Assembly (NCBI GenBank): GCA_026134085.1
Contig: JAOQIN010000006.1
Span: 193-64,192, forward strand
Direction of reading: 5' to 3'
DNA length: 64,000 nt
Origin: Candidatus Methanoxibalbensis ujae
GTDB lineage: Archaea > Halobacteriota > Syntropharchaeia > Alkanophagales > Methanospirareceae
Positions 1 through 64,000 of this stretch are shown one piece after another. How positions within the stretch are numbered: position 1 is the stretch's first letter; every line of letters starts with the position of its first letter. A program made the position numbers and the translations under genes. The notes under the pieces were generated by a model. That model did no database searches, was not told where the DNA came from, and saw only the letters and a program-made list of their open reading frames with translations.

Positions 1-131
1 GAACACTTGCTGGATACGCCTTCCTCTGCACATTTGCGGGAAGAGGGAAGCCTCACGCCGGGTTGCCCTTTCTGAACTCAGGTGCAATCGTCGGATTCCT
101 CATTGGATTTGTGATTATGATTATGTCATGA
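1..131 (+). CDS. C-terminal end of a presenilin/signal-peptide-peptidase-like intramembrane aspartyl protease (PSH family), partial
   Basis: Frame 3 from nt 3 reads TLAGYAFLCTFAGRGKPHAGLPFLNSGAIVGFLIGFVIMIMS*, containing the archaeal PSH 'P-x-AGLP-x-LN' motif and a final TM helix; not in the ORF track. Confidence 0.75.
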   Translation, partial: TLAGYAFLCTFAGRGKPHAGLPFLNSGAIVGFLIGFVIMIMS

Positions 132-235
132 TTATGTTATGAGATCATGTTATGATTATGATTTGTTATGATGATTTGTTACGATTATGAGGTAATTATC
201 ATGAAATATGATGATATGATCCTATGCATAATCAT
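111..235. repeat. Degenerate (GATTAT/GTTAT)n low-complexity tandem repeat
   Basis: Repeated gattat/gttat/gatcat units visible directly. Confidence 0.7.
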
Positions 236-354
236 GCACATGCGGATCACGGCACAGCTTGCCGCTGAGCGATGGCCCGGTGCGCTGCTGAGACAACACT
301 GGCAGCAAACAATAAAAAGTGAGAAATCAAAATCATTTTCTAAATGAAGGGGAG

Positions 355-426
355 GGGCTCGTGGTCTAGGGGTATGACGCCGCCTTCACGAGGCGGAGGT
401 CGTGCGTTCGAATCGCACCGAGCCCA
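355..426 (+). tRNA. tRNA-Val (anticodon CAC), no intron, CCA not encoded
   Basis: Acceptor stem GGGCTCG/CGAGCCC, anticodon arm CCGCC-TTCACGA-GGCGG, T arm GTGCG-TTCGAAT-CGCAC, discriminator A. Confidence 0.96.
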
Positions 427-458
427 TTGAGCACTGAAGATGAATAGAAGGGAGGAAA

Positions 459-1478
459 ATGCCTTCTACAATTGTTGTCGGCGGATTCTTCGGTGATGAG
501 GGGAAGGGAAAGATAGTTGCGTATCTCGCGAAGAACGACAAGCCAGCGATAGCCGCTCGCGGTGGTGTGGGACCGAACGCAGGTCATACAGTTCAGATAG
601 GAAACAGGAAATATGCGCTCAGCATGGTTCCTTCAGGATTCGTGCACGAAAATGCTCGCCTCCTCATAGGAGCGGGAGTCCTTGTTGATGTGGATGTGCT
701 GATGCGGGAGATGTCAGAGCTGAACCTGCACAAACGCGTCGGCGTTGACTGGAGATGCGCCGTGATAGAGGAGAAGCACAAGGAGATTGATCAGAAAAAT
801 GCTGAACTGCACGATAAAATCGGAACAACAGGAACTGGATGCGGGCCTGCAAATGCTGACCGCGCATTGAGAAGGATAAAACAGGCGAAAGACATCGCTG
901 CATTGAAGGATTACATATGCGATGTGCCGCTTGAGATAAACAGCGCACTTGATGATGGCAGGAATGTGCTCATTGAGGGGACGCAGGGTCTCGGAATATC
1001 TCTGTTCTACGGCACCTACCCCTTCGTCACATCAAAAGACACCACAGCATCTCAAATCGCCGCGGATGTCGGTATTGGTCCCACGCGTGTTGATGATGTC
1101 GTCGTCGTGTTCAAATCTTTCCCGACAAGGGTGGGAGAGGGTCCTTTTGAAACGGAACTCCCGGATGAGGAGACCGCAAAACTCGGCATAGAGGAGTTCG
1201 GAACAGTCACAGGCAGAAAAAGAAGGGTTGGTGTATGGGATTCCAATATGGCAAGATATGCAGCAATGATAAATGGCGCGACAATGATAGCATTAAGCGG
1301 CATAGACAGGCTGGATGCCTCATGCAAAGGCGCAAGAACTTATGAGGAACTCAGCAATAAGGTGAAGGAATTCATAGCAAAGGTCGAAGACGACACAGGA
1401 GTCCCCGTTACATTGATATCAACAGGTCCTGAAATATCTGAAATCGTGGATATACGGGAGGAAAAAAAGTGCATGTAG
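459..1478 (+). CDS. purA: Adenylosuccinate synthetase (short archaeal type)
   Basis: [46 protein letters not shown] motifs; 339 aa. Confidence 0.97.
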
Positions 1479-1486
1479 AACCGAAT

Positions 1487-1545
1487 TTTGTTGTGTGATG
1501 TGTTGTGTGTTGTGTGGTGTGTGTCGTGTGTTGTGTGTTGTGTGA
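1487..1545. repeat. TG-rich microsatellite-like tract between convergent genes
   Basis: (TGTGT/TGT)n run after the purA stop. Confidence 0.7.
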
Positions 1546-1632
1546 TGATATGATACAGCACGGAGCATCACTACCGCATCTCCATCTTCCTCCTCAGCAG
1601 AAGCGTGCATCTTCAACGCAGCCGGACGCGGG

Positions 1633-2007
1633 CTATTTCAACCTGATTCCGACAGCTCGTTTTATGAGCAGGCTTATCTCATCAATCTCCTTCTCCATTG
1701 CTCCTTTTCTGTCAGGTATCTCAACGATGATGGGGGTAATGCCGTGTTTCATCTCATTGATGCTCCTTATTTTGGCCCTTATCTTTTCAGCAAATCTCTC
1801 TGTTATGATGATAACAGCAAAATCATATACAATTTTATCAAGTATTTGTGATAAATCTTCTGCTGTTGCATCTTTTTCGCTCAACTCATATATGTTTTCA
1901 ATGCCTGCGAGCCTCAACCCGGTTGCTGTGTCCTCATCAACAATTGCCGCGATCATGTCCCCTCCATCCATTTGCTTTTTCTTTTTTCCGCTCACGCTCA
2001 TGTCCAC
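1633..2007 (-). CDS. atpF: A/V-type ATP synthase subunit F
   Basis: DEDTATGLRLAGI, IIITE, PIIVEIP, LIKRAVGI motifs. Confidence 0.93.
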   Translation of the reverse strand: MDMSVSGKKKKQMDGGDMIAAIVDEDTATGLRLAGIENIYELSEKDATAEDLSQILDKIVYDFAVIIITERFAEKIRAKIRSINEMKHGITPIIVEIPDRKGAMEKEIDEISLLIKRAVGIRLK

Positions 2008-2663
2008 AGTATTTTTGCAACACGCTCCCGCAGCAGCGGCATAAGTCTTTCCAGTCGCTTTTCGTATGTGTTGTTCACCTCCACTTTACCGTCTTCACGC
2101 CGGACAACGACGCCGCCAAGCGATTTAATGCGCTCTGGTGCCACTGTTATCTGGGTTTTTACTCCTGTCTCTTTCGCAATTTCCTCTGAGATTTCAGAAA
2201 GTATATCATCATCTATGAAATCAGCATCCTGCTCGCTGAGCAGCACTTCAATTTTTATGGTATCCTCCGGAGAAGACTGAGGATGTGTCTCAATGTATGC
2301 GATGCTCATTGCAGCCTCTTTTATGAGGTTTGCGAGGATTTGGTTGTATGGTATGCCGGCGAATCCCTTCTCACGCACGATGTTGAGCCTCCTCTCCGCC
2401 TCCTCAAATATCTGCTGCGTAAGTTCTTCCTCAGCTGCCCATCTTATGCGCCTTGCCTCAAGCCTTGCAGAGCGAATGATTCTTGCTTTTTCCTCCTCTC
2501 CTCTGCGCTCCTCGCGAGCGAGCACCTGATTTTTGTGCTTTTCCAGTGATGTCTTCGTATTTTCAATCATCTCCTCAGCACGCCTCTTCGCATCACTTAT
2601 GATGCGCTGCCTTTCCTCCTCGGCAGACGCCCTTATCCTCTCCAAAATTTCTGTCACTCCCAT
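1998..2663 (-). CDS. atpE: A/V-type ATP synthase subunit E
   Basis: N-terminal coiled coil; C-terminal LGGVVVRREDGKVEVNNTYEKRL signature. Confidence 0.92.
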   Translation of the reverse strand: MGVTEILERIRASAEEERQRIISDAKRRAEEMIENTKTSLEKHKNQVLAREERRGEEEKARIIRSARLEARRIRWAAEEELTQQIFEEAERRLNIVREKGFAGIPYNQILANLIKEAAMSIAYIETHPQSSPEDTIKIEVLLSEQDADFIDDDILSEISEEIAKETGVKTQITVAPERIKSLGGVVVRREDGKVEVNNTYEKRLERLMPLLRERVAKILWT

Positions 2664-2803
2664 ATCCCACCACCAATCTCACGCGCCACGCGATCCTCGC
2701 TGCGATGCATCATGCATCTTCCCTCATCTCTCCACTCTCTCATCTATCCGCTCCATCATCTCCTCGCTCCATTATCTCTCCTCTCTCTCATCTATCCACT
2801 CCA

Positions 2804-3130
2804 TCATCTCTCCACTCCAAGAAGAATGGACAGAACGCTTTTCACAGCATCTTCATATCTCTCAAGTGCACGCTCCTTTCTCGCTTTCGCCTCTTCCATT
2901 GCCTCGGCAATTATCTTTTCCTTCTCAGCCTCTCCCTCCTGCACGAATCTCCGCATTATATCCTCCGCCATCTTACGCTCCTCCTCGTGTGCCCGTGCTT
3001 TCATCTGCCTGATGGTTTCCTCAGCATCCTTCAGAATCCTCGCAGCCTCCTCTCTGGCATCACTCACAATCCTTCTGGCTTCCTCCTCACACGCAATTAT
3101 CTGTTTGATTGCATCCACAGCATCTGCCAT
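2804..3130 (-). CDS. atpH: A-type ATP synthase subunit H (G-like peripheral stalk)
   Basis: 108-aa charged coiled coil (EEEARRIVSDAREEA), ends AVKSVL; directly upstream of subunit E. Confidence 0.8.
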   Translation of the reverse strand: MADAVDAIKQIIACEEEARRIVSDAREEAARILKDAEETIRQMKARAHEEERKMAEDIMRRFVQEGEAEKEKIIAEAMEEAKARKERALERYEDAVKSVLSILLGVER

Positions 3131-3143
3131 TTCCTATAAATTT

Positions 3144-3743
3144 ATGCAAAATAAAAGAAATGCGACAGTGAAAATCATATCCATTGTCGGGGAGAAGAAC
3201 TCAGGAAAGACATCGGTGATTTCTCAGCTCATACCTCGCCTCCTCAGATACGGCAGAGTTGGCTGCATAAAACATGCTGAGCATCTTGATGTCCCGCATG
3301 ACGGGAAACGCCGGAGCATGAAAATCGTGATGGGCAGCGACAGTAATAAAGACACGGAACGCATGCTTTCAGCAGGTGCTGATGTCGTCGTAGGCATCAC
3401 CGAGGATATGATGATGTGCATGCGCAAACTGAAGCAAAATGATGAGGTGACGGAAGCAACACTGATCACAGAAAAAATAAGGATGCAGCGAACGGAAGAT
3501 ATGCTGGAGAGATCACTTGATGTGATGAGATGTGAATGCGTTGATTTTGTCATTGTTGAGGGATTCAAAAGAAGCAAAATTCCGAAAATTGTTATAAGCA
3601 AAGATAACAGCGGCATTTATGAGAATGTTGTCATGCACCTGCCCCCCTCACATTTTGAAGAAAAAGATGAAAACAACAGCGCCATTGATGAGGAGAAACT
3701 GGAGGATATCATCAGTCTGATACTCTCCATTCCCGACTGGTGA
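3144..3743 (+). CDS. mobB: Molybdopterin-guanine dinucleotide biosynthesis protein B; true start ATG 3144 or GTG 3168
   Basis: IISIVGEKNSGKT P-loop, VGCIKH, KDT..AGAD, DFVIVEGFK motifs; the ORF-track extension to 2712 is antisense to atpH. Confidence 0.85.
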   Translation: MQNKRNATVKIISIVGEKNSGKTSVISQLIPRLLRYGRVGCIKHAEHLDVPHDGKRRSMKIVMGSDSNKDTERMLSAGADVVVGITEDMMMCMRKLKQNDEVTEATLITEKIRMQRTEDMLERSLDVMRCECVDFVIVEGFKRSKIPKIVISKDNSGIYENVVMHLPPSHFEEKDENNSAIDEEKLEDIISLILSIPDW

Positions 3744-3902
3744 TGCGGTTCAACTGTCTTCAGCAGCGCATGGACGTTGACCTGATTGCAGAGCTAACCT
3801 AAACAACAGCCCACGCATGGCCCGGATGGGAGATATGGGAGATGTGGAGATGTGGGACGGGGATGAGCAACAGGGGGATGACAAAATATACAAAATATAA
3901 TA

Positions 3903-5480
3903 ATGGGAATGGGAAGGGATCTGCGAAAGTGGCAGGGAATTGAGCAGGAATTCAGGGTGGGGAAGCCGTTTGAGAGGACCGACATTCAGACGAGCATTGC
4001 ACTGAGCATGAACCTGTTTGATGCGCTGAAAAATCACAAGTTTTTCGGTTACTTGCCCGCGATCATTCATTCAAAGGACTATGATGGATTTTTGAGAAAT
4101 GGCTCTCGCATTTATCTGTGCAACTTCTCATTTGAGATCGCAACGCCTGAGTGCAGAAATGCGTATGAACTGCTGAAATACGATAAAGCAATGGAATTTT
4201 ATGTTCAGATAGCAGCTGAGCGAGTTAACAGTCGCGGAGAGAAAATGGAACACGGACATGATGAGAAAATGGAAAAAATGGAGAGTGGCGGAGAGGCTGA
4301 GCGCGTGAGACATGCCGTACAGTGCTGGCGTGCGAACACAGAGCTTCATCCCGCATTCACAAGGGGCACTCATGAGAACTATTCGGTTTCAAGGGATTTC
4401 AACAAAGAGAACTTCATACCTTTTCTGATAATCAAACCAATCTTCTTCGGCGCCGGAGGTTATGTGAGCAAAGCATTTTGCAGCATGAGGGATATGATTG
4501 AATCTGCCGAATATGTGATATCGCCGAGAGCAATAGCGACAAAACACATTTACGGAGGCGCTGGCGTGCGCAAACATCCACTTTTCTCAATAAAAGGAAT
4601 ATCAAACATGAGAATACATATAGATTCAGGTGAAGGATTGCGCGTTGAAATTGCAAGATTTCTGAACAACGCGATCACATCATTTGTCATACATGCGATA
4701 GAAGAGGGCATTATAAGAGATGTTGATGGCATAAACGAGCCTGTTGAGACTTTCAGAACGCTCTCAAGAAACACAGAAGGTGACTGGAAGCTCAAAACGA
4801 AAAGCGGAACGACTATCAATGCTATGGATATTATGAGCTCATACATAGACGCAATAGAAAATCTTTTTGACGAGAAGTCGGCGGATAACCTGGATATATA
4901 TGCGCTTAAAACATTTGAGAGGATTCATGATAAGATGAGTATGGGACTGCTTGAGGATGATTTTCTGATGAAAAGCGTTGAATGGCTTCTCAAATTGAAT
5001 ATTATAGAGAGGGGAAAATTCATTGAACTTGACAGTCTGCGTGAATCTGTTGATTATGCGATGCGGGATGTGCTTGAGAAAGATGCGAATATTATTGATG
5101 CAATGAGTGAGAGAGATAAAATGAGTGATGCGACGGAGGACAGGATGATGAAGATATCCGCGTGCTTCGCGTTTTCAAATGTCTGTGATGAAGATTTTTA
5201 CGAGAGTGTTGCCTGCTGCGCAGGCGTTGAGCGCATGCTGACGGATGAGGAGATAGGGGAGTCTCTCATTTATCCGCCTCCAGAGTCAAGGGGTGCGCTT
5301 CGTGTTATGCTGCTGGATGCGCTGAGGGATATTGGAGTTCCTCCTGAAAACATACTGGTGAGGTGGAACAGGATAGTCTGTCCGCCGACGAGAGACAGAG
5401 TTGTTGATTTTGACGATCTTGACGAGTGGAGTGAGAGGAAGATGCGCGATCTCGTGAAAAGAGTGAGAGAGACTTTTTAG
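3903..5480 (+). CDS. PafA/Dop (Pup ligase/depupylase, PafA2-like) family protein
   Basis: GIEQEF, FLRNGSRIYL, EIATPEC, GTHENY, ISPRA, RIHI..GE, VEWLLK, TDEEI...PPPESRG.LR, VRW in the order of actinobacterial PafA/Dop motifs. Confidence 0.88.
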   Translation: MGMGRDLRKWQGIEQEFRVGKPFERTDIQTSIALSMNLFDALKNHKFFGYLPAIIHSKDYDGFLRNGSRIYLCNFSFEIATPECRNAYELLKYDKAMEFYVQIAAERVNSRGEKMEHGHDEKMEKMESGGEAERVRHAVQCWRANTELHPAFTRGTHENYSVSRDFNKENFIPFLIIKPIFFGAGGYVSKAFCSMRDMIESAEYVISPRAIATKHIYGGAGVRKHPLFSIKGISNMRIHIDSGEGLRVEIARFLNNAITSFVIHAIEEGIIRDVDGINEPVETFRTLSRNTEGDWKLKTKSGTTINAMDIMSSYIDAIENLFDEKSADNLDIYALKTFERIHDKMSMGLLEDDFLMKSVEWLLKLNIIERGKFIELDSLRESVDYAMRDVLEKDANIIDAMSERDKMSDATEDRMMKISACFAFSNVCDEDFYESVACCAGVERMLTDEEIGESLIYPPPESRGALRVMLLDALRDIGVPPENILVRWNRIVCPPTRDRVVDFDDLDEWSERKMRDLVKRVRETF

Positions 5481-5492
5481 CGTTGTTCAGCT

Positions 5493-6209
5493 CTAGCGCT
5501 TTCTGTCAGCATATTCGCATATCTGCCTGAACTCACAGAACCTGCATTCCCATTCCGGTGGTCTCTCGATCTCAAAACCCTCAAAATCTTCAAAAGAGGG
5601 AGGTCTTTCATCCTCAAGCGCCTCAAAAAGTATCTTAGCACGAGTCACATAATTACGGACGACATCAGTGAGATCATGCATTTTCACATCAAACGAGATG
5701 TGAGTGCTGTTCAGCACCTCCATCACAATGCCCCTCTTCAAACTCAGTATGAACTCATCAACGCTCCCATCATATTTTACAGGAGGTGAAATCTTGTAAT
5801 AAAGAAGCTTTGCACGCTTCAGATCCGCCATATATGCATAAAACTTAACCTGATTCACATCTCTGGTTAGAGGACCGTATTGTGAGATTCTTTTTAAATC
5901 TCTCTTTGATTTGAAATCAATTGCAGTATCTCCAACAATTGCATCTATCTTTCCGGCAATAATGCCCTTTCCCGTGTCATAAGTGACAGATACTTCTGTG
6001 TTTTCATAATCTTTTTCTATGTATAAGTGGAAAAGACGGCCTATGAACATTCTCAATGCGCTTTCAAAATCAGGCATTTTTGGGAAACGGCGCTTATACC
6101 AGGCCTTCCGGATGCATGAGCCGAGCTCTGAAACTCCCACTCTGTGGTCGGAATAAGTTCCGCCCACTTCACTCAGGACATATGCGCGTATCTCATCCGG
6201 GATCTCCAT
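5493..6209 (-). CDS. Solo Cas4-like PD-(D/E)XK nuclease with four-Cys Fe-S motif
   Basis: VSELGSCIRKAWY, GRLFH, GKIDA..IDFKS, QVKFYAY, WECRFCEFRQIC; ATG 6209 preceded by RBS GGAGAGGTGG. Confidence 0.82.
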   Translation of the reverse strand: MEIPDEIRAYVLSEVGGTYSDHRVGVSELGSCIRKAWYKRRFPKMPDFESALRMFIGRLFHLYIEKDYENTEVSVTYDTGKGIIAGKIDAIVGDTAIDFKSKRDLKRISQYGPLTRDVNQVKFYAYMADLKRAKLLYYKISPPVKYDGSVDEFILSLKRGIVMEVLNSTHISFDVKMHDLTDVVRNYVTRAKILFEALEDERPPSFEDFEGFEIERPPEWECRFCEFRQICEYADRKR

Positions 6210-6819
6210 GATCACCACCTCTCCCTCCACTTCTCCTCTCCACAAATCTTCCGCGAAGCCATATTTCATCCGCACGCCTTATAACGGCATCGGCATCTCC
6301 GGCAAAAAAACGCCTGTAGCCTCGCAGGAATGCGTGTCTGAAGGAGTGTTCGTGAGATGCATGTGTCCCCCGGAGGCATTGAAAGAAGACGTGAATGTCA
6401 ACACCGCGAGATTCTGTTGTTGTGTCAAAGAAAGAGAGACCGAAATCTATGAGGTATACACGTCCGTCACAGCCGACTATGAAATTTGATGTTGTCAGGT
6501 CTCCGTGAATTATGGACGCGTTGTGAAGCTTCGCCACTGTTTCTCCCATTTTTTCACATATTTCCTCATCAAGCACATCACGTGCGATCTTTCCATGTAT
6601 GCGCTCCATCACAATTTCATAATCATCCACATCAAAGATGATCGGTGTTGGAACGCCGTGCCTTCGCGCTTCCGAAATAGTTTTTGCCTCCATCCTCGTG
6701 CGCTCGCGCCTCAACCTCTCATCAAGCACAGGCAGTCTGTATCTTTTCGGTATTCTCCGCTTGCACACAGTTTCGGAATGGAGTTCAACAACAGCCTCAG
6801 CACATTGCTCTCTCTCCAT
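6193..6819 (-). CDS. bud32: KEOPS kinase Bud32 (stand-alone)
   Basis: KRRIPKRYRLPVLDERLRRERTRMEA, IIHGDLTTSN, YLIDFGL motifs. Confidence 0.93.
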   Translation of the reverse strand: MEREQCAEAVVELHSETVCKRRIPKRYRLPVLDERLRRERTRMEAKTISEARRHGVPTPIIFDVDDYEIVMERIHGKIARDVLDEEICEKMGETVAKLHNASIIHGDLTTSNFIVGCDGRVYLIDFGLSFFDTTTESRGVDIHVFFQCLRGTHASHEHSFRHAFLRGYRRFFAGDADAVIRRADEIWLRGRFVERRSGGRGGDHGDPG

Positions 6820-6850
6820 CTCTCTCCATCTCCATCTCCATCTCACTCCT

Positions 6851-6945
6851 CTCCTTTCTGCTCAGCATTCTCCGTTCTGCTCAGCATTCTCCTTTCTGCT
6901 CAGCACTCTCCTTTCTGCTCAGCATTCTCCTTTCTGCCCAGCATC
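6851..6945. repeat. Tandem repeat, 5 x 19 bp (CTCCTTTCTGCTCAGCATT)
   Basis: Five contiguous units, 0-2 mismatches each, no spacers. Confidence 0.95.
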
Positions 6946-6964
6946 TGCATCACTCACTCATTGA

Positions 6965-8143
6965 TCAACACTGCTCTTCGCACACACACTTTAAATCGGC
7001 GAGGAAATCGCTCACAGTTTCCTCCTTCACATGAGGCATTATCACGAGGCGCAACGCTTTTGGTTTTCTCGTGACAGATGTTATCCAGCCACCACGCTCT
7101 CTCAGTGCGGATGAAACTCTTTCGGCATCCCCCACATCCAGTGCGACGACGTTCATCACTGGCTCTATGACTGTGTGAACACCCAATGAGCGGGCGCCAT
7201 AGACGAGCATTTTGGTGATGTCCATGCATTTTCTCACTATGCGACGCATCCCCTCAACGCCCAGGAACTTCATCACAGCATATGTTGCGGCAGCAGCGGC
7301 ACCGCTCCTCGTTCCTGTGAGCGAGAACTGCGTCTTCGTCGTGAGATATGGAGTCTCAACAGACAGCATTTCCATAAGCTCATTCTCCCTGAAAAGTACG
7401 CATCCCGCTGGAATAGTTGATGCGAGCATTTTGTGAGGGTCCACTGATATTGTTGAGACTCCTTCAACCGAAAAATCAAACTCATATTTTTTATCAAGAA
7501 ATGGAATGACAAATCCACCGAAAGCCGCATCAACATGCAGAAATATTTCATTGCGAATCGCAATATCTCCCATCTCCTTTATGGGGTCTATCTGACCGAA
7601 CTCTGTTGTTCCTGCAATGCCCACCAATCCTATTGTCTTATCGTCAATCAACGCCTCAACATCGCTGAGGTCGACCCTCAGTTCATCGTCAAGCTGCGCT
7701 TTCCTGACATCAATGCAGAGCATATCAGCAATCTTTTCAAAGGAGAAATGTGCGGACTCAGGCACGACAATGTTCATTCTCTCTCCCTCGCGCGGAGTGC
7801 CCCTCCATTCACGCATCTTGAAGTTCCTGAAGGCCCTCACAGCCTGAATATTTGACTCAGTTCCGCCCGTTGATATGTAACCGCACGCATTCTCTTCGCC
7901 GAGAAGTGCACCTGTCATGCGCACAACTTCCTCTTCCATCTCACTCGTCCCCGGAAACAGACCGCTGTCGCCGAGGTTCGCTTCTATGAACATCATATGT
8001 GCTTTGAGCGCGATGTCATGCGGATATGTGCACATTGAGCTCAGTATCCTGTCATATCTCCTGTCCTTCCTCTTCTTCTCATTCAAAATAACAAGCACTT
8101 CTTCCTCCTTCATACCCTTCTCATTCATCTCTCCCACCTTCAT
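6965..8143 (-). CDS. mfnA: L-tyrosine/L-aspartate decarboxylase (PLP-dependent)
   Basis: ILSSMCT, NLGD.GLFPG, GGTESNIQA, HVDAAFGG, DPHK, TGTRSGA motifs. Confidence 0.93.
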   Translation of the reverse strand: MKVGEMNEKGMKEEEVLVILNEKKRKDRRYDRILSSMCTYPHDIALKAHMMFIEANLGDSGLFPGTSEMEEEVVRMTGALLGEENACGYISTGGTESNIQAVRAFRNFKMREWRGTPREGERMNIVVPESAHFSFEKIADMLCIDVRKAQLDDELRVDLSDVEALIDDKTIGLVGIAGTTEFGQIDPIKEMGDIAIRNEIFLHVDAAFGGFVIPFLDKKYEFDFSVEGVSTISVDPHKMLASTIPAGCVLFRENELMEMLSVETPYLTTKTQFSLTGTRSGAAAAATYAVMKFLGVEGMRRIVRKCMDITKMLVYGARSLGVHTVIEPVMNVVALDVGDAERVSSALRERGGWITSVTRKPKALRLVIMPHVKEETVSDFLADLKCVCEEQC

Positions 8144-8165
8144 CTCCCTTCATCTTTCTCCGCTG

Positions 8166-8207
8166 GAGTGAAAGGATGAATGCATAGAGTGAAAGGATGA
8201 ATGCATA
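8166..8207. repeat. Tandem duplication 2 x 21 bp (GAGTGAAAGGATGAATGCATA)
   Basis: Exact adjacent copies. Confidence 0.85.
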
Positions 8208-8231
8208 AACTCACTCCGTCACCCACCTCAT

Positions 8232-8777
8232 TTATTCACCTTTCACATGAGACTCAGAGGAAGAGGCACCGAGAACCTCATCATAAAGTTTTTTGGCGCG
8301 CTCAATGGCGGGATGATCATCTCCGAGCTTTGCCCGCATCTCAGCGAGAGACTCCTCAATGCTGATTCTTCTGTCTCCGTTTATGAGGTTATCAGCGCAT
8401 GCGACGATTTTCTCCTCAACTGTCCTTGGCACGAGATCTGTGTTGGGCAGTCCGAGTCTTTTTGCCTCATCTGCTGTGATACCTGCGCCCACATGCCGCT
8501 CTATTATTTTTACGATCTTCTCATCAAGACCAAGTGACCTTGCGATCTCACCGCCAACGATTCCATGTGCAATTCCGTGCGTTTTTGAACGTCCTATGTC
8601 ATGGAGCAGTGCTCCTCTGAGCACAACTTCCTCATCAACATCATCATAATTTTTCGCGATTTCAACTGCGAGATCTGCAACTGCAATGCAATGTCTTATC
8701 ACATTTTCTGGGCATCCCTGTTCACGCAGTATTCCGATGCATTCCTCTTTTATTCGCCTCTCAGTCGCCTCATCCAT
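8232..8777 (-). CDS. HDIG-domain metal-dependent phosphohydrolase (TIGR00295-like)
   Basis: VIRHC, LLHDIGRS, ERHVGAGI, EEKIVACAD motifs; adjacent to tfe. Confidence 0.9.
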   Translation of the reverse strand: MDEATERRIKEECIGILREQGCPENVIRHCIAVADLAVEIAKNYDDVDEEVVLRGALLHDIGRSKTHGIAHGIVGGEIARSLGLDEKIVKIIERHVGAGITADEAKRLGLPNTDLVPRTVEEKIVACADNLINGDRRISIEESLAEMRAKLGDDHPAIERAKKLYDEVLGASSSESHVKGE

Positions 8778-9289
8778 TGCTCCAATGAGGCAATTTCCTC
8801 TTCAAGCTCTTTTATCTCCTTTGTGTTGTCCTTGTATTCAAACTGAGAGCCGCAGAGGTCGCACCAGAAATTCAGAGATGCGGCCTCCTCAAATGTGATC
8901 CGCCTGCATTTGCACTGATAGAACATCCCTCTTCGCTCCCTTGTGAGCTGTCTGCGTATTTCCTCTATCCTGTGCTGTATGTCATTCTCAATTATGTGGC
9001 GCACCTTGCTTATGTCTATCTTCCACCAGTATGTTATCCAGCCACTCTCGTCGTCACGCTCGGTGCGATATTCCGCTATCCTCTTCTCATAAAGCGCATA
9101 CAGAACCTTCCTCACTGAGGTGAGCTTCATATCTGTTATCTTTGCGAGCTCCTCATCTGTTATCTCACCATCAGGTATGCCCTCTATCACCCTCAGACCT
9201 TCTTCACCTATGAGTGTTCTGAAAAATTCCCTCACAAGGTTCGTGTCTGACATGCCGACCTTCCGCCACACCGACAAGTCCGTCATCAT
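8750..9289 (-). CDS. tfe: Transcription factor E (TFE alpha)
   Basis: TDEELA, VRKVLYAL, SGWITYWW, Zn-ribbon C-x-C...TFEEA..F.CDLCG. Confidence 0.93.
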   Translation of the reverse strand: MMTDLSVWRKVGMSDTNLVREFFRTLIGEEGLRVIEGIPDGEITDEELAKITDMKLTSVRKVLYALYEKRIAEYRTERDDESGWITYWWKIDISKVRHIIENDIQHRIEEIRRQLTRERRGMFYQCKCRRITFEEAASLNFWCDLCGSQFEYKDNTKEIKELEEEIASLEQWMRRLRGE

Positions 9290-9524
9290 TTTCAGATTGT
9301 TTTAGCATAAATTAAAATTTTCTATCGCCGAGTGTCTCCCGTCTCAATTCAATAATTCAATCAATGTGCATGTGAGGTGAGAGGGCGCATCAGTCGGGAT
9401 GAGCTCCGGTTGTCAGCGGGGTGATGGTCAGTGATGGTCAGTATGCAGGGCCAGGTGTAGAAGCAAAGTTTCGTTAAGAGATAATCATTAAAAACGGAAG
9501 CGGGAAGATAAGAGGTGGGGGATT

Positions 9525-10403
9525 ATGAGGGAGAACTTCAATGAGCGTGCAAACGCGCTCGCGATGGAGTATTGGAGATTGAAACATCTGCTGTCAAAAA
9601 AGGATGATGAGGAGAGACTTGAGGAGATAGAGCGGCTTCTGGAAAGAGGAATAAGTGGTAAATTGCGTGAAAGACTTGAAGCCGAAGCGCGTGTATTGAG
9701 AAAGGATAGGGAAGAAAGGATGAATGCAATGAAAAATCTTGAGATCATAAGCGGAGAATTGCTTGAGCTGACGGCAGAATTTGCACCTAATTTGGATTTT
9801 AATGGCAATTTCTTCCCGTATGACAGTGAACATGACCAGCTTTCTGAAGATTTTTTCAGAGCGATCACCGATATTTTTTTTGGAAACCCGTTGCGCAGAA
9901 TTGAACTGCGTGATGCTGTGTTCTCTTCTGAAGGCATAAAGGTGAATTCAGATGAATCACCGCTGCGCGTGCTCGACCGTGTGATTTCTCTCATACAGGA
10001 GACAGCGAAGAAGAAAATGGGCATGCAGAACTTGATAGACGACATATGGCGAAGGCTCAGTCAGAACGAATATGCGTTCATAGTTTTGAGCGTGCTCGTG
10101 TCCGCGGGAAGAGCGCTCAGCAAAGAGGAGATAAAGGAGATTTCATGCAGAAGGGACAGCGAATACAAAGAACTTGTGAAGGATTATGACAAAAAGCTGA
10201 TGGCTGCTCTGTCTTTCCTCGTGAGCGACGGCTGGGGTCATGATATAGTCCGTGAAAACGGTGGAAAATACGAGATCACCGGATTCGGCGAGTGGATATG
10301 GAAAGTATGCAACTCGGAAAGAGGTAAGAGAAACAGAAACTCTCAAAACAACGCAGACAGCATGAGCAGTATGCGCAGGATAGTGAGGTTTTTCAGAAGG
10401 TGA
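9525..10403 (+). CDS. Hypothetical protein: N-terminal coiled coil, C-terminal winged-helix-like region, basic amphipathic tail
   Basis: Long ORF with RBS (GAGGTGG); LSKEEI...KYEITGFG resembles wHTH; ends MRRIVRFFRR. Confidence 0.75.
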   Translation: MRENFNERANALAMEYWRLKHLLSKKDDEERLEEIERLLERGISGKLRERLEAEARVLRKDREERMNAMKNLEIISGELLELTAEFAPNLDFNGNFFPYDSEHDQLSEDFFRAITDIFFGNPLRRIELRDAVFSSEGIKVNSDESPLRVLDRVISLIQETAKKKMGMQNLIDDIWRRLSQNEYAFIVLSVLVSAGRALSKEEIKEISCRRDSEYKELVKDYDKKLMAALSFLVSDGWGHDIVRENGGKYEITGFGEWIWKVCNSERGKRNRNSQNNADSMSSMRRIVRFFRR

Positions 10404-10459
10404 GAACTCTCTTCTCATCTCTCATGTCTCATATCACATCTCTCTTCTTATCTCGTTTT

Positions 10460-10563
10460 ATCCATACTCGCTCTCCGTCAGTGAAATCTCTCTTCATCCA
10501 TCTCTCTTCATCCATATTCGCTCTCCGTCAGTGAACACCGTCAGAGAGAACCGTCAGAGAGAA
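10460..10563. repeat. Nested short direct repeats
   Basis: ATCCATA(C/T)TCGCTCTCCGTCAGTGAA x2, ATCTCTCTTCATCC x2, ACCGTCAGAGAGA x2. Confidence 0.75.
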
Positions 10564-10605
10564 CAGGAGAAAAGTGAAATGAATGATAATAAGTGATGAT
10601 AAGCG

Positions 10606-11442
10606 ATGAGGCTGAGAATGAGGAAGGGCATAGATAAGGAGAAAGTGATTGCATACAGGCGCTCAAAACTTTTCCCGTGGAATTTCATATTTGAGGATGT
10701 TGACGAGCGTGCGATAGAATATTTCGCTCCTTATGCTGTTCAGATTCTCGGCGGGAGGCATGATCAGAAAAAAGAGGAGAGTGCGCAGCGAAGCCTCAGG
10801 GAGCATGCTGAAGCTGGCGTTAAACGGGGGGTTTTTCACTCAGGAGGAGGCTCAGGTGCGGAGGAGCGTTCTGTTGACAAGGAGTATCTGAGGAGGCGCA
10901 TTCGTGAGGAGGTCAGCGCTGTGGTCTCTGATTTTTTGTTTGATACTGATGATGAGGATGCGATAAAGATGCACGGCGATTTTGCACAATTTTTTCCATT
11001 TGCATTCTCTCAGTGTCTCGTGCAGGCAATGCTTCACAGAATGAACATGAGGCTTGAAGATGTGATAGATGTGAATGCGATAAGTGAGTTGATGGGAACA
11101 AATGTGAATGAGATAAGGAGAAGGGAGGATTTGATAAGGGATCTGATAAACAAAAAGCGAAATTTGAACTTGTCCGGCAGGAATTTGCTCGGCAAAAAGG
11201 TGATGTCCGAGTCTGGTGAGTATGTGGGCAATGTGAGTGACATCATTTTTGACGATAAATCCGGCGTTATGAAAGGTCTGCGAGTTGCGGTGAAAGGTGG
11301 TGGGAGGCGTGTCAGCGAGAGGCTGAACAACGCGTTTGGGCGCGCTGGAAGCGTCCGCATGAGAGGGGGGGAGATTGAGATACAGATGCAGGAAGTGCGT
11401 TTCAATTCGTATAACTGCGGTTTTGTTTTGAAAGGTGTATAA
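10606..11442 (+). CDS. Protein with C-terminal PRC-barrel domain
   Basis: LLGKKVMSESGEYVGNVSDIIFDDKSG is the PRC-barrel signature. Confidence 0.8.
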   Translation: MRLRMRKGIDKEKVIAYRRSKLFPWNFIFEDVDERAIEYFAPYAVQILGGRHDQKKEESAQRSLREHAEAGVKRGVFHSGGGSGAEERSVDKEYLRRRIREEVSAVVSDFLFDTDDEDAIKMHGDFAQFFPFAFSQCLVQAMLHRMNMRLEDVIDVNAISELMGTNVNEIRRREDLIRDLINKKRNLNLSGRNLLGKKVMSESGEYVGNVSDIIFDDKSGVMKGLRVAVKGGGRRVSERLNNAFGRAGSVRMRGGEIEIQMQEVRFNSYNCGFVLKGV

Positions 11443-11592
11443 AAGAGCGAGCAAAAAAGAGCGAGCAACCGGAAGCAGGAGAGCGTGAGTTGGAAAGGGA
11501 TATTCCTGATGAGACAAATCTTTTATGTGTATGGGATGTGATTGATGTGAGGAGGGGGAGCAGGAATCCTCAGAGGAGTGAGGGGAGCTGAG

Positions 11593-12771
11593 ATGAAAGT
11601 ATTTGTGATCGGTTTTGGGCAGGCAGGTGGGAAAGTTGCAGATCTTTTCCTGAAATTTGACCGTGAAATGCGGATGAACTGCGTTGTGAGGGTTTTGGCG
11701 ATAAACACGGCAAAACCTGACCTTATGGGATTGGAACATATTCCGATTGAGGACAGGCTGCTCATAGGCGAAGCGATCACGAAAGGTCATGGCATAGGTG
11801 CTGACAACGAGCTCGGTGCAAAGATAACATCAGAGGAAATACACACGATACAGAGCGCGATAGACAGGAAAGGCACACATCTAATTGATGCTTTTCTCAT
11901 TATAGCGGGTCTCGGAGGTGGAACCGGTTCTGGAGGCGCCCCTGTTCTCGCACGCAGGCTGAAAATGCTGTATGATGAGCCGGTTTATGGACTTGGCATA
12001 CTTCCCGCACGTGATGAAGGCGGCTTATATGCGCTCAACGCAGCCCGCAGCCTGAAGACATTTGTGAAGGAGGTTGACAACCTGCTGCTGTTTGACAATG
12101 ATGCGTGGAAGCGTTCTGGAGAGAGTGTTGTGGAGGCACATAAATATATGAACATTGAGATAGTCAGGAGACTGAGCATACTTTTCGGTGCCGGAGAGTC
12201 GGATGTTGTTGGGGAGATGGTTGTTGATGCTGCTGAGGTCATAAACACGCTGAGAGGAGGTGGCATATCCGTCATAGGATATGCAGCGGAGGAGATAGAG
12301 GAGAACAGTGGAACGAGCAGTGGCGGAGGAATATTCAAAAAGGTGTTCGGCGGGAAGAAGAAAACGAGCATAGATACAATGGACGGTGTCACACGTATTA
12401 TGTCGCTCACAAAACGCGCAATTGTGGGAAGACTGACGATACCCTGCGATGTCACAACGGCTGAGCGCGCGCTCATAATAGTCGCGGGACCTCCGGAATA
12501 CATAAGCAGGAAAGGTGTTGAGAGTGCGAGAAAGCGCGTGGAAGAGCTTATAAGAGGGACGGAGGTCAGAGGTGGAGATTTCCCCATACCAAAGAGCAAG
12601 CATGTCGCAGCACTCACTCTGTTCTCCAATGTGTCTGATATTCCGCGTGTGAGAGAGCTTCAGGAAATGGCAGTTGAAGCGCAGGAGAAATTGAGGGAAA
12701 TAACTGAGGAGAAAGAGCGCGAATATAAAGAGCTGCTCGAGAGCAGGGAGGAGATAAAGCCTCTTTTCTGA
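11593..12771 (+). CDS. cetZ: Tubulin/FtsZ-superfamily protein CetZ
   Basis: IGFGQAGGK, AINTA..DL, GHGIGAD, GLGGGTGSGG, FDNDAW, VDAAEVINTL, VRGGDFP; amphipathic insert GIFKKVFG. Confidence 0.93.
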   Translation: MKVFVIGFGQAGGKVADLFLKFDREMRMNCVVRVLAINTAKPDLMGLEHIPIEDRLLIGEAITKGHGIGADNELGAKITSEEIHTIQSAIDRKGTHLIDAFLIIAGLGGGTGSGGAPVLARRLKMLYDEPVYGLGILPARDEGGLYALNAARSLKTFVKEVDNLLLFDNDAWKRSGESVVEAHKYMNIEIVRRLSILFGAGESDVVGEMVVDAAEVINTLRGGGISVIGYAAEEIEENSGTSSGGGIFKKVFGGKKKTSIDTMDGVTRIMSLTKRAIVGRLTIPCDVTTAERALIIVAGPPEYISRKGVESARKRVEELIRGTEVRGGDFPIPKSKHVAALTLFSNVSDIPRVRELQEMAVEAQEKLREITEEKEREYKELLESREEIKPLF

Positions 12772-12777
12772 GGAGGT

Positions 12778-13620
12778 GTGCACATGCGTGCTCTGGCAAT
12801 TGCTGTTGTTCTGATTGTTGTTCTGATTGTCGCAGCATCCGTGCCGCTCGCAGTGTCAACGGCTGAAAAATCAGTATTCATGAACAGCAACTTCTCCATA
12901 TATTTCAGGAAAAGTGATGCGCAGAATTTCTGGAACACCTACGGAATGCTGCTAAACGGCAGTGAGTTCACGGTTGAGGTTCTTATAACACCCACAAACT
13001 ACAGCAAAGAGCTCGGAAACACCGAACTGCACATTGAATCATATTTCATTGATAAAGGCGTTGAGCCCGCCATACTCATAGATGGCAGAAATGTTGAATA
13101 TCGTAACCCACTGCCCATAAATCCTGAGAACATAAATGAGATAAAAATACTGTTGACCGCCGAAGCGGTGAACAATGTGAAAATGAGAATGCCCATCACA
13201 CTGATAAAAATCACTCAGAGGACATCAGAAGGCGAGTATATGATTGAAAACAGGGAGACAAATGTGTCTTCATGGCTCATAGAAGAAGCAATAAAATATA
13301 TGGAGGAGGCAAAACAGAAGATAAAAGAGGCGGAAAAGATTGTGTCCGGACTTGTGAATGCGGAGAGAGAATTGGAGAACGCAAGATCACAGCTGAGCCA
13401 TGCTGAAAATCTCTACATGCAGGGAAAACCTGAGAGGGCACTGGAAGAGGCGAAGAGCGCACTTGAGAACGCGAAAATTGCTGTTGAAAGCGCGGGATCT
13501 TCGAGAAGAATGGGAGATGTCATGAGGTATGTGCTCGCCGCGGTTGTGCTCGTCATTGTGGCGGTTGTCGCATTTGTGTGGTTCAGAAAAAGACAGAGGG
13601 AGCGCGGCAAACTCGGATAG
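12778..13620 (+). CDS. Membrane-anchored protein (N-terminal signal/TM, coiled coil, C-terminal TM with basic tail)
   Basis: Hydrophobic N- and C-terminal segments, heptad-rich EAKQKIKEAEK...; RBS AGGAGG directly after cetZ. Confidence 0.8.
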   Translation: MHMRALAIAVVLIVVLIVAASVPLAVSTAEKSVFMNSNFSIYFRKSDAQNFWNTYGMLLNGSEFTVEVLITPTNYSKELGNTELHIESYFIDKGVEPAILIDGRNVEYRNPLPINPENINEIKILLTAEAVNNVKMRMPITLIKITQRTSEGEYMIENRETNVSSWLIEEAIKYMEEAKQKIKEAEKIVSGLVNAERELENARSQLSHAENLYMQGKPERALEEAKSALENAKIAVESAGSSRRMGDVMRYVLAAVVLVIVAVVAFVWFRKRQRERGKLG

Positions 13621-13686
13621 GCTTCATGCGTCATGATTTCGTCCCGTGATGTGATTCATGATGTCAGGGCCTGGAGATGATGACAT

Positions 13687-14454
13687 ATGTTGAGGACCCC
13701 AGCGCTTGTGTGTGTGTTGAGAAGTCTATCGGTGGAGAAAGCGTTGAATGCGATAATGCGAGGGGCTGATGCTGTTGAGCTGCGTGTCGACTTGCTCAGG
13801 AGAGATGAGCGAGATGTTGCGAGGGTGCGCGACTTTGTCAGCGTTTTTAAAGATTTCAGGTGTGATGCGCATGTCATACTCACAAATCGTGCTGCGGGTG
13901 AGGGCGGCAGTTTTGAAGGCACTGAGGAGGAGCGCATGAATCTGCTCGCCGAATTGATGGAGGTTGTTGATGCGGATGCCGTTGACGTTGAATTCATGGC
14001 GGAGCATGAGATGAGGTCGGAGATAATGAGGATCGCGCATGACAGAAACGCATCTGTCATACTCTCATTTCACGACTTCAGCGGAATGCCAGCCGCAGAC
14101 AGCATTGAAAATATGGCACACGAGATGCACGCAGAAGGCGCAGATATTGCAAAGATAGCGGTGACGCCCAAAACGGCTGAGGATGCACTCACACTCCTCA
14201 GGATAACACTGAAACTCTCTCACTCCTCTCTCAACGACTCTCTCAACGACAGAAGCGGCGCACATGCGAGAAATGCGAGAAATGAAAAGAAAGTTGCGAT
14301 AATAGGCATGGGAAGGATCGGAAAGCACACACGCGTCATTGCACCCATATACGGCTCAGCGCTCACATACGGATTTCCAGATGACGACGAGGAAGTTGCA
14401 CCGGGTCAGCTCAGCATATCAGCAATGAGAGGGATGCTCAACGCGCTTTCTTGA
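13687..14454 (+). CDS. aroD: Type I 3-dehydroquinate dehydratase
   Basis: ADAVELRVD, ILTNR...EGG, SFHDF, ADIAKIAV, IGMG, APGQL motifs. Confidence 0.92.
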   Translation: MLRTPALVCVLRSLSVEKALNAIMRGADAVELRVDLLRRDERDVARVRDFVSVFKDFRCDAHVILTNRAAGEGGSFEGTEEERMNLLAELMEVVDADAVDVEFMAEHEMRSEIMRIAHDRNASVILSFHDFSGMPAADSIENMAHEMHAEGADIAKIAVTPKTAEDALTLLRITLKLSHSSLNDSLNDRSGAHARNARNEKKVAIIGMGRIGKHTRVIAPIYGSALTYGFPDDDEEVAPGQLSISAMRGMLNALS

Positions 14455-14637
14455 TTTGTGCTGTGCTGTGCTGTGCGTTGGTGGATTTTTTGTCTTGTGT
14501 TTTTTCTTGTGTTTTTTCCTGTGTGCAACGGAAAATGGCTCGCTGATTCAATTATAAGCTTTCTATCTGAGTGAGCTGGTATCTGAGTGAGCTGGGTGTT
14601 CACTGTGAAAAAAATGAGGGAATAGGAGGATGAGGAA

Positions 14638-17622
14638 ATGGCAGAGAGGGAAGGAGGTAGGCGGCGTGAGGAGATTGATAGAGAGGAGAGAAGAGGAAGC
14701 ATAATGCGCATAGCCGGCCCGCTTGTTGTTGCGGATAACATGCGGGGCTGTGAGATGTATGAGGTGGTGCGTGTCGGTGATGAGGGTCTGATGGGCGAGA
14801 CAATACGACTTGAAGGTGACCTTGCATACATTCAGGTTTACGAGGACACCACGGGTCTCAAACCTGGCGAGCCTGTCATCGGAACTGGTGCGCCGCTCTC
14901 AGTTGAGCTTGGTCCCGGCATATTGAAAAACTTCTACGACGGCATTCAGCGCCCTCTTTCGGCGATAAAGGAGAAAGCAGGCGGCGATTTCATCACGAGA
15001 GGCATTTATGTTGATGCGCTTGACGCCAGTTGTAAGTGGGATTTCAAGCCCACAGTTGATGAAGGCGCTTCAGTTGCTGGTGGCGACATAATAGGCGAAG
15101 TGCAGGAAACCAAAGTAATTACACATCGCATACTCGTGCCTCCGAGGATTGAGAGAGGAAAGCTTCTGGAGATAAGGAGTGGAAAGTTCACGGTTAACGA
15201 TGTCATCGCCCGCATTGAGACAGAAAGCGGCAGGGAGATAGAGTTGCGCATGAAACATCGCTGGCCCGTTCGCAAAGGCAGACCTTACAGGGAAAAGCTT
15301 GACCCCACAGTCCCTCTTCTGACAGGTCAGCGCGTGTGCGACACATTCTTTCCGATGGCAAAGGGAGGGACAGGCGCAATACCCGGCGGATTCGGAACGG
15401 GAAAATGTGTAACTGGCGACACACCAGTCCTGCTCGCTGACGGAAGCATAAAGAAAATAAGGGAGATATATGAGGCAAACAGGCTCAAAGGAGAGAGAGA
15501 GGAGCTCAAAGGAGAAAGAGAGAGGAGAGAAGAGAGAAGAGAGAGAGAAGAGAGAGGAGAGAGAAGAGAGAGAAGAGAGGGAGAGAGAGAAAAAAACGAG
15601 GAGATAACATTCCTCACGCACAAAATAGGAGTTTTCTCGCTCAACACTAAATTGAAAATTGAAAGATCGTGTGCAAATGCTGTCTTCAAAGGCAGAACAG
15701 ACAGAATATACAGAATAAAAACAAAAACTGGCAGAAAAGCAGAGGTGACACCGTCTCACAGGCTTTTCGTCCTCAGGAATGGAGCTGTGTGCGAAGTGCC
15801 GGCAGCATATCTGAAGGTCGGAGACCTCATGTTATTACCGAGAAGAATACCATTCTGTGAGCTGCAGCACTTGCGCATTGCGGGGAAACCTTTTGATGGT
15901 GATTTCGCAGAATTGATCGCATTCATCATCGCTGATGGCAAATTGAGAGGAGAGGACATCCTCTTTTACAGCGATGAGAGGCAGTTGATTGAGCGTGTGG
16001 CATCGTTGATCAAGCGTCTTTTTGGAGTTTCTGCAGATGTATTTCGGAAAGGTGTGCGCGTGAGGAGTGCCGCTCTCGCAAGTGCGCTGCGCAGTATAAT
16101 CAGAGGTCACTGTGTTCCTGAGATTGTGATGAGGTCTCCGCTGCATGTGTGTGCGCGCTTCATATCAGCGCTCTTCGCATGTGAGGGAGTGATAAGATGT
16201 GATGAGGCACTGATAATCGGAAGCAGGGAGATGCAGCTCGGACTGAGCTATCTGTTGCTGCGCTTCGGCATCATGCACGCGCTCCGTGATATCTCAGGAG
16301 GAAAGGGAGCTGTGGTCATACATGACCTTCCCGAATTCCACGGCATGTTCAAGCCGGAATTCCCGTCTGAGAGGTTCAGGAAGCTTGAGGAGATTCTGGG
16401 CGGTGAGGCGAGACGATGTTGTTCTGCATATGTGTCCGCGGATGTGTTCCTGGATGAGGTTGTTGAGGTGGAGGAGATAGAGGGCGAGCTGGATGTTTAT
16501 GACCTGACAGTGCCTCTTTTCCACAACTTCATAGCGGGTTTCGGTCCGATGTTCCTTCACAACACAGTCATGCAGCATCAGCTCGCGAAATGGTCGGACG
16601 CGAGGGTCATCGTTTACATAGGATGCGGTGAGCGAGGGAACGAGATGACAGAGGTTCTTGAGGATTTCCCCAAGTTGATTGACCCATACAGCGGTGAAAA
16701 GCTTATGGAGCGCTCAACGCTAATTGCGAACACATCAAACATGCCCGTGGCAGCGCGTGAGGCATCCATATACACGGGAATCACAATCGCAGAGTATTAC
16801 AGGGACATGGGTTACGATGTCGCGATACAGGCGGATTCAACATCAAGATGGGCTGAGGCGTTGAGAGAGATTTCAGGCAAGCTTGAGGAGATGCCCGGCG
16901 AGGAGGGATATCCGGCATATCTCGCCGCACGCCTCGCGGATTTCTATGAGAGAGCGGGAAGGGTAAAAACTCTCGGAAGCGAGCCCCGCATCGGAAGTGT
17001 GACTGTTGTGGGCGCTGTGTCACCGCCGGGAGGAGACTTCTCAGAGCCAGTAACGCAGAACACTCTTCGTGTTGTGAGGGTTTTCTGGGCGCTTGACACC
17101 TCGCTCGCACACAGAAGACATTTCCCCGCAATATCCTGGCTGCGAAGCTATTCGCTTTATACCGAACACCTCAGAGAATGGTTCAGCAGGAATGTGGCAC
17201 CTGATTTCATAGAGCAGCGTGATGAGATGATGGCAATACTCCAGAATGAGGCGCAGCTTCAGGAAATCGTGCAGCTCGTTGGCGCTGATGCACTGCCCGA
17301 GCGTGACCGCCTCATTTTGGAGGTCGCTCGTATGATCCGTGAGGACTTCCTCCAGCAGAACGCATATCACAACATAGACTCATTCTGCTCGCTTGAAAAG
17401 CAGTATCTGATGGCTAAAATAGTATTGGAATGGTATGCAATGGCGAGAGATGCAATGGAAAGCGGCGTTGGAATTGCTAAAATAGCAAGAATGCATGTTA
17501 AAGATGTGATTGCTCGTATGAAATATGAGAGGAACGAGACATTCAGAGAGAAATATGAGGAGATAATGAGAGCAATGAAGGACGAATTTGAGCAGTTGAA
17601 GAGGGAAAGTGGAAAAATGTGA
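14638..17622 (+). CDS. atpA: A/V-type ATP synthase subunit A, intein-containing
   Basis: [22 protein letters not shown]-[intein]-[31 protein letters not shown]. Confidence 0.97.
15406..16563 (+). mobile_element. Intein (386 aa) with LAGLIDADG-type endonuclease region, inserted in the AtpA Walker A motif
   Basis: Starts CVTGDT, block [21 protein letters not shown] and [10 protein letters not shown] motifs, ends VYDLTV..HNF...LHN followed by +1 Thr. Confidence 0.93.
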
Positions 17623-17624
17623 CT

Positions 17625-17705
17625 TTCTCCCCTTTTTTTTGTTTTTTTGTTTTGTTTTGTTTTATTTTGTTTTGTTTTATTTTTATTTTATTCTGTTCTG
17701 TTTAT
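17625..17705 (+). terminator. Long T-rich tract after atpA, probable archaeal terminator
   Basis: About 80 nt of oligo-T blocks directly after the stop codon. Confidence 0.55.
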
Positions 17706-17884
17706 TGCCGTAGAATAATCCCGCACCTGGCAAACTCCATTCTGTGCCTTCACTTCATCATCGCATGGAGAATAGGGTTTGGGCTTTCCTTCCTGCCACC
17801 CTGCCACACAGCAACAGCACAGCTTGCGACAGGCATTGCGACAACGGAATAATTAATAATAAAGAATGTGCGGGCGTAATTGAG

Positions 17885-19045
17885 ATGATGTGGATGGAGA
17901 AGCACCGTCCCAGGGAGATAGAGGAGATAGTTGGTCAAAAGCATGTGAAGGCCCGGGTGAAAGCGTTTCTGGACATGCGCACGGTGCCCAATCTTCTCCT
18001 CTACGGACCTCAGGGAACCGGGAAGACATCTCTCGCATTTGTGATTGCGCGCTCACTGTACGGCGATTTCTGGCATGAGAACTTGCTTTATGTGGAGTGT
18101 GCGGATTTCATTGAGCACAGAAAGGCATGGCTAAAACAGAATGAGCATTTTCGCATATTTTACGATGAATATAAATCCGCAGTTGAAATATTCAATCAAG
18201 TCATAAAGGAATATGCAGGAATTCCGCCTATGGATGCGGATTTCAGAATTATTTTTCTTAAAAATGCAGATTTATTGCCTGCTAATATACAACAATCACT
18301 TCGCAGAATGATTGAGAAATATAACAGAACATGCAGATTCATTTTTTCAGCGAAAATGCCCGCGAGAATTATACAACCAATAAGATCAAGATGCCTTCCT
18401 CTTCATTTCAAGCCGCTTGACAGGCAGAAAGAGCGCATTGAATCATTTTGTCCATTTTCTTCAAACAGTGAAATGCGCGGATATGAAATGGAGCGCGGAG
18501 AGGGTGACGGAGGAGAGTGTGAGAGAAGTGCACTGCAGCAGCTTCTTCTTCGCATATTCAGAAAGGAGGGTTTCAGTGTGACGGAGGAAGCGTTGAAGAC
18601 GATTGAGTATTGTGCCCGGTGTGCTGGCGGAGGAGCGGCAGATGCTGGCGTGGCAATATGCATAGGTGAGGCTGCAAGTGCAGTTGTTTCCTGTGATCTC
18701 ATAGATAAAAGTGCTGTGGAATCTGTTGCGGAGCACATCCTATCGCATCGTGAGCACATCAGAAGAATGCTGAACGCAGCATTTGAAGGAAAGGCGATCG
18801 CGGCGCAGCGCGGCGCTGATATCGGCGAGATATATGAAGAGATGCGGGAGTTGCTACGCGCGACAGGAACTGAAAGGGATTTTGCGAGGCTTTTCCTCCT
18901 CCTGTCCGAAACAGATTTTGATATCAGAGATGCGTTCAATGAGATCATTCATATTGAGCACATGCTTATGCAGTTCAGCAGAATATGCCGCCGGCGGAGC
19001 ATATGTAAGTTCAAAGCCACAGATGCAACTGCGCATTTTTTATAA
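17885..19045 (+). CDS. Replication factor C small subunit paralogue (RFCS2-like) with degenerate Walker B
   Basis: WMEKHRP, LYGPQGTGKT, IIFLKNAD instead of hhhhDE, QQSLRRMIE, IRSRC. Confidence 0.85.
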   Translation: MMWMEKHRPREIEEIVGQKHVKARVKAFLDMRTVPNLLLYGPQGTGKTSLAFVIARSLYGDFWHENLLYVECADFIEHRKAWLKQNEHFRIFYDEYKSAVEIFNQVIKEYAGIPPMDADFRIIFLKNADLLPANIQQSLRRMIEKYNRTCRFIFSAKMPARIIQPIRSRCLPLHFKPLDRQKERIESFCPFSSNSEMRGYEMERGEGDGGECERSALQQLLLRIFRKEGFSVTEEALKTIEYCARCAGGGAADAGVAICIGEAASAVVSCDLIDKSAVESVAEHILSHREHIRRMLNAAFEGKAIAAQRGADIGEIYEEMRELLRATGTERDFARLFLLLSETDFDIRDAFNEIIHIEHMLMQFSRICRRRSICKFKATDATAHFL

Positions 19046-19327
19046 AAAGTATTTTTATTAATTCACATGCCCCTGTACATTTTCGGGGAGGATGCTCGCA
19101 GATTTTTGAGGGCACAGGGCTCAAATCTCCGAATAAATGATGATTTCTGCATTGAAATAGATGAGCATGGGGAATGGTATGTGCGCGCTACAAAAAACAT
19201 TGTGAAGAAGATGATGGATAAGAGAAGGAGTGGTGGGGGGATTGGTGAGATATGCTTCATATTCCTACAATGACCGTTGAGAGAGAGCAGAGAGAGAGCA
19301 GACTGAAACTCTCACCACGACTTCAAA

Positions 19328-19636
19328 CTAACTGAGCTCATTTTTCAGCTCCTCAAGTCTCTGCAGCAGAGACTTGCCCTTTTCCGTTATCACATACTCC
19401 GAGGAGTTTTCATGCTCTTTTATGTATCCCTGCTCAACAAGCATGCTGAAATATTTCTGAAAATTGCGCCAATCAATGTTCGCATAATGCATTATATGCG
19501 TCTTTCTCATACTGCCGCCCTCGTTTAATCCGTAGAGTATCTCAAAGATAATATCCCATCTGCTCCTCCTCCTCCTGACTTTCCTCCCATATCTCATTTT
19601 CAAGCGCTGCTTACCATTTTCAGATCCGATGTCCAT
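19328..19636 (-). CDS. Winged-helix transcriptional regulator (archaeal HTH_45 type)
   Basis: RRSRWDIIFEIL, KTHIMHYANI, YVITEKG; start trimmed from the ORF track. Confidence 0.85.
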   Translation of the reverse strand: MDIGSENGKQRLKMRYGRKVRRRRSRWDIIFEILYGLNEGGSMRKTHIMHYANIDWRNFQKYFSMLVEQGYIKEHENSSEYVITEKGKSLLQRLEELKNELS

Positions 19637-19783
19637 ACGCTCATCTGGAAGAACAAACTGCATTGCAATAACAAGTATTAATAATAAAATATGAATATCA
19701 TCACATAAGTGCAGAGTGCACATCGGGAGCGAGGATGTCGGGAGAGGAGATACACATTTTTCTGCCCTCCAATATAAGAGGGG

Positions 19784-21067
19784 ATGACAACCGACAGCGA
19801 CAGGGACAGGACACTGCTTCCGTTTATCGCATCTCACGGACTTATCCACGGTCTGTCAGCATCGCTTCCCGCACTGCTTCCTCTCATAATGGAGGAATTC
19901 AATTTGAATTACACTGAAGTGGGCATTTTATCCTTCTCCCTGGGCGCCTCCATAGGCATGATGAGCATATTAACAGGAATATTATCTGATATTATGAGAA
20001 ATAAGATCAATATACTTGGATATGCGCTTCTTTCAACAGGTATTTTTTCATTTTTTATTATTTTCACAAGGGATTATATTTCTTTACTTTTTTATATGGT
20101 TATATTGGGCTTTTTGTTGAGTTTTTATCATCCACTTGCGCTGTCGTATATTGCAATTTTTTTCAGAGGGGAGAGGGGGCGAGTGTTTGGCATGCATGAG
20201 ATAGGTGCAAACCTGGGGCTCGCCGCTGCTCCTGCAATTGCTGGATTTCTCGCGCCGCAGGTGGGATGGAGGGTGTCGTATGCGGTATTGGCTATGCCAG
20301 CTGTCTTTTCCGCGCTGTTCATATTGAGCATGAACGGTGCGCGTGTCAGGATGCGTGTCAGGAAGGAGAACGCTCTGAAGGAGAGCGCCACAAGCGCTGA
20401 GAGCGCTGAGAGCGCTGAGACGAGTATGTGTGATGATCGTGATGCGGATGGTGGAGGATGTGACGGTGCTGTGCGTGCTCGTGGTGGCGTCATATGTGCG
20501 ATTTGCGATGATCTGTGCGATTTCGTCAACCAGATGAGGGGTCGTTTTATCCGCCAGTTATACATTGCGGAGGGCATTTTCGGATTTGTTGTGGGCGGTG
20601 TATCCACATTTATACCGTTGTATCTTGTGGCTGAGGGTTTCAGTGTGGCATTTGCAGGTGTTGTGACAGGTGTGTTTCTGGCATTCGGCGCGATTGGCAA
20701 ATATTTAGGAGGCGTGATCTCAGATATTTTCGGCGGAAGATCTGCGGTTTCCATAGGATTTCTTCTGGCTGCGCCGCTTTTCCTCGCCGTCCCACTGATG
20801 CCGTGCGGATTTCTTTCGCTTGTTCCTCTTGTTCTTGCAGGTATGACATTTCCGATGGCGCTGTCTGCAATAATAACATGCATATCCTCCGAAATACCTC
20901 ATTCACGAACGGGAATAGCATTCGGCTTCATGATGTTCGCGGGATTCGGATTTGGCTCTCTATCACGACCGATACTCGGATTGGCGGGGGATACGCTCGG
21001 AATTTCCTCCATATTCTTCATCATAAGCGCCGTATCGCTCATAGGTGGCGCCATCATACGGGCATGA
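19784..21067 (+). CDS. MFS transporter
   Basis: About 12 hydrophobic segments, G.LSD motif A in both halves, YHP, RGRVFG.H. Confidence 0.9.
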   Translation: MTTDSDRDRTLLPFIASHGLIHGLSASLPALLPLIMEEFNLNYTEVGILSFSLGASIGMMSILTGILSDIMRNKINILGYALLSTGIFSFFIIFTRDYISLLFYMVILGFLLSFYHPLALSYIAIFFRGERGRVFGMHEIGANLGLAAAPAIAGFLAPQVGWRVSYAVLAMPAVFSALFILSMNGARVRMRVRKENALKESATSAESAESAETSMCDDRDADGGGCDGAVRARGGVICAICDDLCDFVNQMRGRFIRQLYIAEGIFGFVVGGVSTFIPLYLVAEGFSVAFAGVVTGVFLAFGAIGKYLGGVISDIFGGRSAVSIGFLLAAPLFLAVPLMPCGFLSLVPLVLAGMTFPMALSAIITCISSEIPHSRTGIAFGFMMFAGFGFGSLSRPILGLAGDTLGISSIFFIISAVSLIGGAIIRA

Positions 21068-21149
21068 AGTGGTGCATGAAGAATGAATGCTGAGCTTGTA
21101 TAATGATTAGGTGATTGCTCAAAACATTCCACCGTGGTATAATGAGATG

Positions 21150-21830
21150 TGACATCAGGGGGTGAACATAGTAAAGCTATCATAATAGCAGAGGAGTTTC
21201 TGAGAGAGGTGGGGATTTTAAGGAGTCAGAGTGATGGGAACAAGGAAAAGTGAGAAGAAATTTTTATAAATGCTATCGGTGTAAGCGAGAATGGGGCATA
21301 AGGAAAGTGTTCTGGAAGGACTCGAAATTTAAGTTTGTTTTAGCCCTTATGTTTGAATTGGAAGTTCCTGTTTTAAGTGAGATATAATACAGTTCACAGA
21401 TTATGCTGTGAGAGGGAATATATCAATATCAGAAGGCCAGCGAGGATGACTATCGGGGGAATTAGAGGCAGATGGGAGTTGGGAGGGTTATGGAGGGAAG
21501 AGAAAGGATAGGAGAGGCATAGGAGCTAAAAAATATCTTGGGATATTGGAAAGTGGAGGGAAATAAAGGTAGAGATGAAGAAGTTAAGACGGATACATGA
21601 GGCTGTAAAGAAGGTGAGAAGAGGGGGTCTGATTTGGTTTAATTATGATGGACTTGTTATGTCTGGGTTCAGACATGGGAGGATAGACCTAAGAGACCAA
21701 TGGGAATGTTTATATAGGAGAGTTTTTGGAGTTTTGCTGGAGTTTTGCTGAGGGGAAATTGTTGAAGTTTCATGGTCTATCACCGGATAAGTTTCCGTTT
21801 AGAGTTCTAATATAATAAGAAATAAGTTTA
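21150..21830 (+). pseudogene. IS1595-family (ISXO2-like) transposase relic, heavily frameshifted
   Basis: Fragments in changing frames: FYKCYRCKREWG, SGELEAD, GILE, KKVRRGGLI, YDGLV.SGFRHGRID, FWSFA, LLKFHGLSPDKF. Confidence 0.7.
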
Positions 21831-21898
21831 TTTGAAAAATAGTTTTATTAAAAAGGAATAATAAAAAATTATTGATAAAATAACAACAAAAATAAAAC

Positions 21899-22564
21899 TC
21901 AGATTAAAAGGTCGTTTGGCGTGTTTATGTTTATGAATGTGCACAATTCAGCATCTATTTTCCTTATCTCTGCGACATCCACAAACTTCGTATTTCGCAA
22001 ATATGCGATGGCTGAAGATATTCTGCGCTCTCCCTTTTTTATCGTGTTTTCAGCTGCTTCAATCATCGCATCACGCCGATATATCGCATGGAGTGGCTCT
22101 ATCATGCCGTTCTCCCACGCTGGAACTACAGCGTCAAATCCATTTGCCTCCTCAAACAGGAAAGCAACGACTTTCGCATTTAGAAATGGCATATCGCAAC
22201 CTGTCACAAACACAAATTCGTGCGAGGCGCTGCGCAACCCTGAAAGAATACCTGCGAGCGGTCCAAAATCTCTGATGATGTCGTATGTGATGAACAATTT
22301 TTTTTCTGATCCTGTTGATGATGTTGCGTTTGATGTTGCGTATTTTGATGATGTTGCGTTTGATGTTGCGGCGTCAGCAGCTGCGTGGTATATCGCGTTT
22401 CCCTGCTCCTGATCCCTTGCGACGATTATGATTTCAGATGCAATGGGCGATATGCGATGGACCACATGCCTCACCAGCGGCTTCTTTCTGAATATTGCGA
22501 TGCATTTCTCAACAGGGAAGAAGCGCTGCCCATTTCCACCCGCGAGTATGACAGCTGAGAGCAT
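21899..22564 (-). CDS. mobA: Molybdenum cofactor guanylyltransferase
   Basis: VILAGG.G.RF..EK, GPLAGI, GCDMPF, EPLHAIY, FININTP. Confidence 0.92.
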   Translation of the reverse strand: MLSAVILAGGNGQRFFPVEKCIAIFRKKPLVRHVVHRISPIASEIIIVARDQEQGNAIYHAAADAATSNATSSKYATSNATSSTGSEKKLFITYDIIRDFGPLAGILSGLRSASHEFVFVTGCDMPFLNAKVVAFLFEEANGFDAVVPAWENGMIEPLHAIYRRDAMIEAAENTIKKGERRISSAIAYLRNTKFVDVAEIRKIDAELCTFININTPNDLLI

Positions 22565-22908
22565 CTTCTCCCGTTCTCCCTTTACTCATCAGGACAGTCA
22601 AGACCATCTCATTCATGAGAATTCACGATCGGGCATATCAATCTGCCTCTTTCGTTATCAGCTTCACGATCTCACACCGAATCTCACGATCTCACACCGA
22701 ATCATCATATTTAATAAGTTCGGGATTATTTAAACATTGTGCCTCTGGATCTCAGCCCAGAGGAGGAAGATAAAATGAGTGGGAGAATTGAAGAAAAAAG
22801 AAGGGTGTAAGCTCCTCCTTCAGGCATAGGCGGAATATGGGTTGAGATGGTAAAAAAAGAAAGAAAAGGAAAAGAAAAGGAGAGAGAGGAAGATAGGAGG
22901 GAGAGGCG

Positions 22909-23226
22909 TTGCATATGGAGGCGAAGGACATTATATTTGCAGTTGTGATGGTTTGTGCTGCGTTTATCCTCTCATTGCGCGTGCTCAGTGTGTATCGGAA
23001 GGATGATCCTGTGATCGTGCTTTCTGTCGTTCTGCTGACAGGGATGATAGCATTGCTTTTTTTGAGTGTTGAGGAGAGATTGAAGCGCGTGGAGGAAAGC
23101 ATTTCAGAGAAAGAGCGATCAATTCGCGTGAGCATGCAGTCTGTTGAAGATGAAGTTCGTGGCAGAGTGAGTGAAGCCACAAACAAAATGGATGAGATTC
23201 TGAGGATAATGGGCAGAAGGTATTGA
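22909..23226 (+). CDS. Small membrane protein (two TM + coiled coil)
   Basis: Two hydrophobic helices then heptad repeat; RBS upstream. Confidence 0.65.
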   Translation: MHMEAKDIIFAVVMVCAAFILSLRVLSVYRKDDPVIVLSVVLLTGMIALLFLSVEERLKRVEESISEKERSIRVSMQSVEDEVRGRVSEATNKMDEILRIMGRRY

Positions 23227-23281
23227 TCTCCTGAAAATTATAGAAGAAGCGTATATATGAAGGAGTGAATGGCGGAGGAGG

Positions 23282-23809
23282 ATGTGGTCGGATATAATGA
23301 AAAAGTTTGAGCGAGCACCTTCGCAGCGTAAAGTGGTTGCGCTTATGCTTGAGCGCGGCTTTGGTGTGAGTCCTGAGGGCAAGGTTTCTGTGAACGGCAT
23401 AGAGATACCGCATATGCATATAGCCAGGAATGTCAATGTGGACAGGCGTGTTGTGGATGCGGCGGTTGCACGCATATTGAGCGATGAGGATTTGAGAAGA
23501 ATATTTGAGAACATTCGCACGATACCTTTCCTCGTGGAGATCGCACCGATGCTCGGCATGAGTGTTCTTGTCATACAGGCAGTTGATCCGAAGGAGCGCG
23601 GCATACTCGGTGAGGTGGCGGCTAAGATCGCAGATCGCGGCATAAGCATACGGCAGGCTGTCAGCGATGACCCTTATTTCGTTGAAGATCCAAGACTGAC
23701 GATAATCACTGATAAATTGCTTCCAGGCGACCTGATTGAGGACATAATGCGATTGAAAAATGTGAAAAGCGTCCAGATATATCAGCCAGAAACCGAGAAA
23801 AAGAAATAA
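23282..23809 (+). CDS. ACT-domain regulator of amino-acid metabolism (COG2150-like)
   Basis: MW..I...F...PSQ.KV, VDRRVV, GILGEVA..IA..GISIRQ..DDP. Confidence 0.88.
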   Translation: MWSDIMKKFERAPSQRKVVALMLERGFGVSPEGKVSVNGIEIPHMHIARNVNVDRRVVDAAVARILSDEDLRRIFENIRTIPFLVEIAPMLGMSVLVIQAVDPKERGILGEVAAKIADRGISIRQAVSDDPYFVEDPRLTIITDKLLPGDLIEDIMRLKNVKSVQIYQPETEKKK

Positions 23810-23826
23810 CCGGTGATGGCGGAGGT

Positions 23827-24981
23827 ATGAAAATGGATTTCTGGATCGTGCCGCCTGACGATATAAGAAGTGGCAGAACAACAGATGTATACTTCATACG
23901 AACGGAAGAGATCATGCATGCCAGAGGCATAAATCCGCATGTGGTCGCGGAGGTGGTGGCATCAGGTCTTGAAGGTGGCTGGGGCGTTCTTGCAGGTGTT
24001 TCTGAAGTTTCTGTGCTTCTTGAGGGCAGGGATTTAGATGTGTATGCGATGCCAGAAGGCACCATATTTTTTGAGGAGGAGCCTGTTCTTCGCATAGAAG
24101 GTCGCTATTTGGAGTTTGCCCGCTTTGAGACGCCGATTCTCGGATTTCTCTGCCACGAATCTGGTATTGCAACAAAAGCAGCACGCATCAAAAAGAAAGC
24201 GGGAGATGTCCCTGTGATCTCATTCGGCACGAGAAGACAGCATCCAGCACTCGCAGCAGTGATTGAGAAATGCGCTTACATGGGCGGAATGGACGGCGTC
24301 AGCAATGTCGCAGGCGCATCTCGACTCGGCATTCAACCGGTGGGGACGATGCCTCACTCGCTCATCATATGCTTCCGCTCGCAGCAGGACGCCTGGAAGG
24401 CTTTTGATGAGATTATGCCCGAGGATGTGCCACGCATATGCCTATGCGACACCTACTGCGATGAGAAGACAGAAGCGGTCATGGCTGCGGAGACGCTCAA
24501 GAGACTGAACGCAGTTCGCTTGGACACTCCTTCATCAAGAAGAGGGAACTTCAGAAAAATTGTTGAGGAGGTTCGCTGGGAGCTTGACATAAGAGGCTTC
24601 AAAAATGTCGGAATTTTCGTCAGCGGAGGCATAGACGAGGCGGAAATTGAGGAATTGCGAGACATTGTCTCAGGATTCGGCGTCGGAACAAGCGTGGCAA
24701 ATGCGAAATGCATAGATTTTGCTCTTGATATTGTTGAGATTGAGGGCGAGCCTTGTGCAAAGCGAGGGAAAAAAGGTGGGAAGAAGCAGGTTTATCGCAG
24801 GAAGACGGAGAAGGGGTTTGAGGATTTCGTTGCAATTGAGAACTCAAAGCAGCATTTTGAAGGAGAGCCACTGCTGAAACCTCTCATTCTCGGCGGAAGG
24901 ATTGTTGAAGATTTTCCACTCTCGCTGGAATCTGCAAGGAAGAGGGTGCTTGAGCAGTTGAAAGTGGTTGAAATGGATTGA
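23827..24981 (+). CDS. pncB: Nicotinate phosphoribosyltransferase
   Basis: TTDVYF, ETPILG, SFGTRR, GTMPH, VRLDTP, SGG, FGVGT. Confidence 0.93.
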   Translation: MKMDFWIVPPDDIRSGRTTDVYFIRTEEIMHARGINPHVVAEVVASGLEGGWGVLAGVSEVSVLLEGRDLDVYAMPEGTIFFEEEPVLRIEGRYLEFARFETPILGFLCHESGIATKAARIKKKAGDVPVISFGTRRQHPALAAVIEKCAYMGGMDGVSNVAGASRLGIQPVGTMPHSLIICFRSQQDAWKAFDEIMPEDVPRICLCDTYCDEKTEAVMAAETLKRLNAVRLDTPSSRRGNFRKIVEEVRWELDIRGFKNVGIFVSGGIDEAEIEELRDIVSGFGVGTSVANAKCIDFALDIVEIEGEPCAKRGKKGGKKQVYRRKTEKGFEDFVAIENSKQHFEGEPLLKPLILGGRIVEDFPLSLESARKRVLEQLKVVEMD

Positions 24982-25047
24982 AATAGAAATAGAGTTGATT
25001 GTTCTGTTTTTGTTTTTTTATCATGCAAGGCATTCGGCGGTAGTATT

Positions 25048-26181
25048 GTGGAAGCGGATATTCAGAACAGGATGGCAGAGAGGGGAGGATTGAGAAATTT
25101 TGAGAAGAAGGAAATTTTTGAGAAAAAGGAAAGGAGGAGGACGTGTTTTCATGACAGGGAAAGAGAAATAGAGGAGATAATGAACATCTTAAATACTGAA
25201 CCTACTTTGATTACTTTCATATATGGTCCTATAAATTCAGGTAAAACTGAACTTATTGACCATCTGGCTGAGCAATTACCTGAGAATTATGTTGTATTCA
25301 ATGTGAATTTGCGCGGTAAATTTATATCAGATTACAGAGATTTTGTGCGTGCTTTATTCAAAATAGAAAGAGAGAAGACATACAAAGACATAATCAGGAA
25401 AATATCCGAAGTCTCTGTGAAGGCATTGAAATTTGTAGGCATTCCAGTAACGGAAGATATATTGAATTTACTGTTTAAGGAGCGGACTTATGAGGATGTT
25501 TTTGAGTTTCTTGAGGATTATTTTATGAAAATAGGTGAGAATAAAAATTCCGTATTGATTTTGGATGAGTTACAGGTGATAAAGGATGTAAAAGTGGATG
25601 AACTGCTCAAGCTTTTTAATTTCTTCATTCGCCTGACGAAGGAGTTGCATTTGTGTCATGTGTTCGCAATAACATCTGATTCGCTCTTCGTTGAACGCAT
25701 TTACAGAGAGGCGATGTTGCAAGGGCGCTGCAGATACTTATTTGTGGATGATTTTGACTATGAAACGGCGATGGCCTTCCTGAATAAATATAACTTCGGA
25801 GAAAAGGAGAGGGAAATGGTATGGGAGTATGTGGGCGGTAAGCCAGTTTATTTGGTTGAGCTTGCGAATGCGAAAATGAATGGAAAGGACATAGAAGAGG
25901 AAGTGAAGAAGTTGTTGAAGATTAGAACAAATCAAATACTTTCAATATTTGACGAAATATCGCTTCGTAAGGTCAAATATTCGGAGGAGGCAATAATGGA
26001 GGAATTCAGGAAATTTGAGAGGGAGGAGATAATACAGTATGATAGGATGAACAAAGAAAAAATATTTCTTGTTGAAAGGAACATTCTGTTCATTGACCCG
26101 ACACAAAGAACAGTAAAACCACAGTCAAAATTGGACTTGCTTGCCATAAGGAATGTGTTAAAGTGCGAGAGGAAAAAGTGA
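25048..26181 (+). CDS. Archaeal ATPase (ATPase_2 family)
   Basis: F.DREREI, YGPINSGKT, LILDELQ, LTKELHL.HV, VGGKP; AT-rich relative to neighbours; start uncertain. Confidence 0.88.
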   Translation: MEADIQNRMAERGGLRNFEKKEIFEKKERRRTCFHDREREIEEIMNILNTEPTLITFIYGPINSGKTELIDHLAEQLPENYVVFNVNLRGKFISDYRDFVRALFKIEREKTYKDIIRKISEVSVKALKFVGIPVTEDILNLLFKERTYEDVFEFLEDYFMKIGENKNSVLILDELQVIKDVKVDELLKLFNFFIRLTKELHLCHVFAITSDSLFVERIYREAMLQGRCRYLFVDDFDYETAMAFLNKYNFGEKEREMVWEYVGGKPVYLVELANAKMNGKDIEEEVKKLLKIRTNQILSIFDEISLRKVKYSEEAIMEEFRKFEREEIIQYDRMNKEKIFLVERNILFIDPTQRTVKPQSKLDLLAIRNVLKCERKK

Positions 26182-26249
26182 AAGACATGAGAAGAGAAAT
26201 TAGAACGGGAAACAATTTTGATTTTGCCTGCAGTATTGATCATGATGGA

Positions 26250-26591
26250 TTAATTATGAGATATTAATTCCAGGATTTCAACCATTCTCCGCCCAAAATC
26301 TGTGAGATAGTATATCAGGAATTTCCCTTTCCGCTCAAAATCTATCAAGTTCGCATCTTTCAGTAGTTTCAGATGGTAAGAGAGCGCTGAGTATTGAATA
26401 TTTGAGAGTTCAATGAGGACGCAAACGCACACACTCTCTTCCTTCAACACTCTTAATATCTTCAGACGGAGCGGGTCGGAAAGCACCTTAAATATTGAAG
26501 CCTCCTGCGACACATCTTTGCTGAAAATCCTTCTCAGTTTCTCAAGCGTCTTCGCAGGAATCTCGTATGATGGCGGAATTTCTGACGGCAT
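26250..26591 (-). CDS. ArsR/SmtB family regulator
   Basis: FKVLSDPLRLKIL, VCVC, LSYHLKLLK. Confidence 0.9.
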   Translation of the reverse strand: MPSEIPPSYEIPAKTLEKLRRIFSKDVSQEASIFKVLSDPLRLKILRVLKEESVCVCVLIELSNIQYSALSYHLKLLKDANLIDFERKGKFLIYYLTDFGRRMVEILELISHN

Positions 26592-26601
26592 TTCTTATTC
26601 A

Positions 26602-27576
26602 TTATGCAAGGAAACTTTCAATTTTAGGGGAGAGGTGAAGAAAGAGCAGCATAATCGGCATTTGAAGCAGAGGGGCGACAGCAGCGGGCAAGACAGCGAG
26701 CGTTCCGTGGAATGCGGTGACTGCAATGCCGATGGTAATTGCGTGGTTCTTTGCGGTAACGCTGTATCCGAGAGCCATGCAATCGCCGAATCCGATGCGA
26801 AGTGCTTTTGAAATGAAAATTACGAGGAGGAAGTTCAGCGGATACAGCGTTGCGATGCCCAATAAGACAAGGGAAACATAGTGGAAGTTCGGAATAATTG
26901 TTCTTGCTTGCGTTGAAATGATTGTGAAAATCATGATTAACATGCCCGATGTTGAAACTGCCGGGAAATCGGGGGATATTTTGCGGTATTTTTCCATGCC
27001 TATCTTGCGAATGAGCATTTTTCTTGTGATTGAACCTGCGACGAGCGGCAGAATTATGATGAAAAAAATCTTCTGAAGTATCATAAAAGGGTCAATGCTC
27101 ACATATATCCTTGCGAGCAGCCACATCCAGAAAGGCACGAGGGGAATGGCGAGCAGAAGGCTCAACGCAACAATTATGAGCGCAGTTTCCACCTTTCCCC
27201 TTGCGTAGCCCGTCCATGCGGCGACCATTCCACTGCAAGGCACAACGATTTTCAGAATGAAGCCCGTTGCGAGATATGGGTCAGTGTTTCGCAGTAGAAT
27301 GAACGCCCAGAGCGCACCGAGCAGAGGAGCGAGCAGGAAATTCATTAAAAGTGCGATAGAAATGATTTTTGGCGACTTCGCCGCCTTCACCACATCCTCA
27401 ATCTTCAAATTTATCATCATCGGATACAGCATTACAAATAAGAAGAAGGGAATAAGCGGCTTTAACTTGCTTATTTCGGGGTAAAAATAGCCAATTATGA
27501 GCGCAAGACTTATTGAAATTGCCACCCATATCGGTAAAAATTTCCGAACAGCTTCCGCCCAACGCATACTGACCAC
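26602..27576 (-). CDS. Acr3-like arsenite efflux / bile acid:sodium symporter family transporter
   Basis: MLYPMM, NF..AP, PCSGMV.AWT..A.G motifs; next to arsR. Confidence 0.85.
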   Translation of the reverse strand: MVSMRWAEAVRKFLPIWVAISISLALIIGYFYPEISKLKPLIPFFLFVMLYPMMINLKIEDVVKAAKSPKIISIALLMNFLLAPLLGALWAFILLRNTDPYLATGFILKIVVPCSGMVAAWTGYARGKVETALIIVALSLLLAIPLVPFWMWLLARIYVSIDPFMILQKIFFIIILPLVAGSITRKMLIRKIGMEKYRKISPDFPAVSTSGMLIMIFTIISTQARTIIPNFHYVSLVLLGIATLYPLNFLLVIFISKALRIGFGDCMALGYSVTAKNHAITIGIAVTAFHGTLAVLPAAVAPLLQMPIMLLFLHLSPKIESFLA

Positions 27577-27661
27577 TCCTCCACCTCTTCCTCCTTCGCT
27601 TCTCCACGCTTTTGCCCCTCACTTTTGGGCGTTCTCGTGTTCTACTGCTCTTTCTCTGCGT

Positions 27662-28510
27662 TCATATCGGCAGTTTTATTCCGAGACCCGTCTCAATCAT
27701 TTTCCAGCCCATGTAGAGCATCACTATAATGAACACATATCTGAGCTGCTTTGCTGGCAATTTATGTGCAGTTCTGGCGCCTACTTGAGCCATCAATACG
27801 CTCGTTGCCGCGAGTAGAATCCATGATTCAAGGTTCATGTATCCCAGCATGTGAAGATTGTGGAACACGAATGGTATGTCCGCTTTTAAACCGTTATAGA
27901 TGTAGCCGAGCAGTCCGCCAATTGATGTGAAAATCATCAAAGCGGTGGAAGTGCCGACTGCAAGATGTATTCCGAATGAAAGAGCAACGACCATCACGGG
28001 AACCATGAGGACGCCGCCGCCGATGCCGATGATGCCTGTGACGATGCCGAGCGGGAAGCCCCACGCCGCCCAAACAAGTGGGTTCTCAACAGGCTTCTTA
28101 CCAGTCTCTTCAGGTGGCTTCGCAGTGAGCATTCTGACCGCACCCAGAATGATTGCGCAGCCGAAGGCGATGCTTAAATACTTTCCGGGCGTTATTGATG
28201 CGATTGTTGAGCCTATTACCGCGCCTATTGCACCTGTTACGCCGAGAATTACTGCCGCTTTCCACATTACCGCACCTTTCTTTGAGTGTCTGTAAGCACC
28301 ACTCATAGCAGTAGGAAGAACAACAGCGAGATTCGTGCCGAAAGCAACCTTTACCGCCGTGTTCAAGTCCATTCCCATCGCCGTATATACCCATACCTGA
28401 ACAGGAATCATGATGAAGCAGCCGCCGACGCCGAGAAGACCGCTTGCGAAGCCCACGCCGAGTCCCGCCAAGAGCAGAACAACCGCAGCAGTCAAAAAAC
28501 TGATTGGCAT
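27662..28510 (-). CDS. TauE/SafE (TSUP) family sulfite exporter-like permease
   Basis: Duplicated SGLLGVGG / GIIGIGGG motifs, AVGTS. Confidence 0.9.
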   Translation of the reverse strand: MPISFLTAAVVLLLAGLGVGFASGLLGVGGCFIMIPVQVWVYTAMGMDLNTAVKVAFGTNLAVVLPTAMSGAYRHSKKGAVMWKAAVILGVTGAIGAVIGSTIASITPGKYLSIAFGCAIILGAVRMLTAKPPEETGKKPVENPLVWAAWGFPLGIVTGIIGIGGGVLMVPVMVVALSFGIHLAVGTSTALMIFTSIGGLLGYIYNGLKADIPFVFHNLHMLGYMNLESWILLAATSVLMAQVGARTAHKLPAKQLRYVFIIVMLYMGWKMIETGLGIKLPI

Positions 28511-28699
28511 TCGTTCACCTCCCTCTCACATCTCTCACGCCACTCACACCTCTCACGCAGACACCGAGACACATAATTTCAAAAATTTTTGAAATATATA
28601 AAAAGGCTTTCGTTTTTTCTTCTGATCTCTCAGCTAAAAGGCGTCTCAAAGCAGTTTGTTGACCTGAGTCTGCGCTGAGGTGCCTGCGAGCCCCTTTCA

Positions 28700-29245
28700 A
28701 TCAGCGTCAATCCCAAACCGCATCTTCTGCGCACCATAATTTCACCCATGATGCCTGTATATTTCCGCATTATGAACAACCGCATCTTCAAACAGATTCA
28801 CTTCCCTTTTCACAATTTCCCCGAGTTCATCGTCCCCTTTCATGAATGGGGACAAACTCTGTAAATCCACCTGTCTCTTGCTGTATTATTTTGAAAATAT
28901 GCTCTATCCCTTCCTCAATACTTTCAATATGGTCATGCATCATCGTCGCAGTAGTTGGTATTTTCAAGCGATGTGGTCTTAATAATACTTTCCCACTTTT
29001 TTGTTCGCACTTTCAGGCATATCGCCCATCTCAATCTCATCTCATCATTCAGTATTTCCGCAGCGGTTCCGGGTATTGAATTGATGATGCCTTCAATTCC
29101 CTCAGAACTTTCTCACAATTCATACAGAGCTGCGTGAGGGAAAATTTCCATCAGGGAGAATGCATAAGCACATCAAATTCAGACTTTATCCGCTCAAGCA
29201 TTTCACAGTGGAAATCTATTGTTAAGTCCGGATGAAGACCTCATA
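28700..29245 (-). pseudogene. CofH/MqnC-type radical SAM fragment (probably cofH), truncated and frameshifted
   Basis: Minus-strand fragments GLHPDL, NSIPGTAAEILNDE, IPTTATMM, IQQETGGFTEFVP, NIQASWVKL; N-terminal CxxxCxxC part absent. Confidence 0.78.
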
Positions 29246-29506
29246 TTTCTGTCGCCTCAGGAGACACAGCTTCCTTAATTTTAAAATATTCTCAATCCTC
29301 AATTCGCCCGGCGCAGAACTTGCACGGGCATTCGTGGCTTCTGTTCATGACACACGCAAAGACCAGCACTCAAGATTGCTTCAACTGCGCCACATTTTGC
29401 AGACGAAGCGGAAGGGCGGAGCAGAAAATGCATGAGGATATGCCAGCCCTCCTCTAAGCGGAGGAAGCAGGTCAGCTCTTTGCGTTTTAAAAGATAACGG
29501 ATTCAA

Positions 29507-30895
29507 TCACAGATTCAATCTCTCCTTCCAGTATTTTATCACCATTTCCACTTTTCTCTGCGCAATTCCTGTGTATTTTTCCGGATTAAAAACTATTTCC
29601 TTCTGTATATCAGTGAATTTTTGCAGGTAATAAGCGATTTCTTCATCCTGCATTGCTATCTGCCTGAGAGATTTTCCCTCTTTGTATGCTTTGAATGATA
29701 GAGTTCTGACTTTTTCATGAGCATCAGGATGGCCGTGAAGTGCCAGCATTATGTACAGTGGTTCTGCGATAATGTCATCTCTTGAAATATTGAAGTTACG
29801 CCTCATTCGCTCTCTGTCCACTGTCAATCTCTCGGATATGCGCTTTAATCTTCGTATGCAGTGGTCAAAAGCGACAAGAAGTTCTGCGATGTATCGCTGT
29901 GATGCGGAATTTGTGAGGTCTCTCTGATGTTCTGAAATCTGATCAAGGTGCATCGTCAATATCTGGGGCATAAAACGCTTCCATATGCTCTTAACATTTT
30001 CAAATCCGACAGGGTTCCGCTTTTGTGGCATTGTTGAGGAGCCAACCTGCGTCTCATGAACTCGCTCACTTACCTCTGCTATCTCGCTTCTCTGGAGATG
30101 CCGCATGTCGTCACAGAAGTTTGCAAGAACAGAAAAACATGCGATAACCGCATGAACAACCTCCAAAATGTTCTCAGGCGGCACTATCTGCGTTGATATA
30201 AGCGCAGGCTTCAGATTCAACTGCTTCAAAACATCCCTTTCAAATGATTCTGCATCATCAAAAACCGCTGAAATCGCGTTGTAAGCTCCGACAGCACCTG
30301 AAAATTTCCCTTCCAAACTCTCAGCGGCGCGCTTCAAACGCAGTATGCATGTGCCCAGCCTGTGCACATAAACAGCGATCGCGAAGCCGAATGTGATCGG
30401 GATTGCGTGCTGACCGTGTGTCCTGCCTATCTGTAATGTGTCCTTCTCCTCAGCTGCAATGGATATCCAAACGCGCTCAAGTGCAATCAGATCGGGGATT
30501 ATGACTTTCTCAAGAGCATCTTTGTAGCGAAGAGCGTTTGCTGTGTCCACAATATCATACGAAGTTGCGCAAAGATGCACATATGGTCTTGCCTCCTCGC
30601 TCACTCTTCTCCTTATCACATTCACCAACGCTCTTATGTCGTGTCTTGTGCGCTCCTCCTCCTCATAAACCTCGGCAGCGGTCACTTCATCACACGCTCT
30701 CACAATCTCCTCGCAATGTTCCTTCTTCATTATGCCCCGATCTGCAAGTGCGATCGCAAGTGCCGCTTCCACTTTCGCCTTGTATCTCACAAAAGCATCC
30801 TCTGAAAGATACTCACGGAGATCATCAACTGCATACCTGTAATCCGTCGGTGAGAACATTGAAAATCTTGAAAATTTTGATTCTTTTGATTTCAT
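29507..30895 (-). CDS. purB: Adenylosuccinate lyase
   Basis: SPTDYRY, TRHD, TSYDIVDTA, GRTHGQHA, GSSTMPQKRNP, EHQRDLT; start trimmed. Confidence 0.95.
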   Translation of the reverse strand: MKSKESKFSRFSMFSPTDYRYAVDDLREYLSEDAFVRYKAKVEAALAIALADRGIMKKEHCEEIVRACDEVTAAEVYEEEERTRHDIRALVNVIRRRVSEEARPYVHLCATSYDIVDTANALRYKDALEKVIIPDLIALERVWISIAAEEKDTLQIGRTHGQHAIPITFGFAIAVYVHRLGTCILRLKRAAESLEGKFSGAVGAYNAISAVFDDAESFERDVLKQLNLKPALISTQIVPPENILEVVHAVIACFSVLANFCDDMRHLQRSEIAEVSERVHETQVGSSTMPQKRNPVGFENVKSIWKRFMPQILTMHLDQISEHQRDLTNSASQRYIAELLVAFDHCIRRLKRISERLTVDRERMRRNFNISRDDIIAEPLYIMLALHGHPDAHEKVRTLSFKAYKEGKSLRQIAMQDEEIAYYLQKFTDIQKEIVFNPEKYTGIAQRKVEMVIKYWKERLNL

Positions 30896-30992
30896 CTCCA
30901 CGCTTTCCTTTTTTGTCCTTTCTTTTTGTCCTTTCTCGGACCTGTTGATTTTGAATCTTCCCGGTCTCAGTCCGGTCTCAAGTTTGGACATT

Positions 30993-31829
30993 TCACTCGC
31001 AGAACAGGCGTCGCTGTCTTGGGTCTTCAAGTGCTATGACCGTTTTCAACACCCACTCAATCCTGTTTCTCCATATGACATCATCCTCAGTGGCGCCTGT
31101 GTGTTTTGACTCAAAAATGAAGTAAACCCTGTCCTTCATCAGCATTTCATCCCTGTCCATTGGCTTTTCCGCTCTCACATCATGTCCGAGGCAGACACGC
31201 TGATCGCAGAAGAACTGACAGCGGTCATCATAAAAATAGAAGCAGCGAAATCTCGGCTTCGTCATGCCGAGCGTCTTTCCATTCCATGCGCTCGTGTGCA
31301 GGAACTCTCCGCTTTCAGATGTGTTTTCTGCGATTTTCACACGCTCCCTCTCCTTCTCAACATGCTTTACAAAATTCAACTCGCCCACCCTTATGCTCTC
31401 CGGTCGCCTGTCGTCAAGTGGGAAGAACTCGCTTATCTCAGCATCAACAACATCCCACCTGCTCAGATGATCATCACGAATCGGGAACACACGCCTCAGA
31501 TTTTTGTGCTCATCGGACGCTATTGCTGTTTCTCCATTCACATGTAATATGATGAAACGCATTCTCTCAGGCAGCATATCCGCGAACATGCCGCGCTCAA
31601 ACCATTCACGAAGTGCCCAGACGGTCTCCTTTCTGCCCTTTGGCTTGAACCTCACGAGACCTATGTCCCCCTGCAGCTTCTGCACATACACATGATAGGG
31701 AGCCTTCTGCCTGAGATTCCCGGATATCTCTCTTATCTCGCTCCATGTCAGCGGCTCCTCCTTCAGCGATAAAACCCTCTCAACCTCATTTTTGAACGCC
31801 TCATAACCCATACAGACACACCACCCCAT
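30993..31829 (-). CDS. Hypothetical protein: N-terminal wHTH-like domain, OB-like middle, C-x4-C-x2-H motif
   Basis: LTWSEIRE...LQGDIGL; RWDVV...DRRPES; FCDQRVCLGH. Confidence 0.7.
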   Translation of the reverse strand: MGWCVCMGYEAFKNEVERVLSLKEEPLTWSEIREISGNLRQKAPYHVYVQKLQGDIGLVRFKPKGRKETVWALREWFERGMFADMLPERMRFIILHVNGETAIASDEHKNLRRVFPIRDDHLSRWDVVDAEISEFFPLDDRRPESIRVGELNFVKHVEKERERVKIAENTSESGEFLHTSAWNGKTLGMTKPRFRCFYFYDDRCQFFCDQRVCLGHDVRAEKPMDRDEMLMKDRVYFIFESKHTGATEDDVIWRNRIEWVLKTVIALEDPRQRRLFCE

Positions 31830-31904
31830 GCTCCCCCATTCCCGCTCTCACATCACATCATACCATATCATCATATCATTATCCATTATCCATTCATTCT
31901 TCAT

Positions 31905-32330
31905 TCATTCTGACGACATCACGCACATATGAATTGTTCTTATCACCTCATCAACAGAACGAACAACTGAGCCGCATAGCCATCTCACAAAGGGGTCCAA
32001 TCTTCTCTCCCTATCCGTCCATATTCCCACGATCATCTTCCCCTTAGCCCGCGCATATCCTATCTCGCACATTGTGCCGGCATCCATTCCATCAAGAATG
32101 GCAACCACAACATCACTTCTCTCTATGCATCGCAAGTCCTCCTCAAAAACCTCTGAGGAGCCGCTTTCAACATATCCTATGTCAAGCGGCGTTTTCACAT
32201 GAGTGAATCCTGCATTCTCCATCGCGGATTTCAAATCTCTCATGAACGCTTCCTCTGAGGTCGTGAAGAAAGGGCCTATGATGAAAATGTCTCGCTCTTT
32301 CTCACCACTCATTACTCCCGCATTGGCCAC
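31905..32330 (-). CDS. Nucleoside 2-deoxyribosyltransferase family protein
   Basis: IFIIGPFF, D...I..SDVVVAILDG.DAGTMCEIGYA.AKGK. Confidence 0.88.
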   Translation of the reverse strand: MANAGVMSGEKERDIFIIGPFFTTSEEAFMRDLKSAMENAGFTHVKTPLDIGYVESGSSEVFEEDLRCIERSDVVVAILDGMDAGTMCEIGYARAKGKMIVGIWTDRERRLDPFVRWLCGSVVRSVDEVIRTIHMCVMSSE

Positions 32331-32672
32331 GACATAAAAAAAGAAAGCGCTTCATAGCGAGCGCCCACTCCGTCCTCTCTCTCATGATACACGATCTCCA
32401 ATAACACACAATCTCCATGCAATCAAAAGCTCTTTTCACCCTGATTTGGAAGGGCGCATCTCGTGGCGAGCCGCACAACTGCACCCGTGATTGCATGGCT
32501 CGCATTGCTGCATTCTTCAATTTCAATCTTCAATTTCAATGATGCATTCTTCAATCTCAATGATTCGCCTGTCGTTATGTGTGTGGAGGTGTGCAGCCTG
32601 CCACTGGTGATTGTCATCGGCTCCGAGCATAAGAAAAAAGGCAATTTTTTCCTTTGTTTTCATATTCAATTA

Positions 32673-32748
32673 TGCCCGCCTGCCATGCGTCTTCAGAGCG
32701 ATGAGCGTTGGGAGCGATGATGAGGATTCCACAAGGCGGGCGACACTT
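32673..32748 (+). ncRNA. Candidate single-hairpin archaeal H/ACA guide RNA
   Basis: Stem GCCCGCCU/AGGCGGGC followed by ACA; internal pocket; upper stem GUCUUC/GAGGAU; K-turn plus K-loop. Confidence 0.6.
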
Positions 32749-32828
32749 TCCCTATCGTGTCTGTGAGTGTGTGTGTGAATGTGAAGAATGTGCGTAGTGA
32801 GTATGAGCAAGTATGAATATGACGGCAT

Positions 32829-34751
32829 TCATGGCACACGACATATAAGCGAGCGTCTCCTGCAGTGTTCTCGTATGATATCTGCTCTTGTGATTATTCC
32901 GAGAAGTTCAGCCTCTCCCCGCACGATTCCCTCAGGGGCTGCGCTGCTTTCTGATGGTTTTTGACGCTTCACGACCGGAAGCCTTCCGACGCCGAAATTT
33001 TCCATTCGCTGCAAAGCATCTTCAAGGAACTCATCGGGATATGCGACGACCACATCTCTTATGCATATCTCGCCGACCGTGCTGTTCATCCTGCAGTCTT
33101 CGCGTGCGCGCTCAAGGTCTGTGATTGAGACGATGCCCACCATCCTGCCGCGCTCGTTCACCACTGGATACACGATATGACCCTGCTCTTCAGCGAATAA
33201 AAGCGCATCTGCAACACTCATTTTCTCGGGGATCGTGATTATGTCCTTTGTGCATGCATCTTTAACGCGAATTCCCTCAAGCAAGTCAACGAAAAACTCC
33301 CTGCGATGTGCGGGTGACTCTCTTCTTGTTTCAGTCTGCTCCGGGTATATGGTTATGTCTCCGCTCAGCATGTATGCGGGCACGATAGCGAGCAGCGCGG
33401 GCACAAAAAGCTCATAAGAGCCTGAAATTTCGCAGACAACGAAAAGCGATGTGAGCGGTGCATTCGCTGCAGCAGCGAAGAAAGCAGCAGCGCCAACAAG
33501 CGCAAAAACCCCCGGCTCCGCATCATGAAATGTCTGAAGCGCTTCTCCCAGCAATCCGCCGAGCGCGGCACCTATGGTGAGTGATGGAACGAAGGAACCT
33601 CCACTTCCGCCGGAACCGAGAGTGAGAGATGTCGCAATTATTTTCGCAATCATAACACACATGAGCACAACAATCGTGAGCTCTCCGCGGAAAGCGAGCT
33701 GCAGGAAACCGTAGCCACCGCCGAGAATGCCTGATGTGAAATCAATGCACGCTCTTTCATAATCACAAATCACCGTAAGCAGCATGATGAAAAGAAGAAA
33801 AATGACGCCAAACAACAGACCGCCGAGCGCGGGTTTCAGAAAATTCGGCACACTTTTTATTCCATAAAAAAAATGCTTGGCATATGCTGAAGTCTTCGCA
33901 AATAAAAATGAGAGAGGAACACACAAAATTCCGAGAACGAGGAAGAAGAAGAGAGGAAGCGGTTTGAAAATGGAATCTATGTTGAAATGCATCTCATATA
34001 TGTGCCCGAGACCGAAGAAGGAGCACGACACCACATATGCTGAGATCGCGCTTATTATCGCTGGAATCAACGCTTCAACCTCCATATCACGTCTGTAAAG
34101 CGTTTCAATGCCGAAAAAAGCACCTCCAAGCGGTGATTTGAATATGGCGGCAATTCCAGCACCTGCACCAGCAACCACAAGCCTCCTGCGCTCCCTGCTG
34201 CTGAGTGAACGCCTGAACTTACCCAATACCGAACCTATCGCAGCGCCGAGCATGGCACTCGGGCCCTCACGACCAGCACTGCCGCCTGTTGATATAGTGA
34301 GAACCGAGCATATACCACGTATAATGCCCTCCTTCGCTGAGATTTCACCCTGACGATTGTGAAAAGCATCTATGAAAACGCCTGTCTCGTGAAAATCCCA
34401 CCACCTATTGCGGAGGAAATGAGATTTCAGTATGCCCACTATAAGACCTCCAAATGCCGGAATCAATGCGAGAACAAGCATGAATAGGGGACTTGAGAAC
34501 GCTCCCCTCCCCAGAAGCGCGTGAAAGCGAAAGAACTCCTTTTCATATGCGGGCATTGGCATCTCATAGGCGCCGAGATTCCCAATGTGATGAAGGAAGA
34601 AGGGAGAAAAAAAGCTCAATGCAATAAAAAACAGTGCTATCCCGAGACCAACAGTTATGCCGACAAGCGCATAATGAAATGTCAGCTTTCCCCATGTCTC
34701 CAGTTCCTTGAGCTCGTATGCCATCTCATCCACCCGCTTCGTCAGACTCAC
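32829..34751 (-). CDS. CLC chloride channel/antiporter with C-terminal CBS domains
   Basis: GGSAGREGP, GSGGSGG.F.P, APLT...E, two CBS repeats. Confidence 0.93.
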   Translation of the reverse strand: MSLTKRVDEMAYELKELETWGKLTFHYALVGITVGLGIALFFIALSFFSPFFLHHIGNLGAYEMPMPAYEKEFFRFHALLGRGAFSSPLFMLVLALIPAFGGLIVGILKSHFLRNRWWDFHETGVFIDAFHNRQGEISAKEGIIRGICSVLTISTGGSAGREGPSAMLGAAIGSVLGKFRRSLSSRERRRLVVAGAGAGIAAIFKSPLGGAFFGIETLYRRDMEVEALIPAIISAISAYVVSCSFFGLGHIYEMHFNIDSIFKPLPLFFFLVLGILCVPLSFLFAKTSAYAKHFFYGIKSVPNFLKPALGGLLFGVIFLLFIMLLTVICDYERACIDFTSGILGGGYGFLQLAFRGELTIVVLMCVMIAKIIATSLTLGSGGSGGSFVPSLTIGAALGGLLGEALQTFHDAEPGVFALVGAAAFFAAAANAPLTSLFVVCEISGSYELFVPALLAIVPAYMLSGDITIYPEQTETRRESPAHRREFFVDLLEGIRVKDACTKDIITIPEKMSVADALLFAEEQGHIVYPVVNERGRMVGIVSITDLERAREDCRMNSTVGEICIRDVVVAYPDEFLEDALQRMENFGVGRLPVVKRQKPSESSAAPEGIVRGEAELLGIITRADIIREHCRRRSLICRVP

Positions 34752-35015
34752 TCAGCAGCCATCGTTAAATTACGCCTCGTCAATCGTTATTTTTATCCGC
34801 TTCTGTCCACTTAAGATGTCTCATCAGTCATCAGAAAAAATTCAAACTCATGCTTCCATGCCTGATGTTACGGCGGAGCGGCGGAGGAGTCGGCACTGCT
34901 CGAAGCAGGTGCCTTTAAACGACTTTGAAGGTGAGAAATGATGAGAGCAGAAACGGCTGGTGACATGAGCTTGCATATGCAAGCATGCAAGCATGCAAGC
35001 ATGCGAGCAGGATGA

Positions 35016-35951
35016 GTGTTGGTCGCGATGACAGTATGCAGCAGGAGGAATTGCAGTAAACCCGCAGTGATATACCAGAAATATTCAGGATTGCATCTAT
35101 GCAGGGAGCATTTTCTTATTGATGTTGAGCGAAAAGTGAGGGATGAGATGCGCAAGCATGCGATGATAGGTAGAAATGAGCGAATTGCTGTTGCATTAAG
35201 TGGTGGAAAGGACAGTTCAGTGCTTCTTTTCATGCTGAAACGGATACTGAAAGAGAGAAGAGATCTTGAAATATTCGCAATTTCCGTTGATGAGGGAATT
35301 GGAGGATTCCGTGATAAGACGATTGAGAATGCGCGCCGTGTGGCTGAGGAGCTGGGTGTGCAGCATCACATATTCTCATTTGAGTCATATTTTGGACTCA
35401 CAGTTGACGATTTTGCATCTGCCGGATTTGAGCAGGCACCCTGCTCTTTCTGTGGAGTGCTGCGCAGGAAGTTGATAGAGAAAAAGGCGCGTGAGCTCGG
35501 AGCCACGAAGGTCGCAGTTGCGCATAACCTTGATGATGAGGCACAGACAATCATGCTGAACTACCTGAAGGGAGATTTTGAGAGATTGATCCGCCTGAAC
35601 GCACGAAGAGAGGAGTTCATCCCCCGCATAAAACCACTTCGCTCAGTGCCTGAAAAGGAAATTGCGCTTTATGCGATCATTCGTAAAATACCTTTTACGA
35701 CGGCTGAATGTCCGTATGTGCGAAGATCATTGAGATTCTCTGTCAAAAAAATGTTGAATGATATGGAGCGCCTGCATGCGGGCATAAAATATTCGGTTGT
35801 GCGCGGATACGAGCGTCTTGTGAGGATGCTGCCCTCTCAGAAATACGAGCTCAGACACTGTGAAATATGCGGATATCCTTCCGCATCAGATATATGCAAA
35901 TCCTGCGAAATGCTCACAAAACTGCGACAGCGACTTCAGCACGGCGACTGA
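35016..35951 (+). CDS. tRNA thiolase, TIGR00269/NcsA-TtuA family
   Basis: PP-loop SGGKDS, CSFCGVLRR, HNLDD, CPY, C-terminal CEICG...CKSC. Confidence 0.9.
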   Translation: MLVAMTVCSRRNCSKPAVIYQKYSGLHLCREHFLIDVERKVRDEMRKHAMIGRNERIAVALSGGKDSSVLLFMLKRILKERRDLEIFAISVDEGIGGFRDKTIENARRVAEELGVQHHIFSFESYFGLTVDDFASAGFEQAPCSFCGVLRRKLIEKKARELGATKVAVAHNLDDEAQTIMLNYLKGDFERLIRLNARREEFIPRIKPLRSVPEKEIALYAIIRKIPFTTAECPYVRRSLRFSVKKMLNDMERLHAGIKYSVVRGYERLVRMLPSQKYELRHCEICGYPSASDICKSCEMLTKLRQRLQHGD

Positions 35952-36772
35952 CCTCGCCTGATTATTTTGAGAAAATCATCCACAAAGGATAAAGCCTCAG
36001 GAAGTATCATGAAAACTGCATAAGCAATTATGAAAAGCGACAGAAGCGTCAGTGATCTCGCGATATAGTCGTGCGCAATGTCAAAACTCTCAATAGGCGT
36101 GCATCCTAAGGATTCAAACCAGTTCTCAAAATATGCAGCGCAAACAAACACATTCCTCAAAATGTTCAGCACATATATCACCGGCACAGATATGAGAAAT
36201 GCAATTATCCTCCTCTTAATGTGAGCTGAAACGCCGAGCGTCAGACCGGCAAACAGCGCCATGCTCTGTATTGCGGTGCATGCGAGAATTATCGTCACAG
36301 GTCCGTATGACTTATGAAAATCGCCTTGCGTGTATATGTTCGCCGGATACTCAGTGTATGTATGTGTTATAAAATTGAGAACACGGGATGTCAGCGATGC
36401 GGTTCCATATATTATCAGATCATTCATAAAAGGAATCTCGGCAAATGTGAAATATACAACTGATGCGATGAACGCAACTCTTGTAAGCGTCAAAAAAGTG
36501 TGTCTCGCACCATCTGACCATCTGAACACAAATAAAAAACATGTAAAAACTCCAAATAGAACGAAAAAAATGCTCATTATCGCGTCAAATTCCTCTCCCT
36601 CGCTCGCATATTGAGATGCCTCAACATATGCATACACGCATATCAGCATCCACGCGATTATGTTCATCGTCCTGAACGCACGCTCTTTTTTATGCGCGCC
36701 TTTTATTGCTGCGTCAAGCAGAAGCGATGTCCCGAACAGCAGAGATGCTGTGAATGATACAAAACCATACAT
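35936..36772 (-). CDS. artA: Archaeosortase A
   Basis: IILACTAIQSMALF, VIYVLNILRN, SFDIAH (Cys/Arg/His residues). Confidence 0.9.
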   Translation of the reverse strand: MYGFVSFTASLLFGTSLLLDAAIKGAHKKERAFRTMNIIAWMLICVYAYVEASQYASEGEEFDAIMSIFFVLFGVFTCFLFVFRWSDGARHTFLTLTRVAFIASVVYFTFAEIPFMNDLIIYGTASLTSRVLNFITHTYTEYPANIYTQGDFHKSYGPVTIILACTAIQSMALFAGLTLGVSAHIKRRIIAFLISVPVIYVLNILRNVFVCAAYFENWFESLGCTPIESFDIAHDYIARSLTLLSLFIIAYAVFMILPEALSFVDDFLKIIRRGQSPC

Positions 36773-37444
36773 GCTGACATCCCTCCTCTCATTATGCTTC
36801 GTTTCATTTTTTTACCTTTTCAGTGAAATTCTGGTTTCTGCAACGCATGAGACATGAGTGAGCGTATGAGTGTGCGTCATTCTGCCCGGCGTTGTGAGCT
36901 TTCTGAACGCAGCAGTGAGAGCTTGTTCTGCCGAAGTCCATCTTTTTCGCCTCAAGGCCATCTTTTTCGCCTCAAGGAGACTCCTCAGGGATCGGGAGGA
37001 ATTGGGTATATTAAAAGAGGATATATCACCATGACCATACATCTTGCCAGAAGCGTGACGACCGGGGATCAACCTGAATTTCCTTCTCTATATAATAATA
37101 TATTCAAATTACTATTACATCCTTGATTTCTATCTGTGTGGAAACAATGAATCTGAATCCTGCAAAAAAGGGAAAGTTTCTGTTTGCTCTGATATGAAGA
37201 AGGAGATGTTGTGGAAGTTTTAATTCATTCGAATCTGTTAGAAACAAAAAAGAGTTTAAAGGGAGCAGTAAACCTCGATTTTATCCTTTCGGTAAATGGA
37301 CAGAAGGATCGGTAATGAGAGGCGGAACTGTGCAAATGCATTAATGAATCCGTGATTGTTGCCGGGTTGCGTCACCCGCAGTGACATCAGCCCAGTAGGG
37401 GAGAGGTAGTCCATGTATCAGCATCAAATAATTATATAATTATC

Positions 37445-38122
37445 ATGTCAAACACAAAGCCCGGCAGGATGTTCATCGCGGCGGTTCAGCGGTTCTCACT
37501 CATTGAATATCCCGGCAAGATATCATGTGTGGTGTTCACTCAGGGCTGTAATTTCCGCTGCTCATACTGTTTCAATCCCGAACTCATACCGATTCGCAAA
37601 GGCATTATCGCGGAGAGCGAAGTGCTTTCTTTTCTTGAACGCCGTCGTTCGCTGCTGGATGCTGTTGTTCTCACGGGAGGGGAGCCCCTGCTTCATGAGA
37701 TCGCAGACTTCATCAATGCAATAAAGCAAAATTTCCTTGTGGGACTCGTGACAAACGGATCATTTCCCGAGCGCCTCCTGCATGTCATTGATTCAATTGA
37801 TTTTGTTGCGATGGATGTGAAGGCACCACCTCACAAATATGAAAATGTGGTTGGAGTGAAGATTTCACCTGAAAAAATCATGAAAAGCATATCAATCATC
37901 ATGAAAAAGGCGAAGGATTATGAGTTCCGCACAACTGTCATAAAAACACTGAGTAAGGAGGATGTTATAGATATAGGAAGAATGGTGGAAGGCGCAAAGA
38001 AACTCGTGCTTCAGAGACCCCGATCGGCGAAAGGTGTTTATGTTTCGCCTCGTGAGAGCACTGAAATTGAGGAATTGCGTCGTAAACTGGAGAGATATGT
38101 GCAGAAATGCATCGTTCGCTGA
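37445..38122 (+). CDS. nrdG: Anaerobic ribonucleotide reductase activating radical SAM protein
   Basis: SLIEYPG, GCNFRCSYCFNP, TGGEP, TNGS, MDVKAP, YEFRTT. Confidence 0.88.
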   Translation: MSNTKPGRMFIAAVQRFSLIEYPGKISCVVFTQGCNFRCSYCFNPELIPIRKGIIAESEVLSFLERRRSLLDAVVLTGGEPLLHEIADFINAIKQNFLVGLVTNGSFPERLLHVIDSIDFVAMDVKAPPHKYENVVGVKISPEKIMKSISIIMKKAKDYEFRTTVIKTLSKEDVIDIGRMVEGAKKLVLQRPRSAKGVYVSPRESTEIEELRRKLERYVQKCIVR

Positions 38123-38202
38123 TGCTTATTATGCGCAATATGCGATGTGAGGGGCGGCGCGAAGTGGCGCTGAAGGAAGTGGCGCGGATGAGTGGTTGAG
38201 GG

Positions 38203-39405
38203 ATGAACAGACATTTGAAAATAAAAGGAACAATGAGAAAGATGGGCGCGGAGTGTGAAGTGCTGAGCATACTGAGGAAGCATGGCGTGGACACTGTTGC
38301 TGTGTTGCCTTGCGACAGGATAAGGCGCCTGATCTGGCTTTTGGAGCGTGATGAATCATTTGACAAGATACATCTGCTCAAGGAGGAGGATGGTGTTGGC
38401 GTCTGTGCGGGCATTTCGCTATGCGGCGGTCGTCCTGCGATGCTTATACAGAGCTCAGGTCTTGGGAACGCGTTCAACGCGATTCTATCGCTTTCAATGT
38501 TTTATGGTCTGCCGCTTCCCGTGATTGCGAGTTGGCGGGGTATTTATAAGGAGAAGATACCTGCGCAGATTCCATTCAACGAAAATCTGCCTGCAGTGCT
38601 TGATGCTTTTAAAATACCTTTCCGCGTGATGAGGCATGCAGAGGACATTGAGATGCTTGATGAGGTTTTAAATTACTCCTTTGATCATGAAGTTCCGTTT
38701 GTTTTGTTGATATCTCCGGAGTTTTGGGAGCAAAGCAATGAATTGGAGCAAAATGCTGAGCAGGATTATTTTTCTGCTCGTCCATCTCAAAGAAAATGGA
38801 AGCGCGTGCTTATCCCTCAGCGAGATGAGTTTGTGAAGCCGGAGATGACGAGGTATGATGCGATAAGGATAATCGCGTCTTTTTTGAGCGATGAGGTCGT
38901 CGTCTCAAACATAGGTGTGCCCTCAAAGGAGCTGTTCGCCTCCCGTGACCGTGCGCTGAATTTCTACATGCTCGGCTCTTACAGTCAGGTTTCATGCATA
39001 GGTCTCGGAATCTCGCTCAGAACGAGGAGAGATGTGTTCGTCCTTGAGGGAGATGGCAGCATGCTCGCAACAAGCATATATCCGGTGATCGCAGAGAAAA
39101 ATCCGGATAACCTCACGATTTTCTGCCTTGACAACGGCACATTCGGCAGCACAGGAGACCAGCCGACGCATGCTCTCTCCGTAGTTGACCTTGAGATCGT
39201 GGCAAGAGGTTTTGGCATTGAAAACACAAAAAAAGTGAAGAGCGCTTCAGAGCTCACCCGGGTTATGGAGACAATTCACAGCGAAAAAGGCGCTAAATTC
39301 GTTCATATTGTTTTGAAACCGGGTAATGCAGATGTGAAAAACATACCTCTCAAGCACTATGAGATCAAAGAGAGGTTCAAAGCAGCGGTGAAGGGGGAAA
39401 AATAG
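38203..39405 (+). CDS. comDE: Fused sulfopyruvate decarboxylase alpha/beta (coenzyme M biosynthesis)
   Basis: EEDGVGVCAG, IQSSGLGN, WRG..E..PAQ, NFYMLGS, TPP motif GDGS...DNG. Confidence 0.88.
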   Translation: MNRHLKIKGTMRKMGAECEVLSILRKHGVDTVAVLPCDRIRRLIWLLERDESFDKIHLLKEEDGVGVCAGISLCGGRPAMLIQSSGLGNAFNAILSLSMFYGLPLPVIASWRGIYKEKIPAQIPFNENLPAVLDAFKIPFRVMRHAEDIEMLDEVLNYSFDHEVPFVLLISPEFWEQSNELEQNAEQDYFSARPSQRKWKRVLIPQRDEFVKPEMTRYDAIRIIASFLSDEVVVSNIGVPSKELFASRDRALNFYMLGSYSQVSCIGLGISLRTRRDVFVLEGDGSMLATSIYPVIAEKNPDNLTIFCLDNGTFGSTGDQPTHALSVVDLEIVARGFGIENTKKVKSASELTRVMETIHSEKGAKFVHIVLKPGNADVKNIPLKHYEIKERFKAAVKGEK

Positions 39406-39474
39406 AGTGTTGTCCTGTTTCATTTCCGTAAACGCCCGGATCCACTTCTCACGGAGCTTCCTTTCACTGTAACC

Positions 39475-39573
39475 GCAGCGGATGCGGCGGATGCAGCGAA
39501 TGCAGCGAATGCAGTGGATGCAGTGGATGCAGTGGATGTAGTGGATGCAGTGGATGCAGCGAATGCAGCGGAT
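39475..39573. repeat. Tandem repeat, 11 x 9 bp (consensus GCAGYGRAT)
   Basis: Eleven contiguous units upstream of the rpl44e promoter region. Confidence 0.95.
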
Positions 39574-39646
39574 GTCACAGCAGTGTGTGAGGGGAGCAGT
39601 GTGTGAGGGGAAGTTTAATGTTATGCAGACACATTTCTTGAAGTAA

Positions 39647-39928
39647 ATGAAGATGCCAAACCGCGTTCGGACATATTGCCCGTTCTGTGGCAGGCACACC
39701 ATACATGATGTGGAGCGCGTGCGGAGGGGCAGACCTTCATCGCTGAAATGGATCGTCAGACAGAAAAAAAGGAAGCCGGGCAGAGGTAACAAGGGGAAGT
39801 TCTCAAAGGTTCCGGGCGGTGACAAGCCAACTAAGAAAGTATTTCTGCGATTCAAATGCACTGAATGTCGAAAAAAGCATCAGGGAGAGGGTTTCAGGGT
39901 TTCACGATTTGAGCTTGTGGAGCATTAG
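39647..39928 (+). CDS. rpl44e: 50S ribosomal protein L44e
   Basis: RTYCPFC..HT, KPTKK...RFKCTECRK.H. Confidence 0.95.
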   Translation: MKMPNRVRTYCPFCGRHTIHDVERVRRGRPSSLKWIVRQKKRKPGRGNKGKFSKVPGGDKPTKKVFLRFKCTECRKKHQGEGFRVSRFELVEH

Positions 39929-39966
39929 GCGGTGAAGTTTTATTCCTTCTCAATCCATATTCAGAT

Positions 39967-40155
39967 ATGATGAGAGCGCTGAGAAGAGAGACGAGGAGCA
40001 GGTTCTTGAGTGTGCGCTGCAGGGATTGCGGCAACAAGCAGATCATATTCAGTCATGCATCAACCATCGTGCGCTGTATTGTGTGTGGAAGCACGATAGC
40101 AAGACCTTCAGGGGGTAAAGCGATTATAAACGGCGAGATAGAGGAGATTCTTTGA
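39967..40155 (+). CDS. rps27e: 30S ribosomal protein S27e
   Basis: SRFLSVRCRDCGN.Q..FSH....V.C.VCG...A.P.GGKA. Confidence 0.95.
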   Translation: MMRALRRETRSRFLSVRCRDCGNKQIIFSHASTIVRCIVCGSTIARPSGGKAIINGEIEEIL

Positions 40156-40182
40156 GCTGAATCCGCCTTTGCATTTGCCTGA

Positions 40183-41022
40183 ATGTGGGAAAGGAGGATG
40201 AAAATGGATGAGAGAAAGCGGGAGTGGCCTGAGAAGGGGGATCTTGTGATATGCACCGTGAAGAATGTTCAGAACTTCGGCGCTTTCGTCTCGCTTGACG
40301 AGTATGATGGAAAGGAGGGCCTGATTCACATATCGGAGATCGCACATGGCTGGGTCAGAAACATCAGGGAGTTCATCCGTGAAGGGCAGCGAGTTGTGTG
40401 CAAGGTGCTTCATGTGGATGCGAGAAGGGGACATATAGACCTGTCACTCAGGCGAGTCGGTGAGGAGGAGAAGCGCAGGAAGATAAGAGAATGGAAGGAT
40501 GAGGCTGCAGCGAAGAAGTGGCTGTCTCTCGCGGCATCTCAATCTGGAATGCAGGAGGAAGAGGTGAAACGCATAGAGGAATGCATGAAAGCCACATACG
40601 GGAGTCTGCGAGAGGCATTTGAGGAGATAGTCAGAGGAGGAAAGGAAGTCCTTCACAGGATGAACATAGCTGAGGAGCATGTAAATGCGATATATGATGT
40701 GGCAGTCGCAAATGTGAAGCTGCCATCAGTCAGGATAAGCGGGTTCGTTGAGCTGAGGTGCACGAAGCCGGACGGCATAGAAATACTGAAGGAGGCGCTG
40801 ATAAGTGCTGAAAAAACTGTCAGCACAAAGTATGAAGATGTAAATGCTGAATGCATCTATGTCGGTGCGCCGAGATATGAAATACGGATAACTGCTCCAG
40901 ATTACAAAAAAGCGGAGAGCGCACTCAGAGATGCTGCAAAAAAAGCAATAGAAATCATAAAACAGAACAACGGCGAGGGTGAATTCTTCAGAACAGCTGA
41001 TGGTAAATCAACAAGGGCTTAG
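40183..41022 (+). CDS. eif2a: Translation initiation factor 2 alpha
   Basis: WPEKGDLV, GAFVSLDEY, HISEI, HIDLSLRR, YVGAPRY. Confidence 0.95.
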   Translation: MWERRMKMDERKREWPEKGDLVICTVKNVQNFGAFVSLDEYDGKEGLIHISEIAHGWVRNIREFIREGQRVVCKVLHVDARRGHIDLSLRRVGEEEKRRKIREWKDEAAAKKWLSLAASQSGMQEEEVKRIEECMKATYGSLREAFEEIVRGGKEVLHRMNIAEEHVNAIYDVAVANVKLPSVRISGFVELRCTKPDGIEILKEALISAEKTVSTKYEDVNAECIYVGAPRYEIRITAPDYKKAESALRDAAKKAIEIIKQNNGEGEFFRTADGKSTRA

Positions 41023-41557
41023 CAGGGGGATTGCTTTTGATGGCATAATCCTCGTGAAGCTATCACTTCACTGTGCTGAGCTCACAGAGATCCATAAGTA
41101 GCTTTCTTCTTTTCTTTATCTCTCTCTCACTCTCTCATTCACACACTCACCGGATTTCCATTTCCGTTTTGGTCTCCGGTAACTTCAATCAATGCCATGA
41201 GCTTTCAAAAGCTGCGTCATGCTGAACCGGAACTGTGGATGTTGGGCTTGCTTTTATTTGATTTTGTGATTTTCCTTTCAATCAACGGGAATCAATCATT
41301 GGCATCGTTTCAGGATTTATATGGCGGATTTGGATTGGAATATTTGGCAATGGAGAGGACATCGTTACAACAGCTGAGGAACAGCAAGATAATGAGCGTC
41401 CTTTCCTCTTTGAGAGAGGAAACAGATTGAGCTTTAATTTGTGAGAGTGTGAACATTGCATGGGAGCCGTGTGCTCATTTCCATTTTTCCATTTTCACGC
41501 GCCAATGGCTGAGCGCAGCGAGTCACAGCGCGCTGTCTTTCGTTTGGCGTTGGGCTT

Positions 41558-41609
41558 ATGCCAGACAGCGAATGCCCATGCCAGACAGCGAATGCCTATG
41601 CCAGACAGC
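41558..41609. repeat. Tandem repeat about 2.6 x 20 bp (ATGCCAGACAGCGAATGCCY)
   Basis: Adjacent near-identical copies. Confidence 0.85.
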
Positions 41610-41729
41610 ATAAGAGATAAAAATGGGTGAGGAGAGTAGAGCGATTGTCGGGCGATTGAGAACGATTGATCAGTGTGAACGATTGTATGAGCGATTGTTT
41701 AATATATAAAAAGAGGAGAAGTGTGAGAC

Positions 41730-42422
41730 ATGTTGAGTGTTTTGACAGATCCAAATGATTTTTTCGAGAGGCGAATGGAGAGAGAGGAGCGTTTGGGAAT
41801 TCCAGCGTTCATTGTTCTGCTGGGTGGTGCGCTGGGCGGTGTCAGCACATTTCTGATAATGAGTGTGCTTGTGGAAAGTTTGAGCGAGATTCAGGCGATG
41901 TCTGAGGTGGCATATGGTGCATTCGTGTCCGTGATGACATATGGCTCGCTTTTCTCAGCAGTGATTATTTCTCTCATCATGTGGCTTGTTGTCGCTGCTG
42001 TTTTTTATGGAATTTCCGCGATTTTCGGAGGAAAAGGCTCTTTCAAGCGCATGCTTGAGTTCGTAGGCTACGGATGTATCCCCATGATATTTGGAGGAAT
42101 CGTCGCAATTGCAGTCACCCTCCAGCTTGTTCAGACGCTCACACCTCCTCAAATTCCCGCAGGAGCCTCCCCTGAGGAACTCTCTCAAATCATTCAGGAA
42201 TGGTCCATTGATGTGGCGAGGCAGCCTCTCTCTCAGCTTTCCTCCGCTCTGAGCATAATCTTCACGATATGGTGTGCGAACATATGGATTTTCGCGGTCA
42301 AGCACGCTCGTGGCATAACGACAAAAAATGCACTGCTCACAGTCGGAATTCCTGTAGGCGCTTACATCGCTTATGCTCTCTGGCAACTGTTGGGAGTGCT
42401 CGTGTCAGCAAGCGCATTATAA
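41730..42422 (+). CDS. Yip1-domain membrane protein
   Basis: VLTDPNDFF, FGGKGSFKR..E.VGYG..P. Confidence 0.85.
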   Translation: MLSVLTDPNDFFERRMEREERLGIPAFIVLLGGALGGVSTFLIMSVLVESLSEIQAMSEVAYGAFVSVMTYGSLFSAVIISLIMWLVVAAVFYGISAIFGGKGSFKRMLEFVGYGCIPMIFGGIVAIAVTLQLVQTLTPPQIPAGASPEELSQIIQEWSIDVARQPLSQLSSALSIIFTIWCANIWIFAVKHARGITTKNALLTVGIPVGAYIAYALWQLLGVLVSASAL

Positions 42423-42463
42423 TGAGAGACATGACTGTGGGAGGAATGGTGGGAGGGAGGCAT

Positions 42464-43642
42464 ATGAGATTTGGTTTTTTTATCTTTTGTTTTGTGATTT
42501 TGATTTTTTGTTTTGTGATTCTCAGCTCGGCTGAAGGTTTTTCCGCTTCTGAGGAGGAAGCACATTTGCTTTCTGTCGTCTCGTGCGAGATGCACCCCGC
42601 GGTCTTCATGCCCCGTGATGTCGGAACAATCACAGTCACGCTCGCTGCTGCTGGAGAGGCTGCGGGGGAGGGTGGTGTCGAAATAGAATCCGTGTATCTG
42701 TTGGGAAGAGATGTGAAAGTGCTGAGCGGACCTTATCTCAACATAGGCAGAATCGCTCCGGGCGAGTGCATGAACATCACATTCACAGTCAGAGCACCTT
42801 TCAATGATGGCATTTACTACCCGAAGCTTCTCATTGAGACGGGAAGCGGCGATGTTCTCAGATATTCATTCCCCTTCCGTGTGGATGGTGCTGCGGTGCG
42901 CATGGCAGTTGCGGACATTCCCGAGGATATCATAATCAATGAGCGCACATCATTGAAGATTGCAGTCGGCAATGAGCGCCCCAACAGCGTCAGAGGCGTG
43001 ATGATAAAAGCAGAAATCACGAAAGGCAGCGGCGAGGTGGTGCCATCTGAAATGTTCATAGGCACACTCGCACCCGACGACAGGAAAACCCTCTCCCTGA
43101 ATTTCACCCCTCTCACGGAAGGAGCACACACACTTCTCCTCACACTCTCCTTCAAGAACGGCATGAACACGCACACATCAACACTGAGCGTTCATCTGAA
43201 TGTCTCCTCCCAAAATAAGCGCCCTGATATAATCATTTCAGGCATTGAGTATGAGTCCGATCACAACACTCTCAGGATCACAGGCGACATAAGCAACGCA
43301 GGACTTTCAGCGGCGAGGGGAGTTGTCGTGCGTGTGGGCGATGGGGAGGGATTTGAGGCTGTTTATCCATATCCCTCCTACTTTGTTGGCTCGCTGAATC
43401 CTGATGACTTCAGCAGTTTTGAGCTCAATGTCCGCGTTTTTAAAAATAAAACAACAATTCCAATAGAGATAGAGTTCAAGGATGAGGATGGAAACACATT
43501 CAGAAGGACGGAATATGTGCGAATAAATGGTTCAGAGACGCAGAAACCATCAGCAGAAACTTCCCCCATTCTCAGTGTCGTCCTGCTTATCGCAGTTTTT
43601 GTGGTTGTGATATCCATTATATACTCGTGGAGGAAGCGGTGA
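42464..43642 (+). CDS. COG1361-like S-layer/Ig-repeat membrane protein associated with the ABC transporter
   Basis: Signal peptide, P.VFMP.D.G, ITGDISNAG...A, YFVGSL.PDDFSSFEL, C-terminal TM; start trimmed. Confidence 0.8.
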   Translation: MRFGFFIFCFVILIFCFVILSSAEGFSASEEEAHLLSVVSCEMHPAVFMPRDVGTITVTLAAAGEAAGEGGVEIESVYLLGRDVKVLSGPYLNIGRIAPGECMNITFTVRAPFNDGIYYPKLLIETGSGDVLRYSFPFRVDGAAVRMAVADIPEDIIINERTSLKIAVGNERPNSVRGVMIKAEITKGSGEVVPSEMFIGTLAPDDRKTLSLNFTPLTEGAHTLLLTLSFKNGMNTHTSTLSVHLNVSSQNKRPDIIISGIEYESDHNTLRITGDISNAGLSAARGVVVRVGDGEGFEAVYPYPSYFVGSLNPDDFSSFELNVRVFKNKTTIPIEIEFKDEDGNTFRRTEYVRINGSETQKPSAETSPILSVVLLIAVFVVVISIIYSWRKR

Positions 43643-43643
43643 A

Positions 43644-44357
43644 ATGCGCAATAAGTATGCGGTTCGCCTGGATAATGTCACAAAAATATACAGGATGGGC
43701 AGAGGAAGCGTGAAGGCGCTTGACAGCGTGAGCTTGAGTTTTCTCACAGGCGATTTCGTGTCCATAATGGGCCCTTCAGGCTCCGGAAAATCAACACTGC
43801 TCAATATCATAGGATGTCTGGACATTCCCACAAGCGGAGAAGTCTATATTGCCGGAGAAAATGTGAGCAAACTTGGCGAAAAAGAGCGAACAAAGATAAG
43901 AAGGGATAAAATAGGTTTTGTCTTTCAGCACTTCAACCTTATTCCCACGCTCACAGCACTTGAAAACATTGCATTTCCCATGCTGCTGCGCGGAGAACAC
44001 AGATATGAGGAGCGGAGCAGGGAGCTTCTGAGAGCAGTTGGGCTCGATGAAGAGCTGGGAGAGCATAAGCCTGCGGAGCTGAGCGGAGGAGAGCAGCAGA
44101 GAGTTGCGATAGCCCGTGCGCTTGCGAATGATCCTGAAATTATACTCGCAGATGAGCCAACGGGAAATCTCGACACGAAGACGAGCATGGAAATCATGGA
44201 ACTCCTCGCAGCGCTGAACAGGAGGGGAAAGACAGTAGTCGTGGTTACGCATGACCCACTCGTTGCTGAATTCACAAAGAGAACATTGCGCATGCTTGAT
44301 GGCAGAATCCTCACAGACATCACGGACATCACAGACAGAATCACCGCAGCACGCTGA
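43644..44357 (+). CDS. ABC transporter ATP-binding protein (LolD/MacB-like)
   Basis: GPSGSGKST, LSGGEQQR, ILADEPTGNLD, VTHD. Confidence 0.95.
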   Translation: MRNKYAVRLDNVTKIYRMGRGSVKALDSVSLSFLTGDFVSIMGPSGSGKSTLLNIIGCLDIPTSGEVYIAGENVSKLGEKERTKIRRDKIGFVFQHFNLIPTLTALENIAFPMLLRGEHRYEERSRELLRAVGLDEELGEHKPAELSGGEQQRVAIARALANDPEIILADEPTGNLDTKTSMEIMELLAALNRRGKTVVVVTHDPLVAEFTKRTLRMLDGRILTDITDITDRITAAR

Positions 44358-44370
44358 TATATGCGTGGAA

Positions 44371-45507
44371 ATGAGAGCGGTTTTCCTGCGTTTCGCCATT
44401 CGCAACCTTGCCAGGCACAAATTGCGCTCTTCTCTCGCAGTTGTCGGTATTGTAATTGGCGTCCTTGCAATTTCATCGCTCGGCATCTTCGGGAACAGCA
44501 TAAAACTTTCTTTCTCAGAGGCATTTTCAGCAGTTGGAAACGAGCTGGTCATATATCCGCGGAGTGAAAGCATGATTTCAGAGAAAATTCTGCGAGAAGT
44601 TGAGCGGGCAGCAGGTGCGGGAAGCGATGTCATACCTTTAAGACAGAAATATGTGCGAATCAATGATGTGCGAATCAATGGGCGAGTCGCTTTTTACGGG
44701 TTGAGATGCGAAGACATACCGTTGCTCGTCGATATAGAGAGAGGACGTGCTCCAAAACGAAGCGCTTCTGAGTGTCTTATAGGCGCAAAACTCGCATCAG
44801 ACCACGACATGAAAGTTGGAAATCGCATGCATGCAGAAACATATGAGCTCAGAATCACAGGTATCCTCAAAGAGCGAGGAATAGGCTTTGATATAAATCC
44901 AGATGAGGCTGTTATCATTGATATGAAAACATTTGAGCGCATGTTCAACATTTCAAAATACAATTATCTCATAGTGCGCGTTGATAGCATTGAAAATGTT
45001 GAAAAAGTCAAGGAATCTATTGAAAAAAGGCTGAATAAGAGAGAGGAAAAAGTATCAGTGCTTGATTTAAGACGTTTAATGGAGACTTTTGAAGAAGCAT
45101 TTGCAAAAATATCAGTATTTCTGCTTGGAATTGGTGCTATTTCGCTTGTTGTAGCTGGTGTAAGCATTCTTAATGTGATGACCATGTCTGTTGTTGAGCG
45201 GACCAAGGAGATAGGCATCATGAGGGCGATAGGCACTTCTCGTATCGGGGTCATGTGTATGTTTCTCTACGAATCATTACTTCTTGGTCTTGCGGGCAGT
45301 GCGATCGGTGGCGTCCTGAGCTTCGGCGGCGGCTTCCTCATTCTCTCCTTCTGGATGCAGAAGACTTCATATCTTCTCGCTCCTTCTTCCATTTTGTGCA
45401 TAATCTTCGGAATCTCTTTCGGCATCGCAACAAGTGTCCTCTCAGGTCTCTATCCCGCATGGAGGGCGTCAATGCTCAGTCCCATAGATGCGTTGAAATA
45501 TGAGTGA
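44371..45507 (+). CDS. ABC transporter permease (MacB/FtsX-like)
   Basis: RNL.R.KLRS.L, M.V.ERTKEIG..RAIG, GLYPAWRA....PIDALKYE. Confidence 0.93.
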   Translation: MRAVFLRFAIRNLARHKLRSSLAVVGIVIGVLAISSLGIFGNSIKLSFSEAFSAVGNELVIYPRSESMISEKILREVERAAGAGSDVIPLRQKYVRINDVRINGRVAFYGLRCEDIPLLVDIERGRAPKRSASECLIGAKLASDHDMKVGNRMHAETYELRITGILKERGIGFDINPDEAVIIDMKTFERMFNISKYNYLIVRVDSIENVEKVKESIEKRLNKREEKVSVLDLRRLMETFEEAFAKISVFLLGIGAISLVVAGVSILNVMTMSVVERTKEIGIMRAIGTSRIGVMCMFLYESLLLGLAGSAIGGVLSFGGGFLILSFWMQKTSYLLAPSSILCIIFGISFGIATSVLSGLYPAWRASMLSPIDALKYE

Positions 45508-45543
45508 TTAGTGATGAGTGTTCTGGAGAACTGAGGATGAACT

Positions 45544-46506
45544 ATGCTGACGGAAGTAATGCTTGTCCTGATATCAATGATTGCGCTATGGCTCGGCGCG
45601 AGGCTGACTGTTGACAATGCATCCCGCATCGCAAAATCAATGGGCATATCAGAGGTCATAATAGGGCTCACGGTCGTCGCGTTTGGAACATCGGCACCTG
45701 AATTCGCCGTCAGCATAGGAGCGGCTCTGAAGGGATACTCCTCCATATCCGTTGCGAACATCGTTGGCTCAAACATATTCAATCTCGGATTCATACTTGG
45801 AGGCATTGCAGTCATCACACACATAAAAACAACGAGAGAAATGGTGTATCGCGATTGCATGTTTCTCGCAATCACGACATTACTCCTCTCTTTTTTCCTG
45901 TATGACCTTGAACTGTCGCAGATAGAAGGTGCATTCCTCTTCTTATTGCTCTTCCTGTATCTATGTTATCTTCTCAAAAAGAGGAAAGCGGAAGTGAGAG
46001 GATTGGAGGAAGTGGAGAATGATGAAGAAAGCAGCGCAGGTGATGGAAGTGATGACAGCATCGCTCAAATCACAGGAAGTGCAGCTCTGCTGATATGCGG
46101 TCTGTCAGCAGTTGTCACGGGCTCGCATTTCCTCGTTGAATCAGCACGCACGCTTGCAAGAGCGGCTGGAATCTCAGAATGGATAGTCGGCGTCACGATA
46201 GTTGCAGCAGGAACTTCAGCACCAGAATTCGTCACTTCGCTCGTCGCCGCATTGAAAGGACACCACGAAATTTCTGCTGGAACACTCATAGGAAGTGACA
46301 TATTCAACTGCGTGGGCGTTCTCGGTCTGGCAGGCATGATACGTCCGCTGATTGTTGTGCCTCACGCAAGGGTGAGTGTTTGCATGCTCTCGCTGATGGT
46401 GTTCCTCATACTCGTGTTCATGCGAACTGGCTGGAAGCTCTCAAGAGCTGAGGGGGCGTTCCTGCTCTCAATCGCAATCATACGCTGGATATTTGATCTC
46501 ACATGA
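45544..46506 (+). CDS. Calcium/sodium antiporter (CaCA, YrbG-like)
   Basis: Two GTSAPE alpha repeats, NIVGSNIFN. Confidence 0.93.
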   Translation: MLTEVMLVLISMIALWLGARLTVDNASRIAKSMGISEVIIGLTVVAFGTSAPEFAVSIGAALKGYSSISVANIVGSNIFNLGFILGGIAVITHIKTTREMVYRDCMFLAITTLLLSFFLYDLELSQIEGAFLFLLLFLYLCYLLKKRKAEVRGLEEVENDEESSAGDGSDDSIAQITGSAALLICGLSAVVTGSHFLVESARTLARAAGISEWIVGVTIVAAGTSAPEFVTSLVAALKGHHEISAGTLIGSDIFNCVGVLGLAGMIRPLIVVPHARVSVCMLSLMVFLILVFMRTGWKLSRAEGAFLLSIAIIRWIFDLT

Positions 46507-46599
46507 AAATAGACATGAGTTGGAGAGCTGTTCACATGAAAACTCACAGACTCACAGACTCACGGGCATGTCCGAATAAGCATAAAACAAAATAAATAA

Positions 46600-46955
46600 T
46601 TTTTATGGTGACGGTATAGAAAACTGATTGAGTTACTGAATGAATTTGACATTGAAAGGAATAAAATCATCCAGATGGTTTATCAGGGAATGCATTGACA
46701 GCCTATTCCTTAAGTGCCTGGTGTGAGGTTGAAGAAACCATTCTTGATAAAATAGAATATCGTTCATTAAATGAAAGCATTGGAGAAAGGAGCCTGGTTG
46801 AGTCTTCAGCTCTTTCAAACAGGGAGCCGAGATTTTTTGCTCCATAACAGTCAAGGAAGAGAGAGGAAGAGTTTGGAAGTTTGAGGAGCTATGGCTGGAA
46901 CAGGTCCTGCAGGATGTTCGCTCAACATGGTGAGGTGGTGTTATCAGAACACGTC
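46600..46955 (+). pseudogene. Probable IS6-family transposase relic
   Basis: Frameshifted fragments ESIGERSLVES / FSSFKQ resemble archaeal IS6 C-termini; no intact ORF. Confidence 0.35.
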
Positions 46956-47086
46956 GGACTCACAAACACAAACACAAACCGCTTGACGGGGGGAGTGGTG
47001 AACCTCCCGATCGGTCAGAAAATTGACACTCAGGATGAAAATTGGCCCTCATCATTCTCCTTTCCGCGAGGCGATATGATGCTGTT

Positions 47087-48736
47087 TCAACTGCTGACGC
47101 GTTTTATCCATATGATCTCCTCATATAGGGGAACATGCAGATGATAATCTGCGACATTCGCCTTTATTCCTATGTTATGAATGCCGCTCGTCATTGGTAT
47201 CCATGTGATGTTCATGCATCCCGGTATAACACCGTCAGCTATTGCATATTCGTCAACGATCACTGAATAATTGCCTTCCTTTCCGAAGGAGGATACATGC
47301 ATTCCGACGGGCGACCCTATGTATGAGGGCTGTGGCTTGCTGAGCGTGATTCCGAAATGAAGAATCACATCGACAGAAACATAAGGGAAGTGCGTTTTAC
47401 GCTCTTCACCGTCTTTGAAGTATGATGTATATGAGTCCTCTGACACCACATTCACGGTTTTTTCACCGTGCACCTCTATGCTGCATCCTGATGTTGATTC
47501 TGTGATGTCCGGTGCGACATCATCAAATGAAACTGAAGGCAGCACATCAAACTCAACACACCATGATCTGTTCTCATCGTTCAGATCGCCAACGAACCAT
47601 TGCACTGTGTTTTCAGTTGATATGTCAGGAGCAACAGATGCGTTTCCAATGTATGTGACATTTGATGGCGGCACATAGACAACACGAACATTCTTTGCGG
47701 TCTCTTTTATCTCCGTCACTATCTGATTGTATATCTCCACGAGGTCGTTGCTGTCAGGAGCAAAGTAGTAGTGGTCCTCTGATGTTGCGATCTCCTGCAA
47801 TGTCTCTTCGTCCGCATCGCTTCCGAAACCTATCGCGTATATTATGATGCCCTCCGATTTTGCAGCATCAGCTGCCTTCAATGCAGCAATTCTCGCCGTC
47901 TGACTTCTGTCGGGAACCCAGTCGCTCGGCATGTATGCGAGGAGCGAATCGGGCTCTACAGGCGCCATGGTCGCAATGCCGTCCGACATAAGCACTATTA
48001 CTTTCAAGTGGCTTGCATTTCCGGACTCATTGAACATTTTCCTCGCCGCATTTATACCACCTGCTATGTTCGTCCCTCCTCTGGCTCTGTAACTGCTCAC
48101 AGTATTATGCAGCAGTGCTTTATCTCTCGTGAAAACAGCATCTATATTTGCGTCTGAATATCCGTTACCATAGTAATCGTGATACTGCGAGGGACTGCAT
48201 TTTGAAGTATCGTTGAAACATTCATATGGATGAAAGGGAGATGATCCGTTGACCTCCTGTTCAACCCATCTGTCCCATGTATCCTCGCTGTACAGCCTGT
48301 CGGCATTGCTGAATGAAGCCAGTCCTATGTACATATCGTCTGACGCAAGGTCAATGAATGTGTGAAGTGCTTCTTTCGCCGCGTCTATCTTTCCGTCTCT
48401 GTTCATACTCCCTGAAAGGTCAGTGACAAGAACAACATCCACTCCCCTGTATTCAGTGTCTGAGATCGTTGATTCAACACATAACCTCACCCTCACGCCA
48501 CTTCCAATATCCGCCTCAGGTGGCATCACAGACGCGTTGACCGTGATGTTCCCGTCCCCCCCACCTCCATCAGTGAGAACCGCCGAGGATGGCGTCACAG
48601 CGATCAATGATATCACAATTATAATCATGACAGGTGCAACAGCGGAAAACGCCGCCGACAAACGGCGCCCCTCACTCCCGCGGGCAAATCCCACAAAACA
48701 CCTCATCAAAAAACCTGTTTTTCCCCTCATCATCAC
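47087..48736 (-). CDS. Secreted/surface VWA-domain protein
   Basis: Signal-like hydrophobic segment, MIDAS DLSGS, GGTNIAGGI, LMSDG, IYAIGFG. Confidence 0.88.
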   Translation of the reverse strand: MMMRGKTGFLMRCFVGFARGSEGRRLSAAFSAVAPVMIIIVISLIAVTPSSAVLTDGGGGDGNITVNASVMPPEADIGSGVRVRLCVESTISDTEYRGVDVVLVTDLSGSMNRDGKIDAAKEALHTFIDLASDDMYIGLASFSNADRLYSEDTWDRWVEQEVNGSSPFHPYECFNDTSKCSPSQYHDYYGNGYSDANIDAVFTRDKALLHNTVSSYRARGGTNIAGGINAARKMFNESGNASHLKVIVLMSDGIATMAPVEPDSLLAYMPSDWVPDRSQTARIAALKAADAAKSEGIIIYAIGFGSDADEETLQEIATSEDHYYFAPDSNDLVEIYNQIVTEIKETAKNVRVVYVPPSNVTYIGNASVAPDISTENTVQWFVGDLNDENRSWCVEFDVLPSVSFDDVAPDITESTSGCSIEVHGEKTVNVVSEDSYTSYFKDGEERKTHFPYVSVDVILHFGITLSKPQPSYIGSPVGMHVSSFGKEGNYSVIVDEYAIADGVIPGCMNITWIPMTSGIHNIGIKANVADYHLHVPLYEEIIWIKRVSS

Positions 48737-49131
48737 AATATTTTATCAAATATCTTATAAATAGCTTTCTATTAACAATAATATCACCTTAGCTGGAGGA
48801 AATAGTTAAATTATTTTTGAGAGTTTGAATCAGTTTCTTGTTGGAATAGGAGTTTAATTGTGAAATCGAATTGCGAACATTGGAAAATATAATGTAAAAT
48901 GTTCAAAATAATGAGAATAATAAGCAGAATATCGGATCTGGATGGGTTGCTTGCGGTCTCCGAGGCATGGCGCATAGCGAGGGCGGGCGATCTCAGAGGC
49001 GGGATCAGAGAGAACCATTGGCTGCGCTGTCACACTCGCTCCTCATCCAATGCAGTTCAAGCTCAGCAAAAGCGGGTAGATGAGGGAGCACAAATAGAGG
49101 AAATGGAGGAAATGGAGGAGAGGAGAAAAAA

Positions 49132-50232
49132 ATGATAGAGATTGACGGCTCTTTCGGGGAGGGAGGAGGTCAGATAATAAGAACAGCGGTTGCGCTATCC
49201 GCAATCACCGGTGAGGAAGTGGAGATATACAACATAAGAGCGAATCGTCCTAATCCCGGGCTTCAGGCACAGCATTTGAATGCGGTTAAGACTGTTGCTG
49301 AGATGACGAATGCGAATGTTGAGGGCTTGAAACTGCGCTCAAAACGCCTGAGATTCTCGCCAGAGAGTCCGGAAGCGTTGAAAAAGGATATTGATATAGG
49401 AACTGCGGGCAGCATAACTCTGTTGCTTCAGTGCGTTGTTCCAGTTGCGTTATTTGCCAATGGGACAACTGAACTGACAGTAAGGGGGGGAACTGATGTG
49501 AGGTGGTCGCCTCCGATAGACTTTTATCGCTTTCTATTTGTGAGAGCGATTTCTGAGATGGGGTGTGATGTTGAGATTTCGCTTATAAAGCGGGGATATT
49601 ATCCGAGGGGTGGCGGTGTTGTTCGCGTGCGTGTGAAGCCTGTGCGGAAGTTGAGCGGTTTCTTCGTGATGGAAGAGACCGTCAATGATGTGAGGGGAAT
49701 CTCCCACTGCCGTGGATTGCCCGCGCATGTCGCATCCCGTCAGGCAAATTCCGCAAGAGAGATACTCAGTGAGCACGGATACCGCACCGACATTCTTGTG
49801 GAGACCTCCGATGAGAATGGCGGAGGACTCAGTGAGAGCGATGGTTATGGTGGTGGAAGCGTTGATAGGAGCGTCAGAGGGATGAGCGGGAGCAGAAAAA
49901 GAAAAAGTAAGGAAGGAGTGGGGAGCGGAATCACGCTTTGGCGAAATTACAAGAGTGGAAGTGCGCTTGGAGAGCCCGGAAAGCCAGCTGAAGAAGTGGG
50001 GAGAGATGCGGCATTCTCTCTTCTACGCGAATTGGAATCAGAATCAACAGTTGATGTGCATCTTGCGGACCAGCTCATACCGTATATCGCACTTTCAGAT
50101 GAACATTCAGCATTCAAAGTTCGTGAGATAACAGGACATCTTCGCACGAATATATACATTGTGGAGAAGTTCCTGCAAAAGAAAATCAGCATAAAAAAGG
50201 AGGAGAGTTTCATCATTGAATGTTGTGACTGA
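49132..50232 (+). CDS. rtcA: RNA 3'-terminal phosphate cyclase
   Basis: IDGSFGEGGGQ..R, RPNPGL..QH, GGTDV.WSP, RGYYPRGGG, HLADQL, ITGH. Confidence 0.95.
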   Translation: MIEIDGSFGEGGGQIIRTAVALSAITGEEVEIYNIRANRPNPGLQAQHLNAVKTVAEMTNANVEGLKLRSKRLRFSPESPEALKKDIDIGTAGSITLLLQCVVPVALFANGTTELTVRGGTDVRWSPPIDFYRFLFVRAISEMGCDVEISLIKRGYYPRGGGVVRVRVKPVRKLSGFFVMEETVNDVRGISHCRGLPAHVASRQANSAREILSEHGYRTDILVETSDENGGGLSESDGYGGGSVDRSVRGMSGSRKRKSKEGVGSGITLWRNYKSGSALGEPGKPAEEVGRDAAFSLLRELESESTVDVHLADQLIPYIALSDEHSAFKVREITGHLRTNIYIVEKFLQKKISIKKEESFIIECCD

Positions 50233-50313
50233 ACATGGCTGTCCTCAACAGAAACAATTTTGACAAACAGCTGGCGGCAGGTGGACGCCAATGTGGCGTC
50301 AATGTGGTGAGTG

Positions 50314-51051
50314 TTATTCCTCAATGACCTTCACACCGAACTCCCGCATGAAAAAGGCGATCCCCTCCTCACGCGTTATCATATGTTTTCTCGGCAGTTT
50401 TCTGCGCTGTATCCTGCGATATTTTATTCTGAATCCTGCTCTTTTGAGCGATACTGAGACATCCATCCCCAGTATTCCGACAGCGGGATCGTATGGGATG
50501 CCGAGGTCTGTGTGCTCCTCAATTCCGAACGAGAGATTGCCAAAATTGTCAAACTGGCTCTCATAAATGCGGTTCTGTATCCTGAACACATCTCTCAAAA
50601 ATTTCACCGCACGCTCCTTCCGCAGTGTCACCTTGCAGCCTATTGGCTCTCCTCTCTTTATGCCAAAGGGTTGAATTGTGCGCTTTGCAAGAGTCTCAAC
50701 AGGCTTCTGACCTGTTATGCGCTCAAGTATTTTTTCAGCATTCTTCAACTTCTCACCGCTCTGCCCGACACCTATGTTTATGACAACCTTGTCTATCTCA
50801 ACCCGTCTCATGGGATTCTCCTCCCTGCCCGCCTTCCTCTCAGCAGCTCTCTCATCGCTCACTTTCTCATCTTTCTGCTTCTCGCGCTCCTCAGCCTCCG
50901 CTGTGAGCTCCTCTGTGTCTTCAACAATCTCTTCAGCCTCTCTCTCAATTTCTTCATCAGACCCAATTTCCGCTGCATTCTCTTCTGAGACAGAGCTTCC
51001 TGCTTCTTCCGTCATCTTCCCATCTCCCTCCTCAGCGAGTTGCGCAAACAT
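50314..51051 (-). CDS. rpl5: 50S ribosomal protein L5 with acidic N-terminal extension
   Basis: ENPMR...DKVVINIGVG, IGCKVTLR, FD.FGN.SFGI.EH, GMD. Confidence 0.95.
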   Translation of the reverse strand: MFAQLAEEGDGKMTEEAGSSVSEENAAEIGSDEEIEREAEEIVEDTEELTAEAEEREKQKDEKVSDERAAERKAGREENPMRRVEIDKVVINIGVGQSGEKLKNAEKILERITGQKPVETLAKRTIQPFGIKRGEPIGCKVTLRKERAVKFLRDVFRIQNRIYESQFDNFGNLSFGIEEHTDLGIPYDPAVGILGMDVSVSLKRAGFRIKYRRIQRRKLPRKHMITREEGIAFFMREFGVKVIEE

Positions 51052-51072
51052 CCGCTCAGCACATCACGCATG

Positions 51073-51840
51073 TCACGCCAATGAGATGCCGGGCACTTCT
51101 ATTTTATCAGTGCCTATCACAAACACATAGTCCTCTATCGTCTCAAACGCTCCAACAGCCCCCTCGCTGCCGCTCTCAGCGGACAGTCCCCTGCAGAATC
51201 CGAGACCTTCTATCCTCACGATGTTCGGTTCCGAGCTCCTCCTTATCTCCCGCGATATCACCCTGCCGATTCGCGTGGTATGCCTGCCGCCAAACACGAT
51301 TACATTGCTTCCCTGTTTGAAAGGGAGATGTCTGACAACACTTCCGTCATCCAGAGAGATCAGCAGTGAATCGAGCGTCTTCACCTCCCTTCCAAATTCG
51401 TTATCGCATATCATGTTCCTTCCATCATGCATATTCAACTGAATTCTTCCACCTTTCAGCACAACTTTACCGCGAACTTTGCACAGTTTCATATTGGCAT
51501 CTTTTTCATCTATGCCGATCAGTGTGAGAATGCCTCTTCTATCCATCAACATCACATAATGCTCATTCAATCGCGGTATGGAAATCACATCAAAAATGCC
51601 AACGGGAAATTTGTAGTTCTTCCTGACTCTCCCGTTCACGATTATGTGACCCTCCACCAGTATTTTCCTTGCCTCTCTGCTGTTATCCGCGAGTTTCAGC
51701 ACATCTCTGACCAACATAAGCAGAGGCATGCTCCTGTCCTTCGGATGAGGTCCTGGCATGGGCTTCACTGTCCAGTGGGATCTCTTCCTCTCCAGTGGCC
51801 AGCTGGATGGTGCGGATATACGCTTCTGATGCCTGCTCAT
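51073..51840 (-). CDS. rps4e: 30S ribosomal protein S4e
   Basis: HQKR.SAP.SW, PGPH, FPVG.FDVI, LNMHDGRN, FET..DYVFVIG. Confidence 0.95.
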   Translation of the reverse strand: MSRHQKRISAPSSWPLERKRSHWTVKPMPGPHPKDRSMPLLMLVRDVLKLADNSREARKILVEGHIIVNGRVRKNYKFPVGIFDVISIPRLNEHYVMLMDRRGILTLIGIDEKDANMKLCKVRGKVVLKGGRIQLNMHDGRNMICDNEFGREVKTLDSLLISLDDGSVVRHLPFKQGSNVIVFGGRHTTRIGRVISREIRRSSEPNIVRIEGLGFCRGLSAESGSEGAVGAFETIEDYVFVIGTDKIEVPGISLA

Positions 51841-52107
51841 ACATTCTTCATGTGATCTCCTATCTTAAAAAAATGTGCCACAGCAGACTCCAACAGCACA
51901 GGCGGCCTCCTCAAACTGATGATAAATCTCCTTTATGATCCCACAATTCTCTGATCTTCCGATCCTCCGATCCTGCAATCCCGTACAACAATCCCATACA
52001 GAATTGGAAAATACAAAAAGAAACAAAAAGAAAAGAATAAAGAAGAGGAAAGGGAAAAAAGAAAAAAAGAAAGAGGGAAAGAGGAAGGGAGAGGGAGTGA
52101 GAGGGAA

Positions 52108-52680
52108 ATGGGGACGCTTGAGAATATTGTCAAGGCATTCACAGGGGAGAGTATGGCAAGGAACCGCTACACATTTTATGCTAAAGTGGCGAGAGATGAG
52201 GGTTTTGTTTTCGTATCAAATGTTTTCATTGAGACCGCGGACAATGAAAAGGAGCATGCTGAGACGCTTTTTGATATGATTCAGCGTTTGAAAAAAGAGT
52301 ATTCGGCGATTGCAGTGCCTGTGGAGGTTCCTTTGACACTGGGGAGCACTTCAGAAAATCTGAAGGCTGCGATAGAGGGGGAGAACTACGAGCATACGAA
52401 GATGTATCCTGAATTTGCCGATGAGGCGGAGCGGGAGGGGTTGAGCGACATTGCAGAGAAATTGAGGGCGATCGCAACAGCCGAGAAGCATCACGAGGAT
52501 CGCTTCAGAAAAATTCTTGATGCAGTTGAAAGTGGAACAATGTTCAGGCGTGACGGGGAGATCGCCTGGGTCTGCCTTGAGTGCGGTTATATACATTATG
52601 GGACGGAACCTCCTGAGGAATGTCCATCTTGCGGTCATTCACGGGATTATTATGTTGCGATGGAGTTTCTCTGCCTGTGA
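52108..52680 (+). CDS. rbr: Rubrerythrin
   Basis: AF.GES.ARNRY, NEKEHA, EKHHE, CLECGY...CPSC.H. Confidence 0.95.
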   Translation: MGTLENIVKAFTGESMARNRYTFYAKVARDEGFVFVSNVFIETADNEKEHAETLFDMIQRLKKEYSAIAVPVEVPLTLGSTSENLKAAIEGENYEHTKMYPEFADEAEREGLSDIAEKLRAIATAEKHHEDRFRKILDAVESGTMFRRDGEIAWVCLECGYIHYGTEPPEECPSCGHSRDYYVAMEFLCL

Positions 52681-52717
52681 TGCTGTGCGTAAAAAGTAGA
52701 GCAGCGGAGGTGCGAGC

Positions 52718-53233
52718 TCATAAGAGCTCTGCACCTTTTTCAATGACAATTTTGCAGGGAGTTGGAAGTTTGTAAGATGCACGCTTCAGCGCCTCTCTTG
52801 CAGACTCATAGTTTTCAGGGTAAACACGCACGCTCATTATGCTCTGCCCGGCTTTGACGCGTGCGGCTGTTCCGACAGGTCTTCCGAACGCCCTTCGCAT
52901 TCCGCTTGAAATTCTGTCAGCGCCCGCTCCCACTGCCAATTTGTGTTCACGCAGCACATGATGTGGATACACACGCACTTTGAAGTGGTAATTGTTGCGA
53001 CCCACGCGGCGCATGAGATACTTGTTTGCTGAGATCCTCGCGGATTCAAGCGCGTTGTGTCTTATCTGACACGCTTCTTCAGAGACGAGTGATACCGTGA
53101 CTGGAAAATCGGCATTTGGATTGCCCATGTCAAAAATCATGATCTTGCTCCCCGGAACACCTCTCATATACTCTCTGCGCACATATGCCTTCCCATCAAG
53201 CCTTCTATACATGCGTGCTGGCTTCCTCGCCAT
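52718..53233 (-). CDS. rpl10e: 50S ribosomal protein L10e (uL16)
   Basis: [31 protein letters not shown]. Confidence 0.95.
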
Positions 53234-53416
53234 CTATCTCGCCTCCTTTCCACTTCATCTTCCACATTTCCTTCTCCCTTCCCATTTTTCTCTTCTCATT
53301 TTAACTTTCTGTTGCTGCCAAGTCCCCTTGCGAAAGCGAGGGGATACAGCAGAGGAGGCGGAAGGGGGAAGGATGGATGTAAGTTTTATATTAGTTCAAG
53401 CAAGAAAAATGTAACT

Positions 53417-53799
53417 ATGAAATACAAACTTAAGGAGCTCATTCAGTCCACTCTCTTCACTATCACCTCATCTTCGTAGTAAAGTATCGCAGAAAAGTAT
53501 TCACAAACGATAAAATCATTGATTTTCTCAAACAGAAAACGAAATTTCAGGGACTTTCGATGTTGAAGTTCTCGCAATAGAATGTGATGTCGATCACATC
53601 CATATCTTATTCAAAACAAACTCTGGACATCCCTAAATCAACGCTCTGAAAACGATAACTTCAAGGGAGATAAGGCGGAAGTTCCCAGAAGAAGAAGCTG
53701 TGGAAAAACGTCTTCTCGTCATACTTCTTAGCGACAACTGGACAGGTTACATTAGATGTTCTGAACGTGGAATCGCAAGGTGAAAACGATGCTGATTAG
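53417..53799 (+). pseudogene. tnpA: IS200 HUH transposase TnpA, multiple frameshifts
   Basis: YHLIFVVKYRRKV, DHIHILF, SREIRR.FP, SYFLATTG fragments in shifting frames. Confidence 0.88.
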
Positions 53800-54896
53800 C
53801 TACAAATTCCGCATCTATCCTTCGAAGACAGCTGAAACAAGACTAAATGAACAGCTTGAGTTATGTCGCCGCTTATACAATAAGCTGCTTGAAGAAGTCA
53901 ACAAGGCAAGAAAAAAGGGTAGAAAGATAAATTGGAAATATACTCAAGCTCTAATCGTAAAGCTGAAGCAAGAGAGGCCAGAGCTGAAGAATGCTCAAAA
54001 GTTTTGCAGATGGTGGATTATCAGCTAGGGTCAAATCGTTCAAAACCATGAACTTCAACCAGTCTGGCTTCAAAATTGAGAGAAAGAGGCTCATTCTTTC
54101 AAAAGTAGATGAAATTCCGATAAAGCTTCATCGTCCGATTGATGGCAGGATCGGATAATCGTCAGGAGGACTAAAACTGGAAAGTGGTTCGCCATGGTGC
54201 AGGCTGAGGTTGATGAAGAACCTCTACCAAAAACGGGCAGAGTTGTAGCTTTGGACCAGGGTATTCATCACTTCTGCGTGGATTCAGACGGAATAGCTTT
54301 CGAGAATCCGAAGTTCATCGACAGAACGCTTGAGAAAATCAAGAAAGTTCAAAAAGAGCTGTCGAGAAAGCAGAAGGGATCACGAAAAAGAGAGAAAGTC
54401 AGGCTTAAGCTTGCAAAACTCCACGAGAAACTGAACAACCAGCGGTTGGATTTCCTGCACCTCGTTATTACATCAACAACTACGATGTAATCTGCGTTGA
54501 AGATCTGGATGTGAAAGATTTAGTTGAAAATGGAAAATCCCCGACCCTGAACAGACACATTTACGATGCTGCTTGGTCCAAGTTCCTCTCACTGCTCGCC
54601 TTCAAGGCTGAAAGAGCTGGAAAGTGGTGAGGGTTGGGGCTGCAAATACTTCAAAGAGGTGTGCTAAATGTGGCTTTTTTGAGGATCTTTCTTTGAAAGA
54701 TAGATGGTTTACCTGCCCAAGATGGGGAGGCGGACAGAGACTTCAACGCCTCCCTAAACATCTCAGATGTGGGGCTGGGACAGTCCCAACGCCTGTGGAG
54801 AGAGAACCTCTACCCTTCGTGATTCCCTATCGGAATGTGATCGAGGGGCAAGTTCTCTCTGTGAAGCGGGAAGCCCCTTCCGTCAGGGCGGGGTAG
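53789..54896 (+). pseudogene. tnpB: TnpB RNA-guided nuclease, multiple frameshifts
   Basis: YKFRIYP, VVALDQGI, ICVEDL, TSKRCAKCG, DRDFNASLN fragments. Confidence 0.9.
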
Positions 54897-54901
54897 TTCA
54901 C

Positions 54902-54997
54902 TAACGCTTTGCGACGCCAATAACGCTTTGCGACGCCATTTGCGACGCCGACTCACTGAATCCGCTGTCACAATTACTGAATCCGCTGTCACAATTA
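54902..54997. repeat. Two tandem repeats abutting the IS right end (19 bp x about 2.5; 21 bp x 2)
   Basis: TAACGCTTTGCGACGCCAA units; ACTGAATCCGCTGTCACAATT x2. Confidence 0.85.
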
Positions 54998-55021
54998 AAT
55001 AAAACGCGAGGCAAATATAAC

Positions 55022-55852
55022 ATGATGAAGATAATAGGTGTTGATATAGGCGGCACGAACATAGATGTTGTTTTTTTCTCAGATGGGAAATATAGACATA
55101 TAATGACTTTGCACACTGAAAATATTGATGATATCTGTGAAAAAATTCAGGAAACAGTGTCCATAATGGATGTTGATGCCGTCGGTATTGGTGTGGCTGC
55201 ATGGTTGAAAAGCGGCAATATAATACATGCTCCCAATTTGCCATCGCCTGAAGCGCCTTTGAATCTCAGAGATGCGCTTGATGTCCCTGTGTTTCTGGAC
55301 AATGATGCGAACTGCTTTGCTATGTTCGCACATGAGATTCTCGGTCATGCGAGCTTGCTCGCTGTCACTGTGGGCACGGGCATAGGCAGCGGCATAATAG
55401 TGAACGGAGAGATATACAGAGGTGGGGGGATAGCGGGCGAAATAGGACACTGGACAACGGGGAGAAGCTCGCGCTCTGACACTGGAAAACAGGAGAACCT
55501 GAGATGCAGATGCGGCGGAAAAGACCATCTTGAATGCTATTTCAGCGGATGGGCGCTTGAGCAGAAATATGGGAAGAGTGTGAAGGATCTCATGGCCGAA
55601 AATCGCAATTTCATATATGAAACTGAGGGATTTGATGATTTTTGCAGAGCAATTGCGAACGCAGTCATGCTTCTTGATCCTTCAGCAGTTGTTTTTGGCG
55701 GCAGAATAGGGATGCAGTTTGATGCAAAAATTCTTGAAAACCGTATATATTGTTATCTAATGCGCGGTTTTCTGCCGAGAATAGAGGTATTAAAGGACGA
55801 AATTGCAGTTGCAAAGGGTGCATGCATACTTGCTGCATCCAGCATGCTGTGA
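55022..55852 (+). CDS. ROK family sugar kinase
   Basis: GVDIGGT, DNDAN, GTGIGSG, AGEIGH, CRCG...HLE. Confidence 0.92.
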   Translation: MMKIIGVDIGGTNIDVVFFSDGKYRHIMTLHTENIDDICEKIQETVSIMDVDAVGIGVAAWLKSGNIIHAPNLPSPEAPLNLRDALDVPVFLDNDANCFAMFAHEILGHASLLAVTVGTGIGSGIIVNGEIYRGGGIAGEIGHWTTGRSSRSDTGKQENLRCRCGGKDHLECYFSGWALEQKYGKSVKDLMAENRNFIYETEGFDDFCRAIANAVMLLDPSAVVFGGRIGMQFDAKILENRIYCYLMRGFLPRIEVLKDEIAVAKGACILAASSML

Positions 55853-55958
55853 TTGGTTGTGAGTGATGAGTGTGCTGCCGCTGTGTGAGTGAAATTGCTA
55901 AAGTATTTATATGTTGAGTATATTGATAAATATTGTCCCATTTAGGAGGTGATAAATT

Positions 55959-57104
55959 ATGAGGACAGCGATTTTTGGGCAGGGATATGTGGCGTCTATA
56001 CTTGCTGTGGGTCTTCAGCGTATAAAGGAGGGAGAGATAGGGTATGATGGCATACCTCTCACGGACATACCGAAGAGCATAGAGGACATTGAGATTGTGC
56101 TCTCGTTTGATGTTGATGAGCAAAAAGTCGGCAGGCGGCTTTCAGAGGTTGTGCGGTCGTATTGGAGTGTTGAGATGAGATTTGAGAACGATTACACGGT
56201 GAATATGGGTTATTCTCGGGGTTCTGCGAATGAGGATCTTGAGGAGACAGTGTGGCGTCTTGTTGATGAATACGAGCGTGCGGATGTGGAGATATTCGTC
56301 AACCTGATAACAACGGAGAACGTGAGGCCCTTCTACAATGCCGCAGAGCTTGAGAAAGCGATAAAGGAGAATCTTTATGACAGAGTATCTCCATCACAGC
56401 TGTATTTTTACTCTGTCACGCAGTATGAGCGCCCATCGGTTTTCATAAACTGCATTCCAGCTCAGATAGCGAATGATCCCGCATGCGTTGATCTTGCAAG
56501 AAGGAACTTCTGCGTCATATTCGGTGATGACGGCGCAAGCGGTGCAACCCCTCTCACCGCTGACATCCTGGAACACATGCGGCAGAGAGGTCGGAGGGTG
56601 CTCTGCATATCTCAGTTCAACATAGGAGGGAACAGTGATTTCCTGAGTCTCATGGAGCCTGATAGGAATCAGGCGAAAGAGACAACGAAGAGCTCAATCG
56701 TTCGCGATATTCTGGGATATGATGTGCCTCACTTCATAAAACCAACGGGATATCTTGAGCCTCTCGGAGACAAGAAGTTCGTTGCGATGCACATACCGTA
56801 CATCTCATTCAACGGCGCTGAGGACGAGATAATGATAGTGGCACGCATAAACGACAGCCCGGCTCTCGCGGGCATGATAATAGACCTCATAAGACTCGGA
56901 AAAATAGCCATAGAGCGCGGTGAATACGGCACTATATATCCGATAAACGCGTTCTACATGAAAATGCCAGGTCCGAGGGAGGCCAAATCTATACCAAAAA
57001 TCTTCGCATTTGAGATGGTGAAATCGTGGATAGGCTATGAAAGCGTTGATATTGGCAGCAGGGAGAGGGAGGAGGTTGCAGAACCTGACAGCAGAGAAGC
57101 CTAA
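55959..57104 (+). CDS. ino1: myo-Inositol-1(3)-phosphate synthase
   Basis: GQGYVA, FDVD..KVG, GDDG..GAT, QFNIGGN.DF, LGDKK, INDSPAL, FYMK.P. Confidence 0.92.
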   Translation: MRTAIFGQGYVASILAVGLQRIKEGEIGYDGIPLTDIPKSIEDIEIVLSFDVDEQKVGRRLSEVVRSYWSVEMRFENDYTVNMGYSRGSANEDLEETVWRLVDEYERADVEIFVNLITTENVRPFYNAAELEKAIKENLYDRVSPSQLYFYSVTQYERPSVFINCIPAQIANDPACVDLARRNFCVIFGDDGASGATPLTADILEHMRQRGRRVLCISQFNIGGNSDFLSLMEPDRNQAKETTKSSIVRDILGYDVPHFIKPTGYLEPLGDKKFVAMHIPYISFNGAEDEIMIVARINDSPALAGMIIDLIRLGKIAIERGEYGTIYPINAFYMKMPGPREAKSIPKIFAFEMVKSWIGYESVDIGSREREEVAEPDSREA

Positions 57105-58437
57105 ACCATCAATAAAAGTGTGCGGCGTTCCCATACTCCTCCGCAATTTTTTAATATTGAAAAAACTTGGTTTTGATGTTGCGGTTGTCGCGGGATACAA
57201 ATCAGAAATCATAAAGGAGCTGCTCAAAGGTGAAGAAGTTGAATTTGTGCATAATGACAATATCGATCGTGGCAATGCTTACTCTGTTCTCTGTGCGGAG
57301 AAAATCCTCAAAAACGAAAATGTTTTCGTTGTGCTTATGGGGGATCACATATTCAGCGAAGAATTTCTGACGGCAGTCAGAGATTTCGCATTATCTGAGG
57401 AATCATCAGCGGCAGCACATTCTCCCCGTATGACAGCTATCGTATGTGACAGCGACGCAGCGCTTGATATTGAGGAAGCAACCAAAATACGCACGGAAGA
57501 CGGCTCTGTCGCGGACATAGGCAAGAACATCCCGGATTGGACATACATAGACACGGGCGCATTCATATGCACACCTCATGTTTTCAATATACTTGAGCGC
57601 GCGTTCTCAAAGAAGGAAAAAGTTGAATGGTCGGAGATTGTCAGGGAAGCCAGAATGAAAACGCACAAAATAAATGCATTTTGGGCAGATATTGACACTG
57701 TTGAAGACCTGAAAAATGCTGAAAATGAGATTCTTAAGAGTCTTGTGAAGCCTGAAGATGGCATAATTTCAAAATATCTGAACAGAAAGATTTCATTGCG
57801 CATATCAAAATGGCTGTGTTCATACGATATAAGTCCCAATGTGATCACCTCCATCTCTTTCATTCTCTCCATAATCTCCGCTTTCTTCTTCATGTCACAT
57901 GCTTTCATTCCATATTCTTATGTCATGGGGGGAATTATAGCTCAGATCTCCTCCGTGATTGATGGAGTGGACGGCGAGATAGCGAGACTGAAGATGAGAA
58001 CAACAGGTTTTGGAGGATTTTACGATTCAGTTCTTGACAGATATGCCGATGTTTTCATCCTGTCAGCAATATTATTTGCTGCCAGTTATCACTTCACTCA
58101 TCATTTATCTCATCATGAAATGCTCATCAACATCTCACTTTTCATCGCAGCTCTCACAGGTGCATCGCTTGTCAGCTACACAGCATCAAAATTCGGCGAA
58201 ATCTACCGCGATAAAATTGAAAAACATGAGGGAATTTTCAGATTCATACCTGCTAAGAGGGATGAACGCATATTTATAATATTCGTGTGCGCTATATTTG
58301 CTGAGTTTAACACAGTTTTCTTTCGTATTGCTTTTATTGCAATAGCCGTATCCACGAATTTGCGAACTCTGTGCAGATTATTTGTGGCGAGAAGTGAGAA
58401 ACTGGGGAGATTGCAGAAACAGCGGCATGAGATATGA
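57037..58437 (+). CDS. Bifunctional IPCT/DIPPS (di-myo-inositol-phosphate synthesis)
   Basis: N-terminal LAAGRGRRL nucleotidyltransferase; C-terminal DGVDGEIAR....T.FG..YDS.LDR CDP-alcohol phosphotransferase; follows ino1. Confidence 0.92.
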   Translation: MKALILAAGRGRRLQNLTAEKPKPSIKVCGVPILLRNFLILKKLGFDVAVVAGYKSEIIKELLKGEEVEFVHNDNIDRGNAYSVLCAEKILKNENVFVVLMGDHIFSEEFLTAVRDFALSEESSAAAHSPRMTAIVCDSDAALDIEEATKIRTEDGSVADIGKNIPDWTYIDTGAFICTPHVFNILERAFSKKEKVEWSEIVREARMKTHKINAFWADIDTVEDLKNAENEILKSLVKPEDGIISKYLNRKISLRISKWLCSYDISPNVITSISFILSIISAFFFMSHAFIPYSYVMGGIIAQISSVIDGVDGEIARLKMRTTGFGGFYDSVLDRYADVFILSAILFAASYHFTHHLSHHEMLINISLFIAALTGASLVSYTASKFGEIYRDKIEKHEGIFRFIPAKRDERIFIIFVCAIFAEFNTVFFRIAFIAIAVSTNLRTLCRLFVARSEKLGRLQKQRHEI

Positions 58438-59252
58438 TATCAAAAAAAGCAAGAGGATGGGAGAGGGATATGAAAAGGAGAGTTATAAGCGTTTCTGGCA
58501 AGGGGGGCTCGGGAAAAACAATGATATCAGCGCTTCTCATCAGGGAGATACTTGCTGAGTGCGACAGGAGCGGGGTCGGATGTTGTGTGCTTGCGATAGA
58601 TGCTGACCCTGATGCGAATCTTGCAGATGCGCTCGGCGTCTCATATGAGAAGACCGTTGGGGACATAAGGGAGAAAATTCTGGAGGAGAAGCAGAGAGAA
58701 ATAGGAATGGACATCCGCATACGATTTGAGGCGAAGATTGCAGAGATAATGGTTGAGGAGCATGGATTTGACCTCATTGTGATGGGGCGTCCTGAGGGGC
58801 CCGGATGCTACTGCCCCGTAAATCACATACTGCGTGCAGCGATAGATGCACTCTCCCGGAACTACGATTTCACTGTCATAGACTGCGAGGCAGGTCTTGA
58901 GCATCTCAGCAGAAGGACAACGCAGGATGTTGATGTGATGATTGTCGTCATTGATGAAACAATGAAGAGCATAAGAACAGCGCTGAGATTGATTGAGATA
59001 GCGCGCGAATTGGATGTTGATGTGAGAAACATGTTCTTCGTTGCAAACAAAATAACAACAGAAGAGACGAAGAAGCGCATAGAGGCTGCTGCTCGCAGGC
59101 ATGGGATTGAGATATCCGCATTCATTCCATATGATCAGAGCGTCGCCCGTTTTGACATTGAGGGAATTCCTGTTGTCAATCTTCCCGATGACTCTCCTTC
59201 TGTGGTTGCGGTGCGCGGGATTGTGAAGATGGTGATGTCCGATGATTCATGA
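58434..59252 (+). CDS. cooC: CooC/AcsF-type nickel-insertion ATPase
   Basis: GKGGSGKT, IDADPD.NL, GPGCYC, DCEAGLEHLSR. Confidence 0.9.
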   Translation: MISKKARGWERDMKRRVISVSGKGGSGKTMISALLIREILAECDRSGVGCCVLAIDADPDANLADALGVSYEKTVGDIREKILEEKQREIGMDIRIRFEAKIAEIMVEEHGFDLIVMGRPEGPGCYCPVNHILRAAIDALSRNYDFTVIDCEAGLEHLSRRTTQDVDVMIVVIDETMKSIRTALRLIEIARELDVDVRNMFFVANKITTEETKKRIEAAARRHGIEISAFIPYDQSVARFDIEGIPVVNLPDDSPSVVAVRGIVKMVMSDDS

Positions 59253-59372
59253 GATGTTGCTGATGTCGCTGATGTTGCCGATATTGCCGATATTGCCATG
59301 CAACGCCACTTGCGTGAGGTGATATGTGATGAGTAAAACTATAAAGAGGCGGAAAATGATGGATGATGGGGG

Positions 59373-60032
59373 GTGTGTGCATTGAAAATACTGTTTATCA
59401 CTTCAAATGTGCATAAATTTCGTGAGGTGCAGGATATAGTGAGGAATATCTCGCGGAGATCAGATATTGAGATATCACATCTCCCGTTGAAATATCCTGA
59501 AATTCAGCATGAAGAAATTGAGTTTGTGGCGAAAAGCGCTGCATACTTCATCATGAAGGAGTGCTATGTGAGTGAACCATTCTTTCTGGAGGATTCAGGC
59601 CTTTTTATCCCTGCATTGAAGGGATTTCCCGGTGCATTCTCTTCATTTGTGTTCAGCAAAATAGGAAATGAAGGTATTTTGAAGCTTATGAGTGGGCTTG
59701 AAGGTGATGAGAGGCGCGCATTCTTCAAATCAGTCATCGCTTTCTCCTCTTCATCGCACGCATCAAATTCATCGCGCTCTTATGATTTTTTTGACATTTG
59801 CTCCGACGCTCGCGCTCACAATTGCATGCCCGCACCAGGTGATGTGAAGATATTTGTCGGCATAACGGAGGGCAGGATAGCCGATAGTGAGAGGGGTTCA
59901 GGCGGCTTTGGTTTTGATCCGATATTTGAATATGAGGGAAAGACATTCGCCGAGATGACGACTGAGGAGAAGAACAGCGTGTCTCATCGCGGAAAAGCCG
60001 TCAGGAAGTTCATCGATTATCTGATCGGTTGA
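59373..60032 (+). CDS. rdgB: Non-canonical purine NTP pyrophosphatase (RdgB/HAM1)
   Basis: TSN.HK..E, EDSGL, GFPG, GFGFDPIF, EKN.VSHR. Confidence 0.93.
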   Translation: MCALKILFITSNVHKFREVQDIVRNISRRSDIEISHLPLKYPEIQHEEIEFVAKSAAYFIMKECYVSEPFFLEDSGLFIPALKGFPGAFSSFVFSKIGNEGILKLMSGLEGDERRAFFKSVIAFSSSSHASNSSRSYDFFDICSDARAHNCMPAPGDVKIFVGITEGRIADSERGSGGFGFDPIFEYEGKTFAEMTTEEKNSVSHRGKAVRKFIDYLIG

Positions 60033-60089
60033 GGTTGATCGGTTGAGGATACGATCGGTTGAGGAAGGGGCTGAGTCAACAGACCATGC

Positions 60090-60735
60090 CATTGAGAACA
60101 AGGGCTCGTTTCGTTTAATGATCCAGTCTGCATTCAGTTCAATCCCTCAAGGCGGACCCCGCTGCATCTCAAACTATTCAATGAACTGAGATAGATGATA
60201 ACAAAAATCTTGTTTTCTTACCTCAGCTCTGTCACTTGAAATCTTCAGCTTTTCCGACCTTCTATGTAATAGCCCACCCTCATTAACTTCTTCCCATAGA
60301 ATTTCGGTCTTGGATTGGCGGTGAAAACGACAGTAGCTTATCTAAATCATCCAAATCAATAAACGCATTCTCGTATAATCTCAACTTCTTTCTCAACCGT
60401 TATGTGAACGAACCAATCATTCTTCCTTCTCATCAGCCTCCTGATCTCCAAGTCATATTTATTTCGCAATTAACAGGTAGATTCAGCCTCCCATGTGTTT
60501 ATATTCCGATAGCCTGTTGCCGGTCACCATCATAGACGTCGTCTCTCAAAATAAGAGAATTTTCAATAAGAGGATTTTCAGTTTTCCACTGTTCCGCTTT
60601 CTGATTTTTCTTAACAGTTTTCTTAACAGCAGCTTGCTGTTTGGTTGCGGAATAAAGCTCTGCATCTCCCCCTCTCAAATCTTTCTGGAAGTCAGCGCAT
60701 TCCCTCTCCAAAAAGCTTTCCATTATTTGCTTCAT
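60090..60735 (-). pseudogene. Compact archaeal TnpB relic, heavily deleted
   Basis: Fragments LYSATKQQA, LILRDD, WFVHITVEKEV, PKFYGK, ELNADW. Confidence 0.65.
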
Positions 60736-60814
60736 CCATTATTTTACGATTGTTGCAACATGTGTCCATAGCGATGAGAGCTTAAGCAATTCAGAGCTTA
60801 AGCAATTTGGGAAA

Positions 60815-61063
60815 CTATTTAGAATATTTCTCCTCTTTATCCTCTATTTTGTGGAATAATTGGATAAGCTGAAATAAGTGGAGATAATCTTGTGGCAATA
60901 TTGAGAACTTTGATCCCTGATTCATCGGCAACATCATAGATAATTTTCTCCGATCTTTCCTTGATTTTTCGATTAAAACGCTACGCTCAGGACACAAAAC
61001 CAGACTGGATGCGATATGCTTTGTTTCCTGAGTGTTGTATAACTTATCTTTCTGTTTCAACAT
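60815..61063 (-). pseudogene. IS200 TnpA relic upstream of the tnpB relic (second IS605-like element)
   Basis: Fragments LVLCP.RSVL, IKERSEKIIYDVADE.GIKVLNI, DYLHLF, ISAYP. Confidence 0.55.
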
Positions 61064-61473
61064 GCGAAAGTGTGGCGAGGGCAGTCAGACTGAATCCAGT
61101 TCAAATAAGAGGAGTTTCATATTTTTAAGGATTGGGAGAGCATCTCCTGTCGCAATAATCTCTTTTCTGCACAGAAACACAGAAACACTTAAAAACTAAA
61201 AAACATGAAAGAATCAGAAAAAGATAGATAAAGCAGAATAGATTGAACGAAAAAATTATTCTGAAACCAAAGTATGGACCATCTGTCAAAGACTGAGGAA
61301 ATTTTGCAAAATTGTAGAAACGGGCTCAGTCTTTGGAAGTGCATTGTAATGAAAAACTGATAATCATCGTAGCATATAATAAGCAGGTGAGGCAGCAATG
61401 GGGATTATTTTAATTTGTCTTTCTCTCTGCGCATGTGGCGTTTAAACGATTCTCCAACAGTCTGCTCAGGCAT

Positions 61474-62387
61474 TTATGAGGCGCTCCTGAGTTTGCGCTT
61501 ATTCAAGATATAATGCGAGGGAGCCATCCACATCACGCCTGTCCTTCTGCATAGCAACCTCACCCTATTCACCGCAAACTGCCCTATCCGCTTCCCAAAC
61601 GCATCCATGACGCCTACGACTTTTTTCTTTCCAGGCAAACCGCACACCCAGCCTCTGTAAACCTTACCTGCTTCCTCAGCTTCCACGAAATATCCTTTCC
61701 TCCGCCGTTTGATGTTCCTCCGAAACGAGGTCTTATGCCTCCCTTTTATCTCTATGCAGACTCCTTCTCACAAGCTCAGGTCGCTGCCAATACCAGAATG
61801 AAGCTTCACTGTTGACATTTCCATCACAAAGAAGGCATAGCAGCGCAACAGCATCGTTCGCATGGCTTTCTGGAGCAATAAGGTCTTTCTTTGTTGATTT
61901 CGCAATTTTGTATTTCTCTCTGGCTTCAGCGGTCTGCCAACCTTTGAAAGTTATGAGGTTGGCAATCTCCCTCAATGCCCTGTATAACATCGTTTTACCG
62001 TTTCAACCGTGCTGAAGTATTTTCCATCATTTCTCGTATAGTGGTGCAACATCCTCAACAGCTGTCCTCTTAATTGGGAAATCTTGCACAATGATGATTA
62101 TTTTATCTGCAACCTTTGAAGGCATATTCGCCATTTCCTTGAGGATATCTCTCTCTATCAGTTCCAACCGCACTACCAGTTCTAACCGCATAGCCATCGT
62201 ATTTGGAGCCTGGATCAACCGCAAGACTGACATCCTGCGTTCTGTCTCCAACTGGAATCAGCATTTGCACAATATCGAGCTTGTTGAATTTGCCGACCGC
62301 TACGCCATCTCTCATAATCTTTCTCGCCTTCGCTGGCTTCGTGGGCATCAGAGGCTTTCCATCAACGCTCACAACTGGAACTCTCAT
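61474..62387 (-). pseudogene. IscB/IsrB-family (RRXRR) OMEGA nuclease relic, HNH-less IsrB-like
   Basis: VVSVDGKPLMPT (PLMP), AVDPGSK (RuvC-I), AVEDV (RuvC-II), SHANDA (RuvC-III), RRSLH; split across frames, Arg-rich bridge helix absent. Confidence 0.85.
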
Positions 62388-62389
62388 CT

Positions 62390-62629
62390 CTCACCCCGTT
62401 TCACGCCGATACTCGGCCGGGACGTGAAAACCCGTATCGGCCCCCTCGGGGCTGCCATCACTCGGACATCGGAGCGGGCAGGGTGCTCTTCTACAGCGCC
62501 TGGTCTTCTACAGCGCCTGTGACTGGGGGAGCATCCCGGTCTCCGCATGATGGCTGCTGCTCCTTAAAAAACAACCTGCGCACGACGGCGCAAGCATTCC
62601 ACCCCCGCCTTCGGAGAGGAGTCGTTTAC
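62390..62629 (-). ncRNA. omegaRNA-like scaffold upstream of the IsrB relic
   Basis: Minus strand: GTAAACGACTCCTCTCCGAAGGCGGGGGT...GCTTG end hairpin, GGATGCTCCCCCAGTC, CCGAGGGGG; GC-rich; directly 5' of the PLMP ATG. Confidence 0.7.
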
Positions 62630-62649
62630 CATCATAAGCTGCTCTGTGG

Positions 62650-63054
62650 TCATTGCTGCTCCCCTTCTATGCGCTCTACGAGAATTCCTTTTCCACGCAC
62701 GACATCAAAATCAGGACATCCACATGCGGGACACCGTGAGAACGCATGTATGAGCTCCGGAAGGAAATGTATTGCCTCATTTTCCTCATCGTCTTCGCGC
62801 CTTTTGAAATTCCATTCATTTCCGCAGTGTCTGCATTTGAATAATGCTTTCTCTTTTTCCCATGTTATCTTCATATCTGCGAAGCGCTTGCTGTCCTCCG
62901 CGATGGCTATCTCATGCAACGCAGTGATGAAAATATCCATATCCATCTGATATAACTCGCCTATCCGCAGCTTCACGCACCTCACACGCCTCATTCCGTG
63001 TGATGCGCTCATCAGAAATGCTATAACCGCCTCTGCCAATGCCCACTCATGCAT
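62650..63054 (-). CDS. hypA: Hydrogenase nickel incorporation protein HypA
   Basis: MHEWALA, IGEL, CRHCG, HFLPE, CPACG..DF....G. Confidence 0.93.
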   Translation of the reverse strand: MHEWALAEAVIAFLMSASHGMRRVRCVKLRIGELYQMDMDIFITALHEIAIAEDSKRFADMKITWEKEKALFKCRHCGNEWNFKRREDDEENEAIHFLPELIHAFSRCPACGCPDFDVVRGKGILVERIEGEQQ

Positions 63055-63098
63055 GCTCCATGCTTCAAATCAAAATAAGATGTATGTTGCGATTGTTT

Positions 63099-63650
63099 TC
63101 AAACATTTAAATCAATAATCTCCTTTATCCTCCGCCGGAATTCCTCCAGAGAACAATTGTTTCTCACCACGATGTCTGCATTTCTCATCGCCTCTCTCAT
63201 ACCCCATGCATTCTCTCTCGCTTCTCTGCGCATGAATTCTTCAATGCTCAGCGCATCATCTCCACGACCTCGCTTCAAAATGCGTTCGTATCGTATTTCA
63301 AGAGGTGCATCAATGCAAACCAGCAGGAAATCGCCGCCGAACTCCCTTTTTAAAGCCTCAACCTCAGCAATTCCACGAATACCATCTATCACAACAACAT
63401 CCGAATAACGAAGTGCACGCTTTATTTTTGGAATGCATCTTCTCGCTATCGCATCCATACCCTCCCTCGCACGCAGCTCTGACGCAACTCTCCCCGCATT
63501 CTCATCGCTGAGTGGTAATCCCCTGCGGTGAAGCTCCTCTCTTATCACATCTCCCATCACAACAACGGGGATGCCCTCCTCCCTCGCAACATCGGCAGCC
63601 TCTGTCTTGCCTGATGCTGGCGCACCGACAAACGCAATAATACGCACCAT
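63099..63650 (-). CDS. UPF0200 family P-loop nucleotide kinase (dephospho-CoA-kinase-like)
   Basis: GAPASGK, MGDVIREE, IDGIRG..E, R.ER...RGR.DD, E..WG. Confidence 0.88.
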   Translation of the reverse strand: MVRIIAFVGAPASGKTEAADVAREEGIPVVVMGDVIREELHRRGLPLSDENAGRVASELRAREGMDAIARRCIPKIKRALRYSDVVVIDGIRGIAEVEALKREFGGDFLLVCIDAPLEIRYERILKRGRGDDALSIEEFMRREARENAWGMREAMRNADIVVRNNCSLEEFRRRIKEIIDLNV

Positions 63651-64000
63651 TTCGCTCTGATCCCTTATTCCGATCCCTCATTCGCCCCTCATTCGCTTCA
63701 CACTCCAATTATTTTTCATTCTCCTCGGATATTATTACGAGGTCATTGGCAGCACGAGGTGCATAATTCATGAGGAGAGGTCGGCATATTCAACTGCTCA
63801 GAAACCTTCAGCAGACTTACAATCATTTGTCATTGCTCCTGATCCGGTTGGTCCGGCTGGACAGATGGGGAGAGGACTCGCCAAAATTGAATCTTGCCAA
63901 AATTGAATATGAAGCGGACGCATCATACGTTACTACACTGCCGCGAGATATGCGAAATGAAGCGAGTGAAATGCAGTTGGGGGATAACATGAGGAGAGAA

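Follow-up and report, generated by a model that had tools for sequence, protein, structure and literature searches.

Homologues of PafA and Dop are reportedly found outside the Actinobacteria: a 2017 paper on UBact is said to have described them in Gram-negative bacteria, where a small tag with a Gly-Glu or Gly-Gln end accompanies them. UBact-like loci are also said to have been reported in ANME-1. In the reviews and surveys consulted here, pupylation itself is described as a bacterial trait (PMC7947786, PMC12288473, PMC11354881). Our literature search found no paper on archaeal Pup-ligase genes; the supplementary network of PMC7947786, with its 2,689 family sequences, may include archaeal members.

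The locus described here extends this picture in two ways. ANME-1 archaea bear a full look-alike of the pupylation system, and the gene that we followed up, which we call type A, indicates that this system has diversified: a further, third enzyme has joined it, and the active site of this enzyme is remodelled. The gene lies in a 64,000-nucleotide stretch of DNA (the window) from Candidatus Methanoxibalbensis ujae, and it is a real, intact and dispensable third Pup-ligase-type copy in a methane-oxidising archaeon. The other two copies, paralogues B and C, are encoded in an operon on another contig.

An intact PafA/Dop-family gene in the window

The gene and the features that flank or interrupt its conserved regions are as follows.

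3903..5480, + strand: type A Pup-ligase-family gene, an open reading frame of 525 aa (protein P0001), assigned from the reading frame, Pfam, AF2 and Foldseek
3880..3902, + strand: AT-rich stretch immediately before the start codon, read from the sequence as a possible archaeal TATA-like promoter
4236..4313, + strand: lineage-specific, His-rich, charged insert (residues 112-137), seen in the alignment and modelled with low confidence (block pLDDT 60-76)
5016..5132, + strand: insert of about 39 residues (372-410), confined in the alignment to this protein and its 98% twin (block pLDDT 57-66)

The sequence-only reading of this DNA had recognised a 525-aa frame carrying the PafA/Dop motif series. 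The frame is indeed open and all of the listed motifs occur in order: GIEQEF (residues 12-17), FLRNGSRIYL (63-72), EIATPEC (78-84), GTHENY (155-160), SPRA (207-210), RIHI (237-240), EWLLK (360-364), TDEEI...PPPESRGALR (447-467) and VRW (486-488). The Pup_ligase HMM search and the structural comparison that had been recommended as checks both place the protein in the family. It scores 140.3 bits on Pfam PF03136, where the gathering cut-off is 25 (E = 1.2e-40, a match far beyond chance), and an AF2 model built from an input alignment of 149 rows reached a pLDDT of 90.2 and a pTM of 0.92, a 22-row version (pLDDT 56) having been set aside. Foldseek matched the model to Dop (4b0r; E = 7.5e-24, TMq 0.72, TMt 0.82) and to PafA (4bjr; E = 1.8e-23, TM 0.73/0.76), so that AF2 and Foldseek together reveal the two-domain fold of PafA and Dop. 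A profile of the subfamily searched against the PDB found the same two structures (4b0r, E = 3.1e-43; 4bjr, E = 2.9e-34). The NCBIfam models for Dop (TIGR03688) and PafA (TIGR03686) gave 98.4 and 93.5 bits on the window protein, under their curated cut-offs of 492.3 and 551.3, respectively. With the substitutions described below, the Pfam match and the fold bear out the earlier view of a divergent archaeal family member with an altered active site.

The absence of a tag, unfoldase or proteasome gene beside the type A gene was also correctly noted: the 20 ORFs scanned in the 1-21 kb part of the window are housekeeping genes, and the sole small GE- or GQ-ended ORF on the contig is a hydrophobic 41-aa frame (26090-26215). 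The possible promoter sits within a 159-nt gap downstream of the preceding gene. A Pfam scan of 34 ORFs neighbouring type A loci returned unrelated housekeeping genes. These neighbours vary between genomes. When 15 window neighbours were compared by tblastn with six loci of other genomes, the only match was a PD-(D/E)XK gene, shared with a single genome (G009), and no conserved partner gene emerged.

A tag operon elsewhere in the genome

The supposition that a tag would be encoded elsewhere proved right. On contig C44 of this genome lies an operon for an AAA ATPase, the paralogues B and C, and a small GE-ended protein; the type A gene, on contig C56, stands outside this four-gene unit. The ATPase, B and C occur in the same order at 11/11 loci fetched, and the tag was found at nine of these 11 loci, always with the C-terminus ...YEIYAT[SA]GE. 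Operon tags are about 85-100 aa long, acidic and then lysine-rich, with a Gly-Glu end; the one on C44 is a small acidic protein finishing in ...YATAGE. Its gene is single-copy, since tblastn of the whole genome found it on C44 only (next best E = 0.04). The genome has 18,521 small ORFs, of which 69 end in GE or GQ, and among these the C44 protein is the one that is tag-like by composition, the sole criterion used. Similarity between the tag and Pup was not detectable with Pfam or NCBIfam models. NCBI records name paralogue B either 'proteasome accessory factor PafA2 family protein' or 'Pup--protein ligase'. Paralogue C retains the Asp at the catalytic position, but two of its acidic ligands are gone (HGN for HEN, TPS for TPE), and for the latter reason B is the likelier ligase of the operon.

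The window gene is not the core of a modification system. A B-type match is found in 65 of the 68 genomes of the order, and the window gene is a dispensable side copy whose type is intact in only three of them. Five further genomes have broken type A copies, which brings those holding type A sequence to eight of 68. One broken copy contains 10 in-frame stops (G074), another has an internal deletion and a change of frame (G011), a third is without its first ~200 residues (G021), a fourth is truncated (G004), and the last is a mere 67-aa remnant (G007). Type A is thus a gene that is often lost and can be dispensed with.

Paralogy and selection

In the phylogeny with PafA and Dop, an analysis that the sequence-only reading had called for, the window protein groups with B, apart from the PafA+Dop clade. 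Type A is monophyletic (support 100), B is recovered with a support of 89, and the A+B clade has a support of 98, a topology that points to type A as the sister of paralogue B. None of types A, B and C falls in the clade to which true PafA and Dop belong. A 36-row clade (support 99) on the far side of the tree from A, B and C contains the six tree rows that score above the PafA cut-off, as well as the two above the Dop cut-off. Function therefore cannot be transferred to A, B or C by orthology.

Pairwise dN/dS values were calculated by the Nei-Gojobori method with our own script for 10 type A coding sequences. They lie between 0.09 and 0.22 in 13 of 14 pairs, the exception being a value of 0.375 that comes from only 44 differences. 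Type A is under purifying selection, and the relaxed selection that had been named in advance as grounds for abandoning a functional reading is not what these values show. Between the same two genomes type A has changed faster than B, both in tree path (0.58 versus 0.13) and in dN (0.30 versus 0.108).

The active site

Five features of the coding sequence make up the putative catalytic region.

3936..3953, + strand: GIEQEF, the GhExE nucleotide/Mg motif (E14, E16), with both Glu in 14/14 type A sequences
4119..4121, + strand: TGC codon of Cys73, which aligns with the catalytic Asp of the family (Dop D94)
4134..4154, + strand: EIATPEC, with conserved acidic E78 and E83, both in 14/14 type A sequences
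4365..4382, + strand: GTHENY (H157, E158, N159), kept in 14/14 type A sequences
4587..4622, + strand: SIKGISNMRIHI, with Lys231 aligned to Dop R227, a shortened loop, and R237 and H239

Type A is represented by 14 sequences at ~50% identity. The GhExE motif, named as such in section 6 of PMC7947786, and the cradle ligands (acidic residues, His and Arg) are retained by 13 or 14 members of this set. E14, E16, N66, R69, E78, E83, H157, E158, N159, Y160, S207 and H239 are invariant, and R237 occurs in 13/14. In the alignments the counterpart of the GTHENY triad reads HES in type B and HGN in type C. Within SIKGISNMRIHI, R237 and H239 match Dop R239 and H241, Lys231 lies opposite Dop R227, and the six residues that come next in Dop (DEPHAD) are missing from the window protein. 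According to PMC8599861, which treats the roles of R227 and H241, R227 is a phosphate-binding Arg, and H231, on the loop that follows the phosphate-binding residue, lines the nucleotide pocket. The R227 position is Lys in 12 and Arg in two of the 14 type A sequences.

The catalytic Asp beside the cradle (D94 in Dop, D57 in PafA) is absent from the window protein, and Cys73 occupies its place. This change had been proposed from remembered motifs, with an alignment artefact named as the result that would undo it. An artefact is ruled out by the agreement of five alignments: a pairwise HMMER alignment, a profile alignment and three MAFFT alignments all set Cys73 opposite Dop D94. All 14 type A and all eight type B sequences have Cys in this column, and 121/127 other members have Asp. 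Because the operon-encoded B carries the Cys in every sequence, this residue characterises the A+B lineage of ANME-1 as a whole, and the idea that it is special to the orphan window copy has to be given up. The two other proposed substitutions fared differently. Replacement of 'NTRDEPHA' by 'SIKGISN' is seen in the window protein and conserved across 14/14 type A sequences. That of 'HPE' by 'SFE' is confined to this protein and its 98% twin: P0003 reads SLE, and in the remaining 11 type A sequences the triplet is LPE, HPE or LLE. Assignment of ligase or hydrolase activity from the residues of the 'alpha-loop', as set out in PMC7947786, was tried and dropped, the corresponding stretch of A and B being like neither PafA nor Dop.

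Predicted binding of the operon tag

Co-folding of type A with residues 70-123 of the tag gave an ipSAE of 0.86 (median of three runs), versus 0.02 for the best of three controls. In calibration, 58 of 80 solved complexes and two of 110 mismatched pairs attained the mark applied. The runs share at least 54% of contacts and the partner has a pLDDT of at least 68, with the last three tag residues placed without confidence. The window protein is accordingly predicted by the model to bind the GE-ended tag of the operon, and the high score could stem from the model having memorised solved structures of PafA and Dop with Pup. A helix makes up one wall of the predicted groove.

5241..5303, + strand: TDEEIGESLIYPPPESRGALR, a helix of the C-terminal domain that lines the predicted tag groove in the co-fold

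Residues 447-456 of TDEEIGESLIYPPPESRGALR fall in the interface of the predicted complex and are conserved between A and B. Over the predicted interface as a whole, the consensus residues of A and B agree at 31 of 45 positions, versus 234 of 480 elsewhere. The groove presents conserved acidic residues (E106, E147, D431, E434, E449 and E453) that would face the Lys-rich tag.

Proposed function and alternatives

We propose, with moderate confidence, that type A is a stand-alone third paralogue that works with the C44-encoded tag system of ANME-1/Methanophagales, likely as an accessory conjugating enzyme. Type A would have arisen from an old duplication of the operon-encoded paralogue B, and its partner system would be the one on the other contig, made up of an Mpa/PAN-like AAA ATPase, B, C and the Gly-Glu-ended tag. 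The lysine-rich C-terminal helix of the tag would bind the acidic groove common to A and B, and binding would set the terminal Glu on a beta-sheet cradle that still holds the GhExE glutamates, E78, E83, H157-E158-N159, Lys231, R237 and H239. Type A would then perform nucleotide/Mg-dependent chemistry on this Glu, with Cys73 in place of the Asp that serves as general base in PafA and Dop, and could thereby act as a second conjugating enzyme with its own target range. We favor an accessory conjugating role because type A is without the ~90-aa C-terminal insertion of B and has reshaped loops beside the catalytic position. The leaning toward a ligase comes from B being the likelier operon ligase and from the apparent descent of type A from B. 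Tag binding, catalysis, the ligase direction and the part played by the Cys are all things that we infer, and type A is probably best described as an accessory tag-handling enzyme of the ligase type. Counted against this proposal are the missing catalytic base of PafA and Dop, the six-residue-shorter loop, the faster evolution relative to B and the frequent loss of the gene.

Alternatively, type A may be a Dop-like isopeptidase that removes the tag from substrates, a reading that we consider unlikely but that has specific points in its favor. The spacing from Cys73 to the next conserved Glu, E78, is five residues in type A, as in Dop, and six in B and PafA; this insertion is one position that separates PafA from Dop (Table 1 of PMC7947786), and the Dop-like spacing therefore leans toward a hydrolase. 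The NCBIfam bit scores and the PDB profile E-values given above also lean slightly toward Dop, but the gaps between the Dop and PafA scores are small. Moreover, type A is not a Dop orthologue, given its position with B and C outside the PafA+Dop clade, and the Asp thought to activate water in Dop, according to PMC8599861, is replaced. Tag removal could just as well be the task of paralogue C, in which that Asp is kept.

The replaced Asp and the shortened active-site loop could instead mark a non-catalytic tag binder, a pseudoenzyme that sequesters or presents the tag or regulates B or C. Its dispensability and faster evolution than B would suit such a protein, as would a conserved groove that is predicted to bind the tag. 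However, the metal and phosphate ligands are kept in 13-14 of 14 sequences at ~50% identity, which would be unexpected if the groove alone mattered, and B, found in 65 of 68 genomes, has the same Cys, so that the Cys alone is no mark of inactivity. We regard this reading as quite unlikely. It is very unlikely that type A is a decaying duplicate, now functionless in this genome. Broken copies in five of the eight genomes that hold type A and the long terminal branch of the window copy in the tree (0.36) would be expected of decay, but this copy is intact, with dN/dS values of 0.21 and 0.22 against two metagenome copies almost identical to it; its key residues are all kept and its fold is predicted confidently. 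Finally, a departure from protein tagging toward ligation of small molecules, as in YbdK/GCS2 and glutamine synthetase, would be in keeping with Foldseek matches to 1r8g (E = 8.2e-6) and to glutamine synthetases (near 1e-3) and with a gene that sits alone among metabolic and housekeeping genes, but it is highly improbable given the retained PafA/Dop-type C-terminal domain, the tag groove conserved with B and the high score of the predicted tag complex.

The shared Cys invites a further thought. A and B, with Cys where 121/127 other members have Asp, are a natural test of the catalytic residue, in which a thiol may have taken over its role or the chemistry may have changed. One such change, which we put forward as a doubtful idea, would have taken place in this ligase of the glutamine-synthetase fold: once the terminal Glu of the tag has become an acyl phosphate, the thiolate of the Cys would attack it, and the resulting enzyme-tag thioester would hand the tag on to a lysine or another carrier. 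If true, strictly anaerobic archaea would possess an E1/E2-like covalent relay that evolved independently of the ubiquitin enzymes, with type A as a second enzyme that forms thioesters and serves targets of its own. The patchy presence and repeated decay of type A also mean that genomes with and without it can be compared to ask what an extra tag enzyme is worth.

Comparison with known systems

The closest relative of type A is paralogue B, with which it shares 40-45% identity, the Cys at the Asp position, GIE[QH]EF, EIATPEC, R-x-H and the predicted tag groove. Unlike B, it is unlinked from the operon, has neither the ~90-aa C-terminal insertion nor the S[ST]RDEPL loop, counts one residue fewer from the Cys to the next Glu, and reads HEN where B reads HES. 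Relative to UBact-type loci, which are reported from Gram-negative bacteria, the genes here are archaeal and the tag matches no Pfam or NCBIfam model.

Type A resembles Dop (TIGR03688; 4b0r, 5lrt, 7oxv-7oyh) in its fold, the GhExE motif, the glutamates of the E99/E104 type, HEN, the equivalents of R239 and H241, and the interval that follows the catalytic residue. It differs from Dop in having Cys for D94 and Lys for R227, in the deletion of the DEPHAD segment and in the absence of a Dop-loop, Dop residues 34-81 facing only ~20 profile positions (41-60). The Dop-loop comprises ~37 residues, Ala43-Val79, in M. smegmatis Dop (Table 1 of PMC7947786). Compared with PafA (TIGR03686; 4b0t, 4bjr), type A has Cys for the catalytic Asp and a presumptive tag that is unlike Pup, its binding part being lysine-rich. 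It has in common with PafA the fold, the two-domain build and, in the model, a groove that would take the helical C-terminal part of a disordered tag.

A stand-alone Pup-ligase paralogue in an archaeal genome

The type A gene starts with ATG and stays open through 525 codons on translation, and all nine PafA/Dop motif strings listed in the sequence-only reading are found, in the order claimed, in its product. The family and fold assignment is secure, given a Pfam Pup_ligase score of 140.3 bits (cut-off 25, E 1.2e-40), a subfamily profile whose PDB matches are exclusively Dop and PafA chains (5 distinct sequences at E ≤0.001; best, Dop 4b0r at 3.1e-43 and PafA 4bjr at 2.9e-34), a confident model and its Foldseek matches. 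AlphaFold performed poorly with 22 sequences (pLDDT 56) and confidently with a 149-row alignment (pLDDT 90.2, pTM 0.92). The model resembles Dop 4b0r (E 7.5e-24, TM 0.72/0.82) and the PafA-Pup structure 4bjr (E 1.8e-23, TM 0.73/0.76), with YbdK/GCS2 and the glutamine synthetases giving much weaker matches. The window itself is archaeal, encoding TFE-alpha, CetZ, an intein-containing A-type ATPase subunit A and a RIO-type kinase. As had been noted from the sequence, type A stands apart from any tagging locus: among the 20 ORFs scanned around it there are no tag, unfoldase or proteasome genes.

Features of the window
3903-5480 (+): type A gene, Pup-ligase family, 525 aa
4236-4313: insert 1 of type A (residues 112-137), Glu/Lys/His/Met-rich, only in the window protein and its 98% twin, low model confidence
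5016-5132: insert 2 of type A (residues 372-410), 39-residue helical stretch, only in the window protein and its 98% twin, low model confidence
5493-6275 (-): PD-(D/E)XK nuclease-family gene, convergent with type A across a 12-nt gap; kept in genome G009 (65% identity), absent from the other genomes examined
9488-10403: two long ORFs, 292 aa (+) and 185 aa (-), that overlap; neither has a Pfam match
14638-17622 (+): A-type ATP synthase subunit A gene, 994 aa, whose intein carries a LAGLIDADG domain (Pfam matches)

A candidate tag operon elsewhere in the genome

A tag encoded away from type A had been proposed, and a candidate gene for a small protein ending in Gly-Glu does lie on contig C44 of the same genome. 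It shares a four-gene operon with two further Pup_ligase genes in tandem, B and C.

The operon on contig C44 (locus L006), 6323-11847
First: AAA ATPase, PAN/Mpa-like, 542 aa, ending ...GMHY
Second: paralogue B, 599 aa, with RIYICTGGHLE, SSRDEPL and THESY; Cys at the Asp position
Third, 9894-11537: paralogue C (P0123), 547 aa; Asp and NTRDQPHA kept, two acidic ligands lost (THGNL for HEN, TPS for TPE)
Fourth: small ORF, acidic then Lys-rich, ending ...IMPYEIYATAGE (...YATAGE)

The order AAA-B-C is kept in all 11 loci compared (C44 and 10 from further members of the order). The small protein was found in 9 of them, with no blastp match at 1e-3 in L022 or L028. In all nine, the N-terminal half is acidic, a stretch rich in lysine looks helix-like, and the Gly-Glu end is invariant. 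The protein matches no Pfam or NCBIfam model. The tag gene is single-copy in the source genome, which carries its 20S proteasome alpha and beta genes on two further contigs. We regard this operon as the probable core of a Pup-like tagging system in archaea. At one locus (L024, contig C9 of G009, 6386-8328, -) paralogue C is broken into two ORFs, 436 and 211 aa long, by a frameshift or else by an error in sequencing. C-like proteins that form a clade of their own (P0153, P0156, P0160, P0253) show the same pattern of ligand loss as C.

Relationship to B, C, PafA and Dop

The suggested phylogeny was built by a quick maximum-likelihood search (LG+G4) on 94 rows, of which 15 were type A, 14 type B and 10 type C or C-like; the other 55 were representatives, each 400 aa or longer, picked from 150 listed family members. 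Types A (100) and B (89) are each monophyletic and together form a clade (98), and type C forms its own (99). All rows that score above the curated PafA (6 rows) or Dop (2 rows) cut-off fall within a distant 36-row clade (99), whereas none of seven rows taken from the A/B/C side matched these models at E 1e-60; the window protein reaches 93.5 bits for PafA (cut-off 551.3) and 98.4 for Dop (cut-off 492.3). Types A, B and C are thus not orthologues of PafA or Dop, and since they fall outside the clade that holds the true enzymes, function cannot be transferred to them by orthology. Relative to B, type A lacks a C-terminal-domain insertion of about 90 residues and the RDEPL loop, has HEN where B has HES, and is one residue shorter from the Cys to the next Glu. 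This spacing is among the positions separating PafA (longer) from Dop (shorter) in PMC7947786.

P0126, which is B-like but retains the Asp (YIDLS), and the C-like P0153 are both recorded at JGI with a longest contig of 14,234 bases, and these identical lengths suggest that they share one contig. If so, a B/C pair would exist in another lineage too, and the Cys would be a later change in ANME-1.

An altered active site

The Asp-to-Cys change read from the sequence is no alignment artefact, as Cys73 stands opposite Dop D94 in pairwise HMMER, profile HMMER and MAFFT alignments (the last with 22, 161 and 149 sequences). In the 149-row alignment all 14 type A and all 8 operon-type B sequences have Cys here, whereas the other 127 family members have Asp in 121 cases and Cys in 2. 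D94 is the proposed activator of the hydrolytic water in Dop (PMC8599861), and Table 1 of PMC7947786 names the position as the catalytic Asp. The replacement of NTRDEPHA by SIKGISN also stands: Lys231 lies opposite Dop R227, which holds the catalytic phosphate (PMC8599861), and the following six residues (DEPHAD in Dop) are missing. Type A has Lys at the R227 position in 12 of 14 sequences and Arg in 2, and in the profile alignment its R237 and H239 are opposite Dop R239 and H241. The deleted stretch includes Dop H231, which lines the nucleotide pocket (PMC8599861); in our alignments the equivalent His is already missing from paralogue B and many other family members. The reported SFE for HPE holds for the window protein and its 98% twin and fails for the remaining type A sequences. 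All 14 keep E14, E16, N66, R69, E78, E83, H157, E158, N159, Y160, S207 and H239.

Distribution and selection

A full-length B-type match (43-49% identity) is present in 65 of 68 genomes of the order, the source included; a type A query at E 1e-30 found none in G070, G072 or G074. Type A sequence occurs in 8 of the 68 and is intact in three (G000, the source; G009; G023), with 10 in-frame stops in G074, an internal deletion and frame change in G011, the first ~200 residues swapped for unrelated stop-containing sequence in G021, truncation after IEWLMK in G004 and a 67-aa remnant in G007. None of 14 genomes outside the order gave a match. Another 13 clusters of intact type A proteins are found in protein databases, and NCBI labels some of these proteins PafA2-family, from Methanophagales or Candidatus Methanospirare.

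Intact type A is under purifying selection: 13 of 14 pairs give a dN/dS of 0.09-0.22, among them the window gene paired with two near-identical metagenome copies (0.21 and 0.22); the outlier (0.375) has only 44 differences. B is more constrained (0.04-0.10, 5 pairs), and between G000 and G009 both dN (0.30 for A, 0.108 for B) and tree path (0.58 and 0.13) are larger for A. Because selection maintains it where intact and its occurrence is patchy and often broken, type A appears from these sequence comparisons to be functional but dispensable.

A possible accessory role in tagging

Co-folding the window protein with tag residues 70-123 (alignments A2 and A3) gave a median ipSAE of 0.86, the best of three controls reaching 0.02. 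Of 80 solved complexes in the tool's calibration 58 reach this mark, as do 2 of 110 mismatched pairs; these counts are only rough here because custom alignments were supplied to the co-fold. Runs had at least 54% of contacts in common and a partner pLDDT of at least 68. Solved PafA-Pup and Dop-Pup complexes may drive this pass, and the score reflects likeness to those complexes rather than binding. The predicted interface comprises helices 99-106 and 415-456 and the strand after GIEQEF; a conserved acidic lining of the groove faces the lysine-rich tag, and the last three tag residues are placed with low confidence. The A and B consensus agree at 31 of 45 interface positions against 234 of 480 elsewhere.

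On balance, we think it somewhat more likely than not that type A works as an accessory enzyme within the Pup-like system of ANME-1. In the model it would bind the same tag as B, and it would then act on the terminal Glu through the retained Mg/phosphate site. The analysis establishes family, fold, substitutions, paralogy, operon, selection and distribution; tag binding is a model prediction, and what we say of catalysis, of its direction and of the Cys is inference. C has lost two acidic ligands, making B the likelier operon ligase, and since type A descends from B with the complete ligand set kept, we lean towards a conjugating enzyme. A tag-removing hydrolase, to which the Dop-like spacing beside the Cys would point, seems unlikely. 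The remaining probability is shared by a non-catalytic binder, which the predicted tag binding would fit and the invariant ligand set would not, a decaying copy, as the broken genes might suggest and the dN/dS values do not, and a small-molecule ligase.

Comparison with known systems

Our literature search found no paper on archaeal Pup-ligase genes. The consulted portion of PMC7947786 lists only bacterial phyla, and those of PMC12288473 and PMC11354881 bring up archaea only when discussing proteasomes and ubiquitin-fold tags. The PafA2-family assignment is not new, since public records already label these proteins so. What is new is the recognition of a third, remodelled, stand-alone paralogue, the Asp-to-Cys change as a lineage trait common to types A and B, and the link between the type A paralogue and a candidate tag encoded elsewhere.
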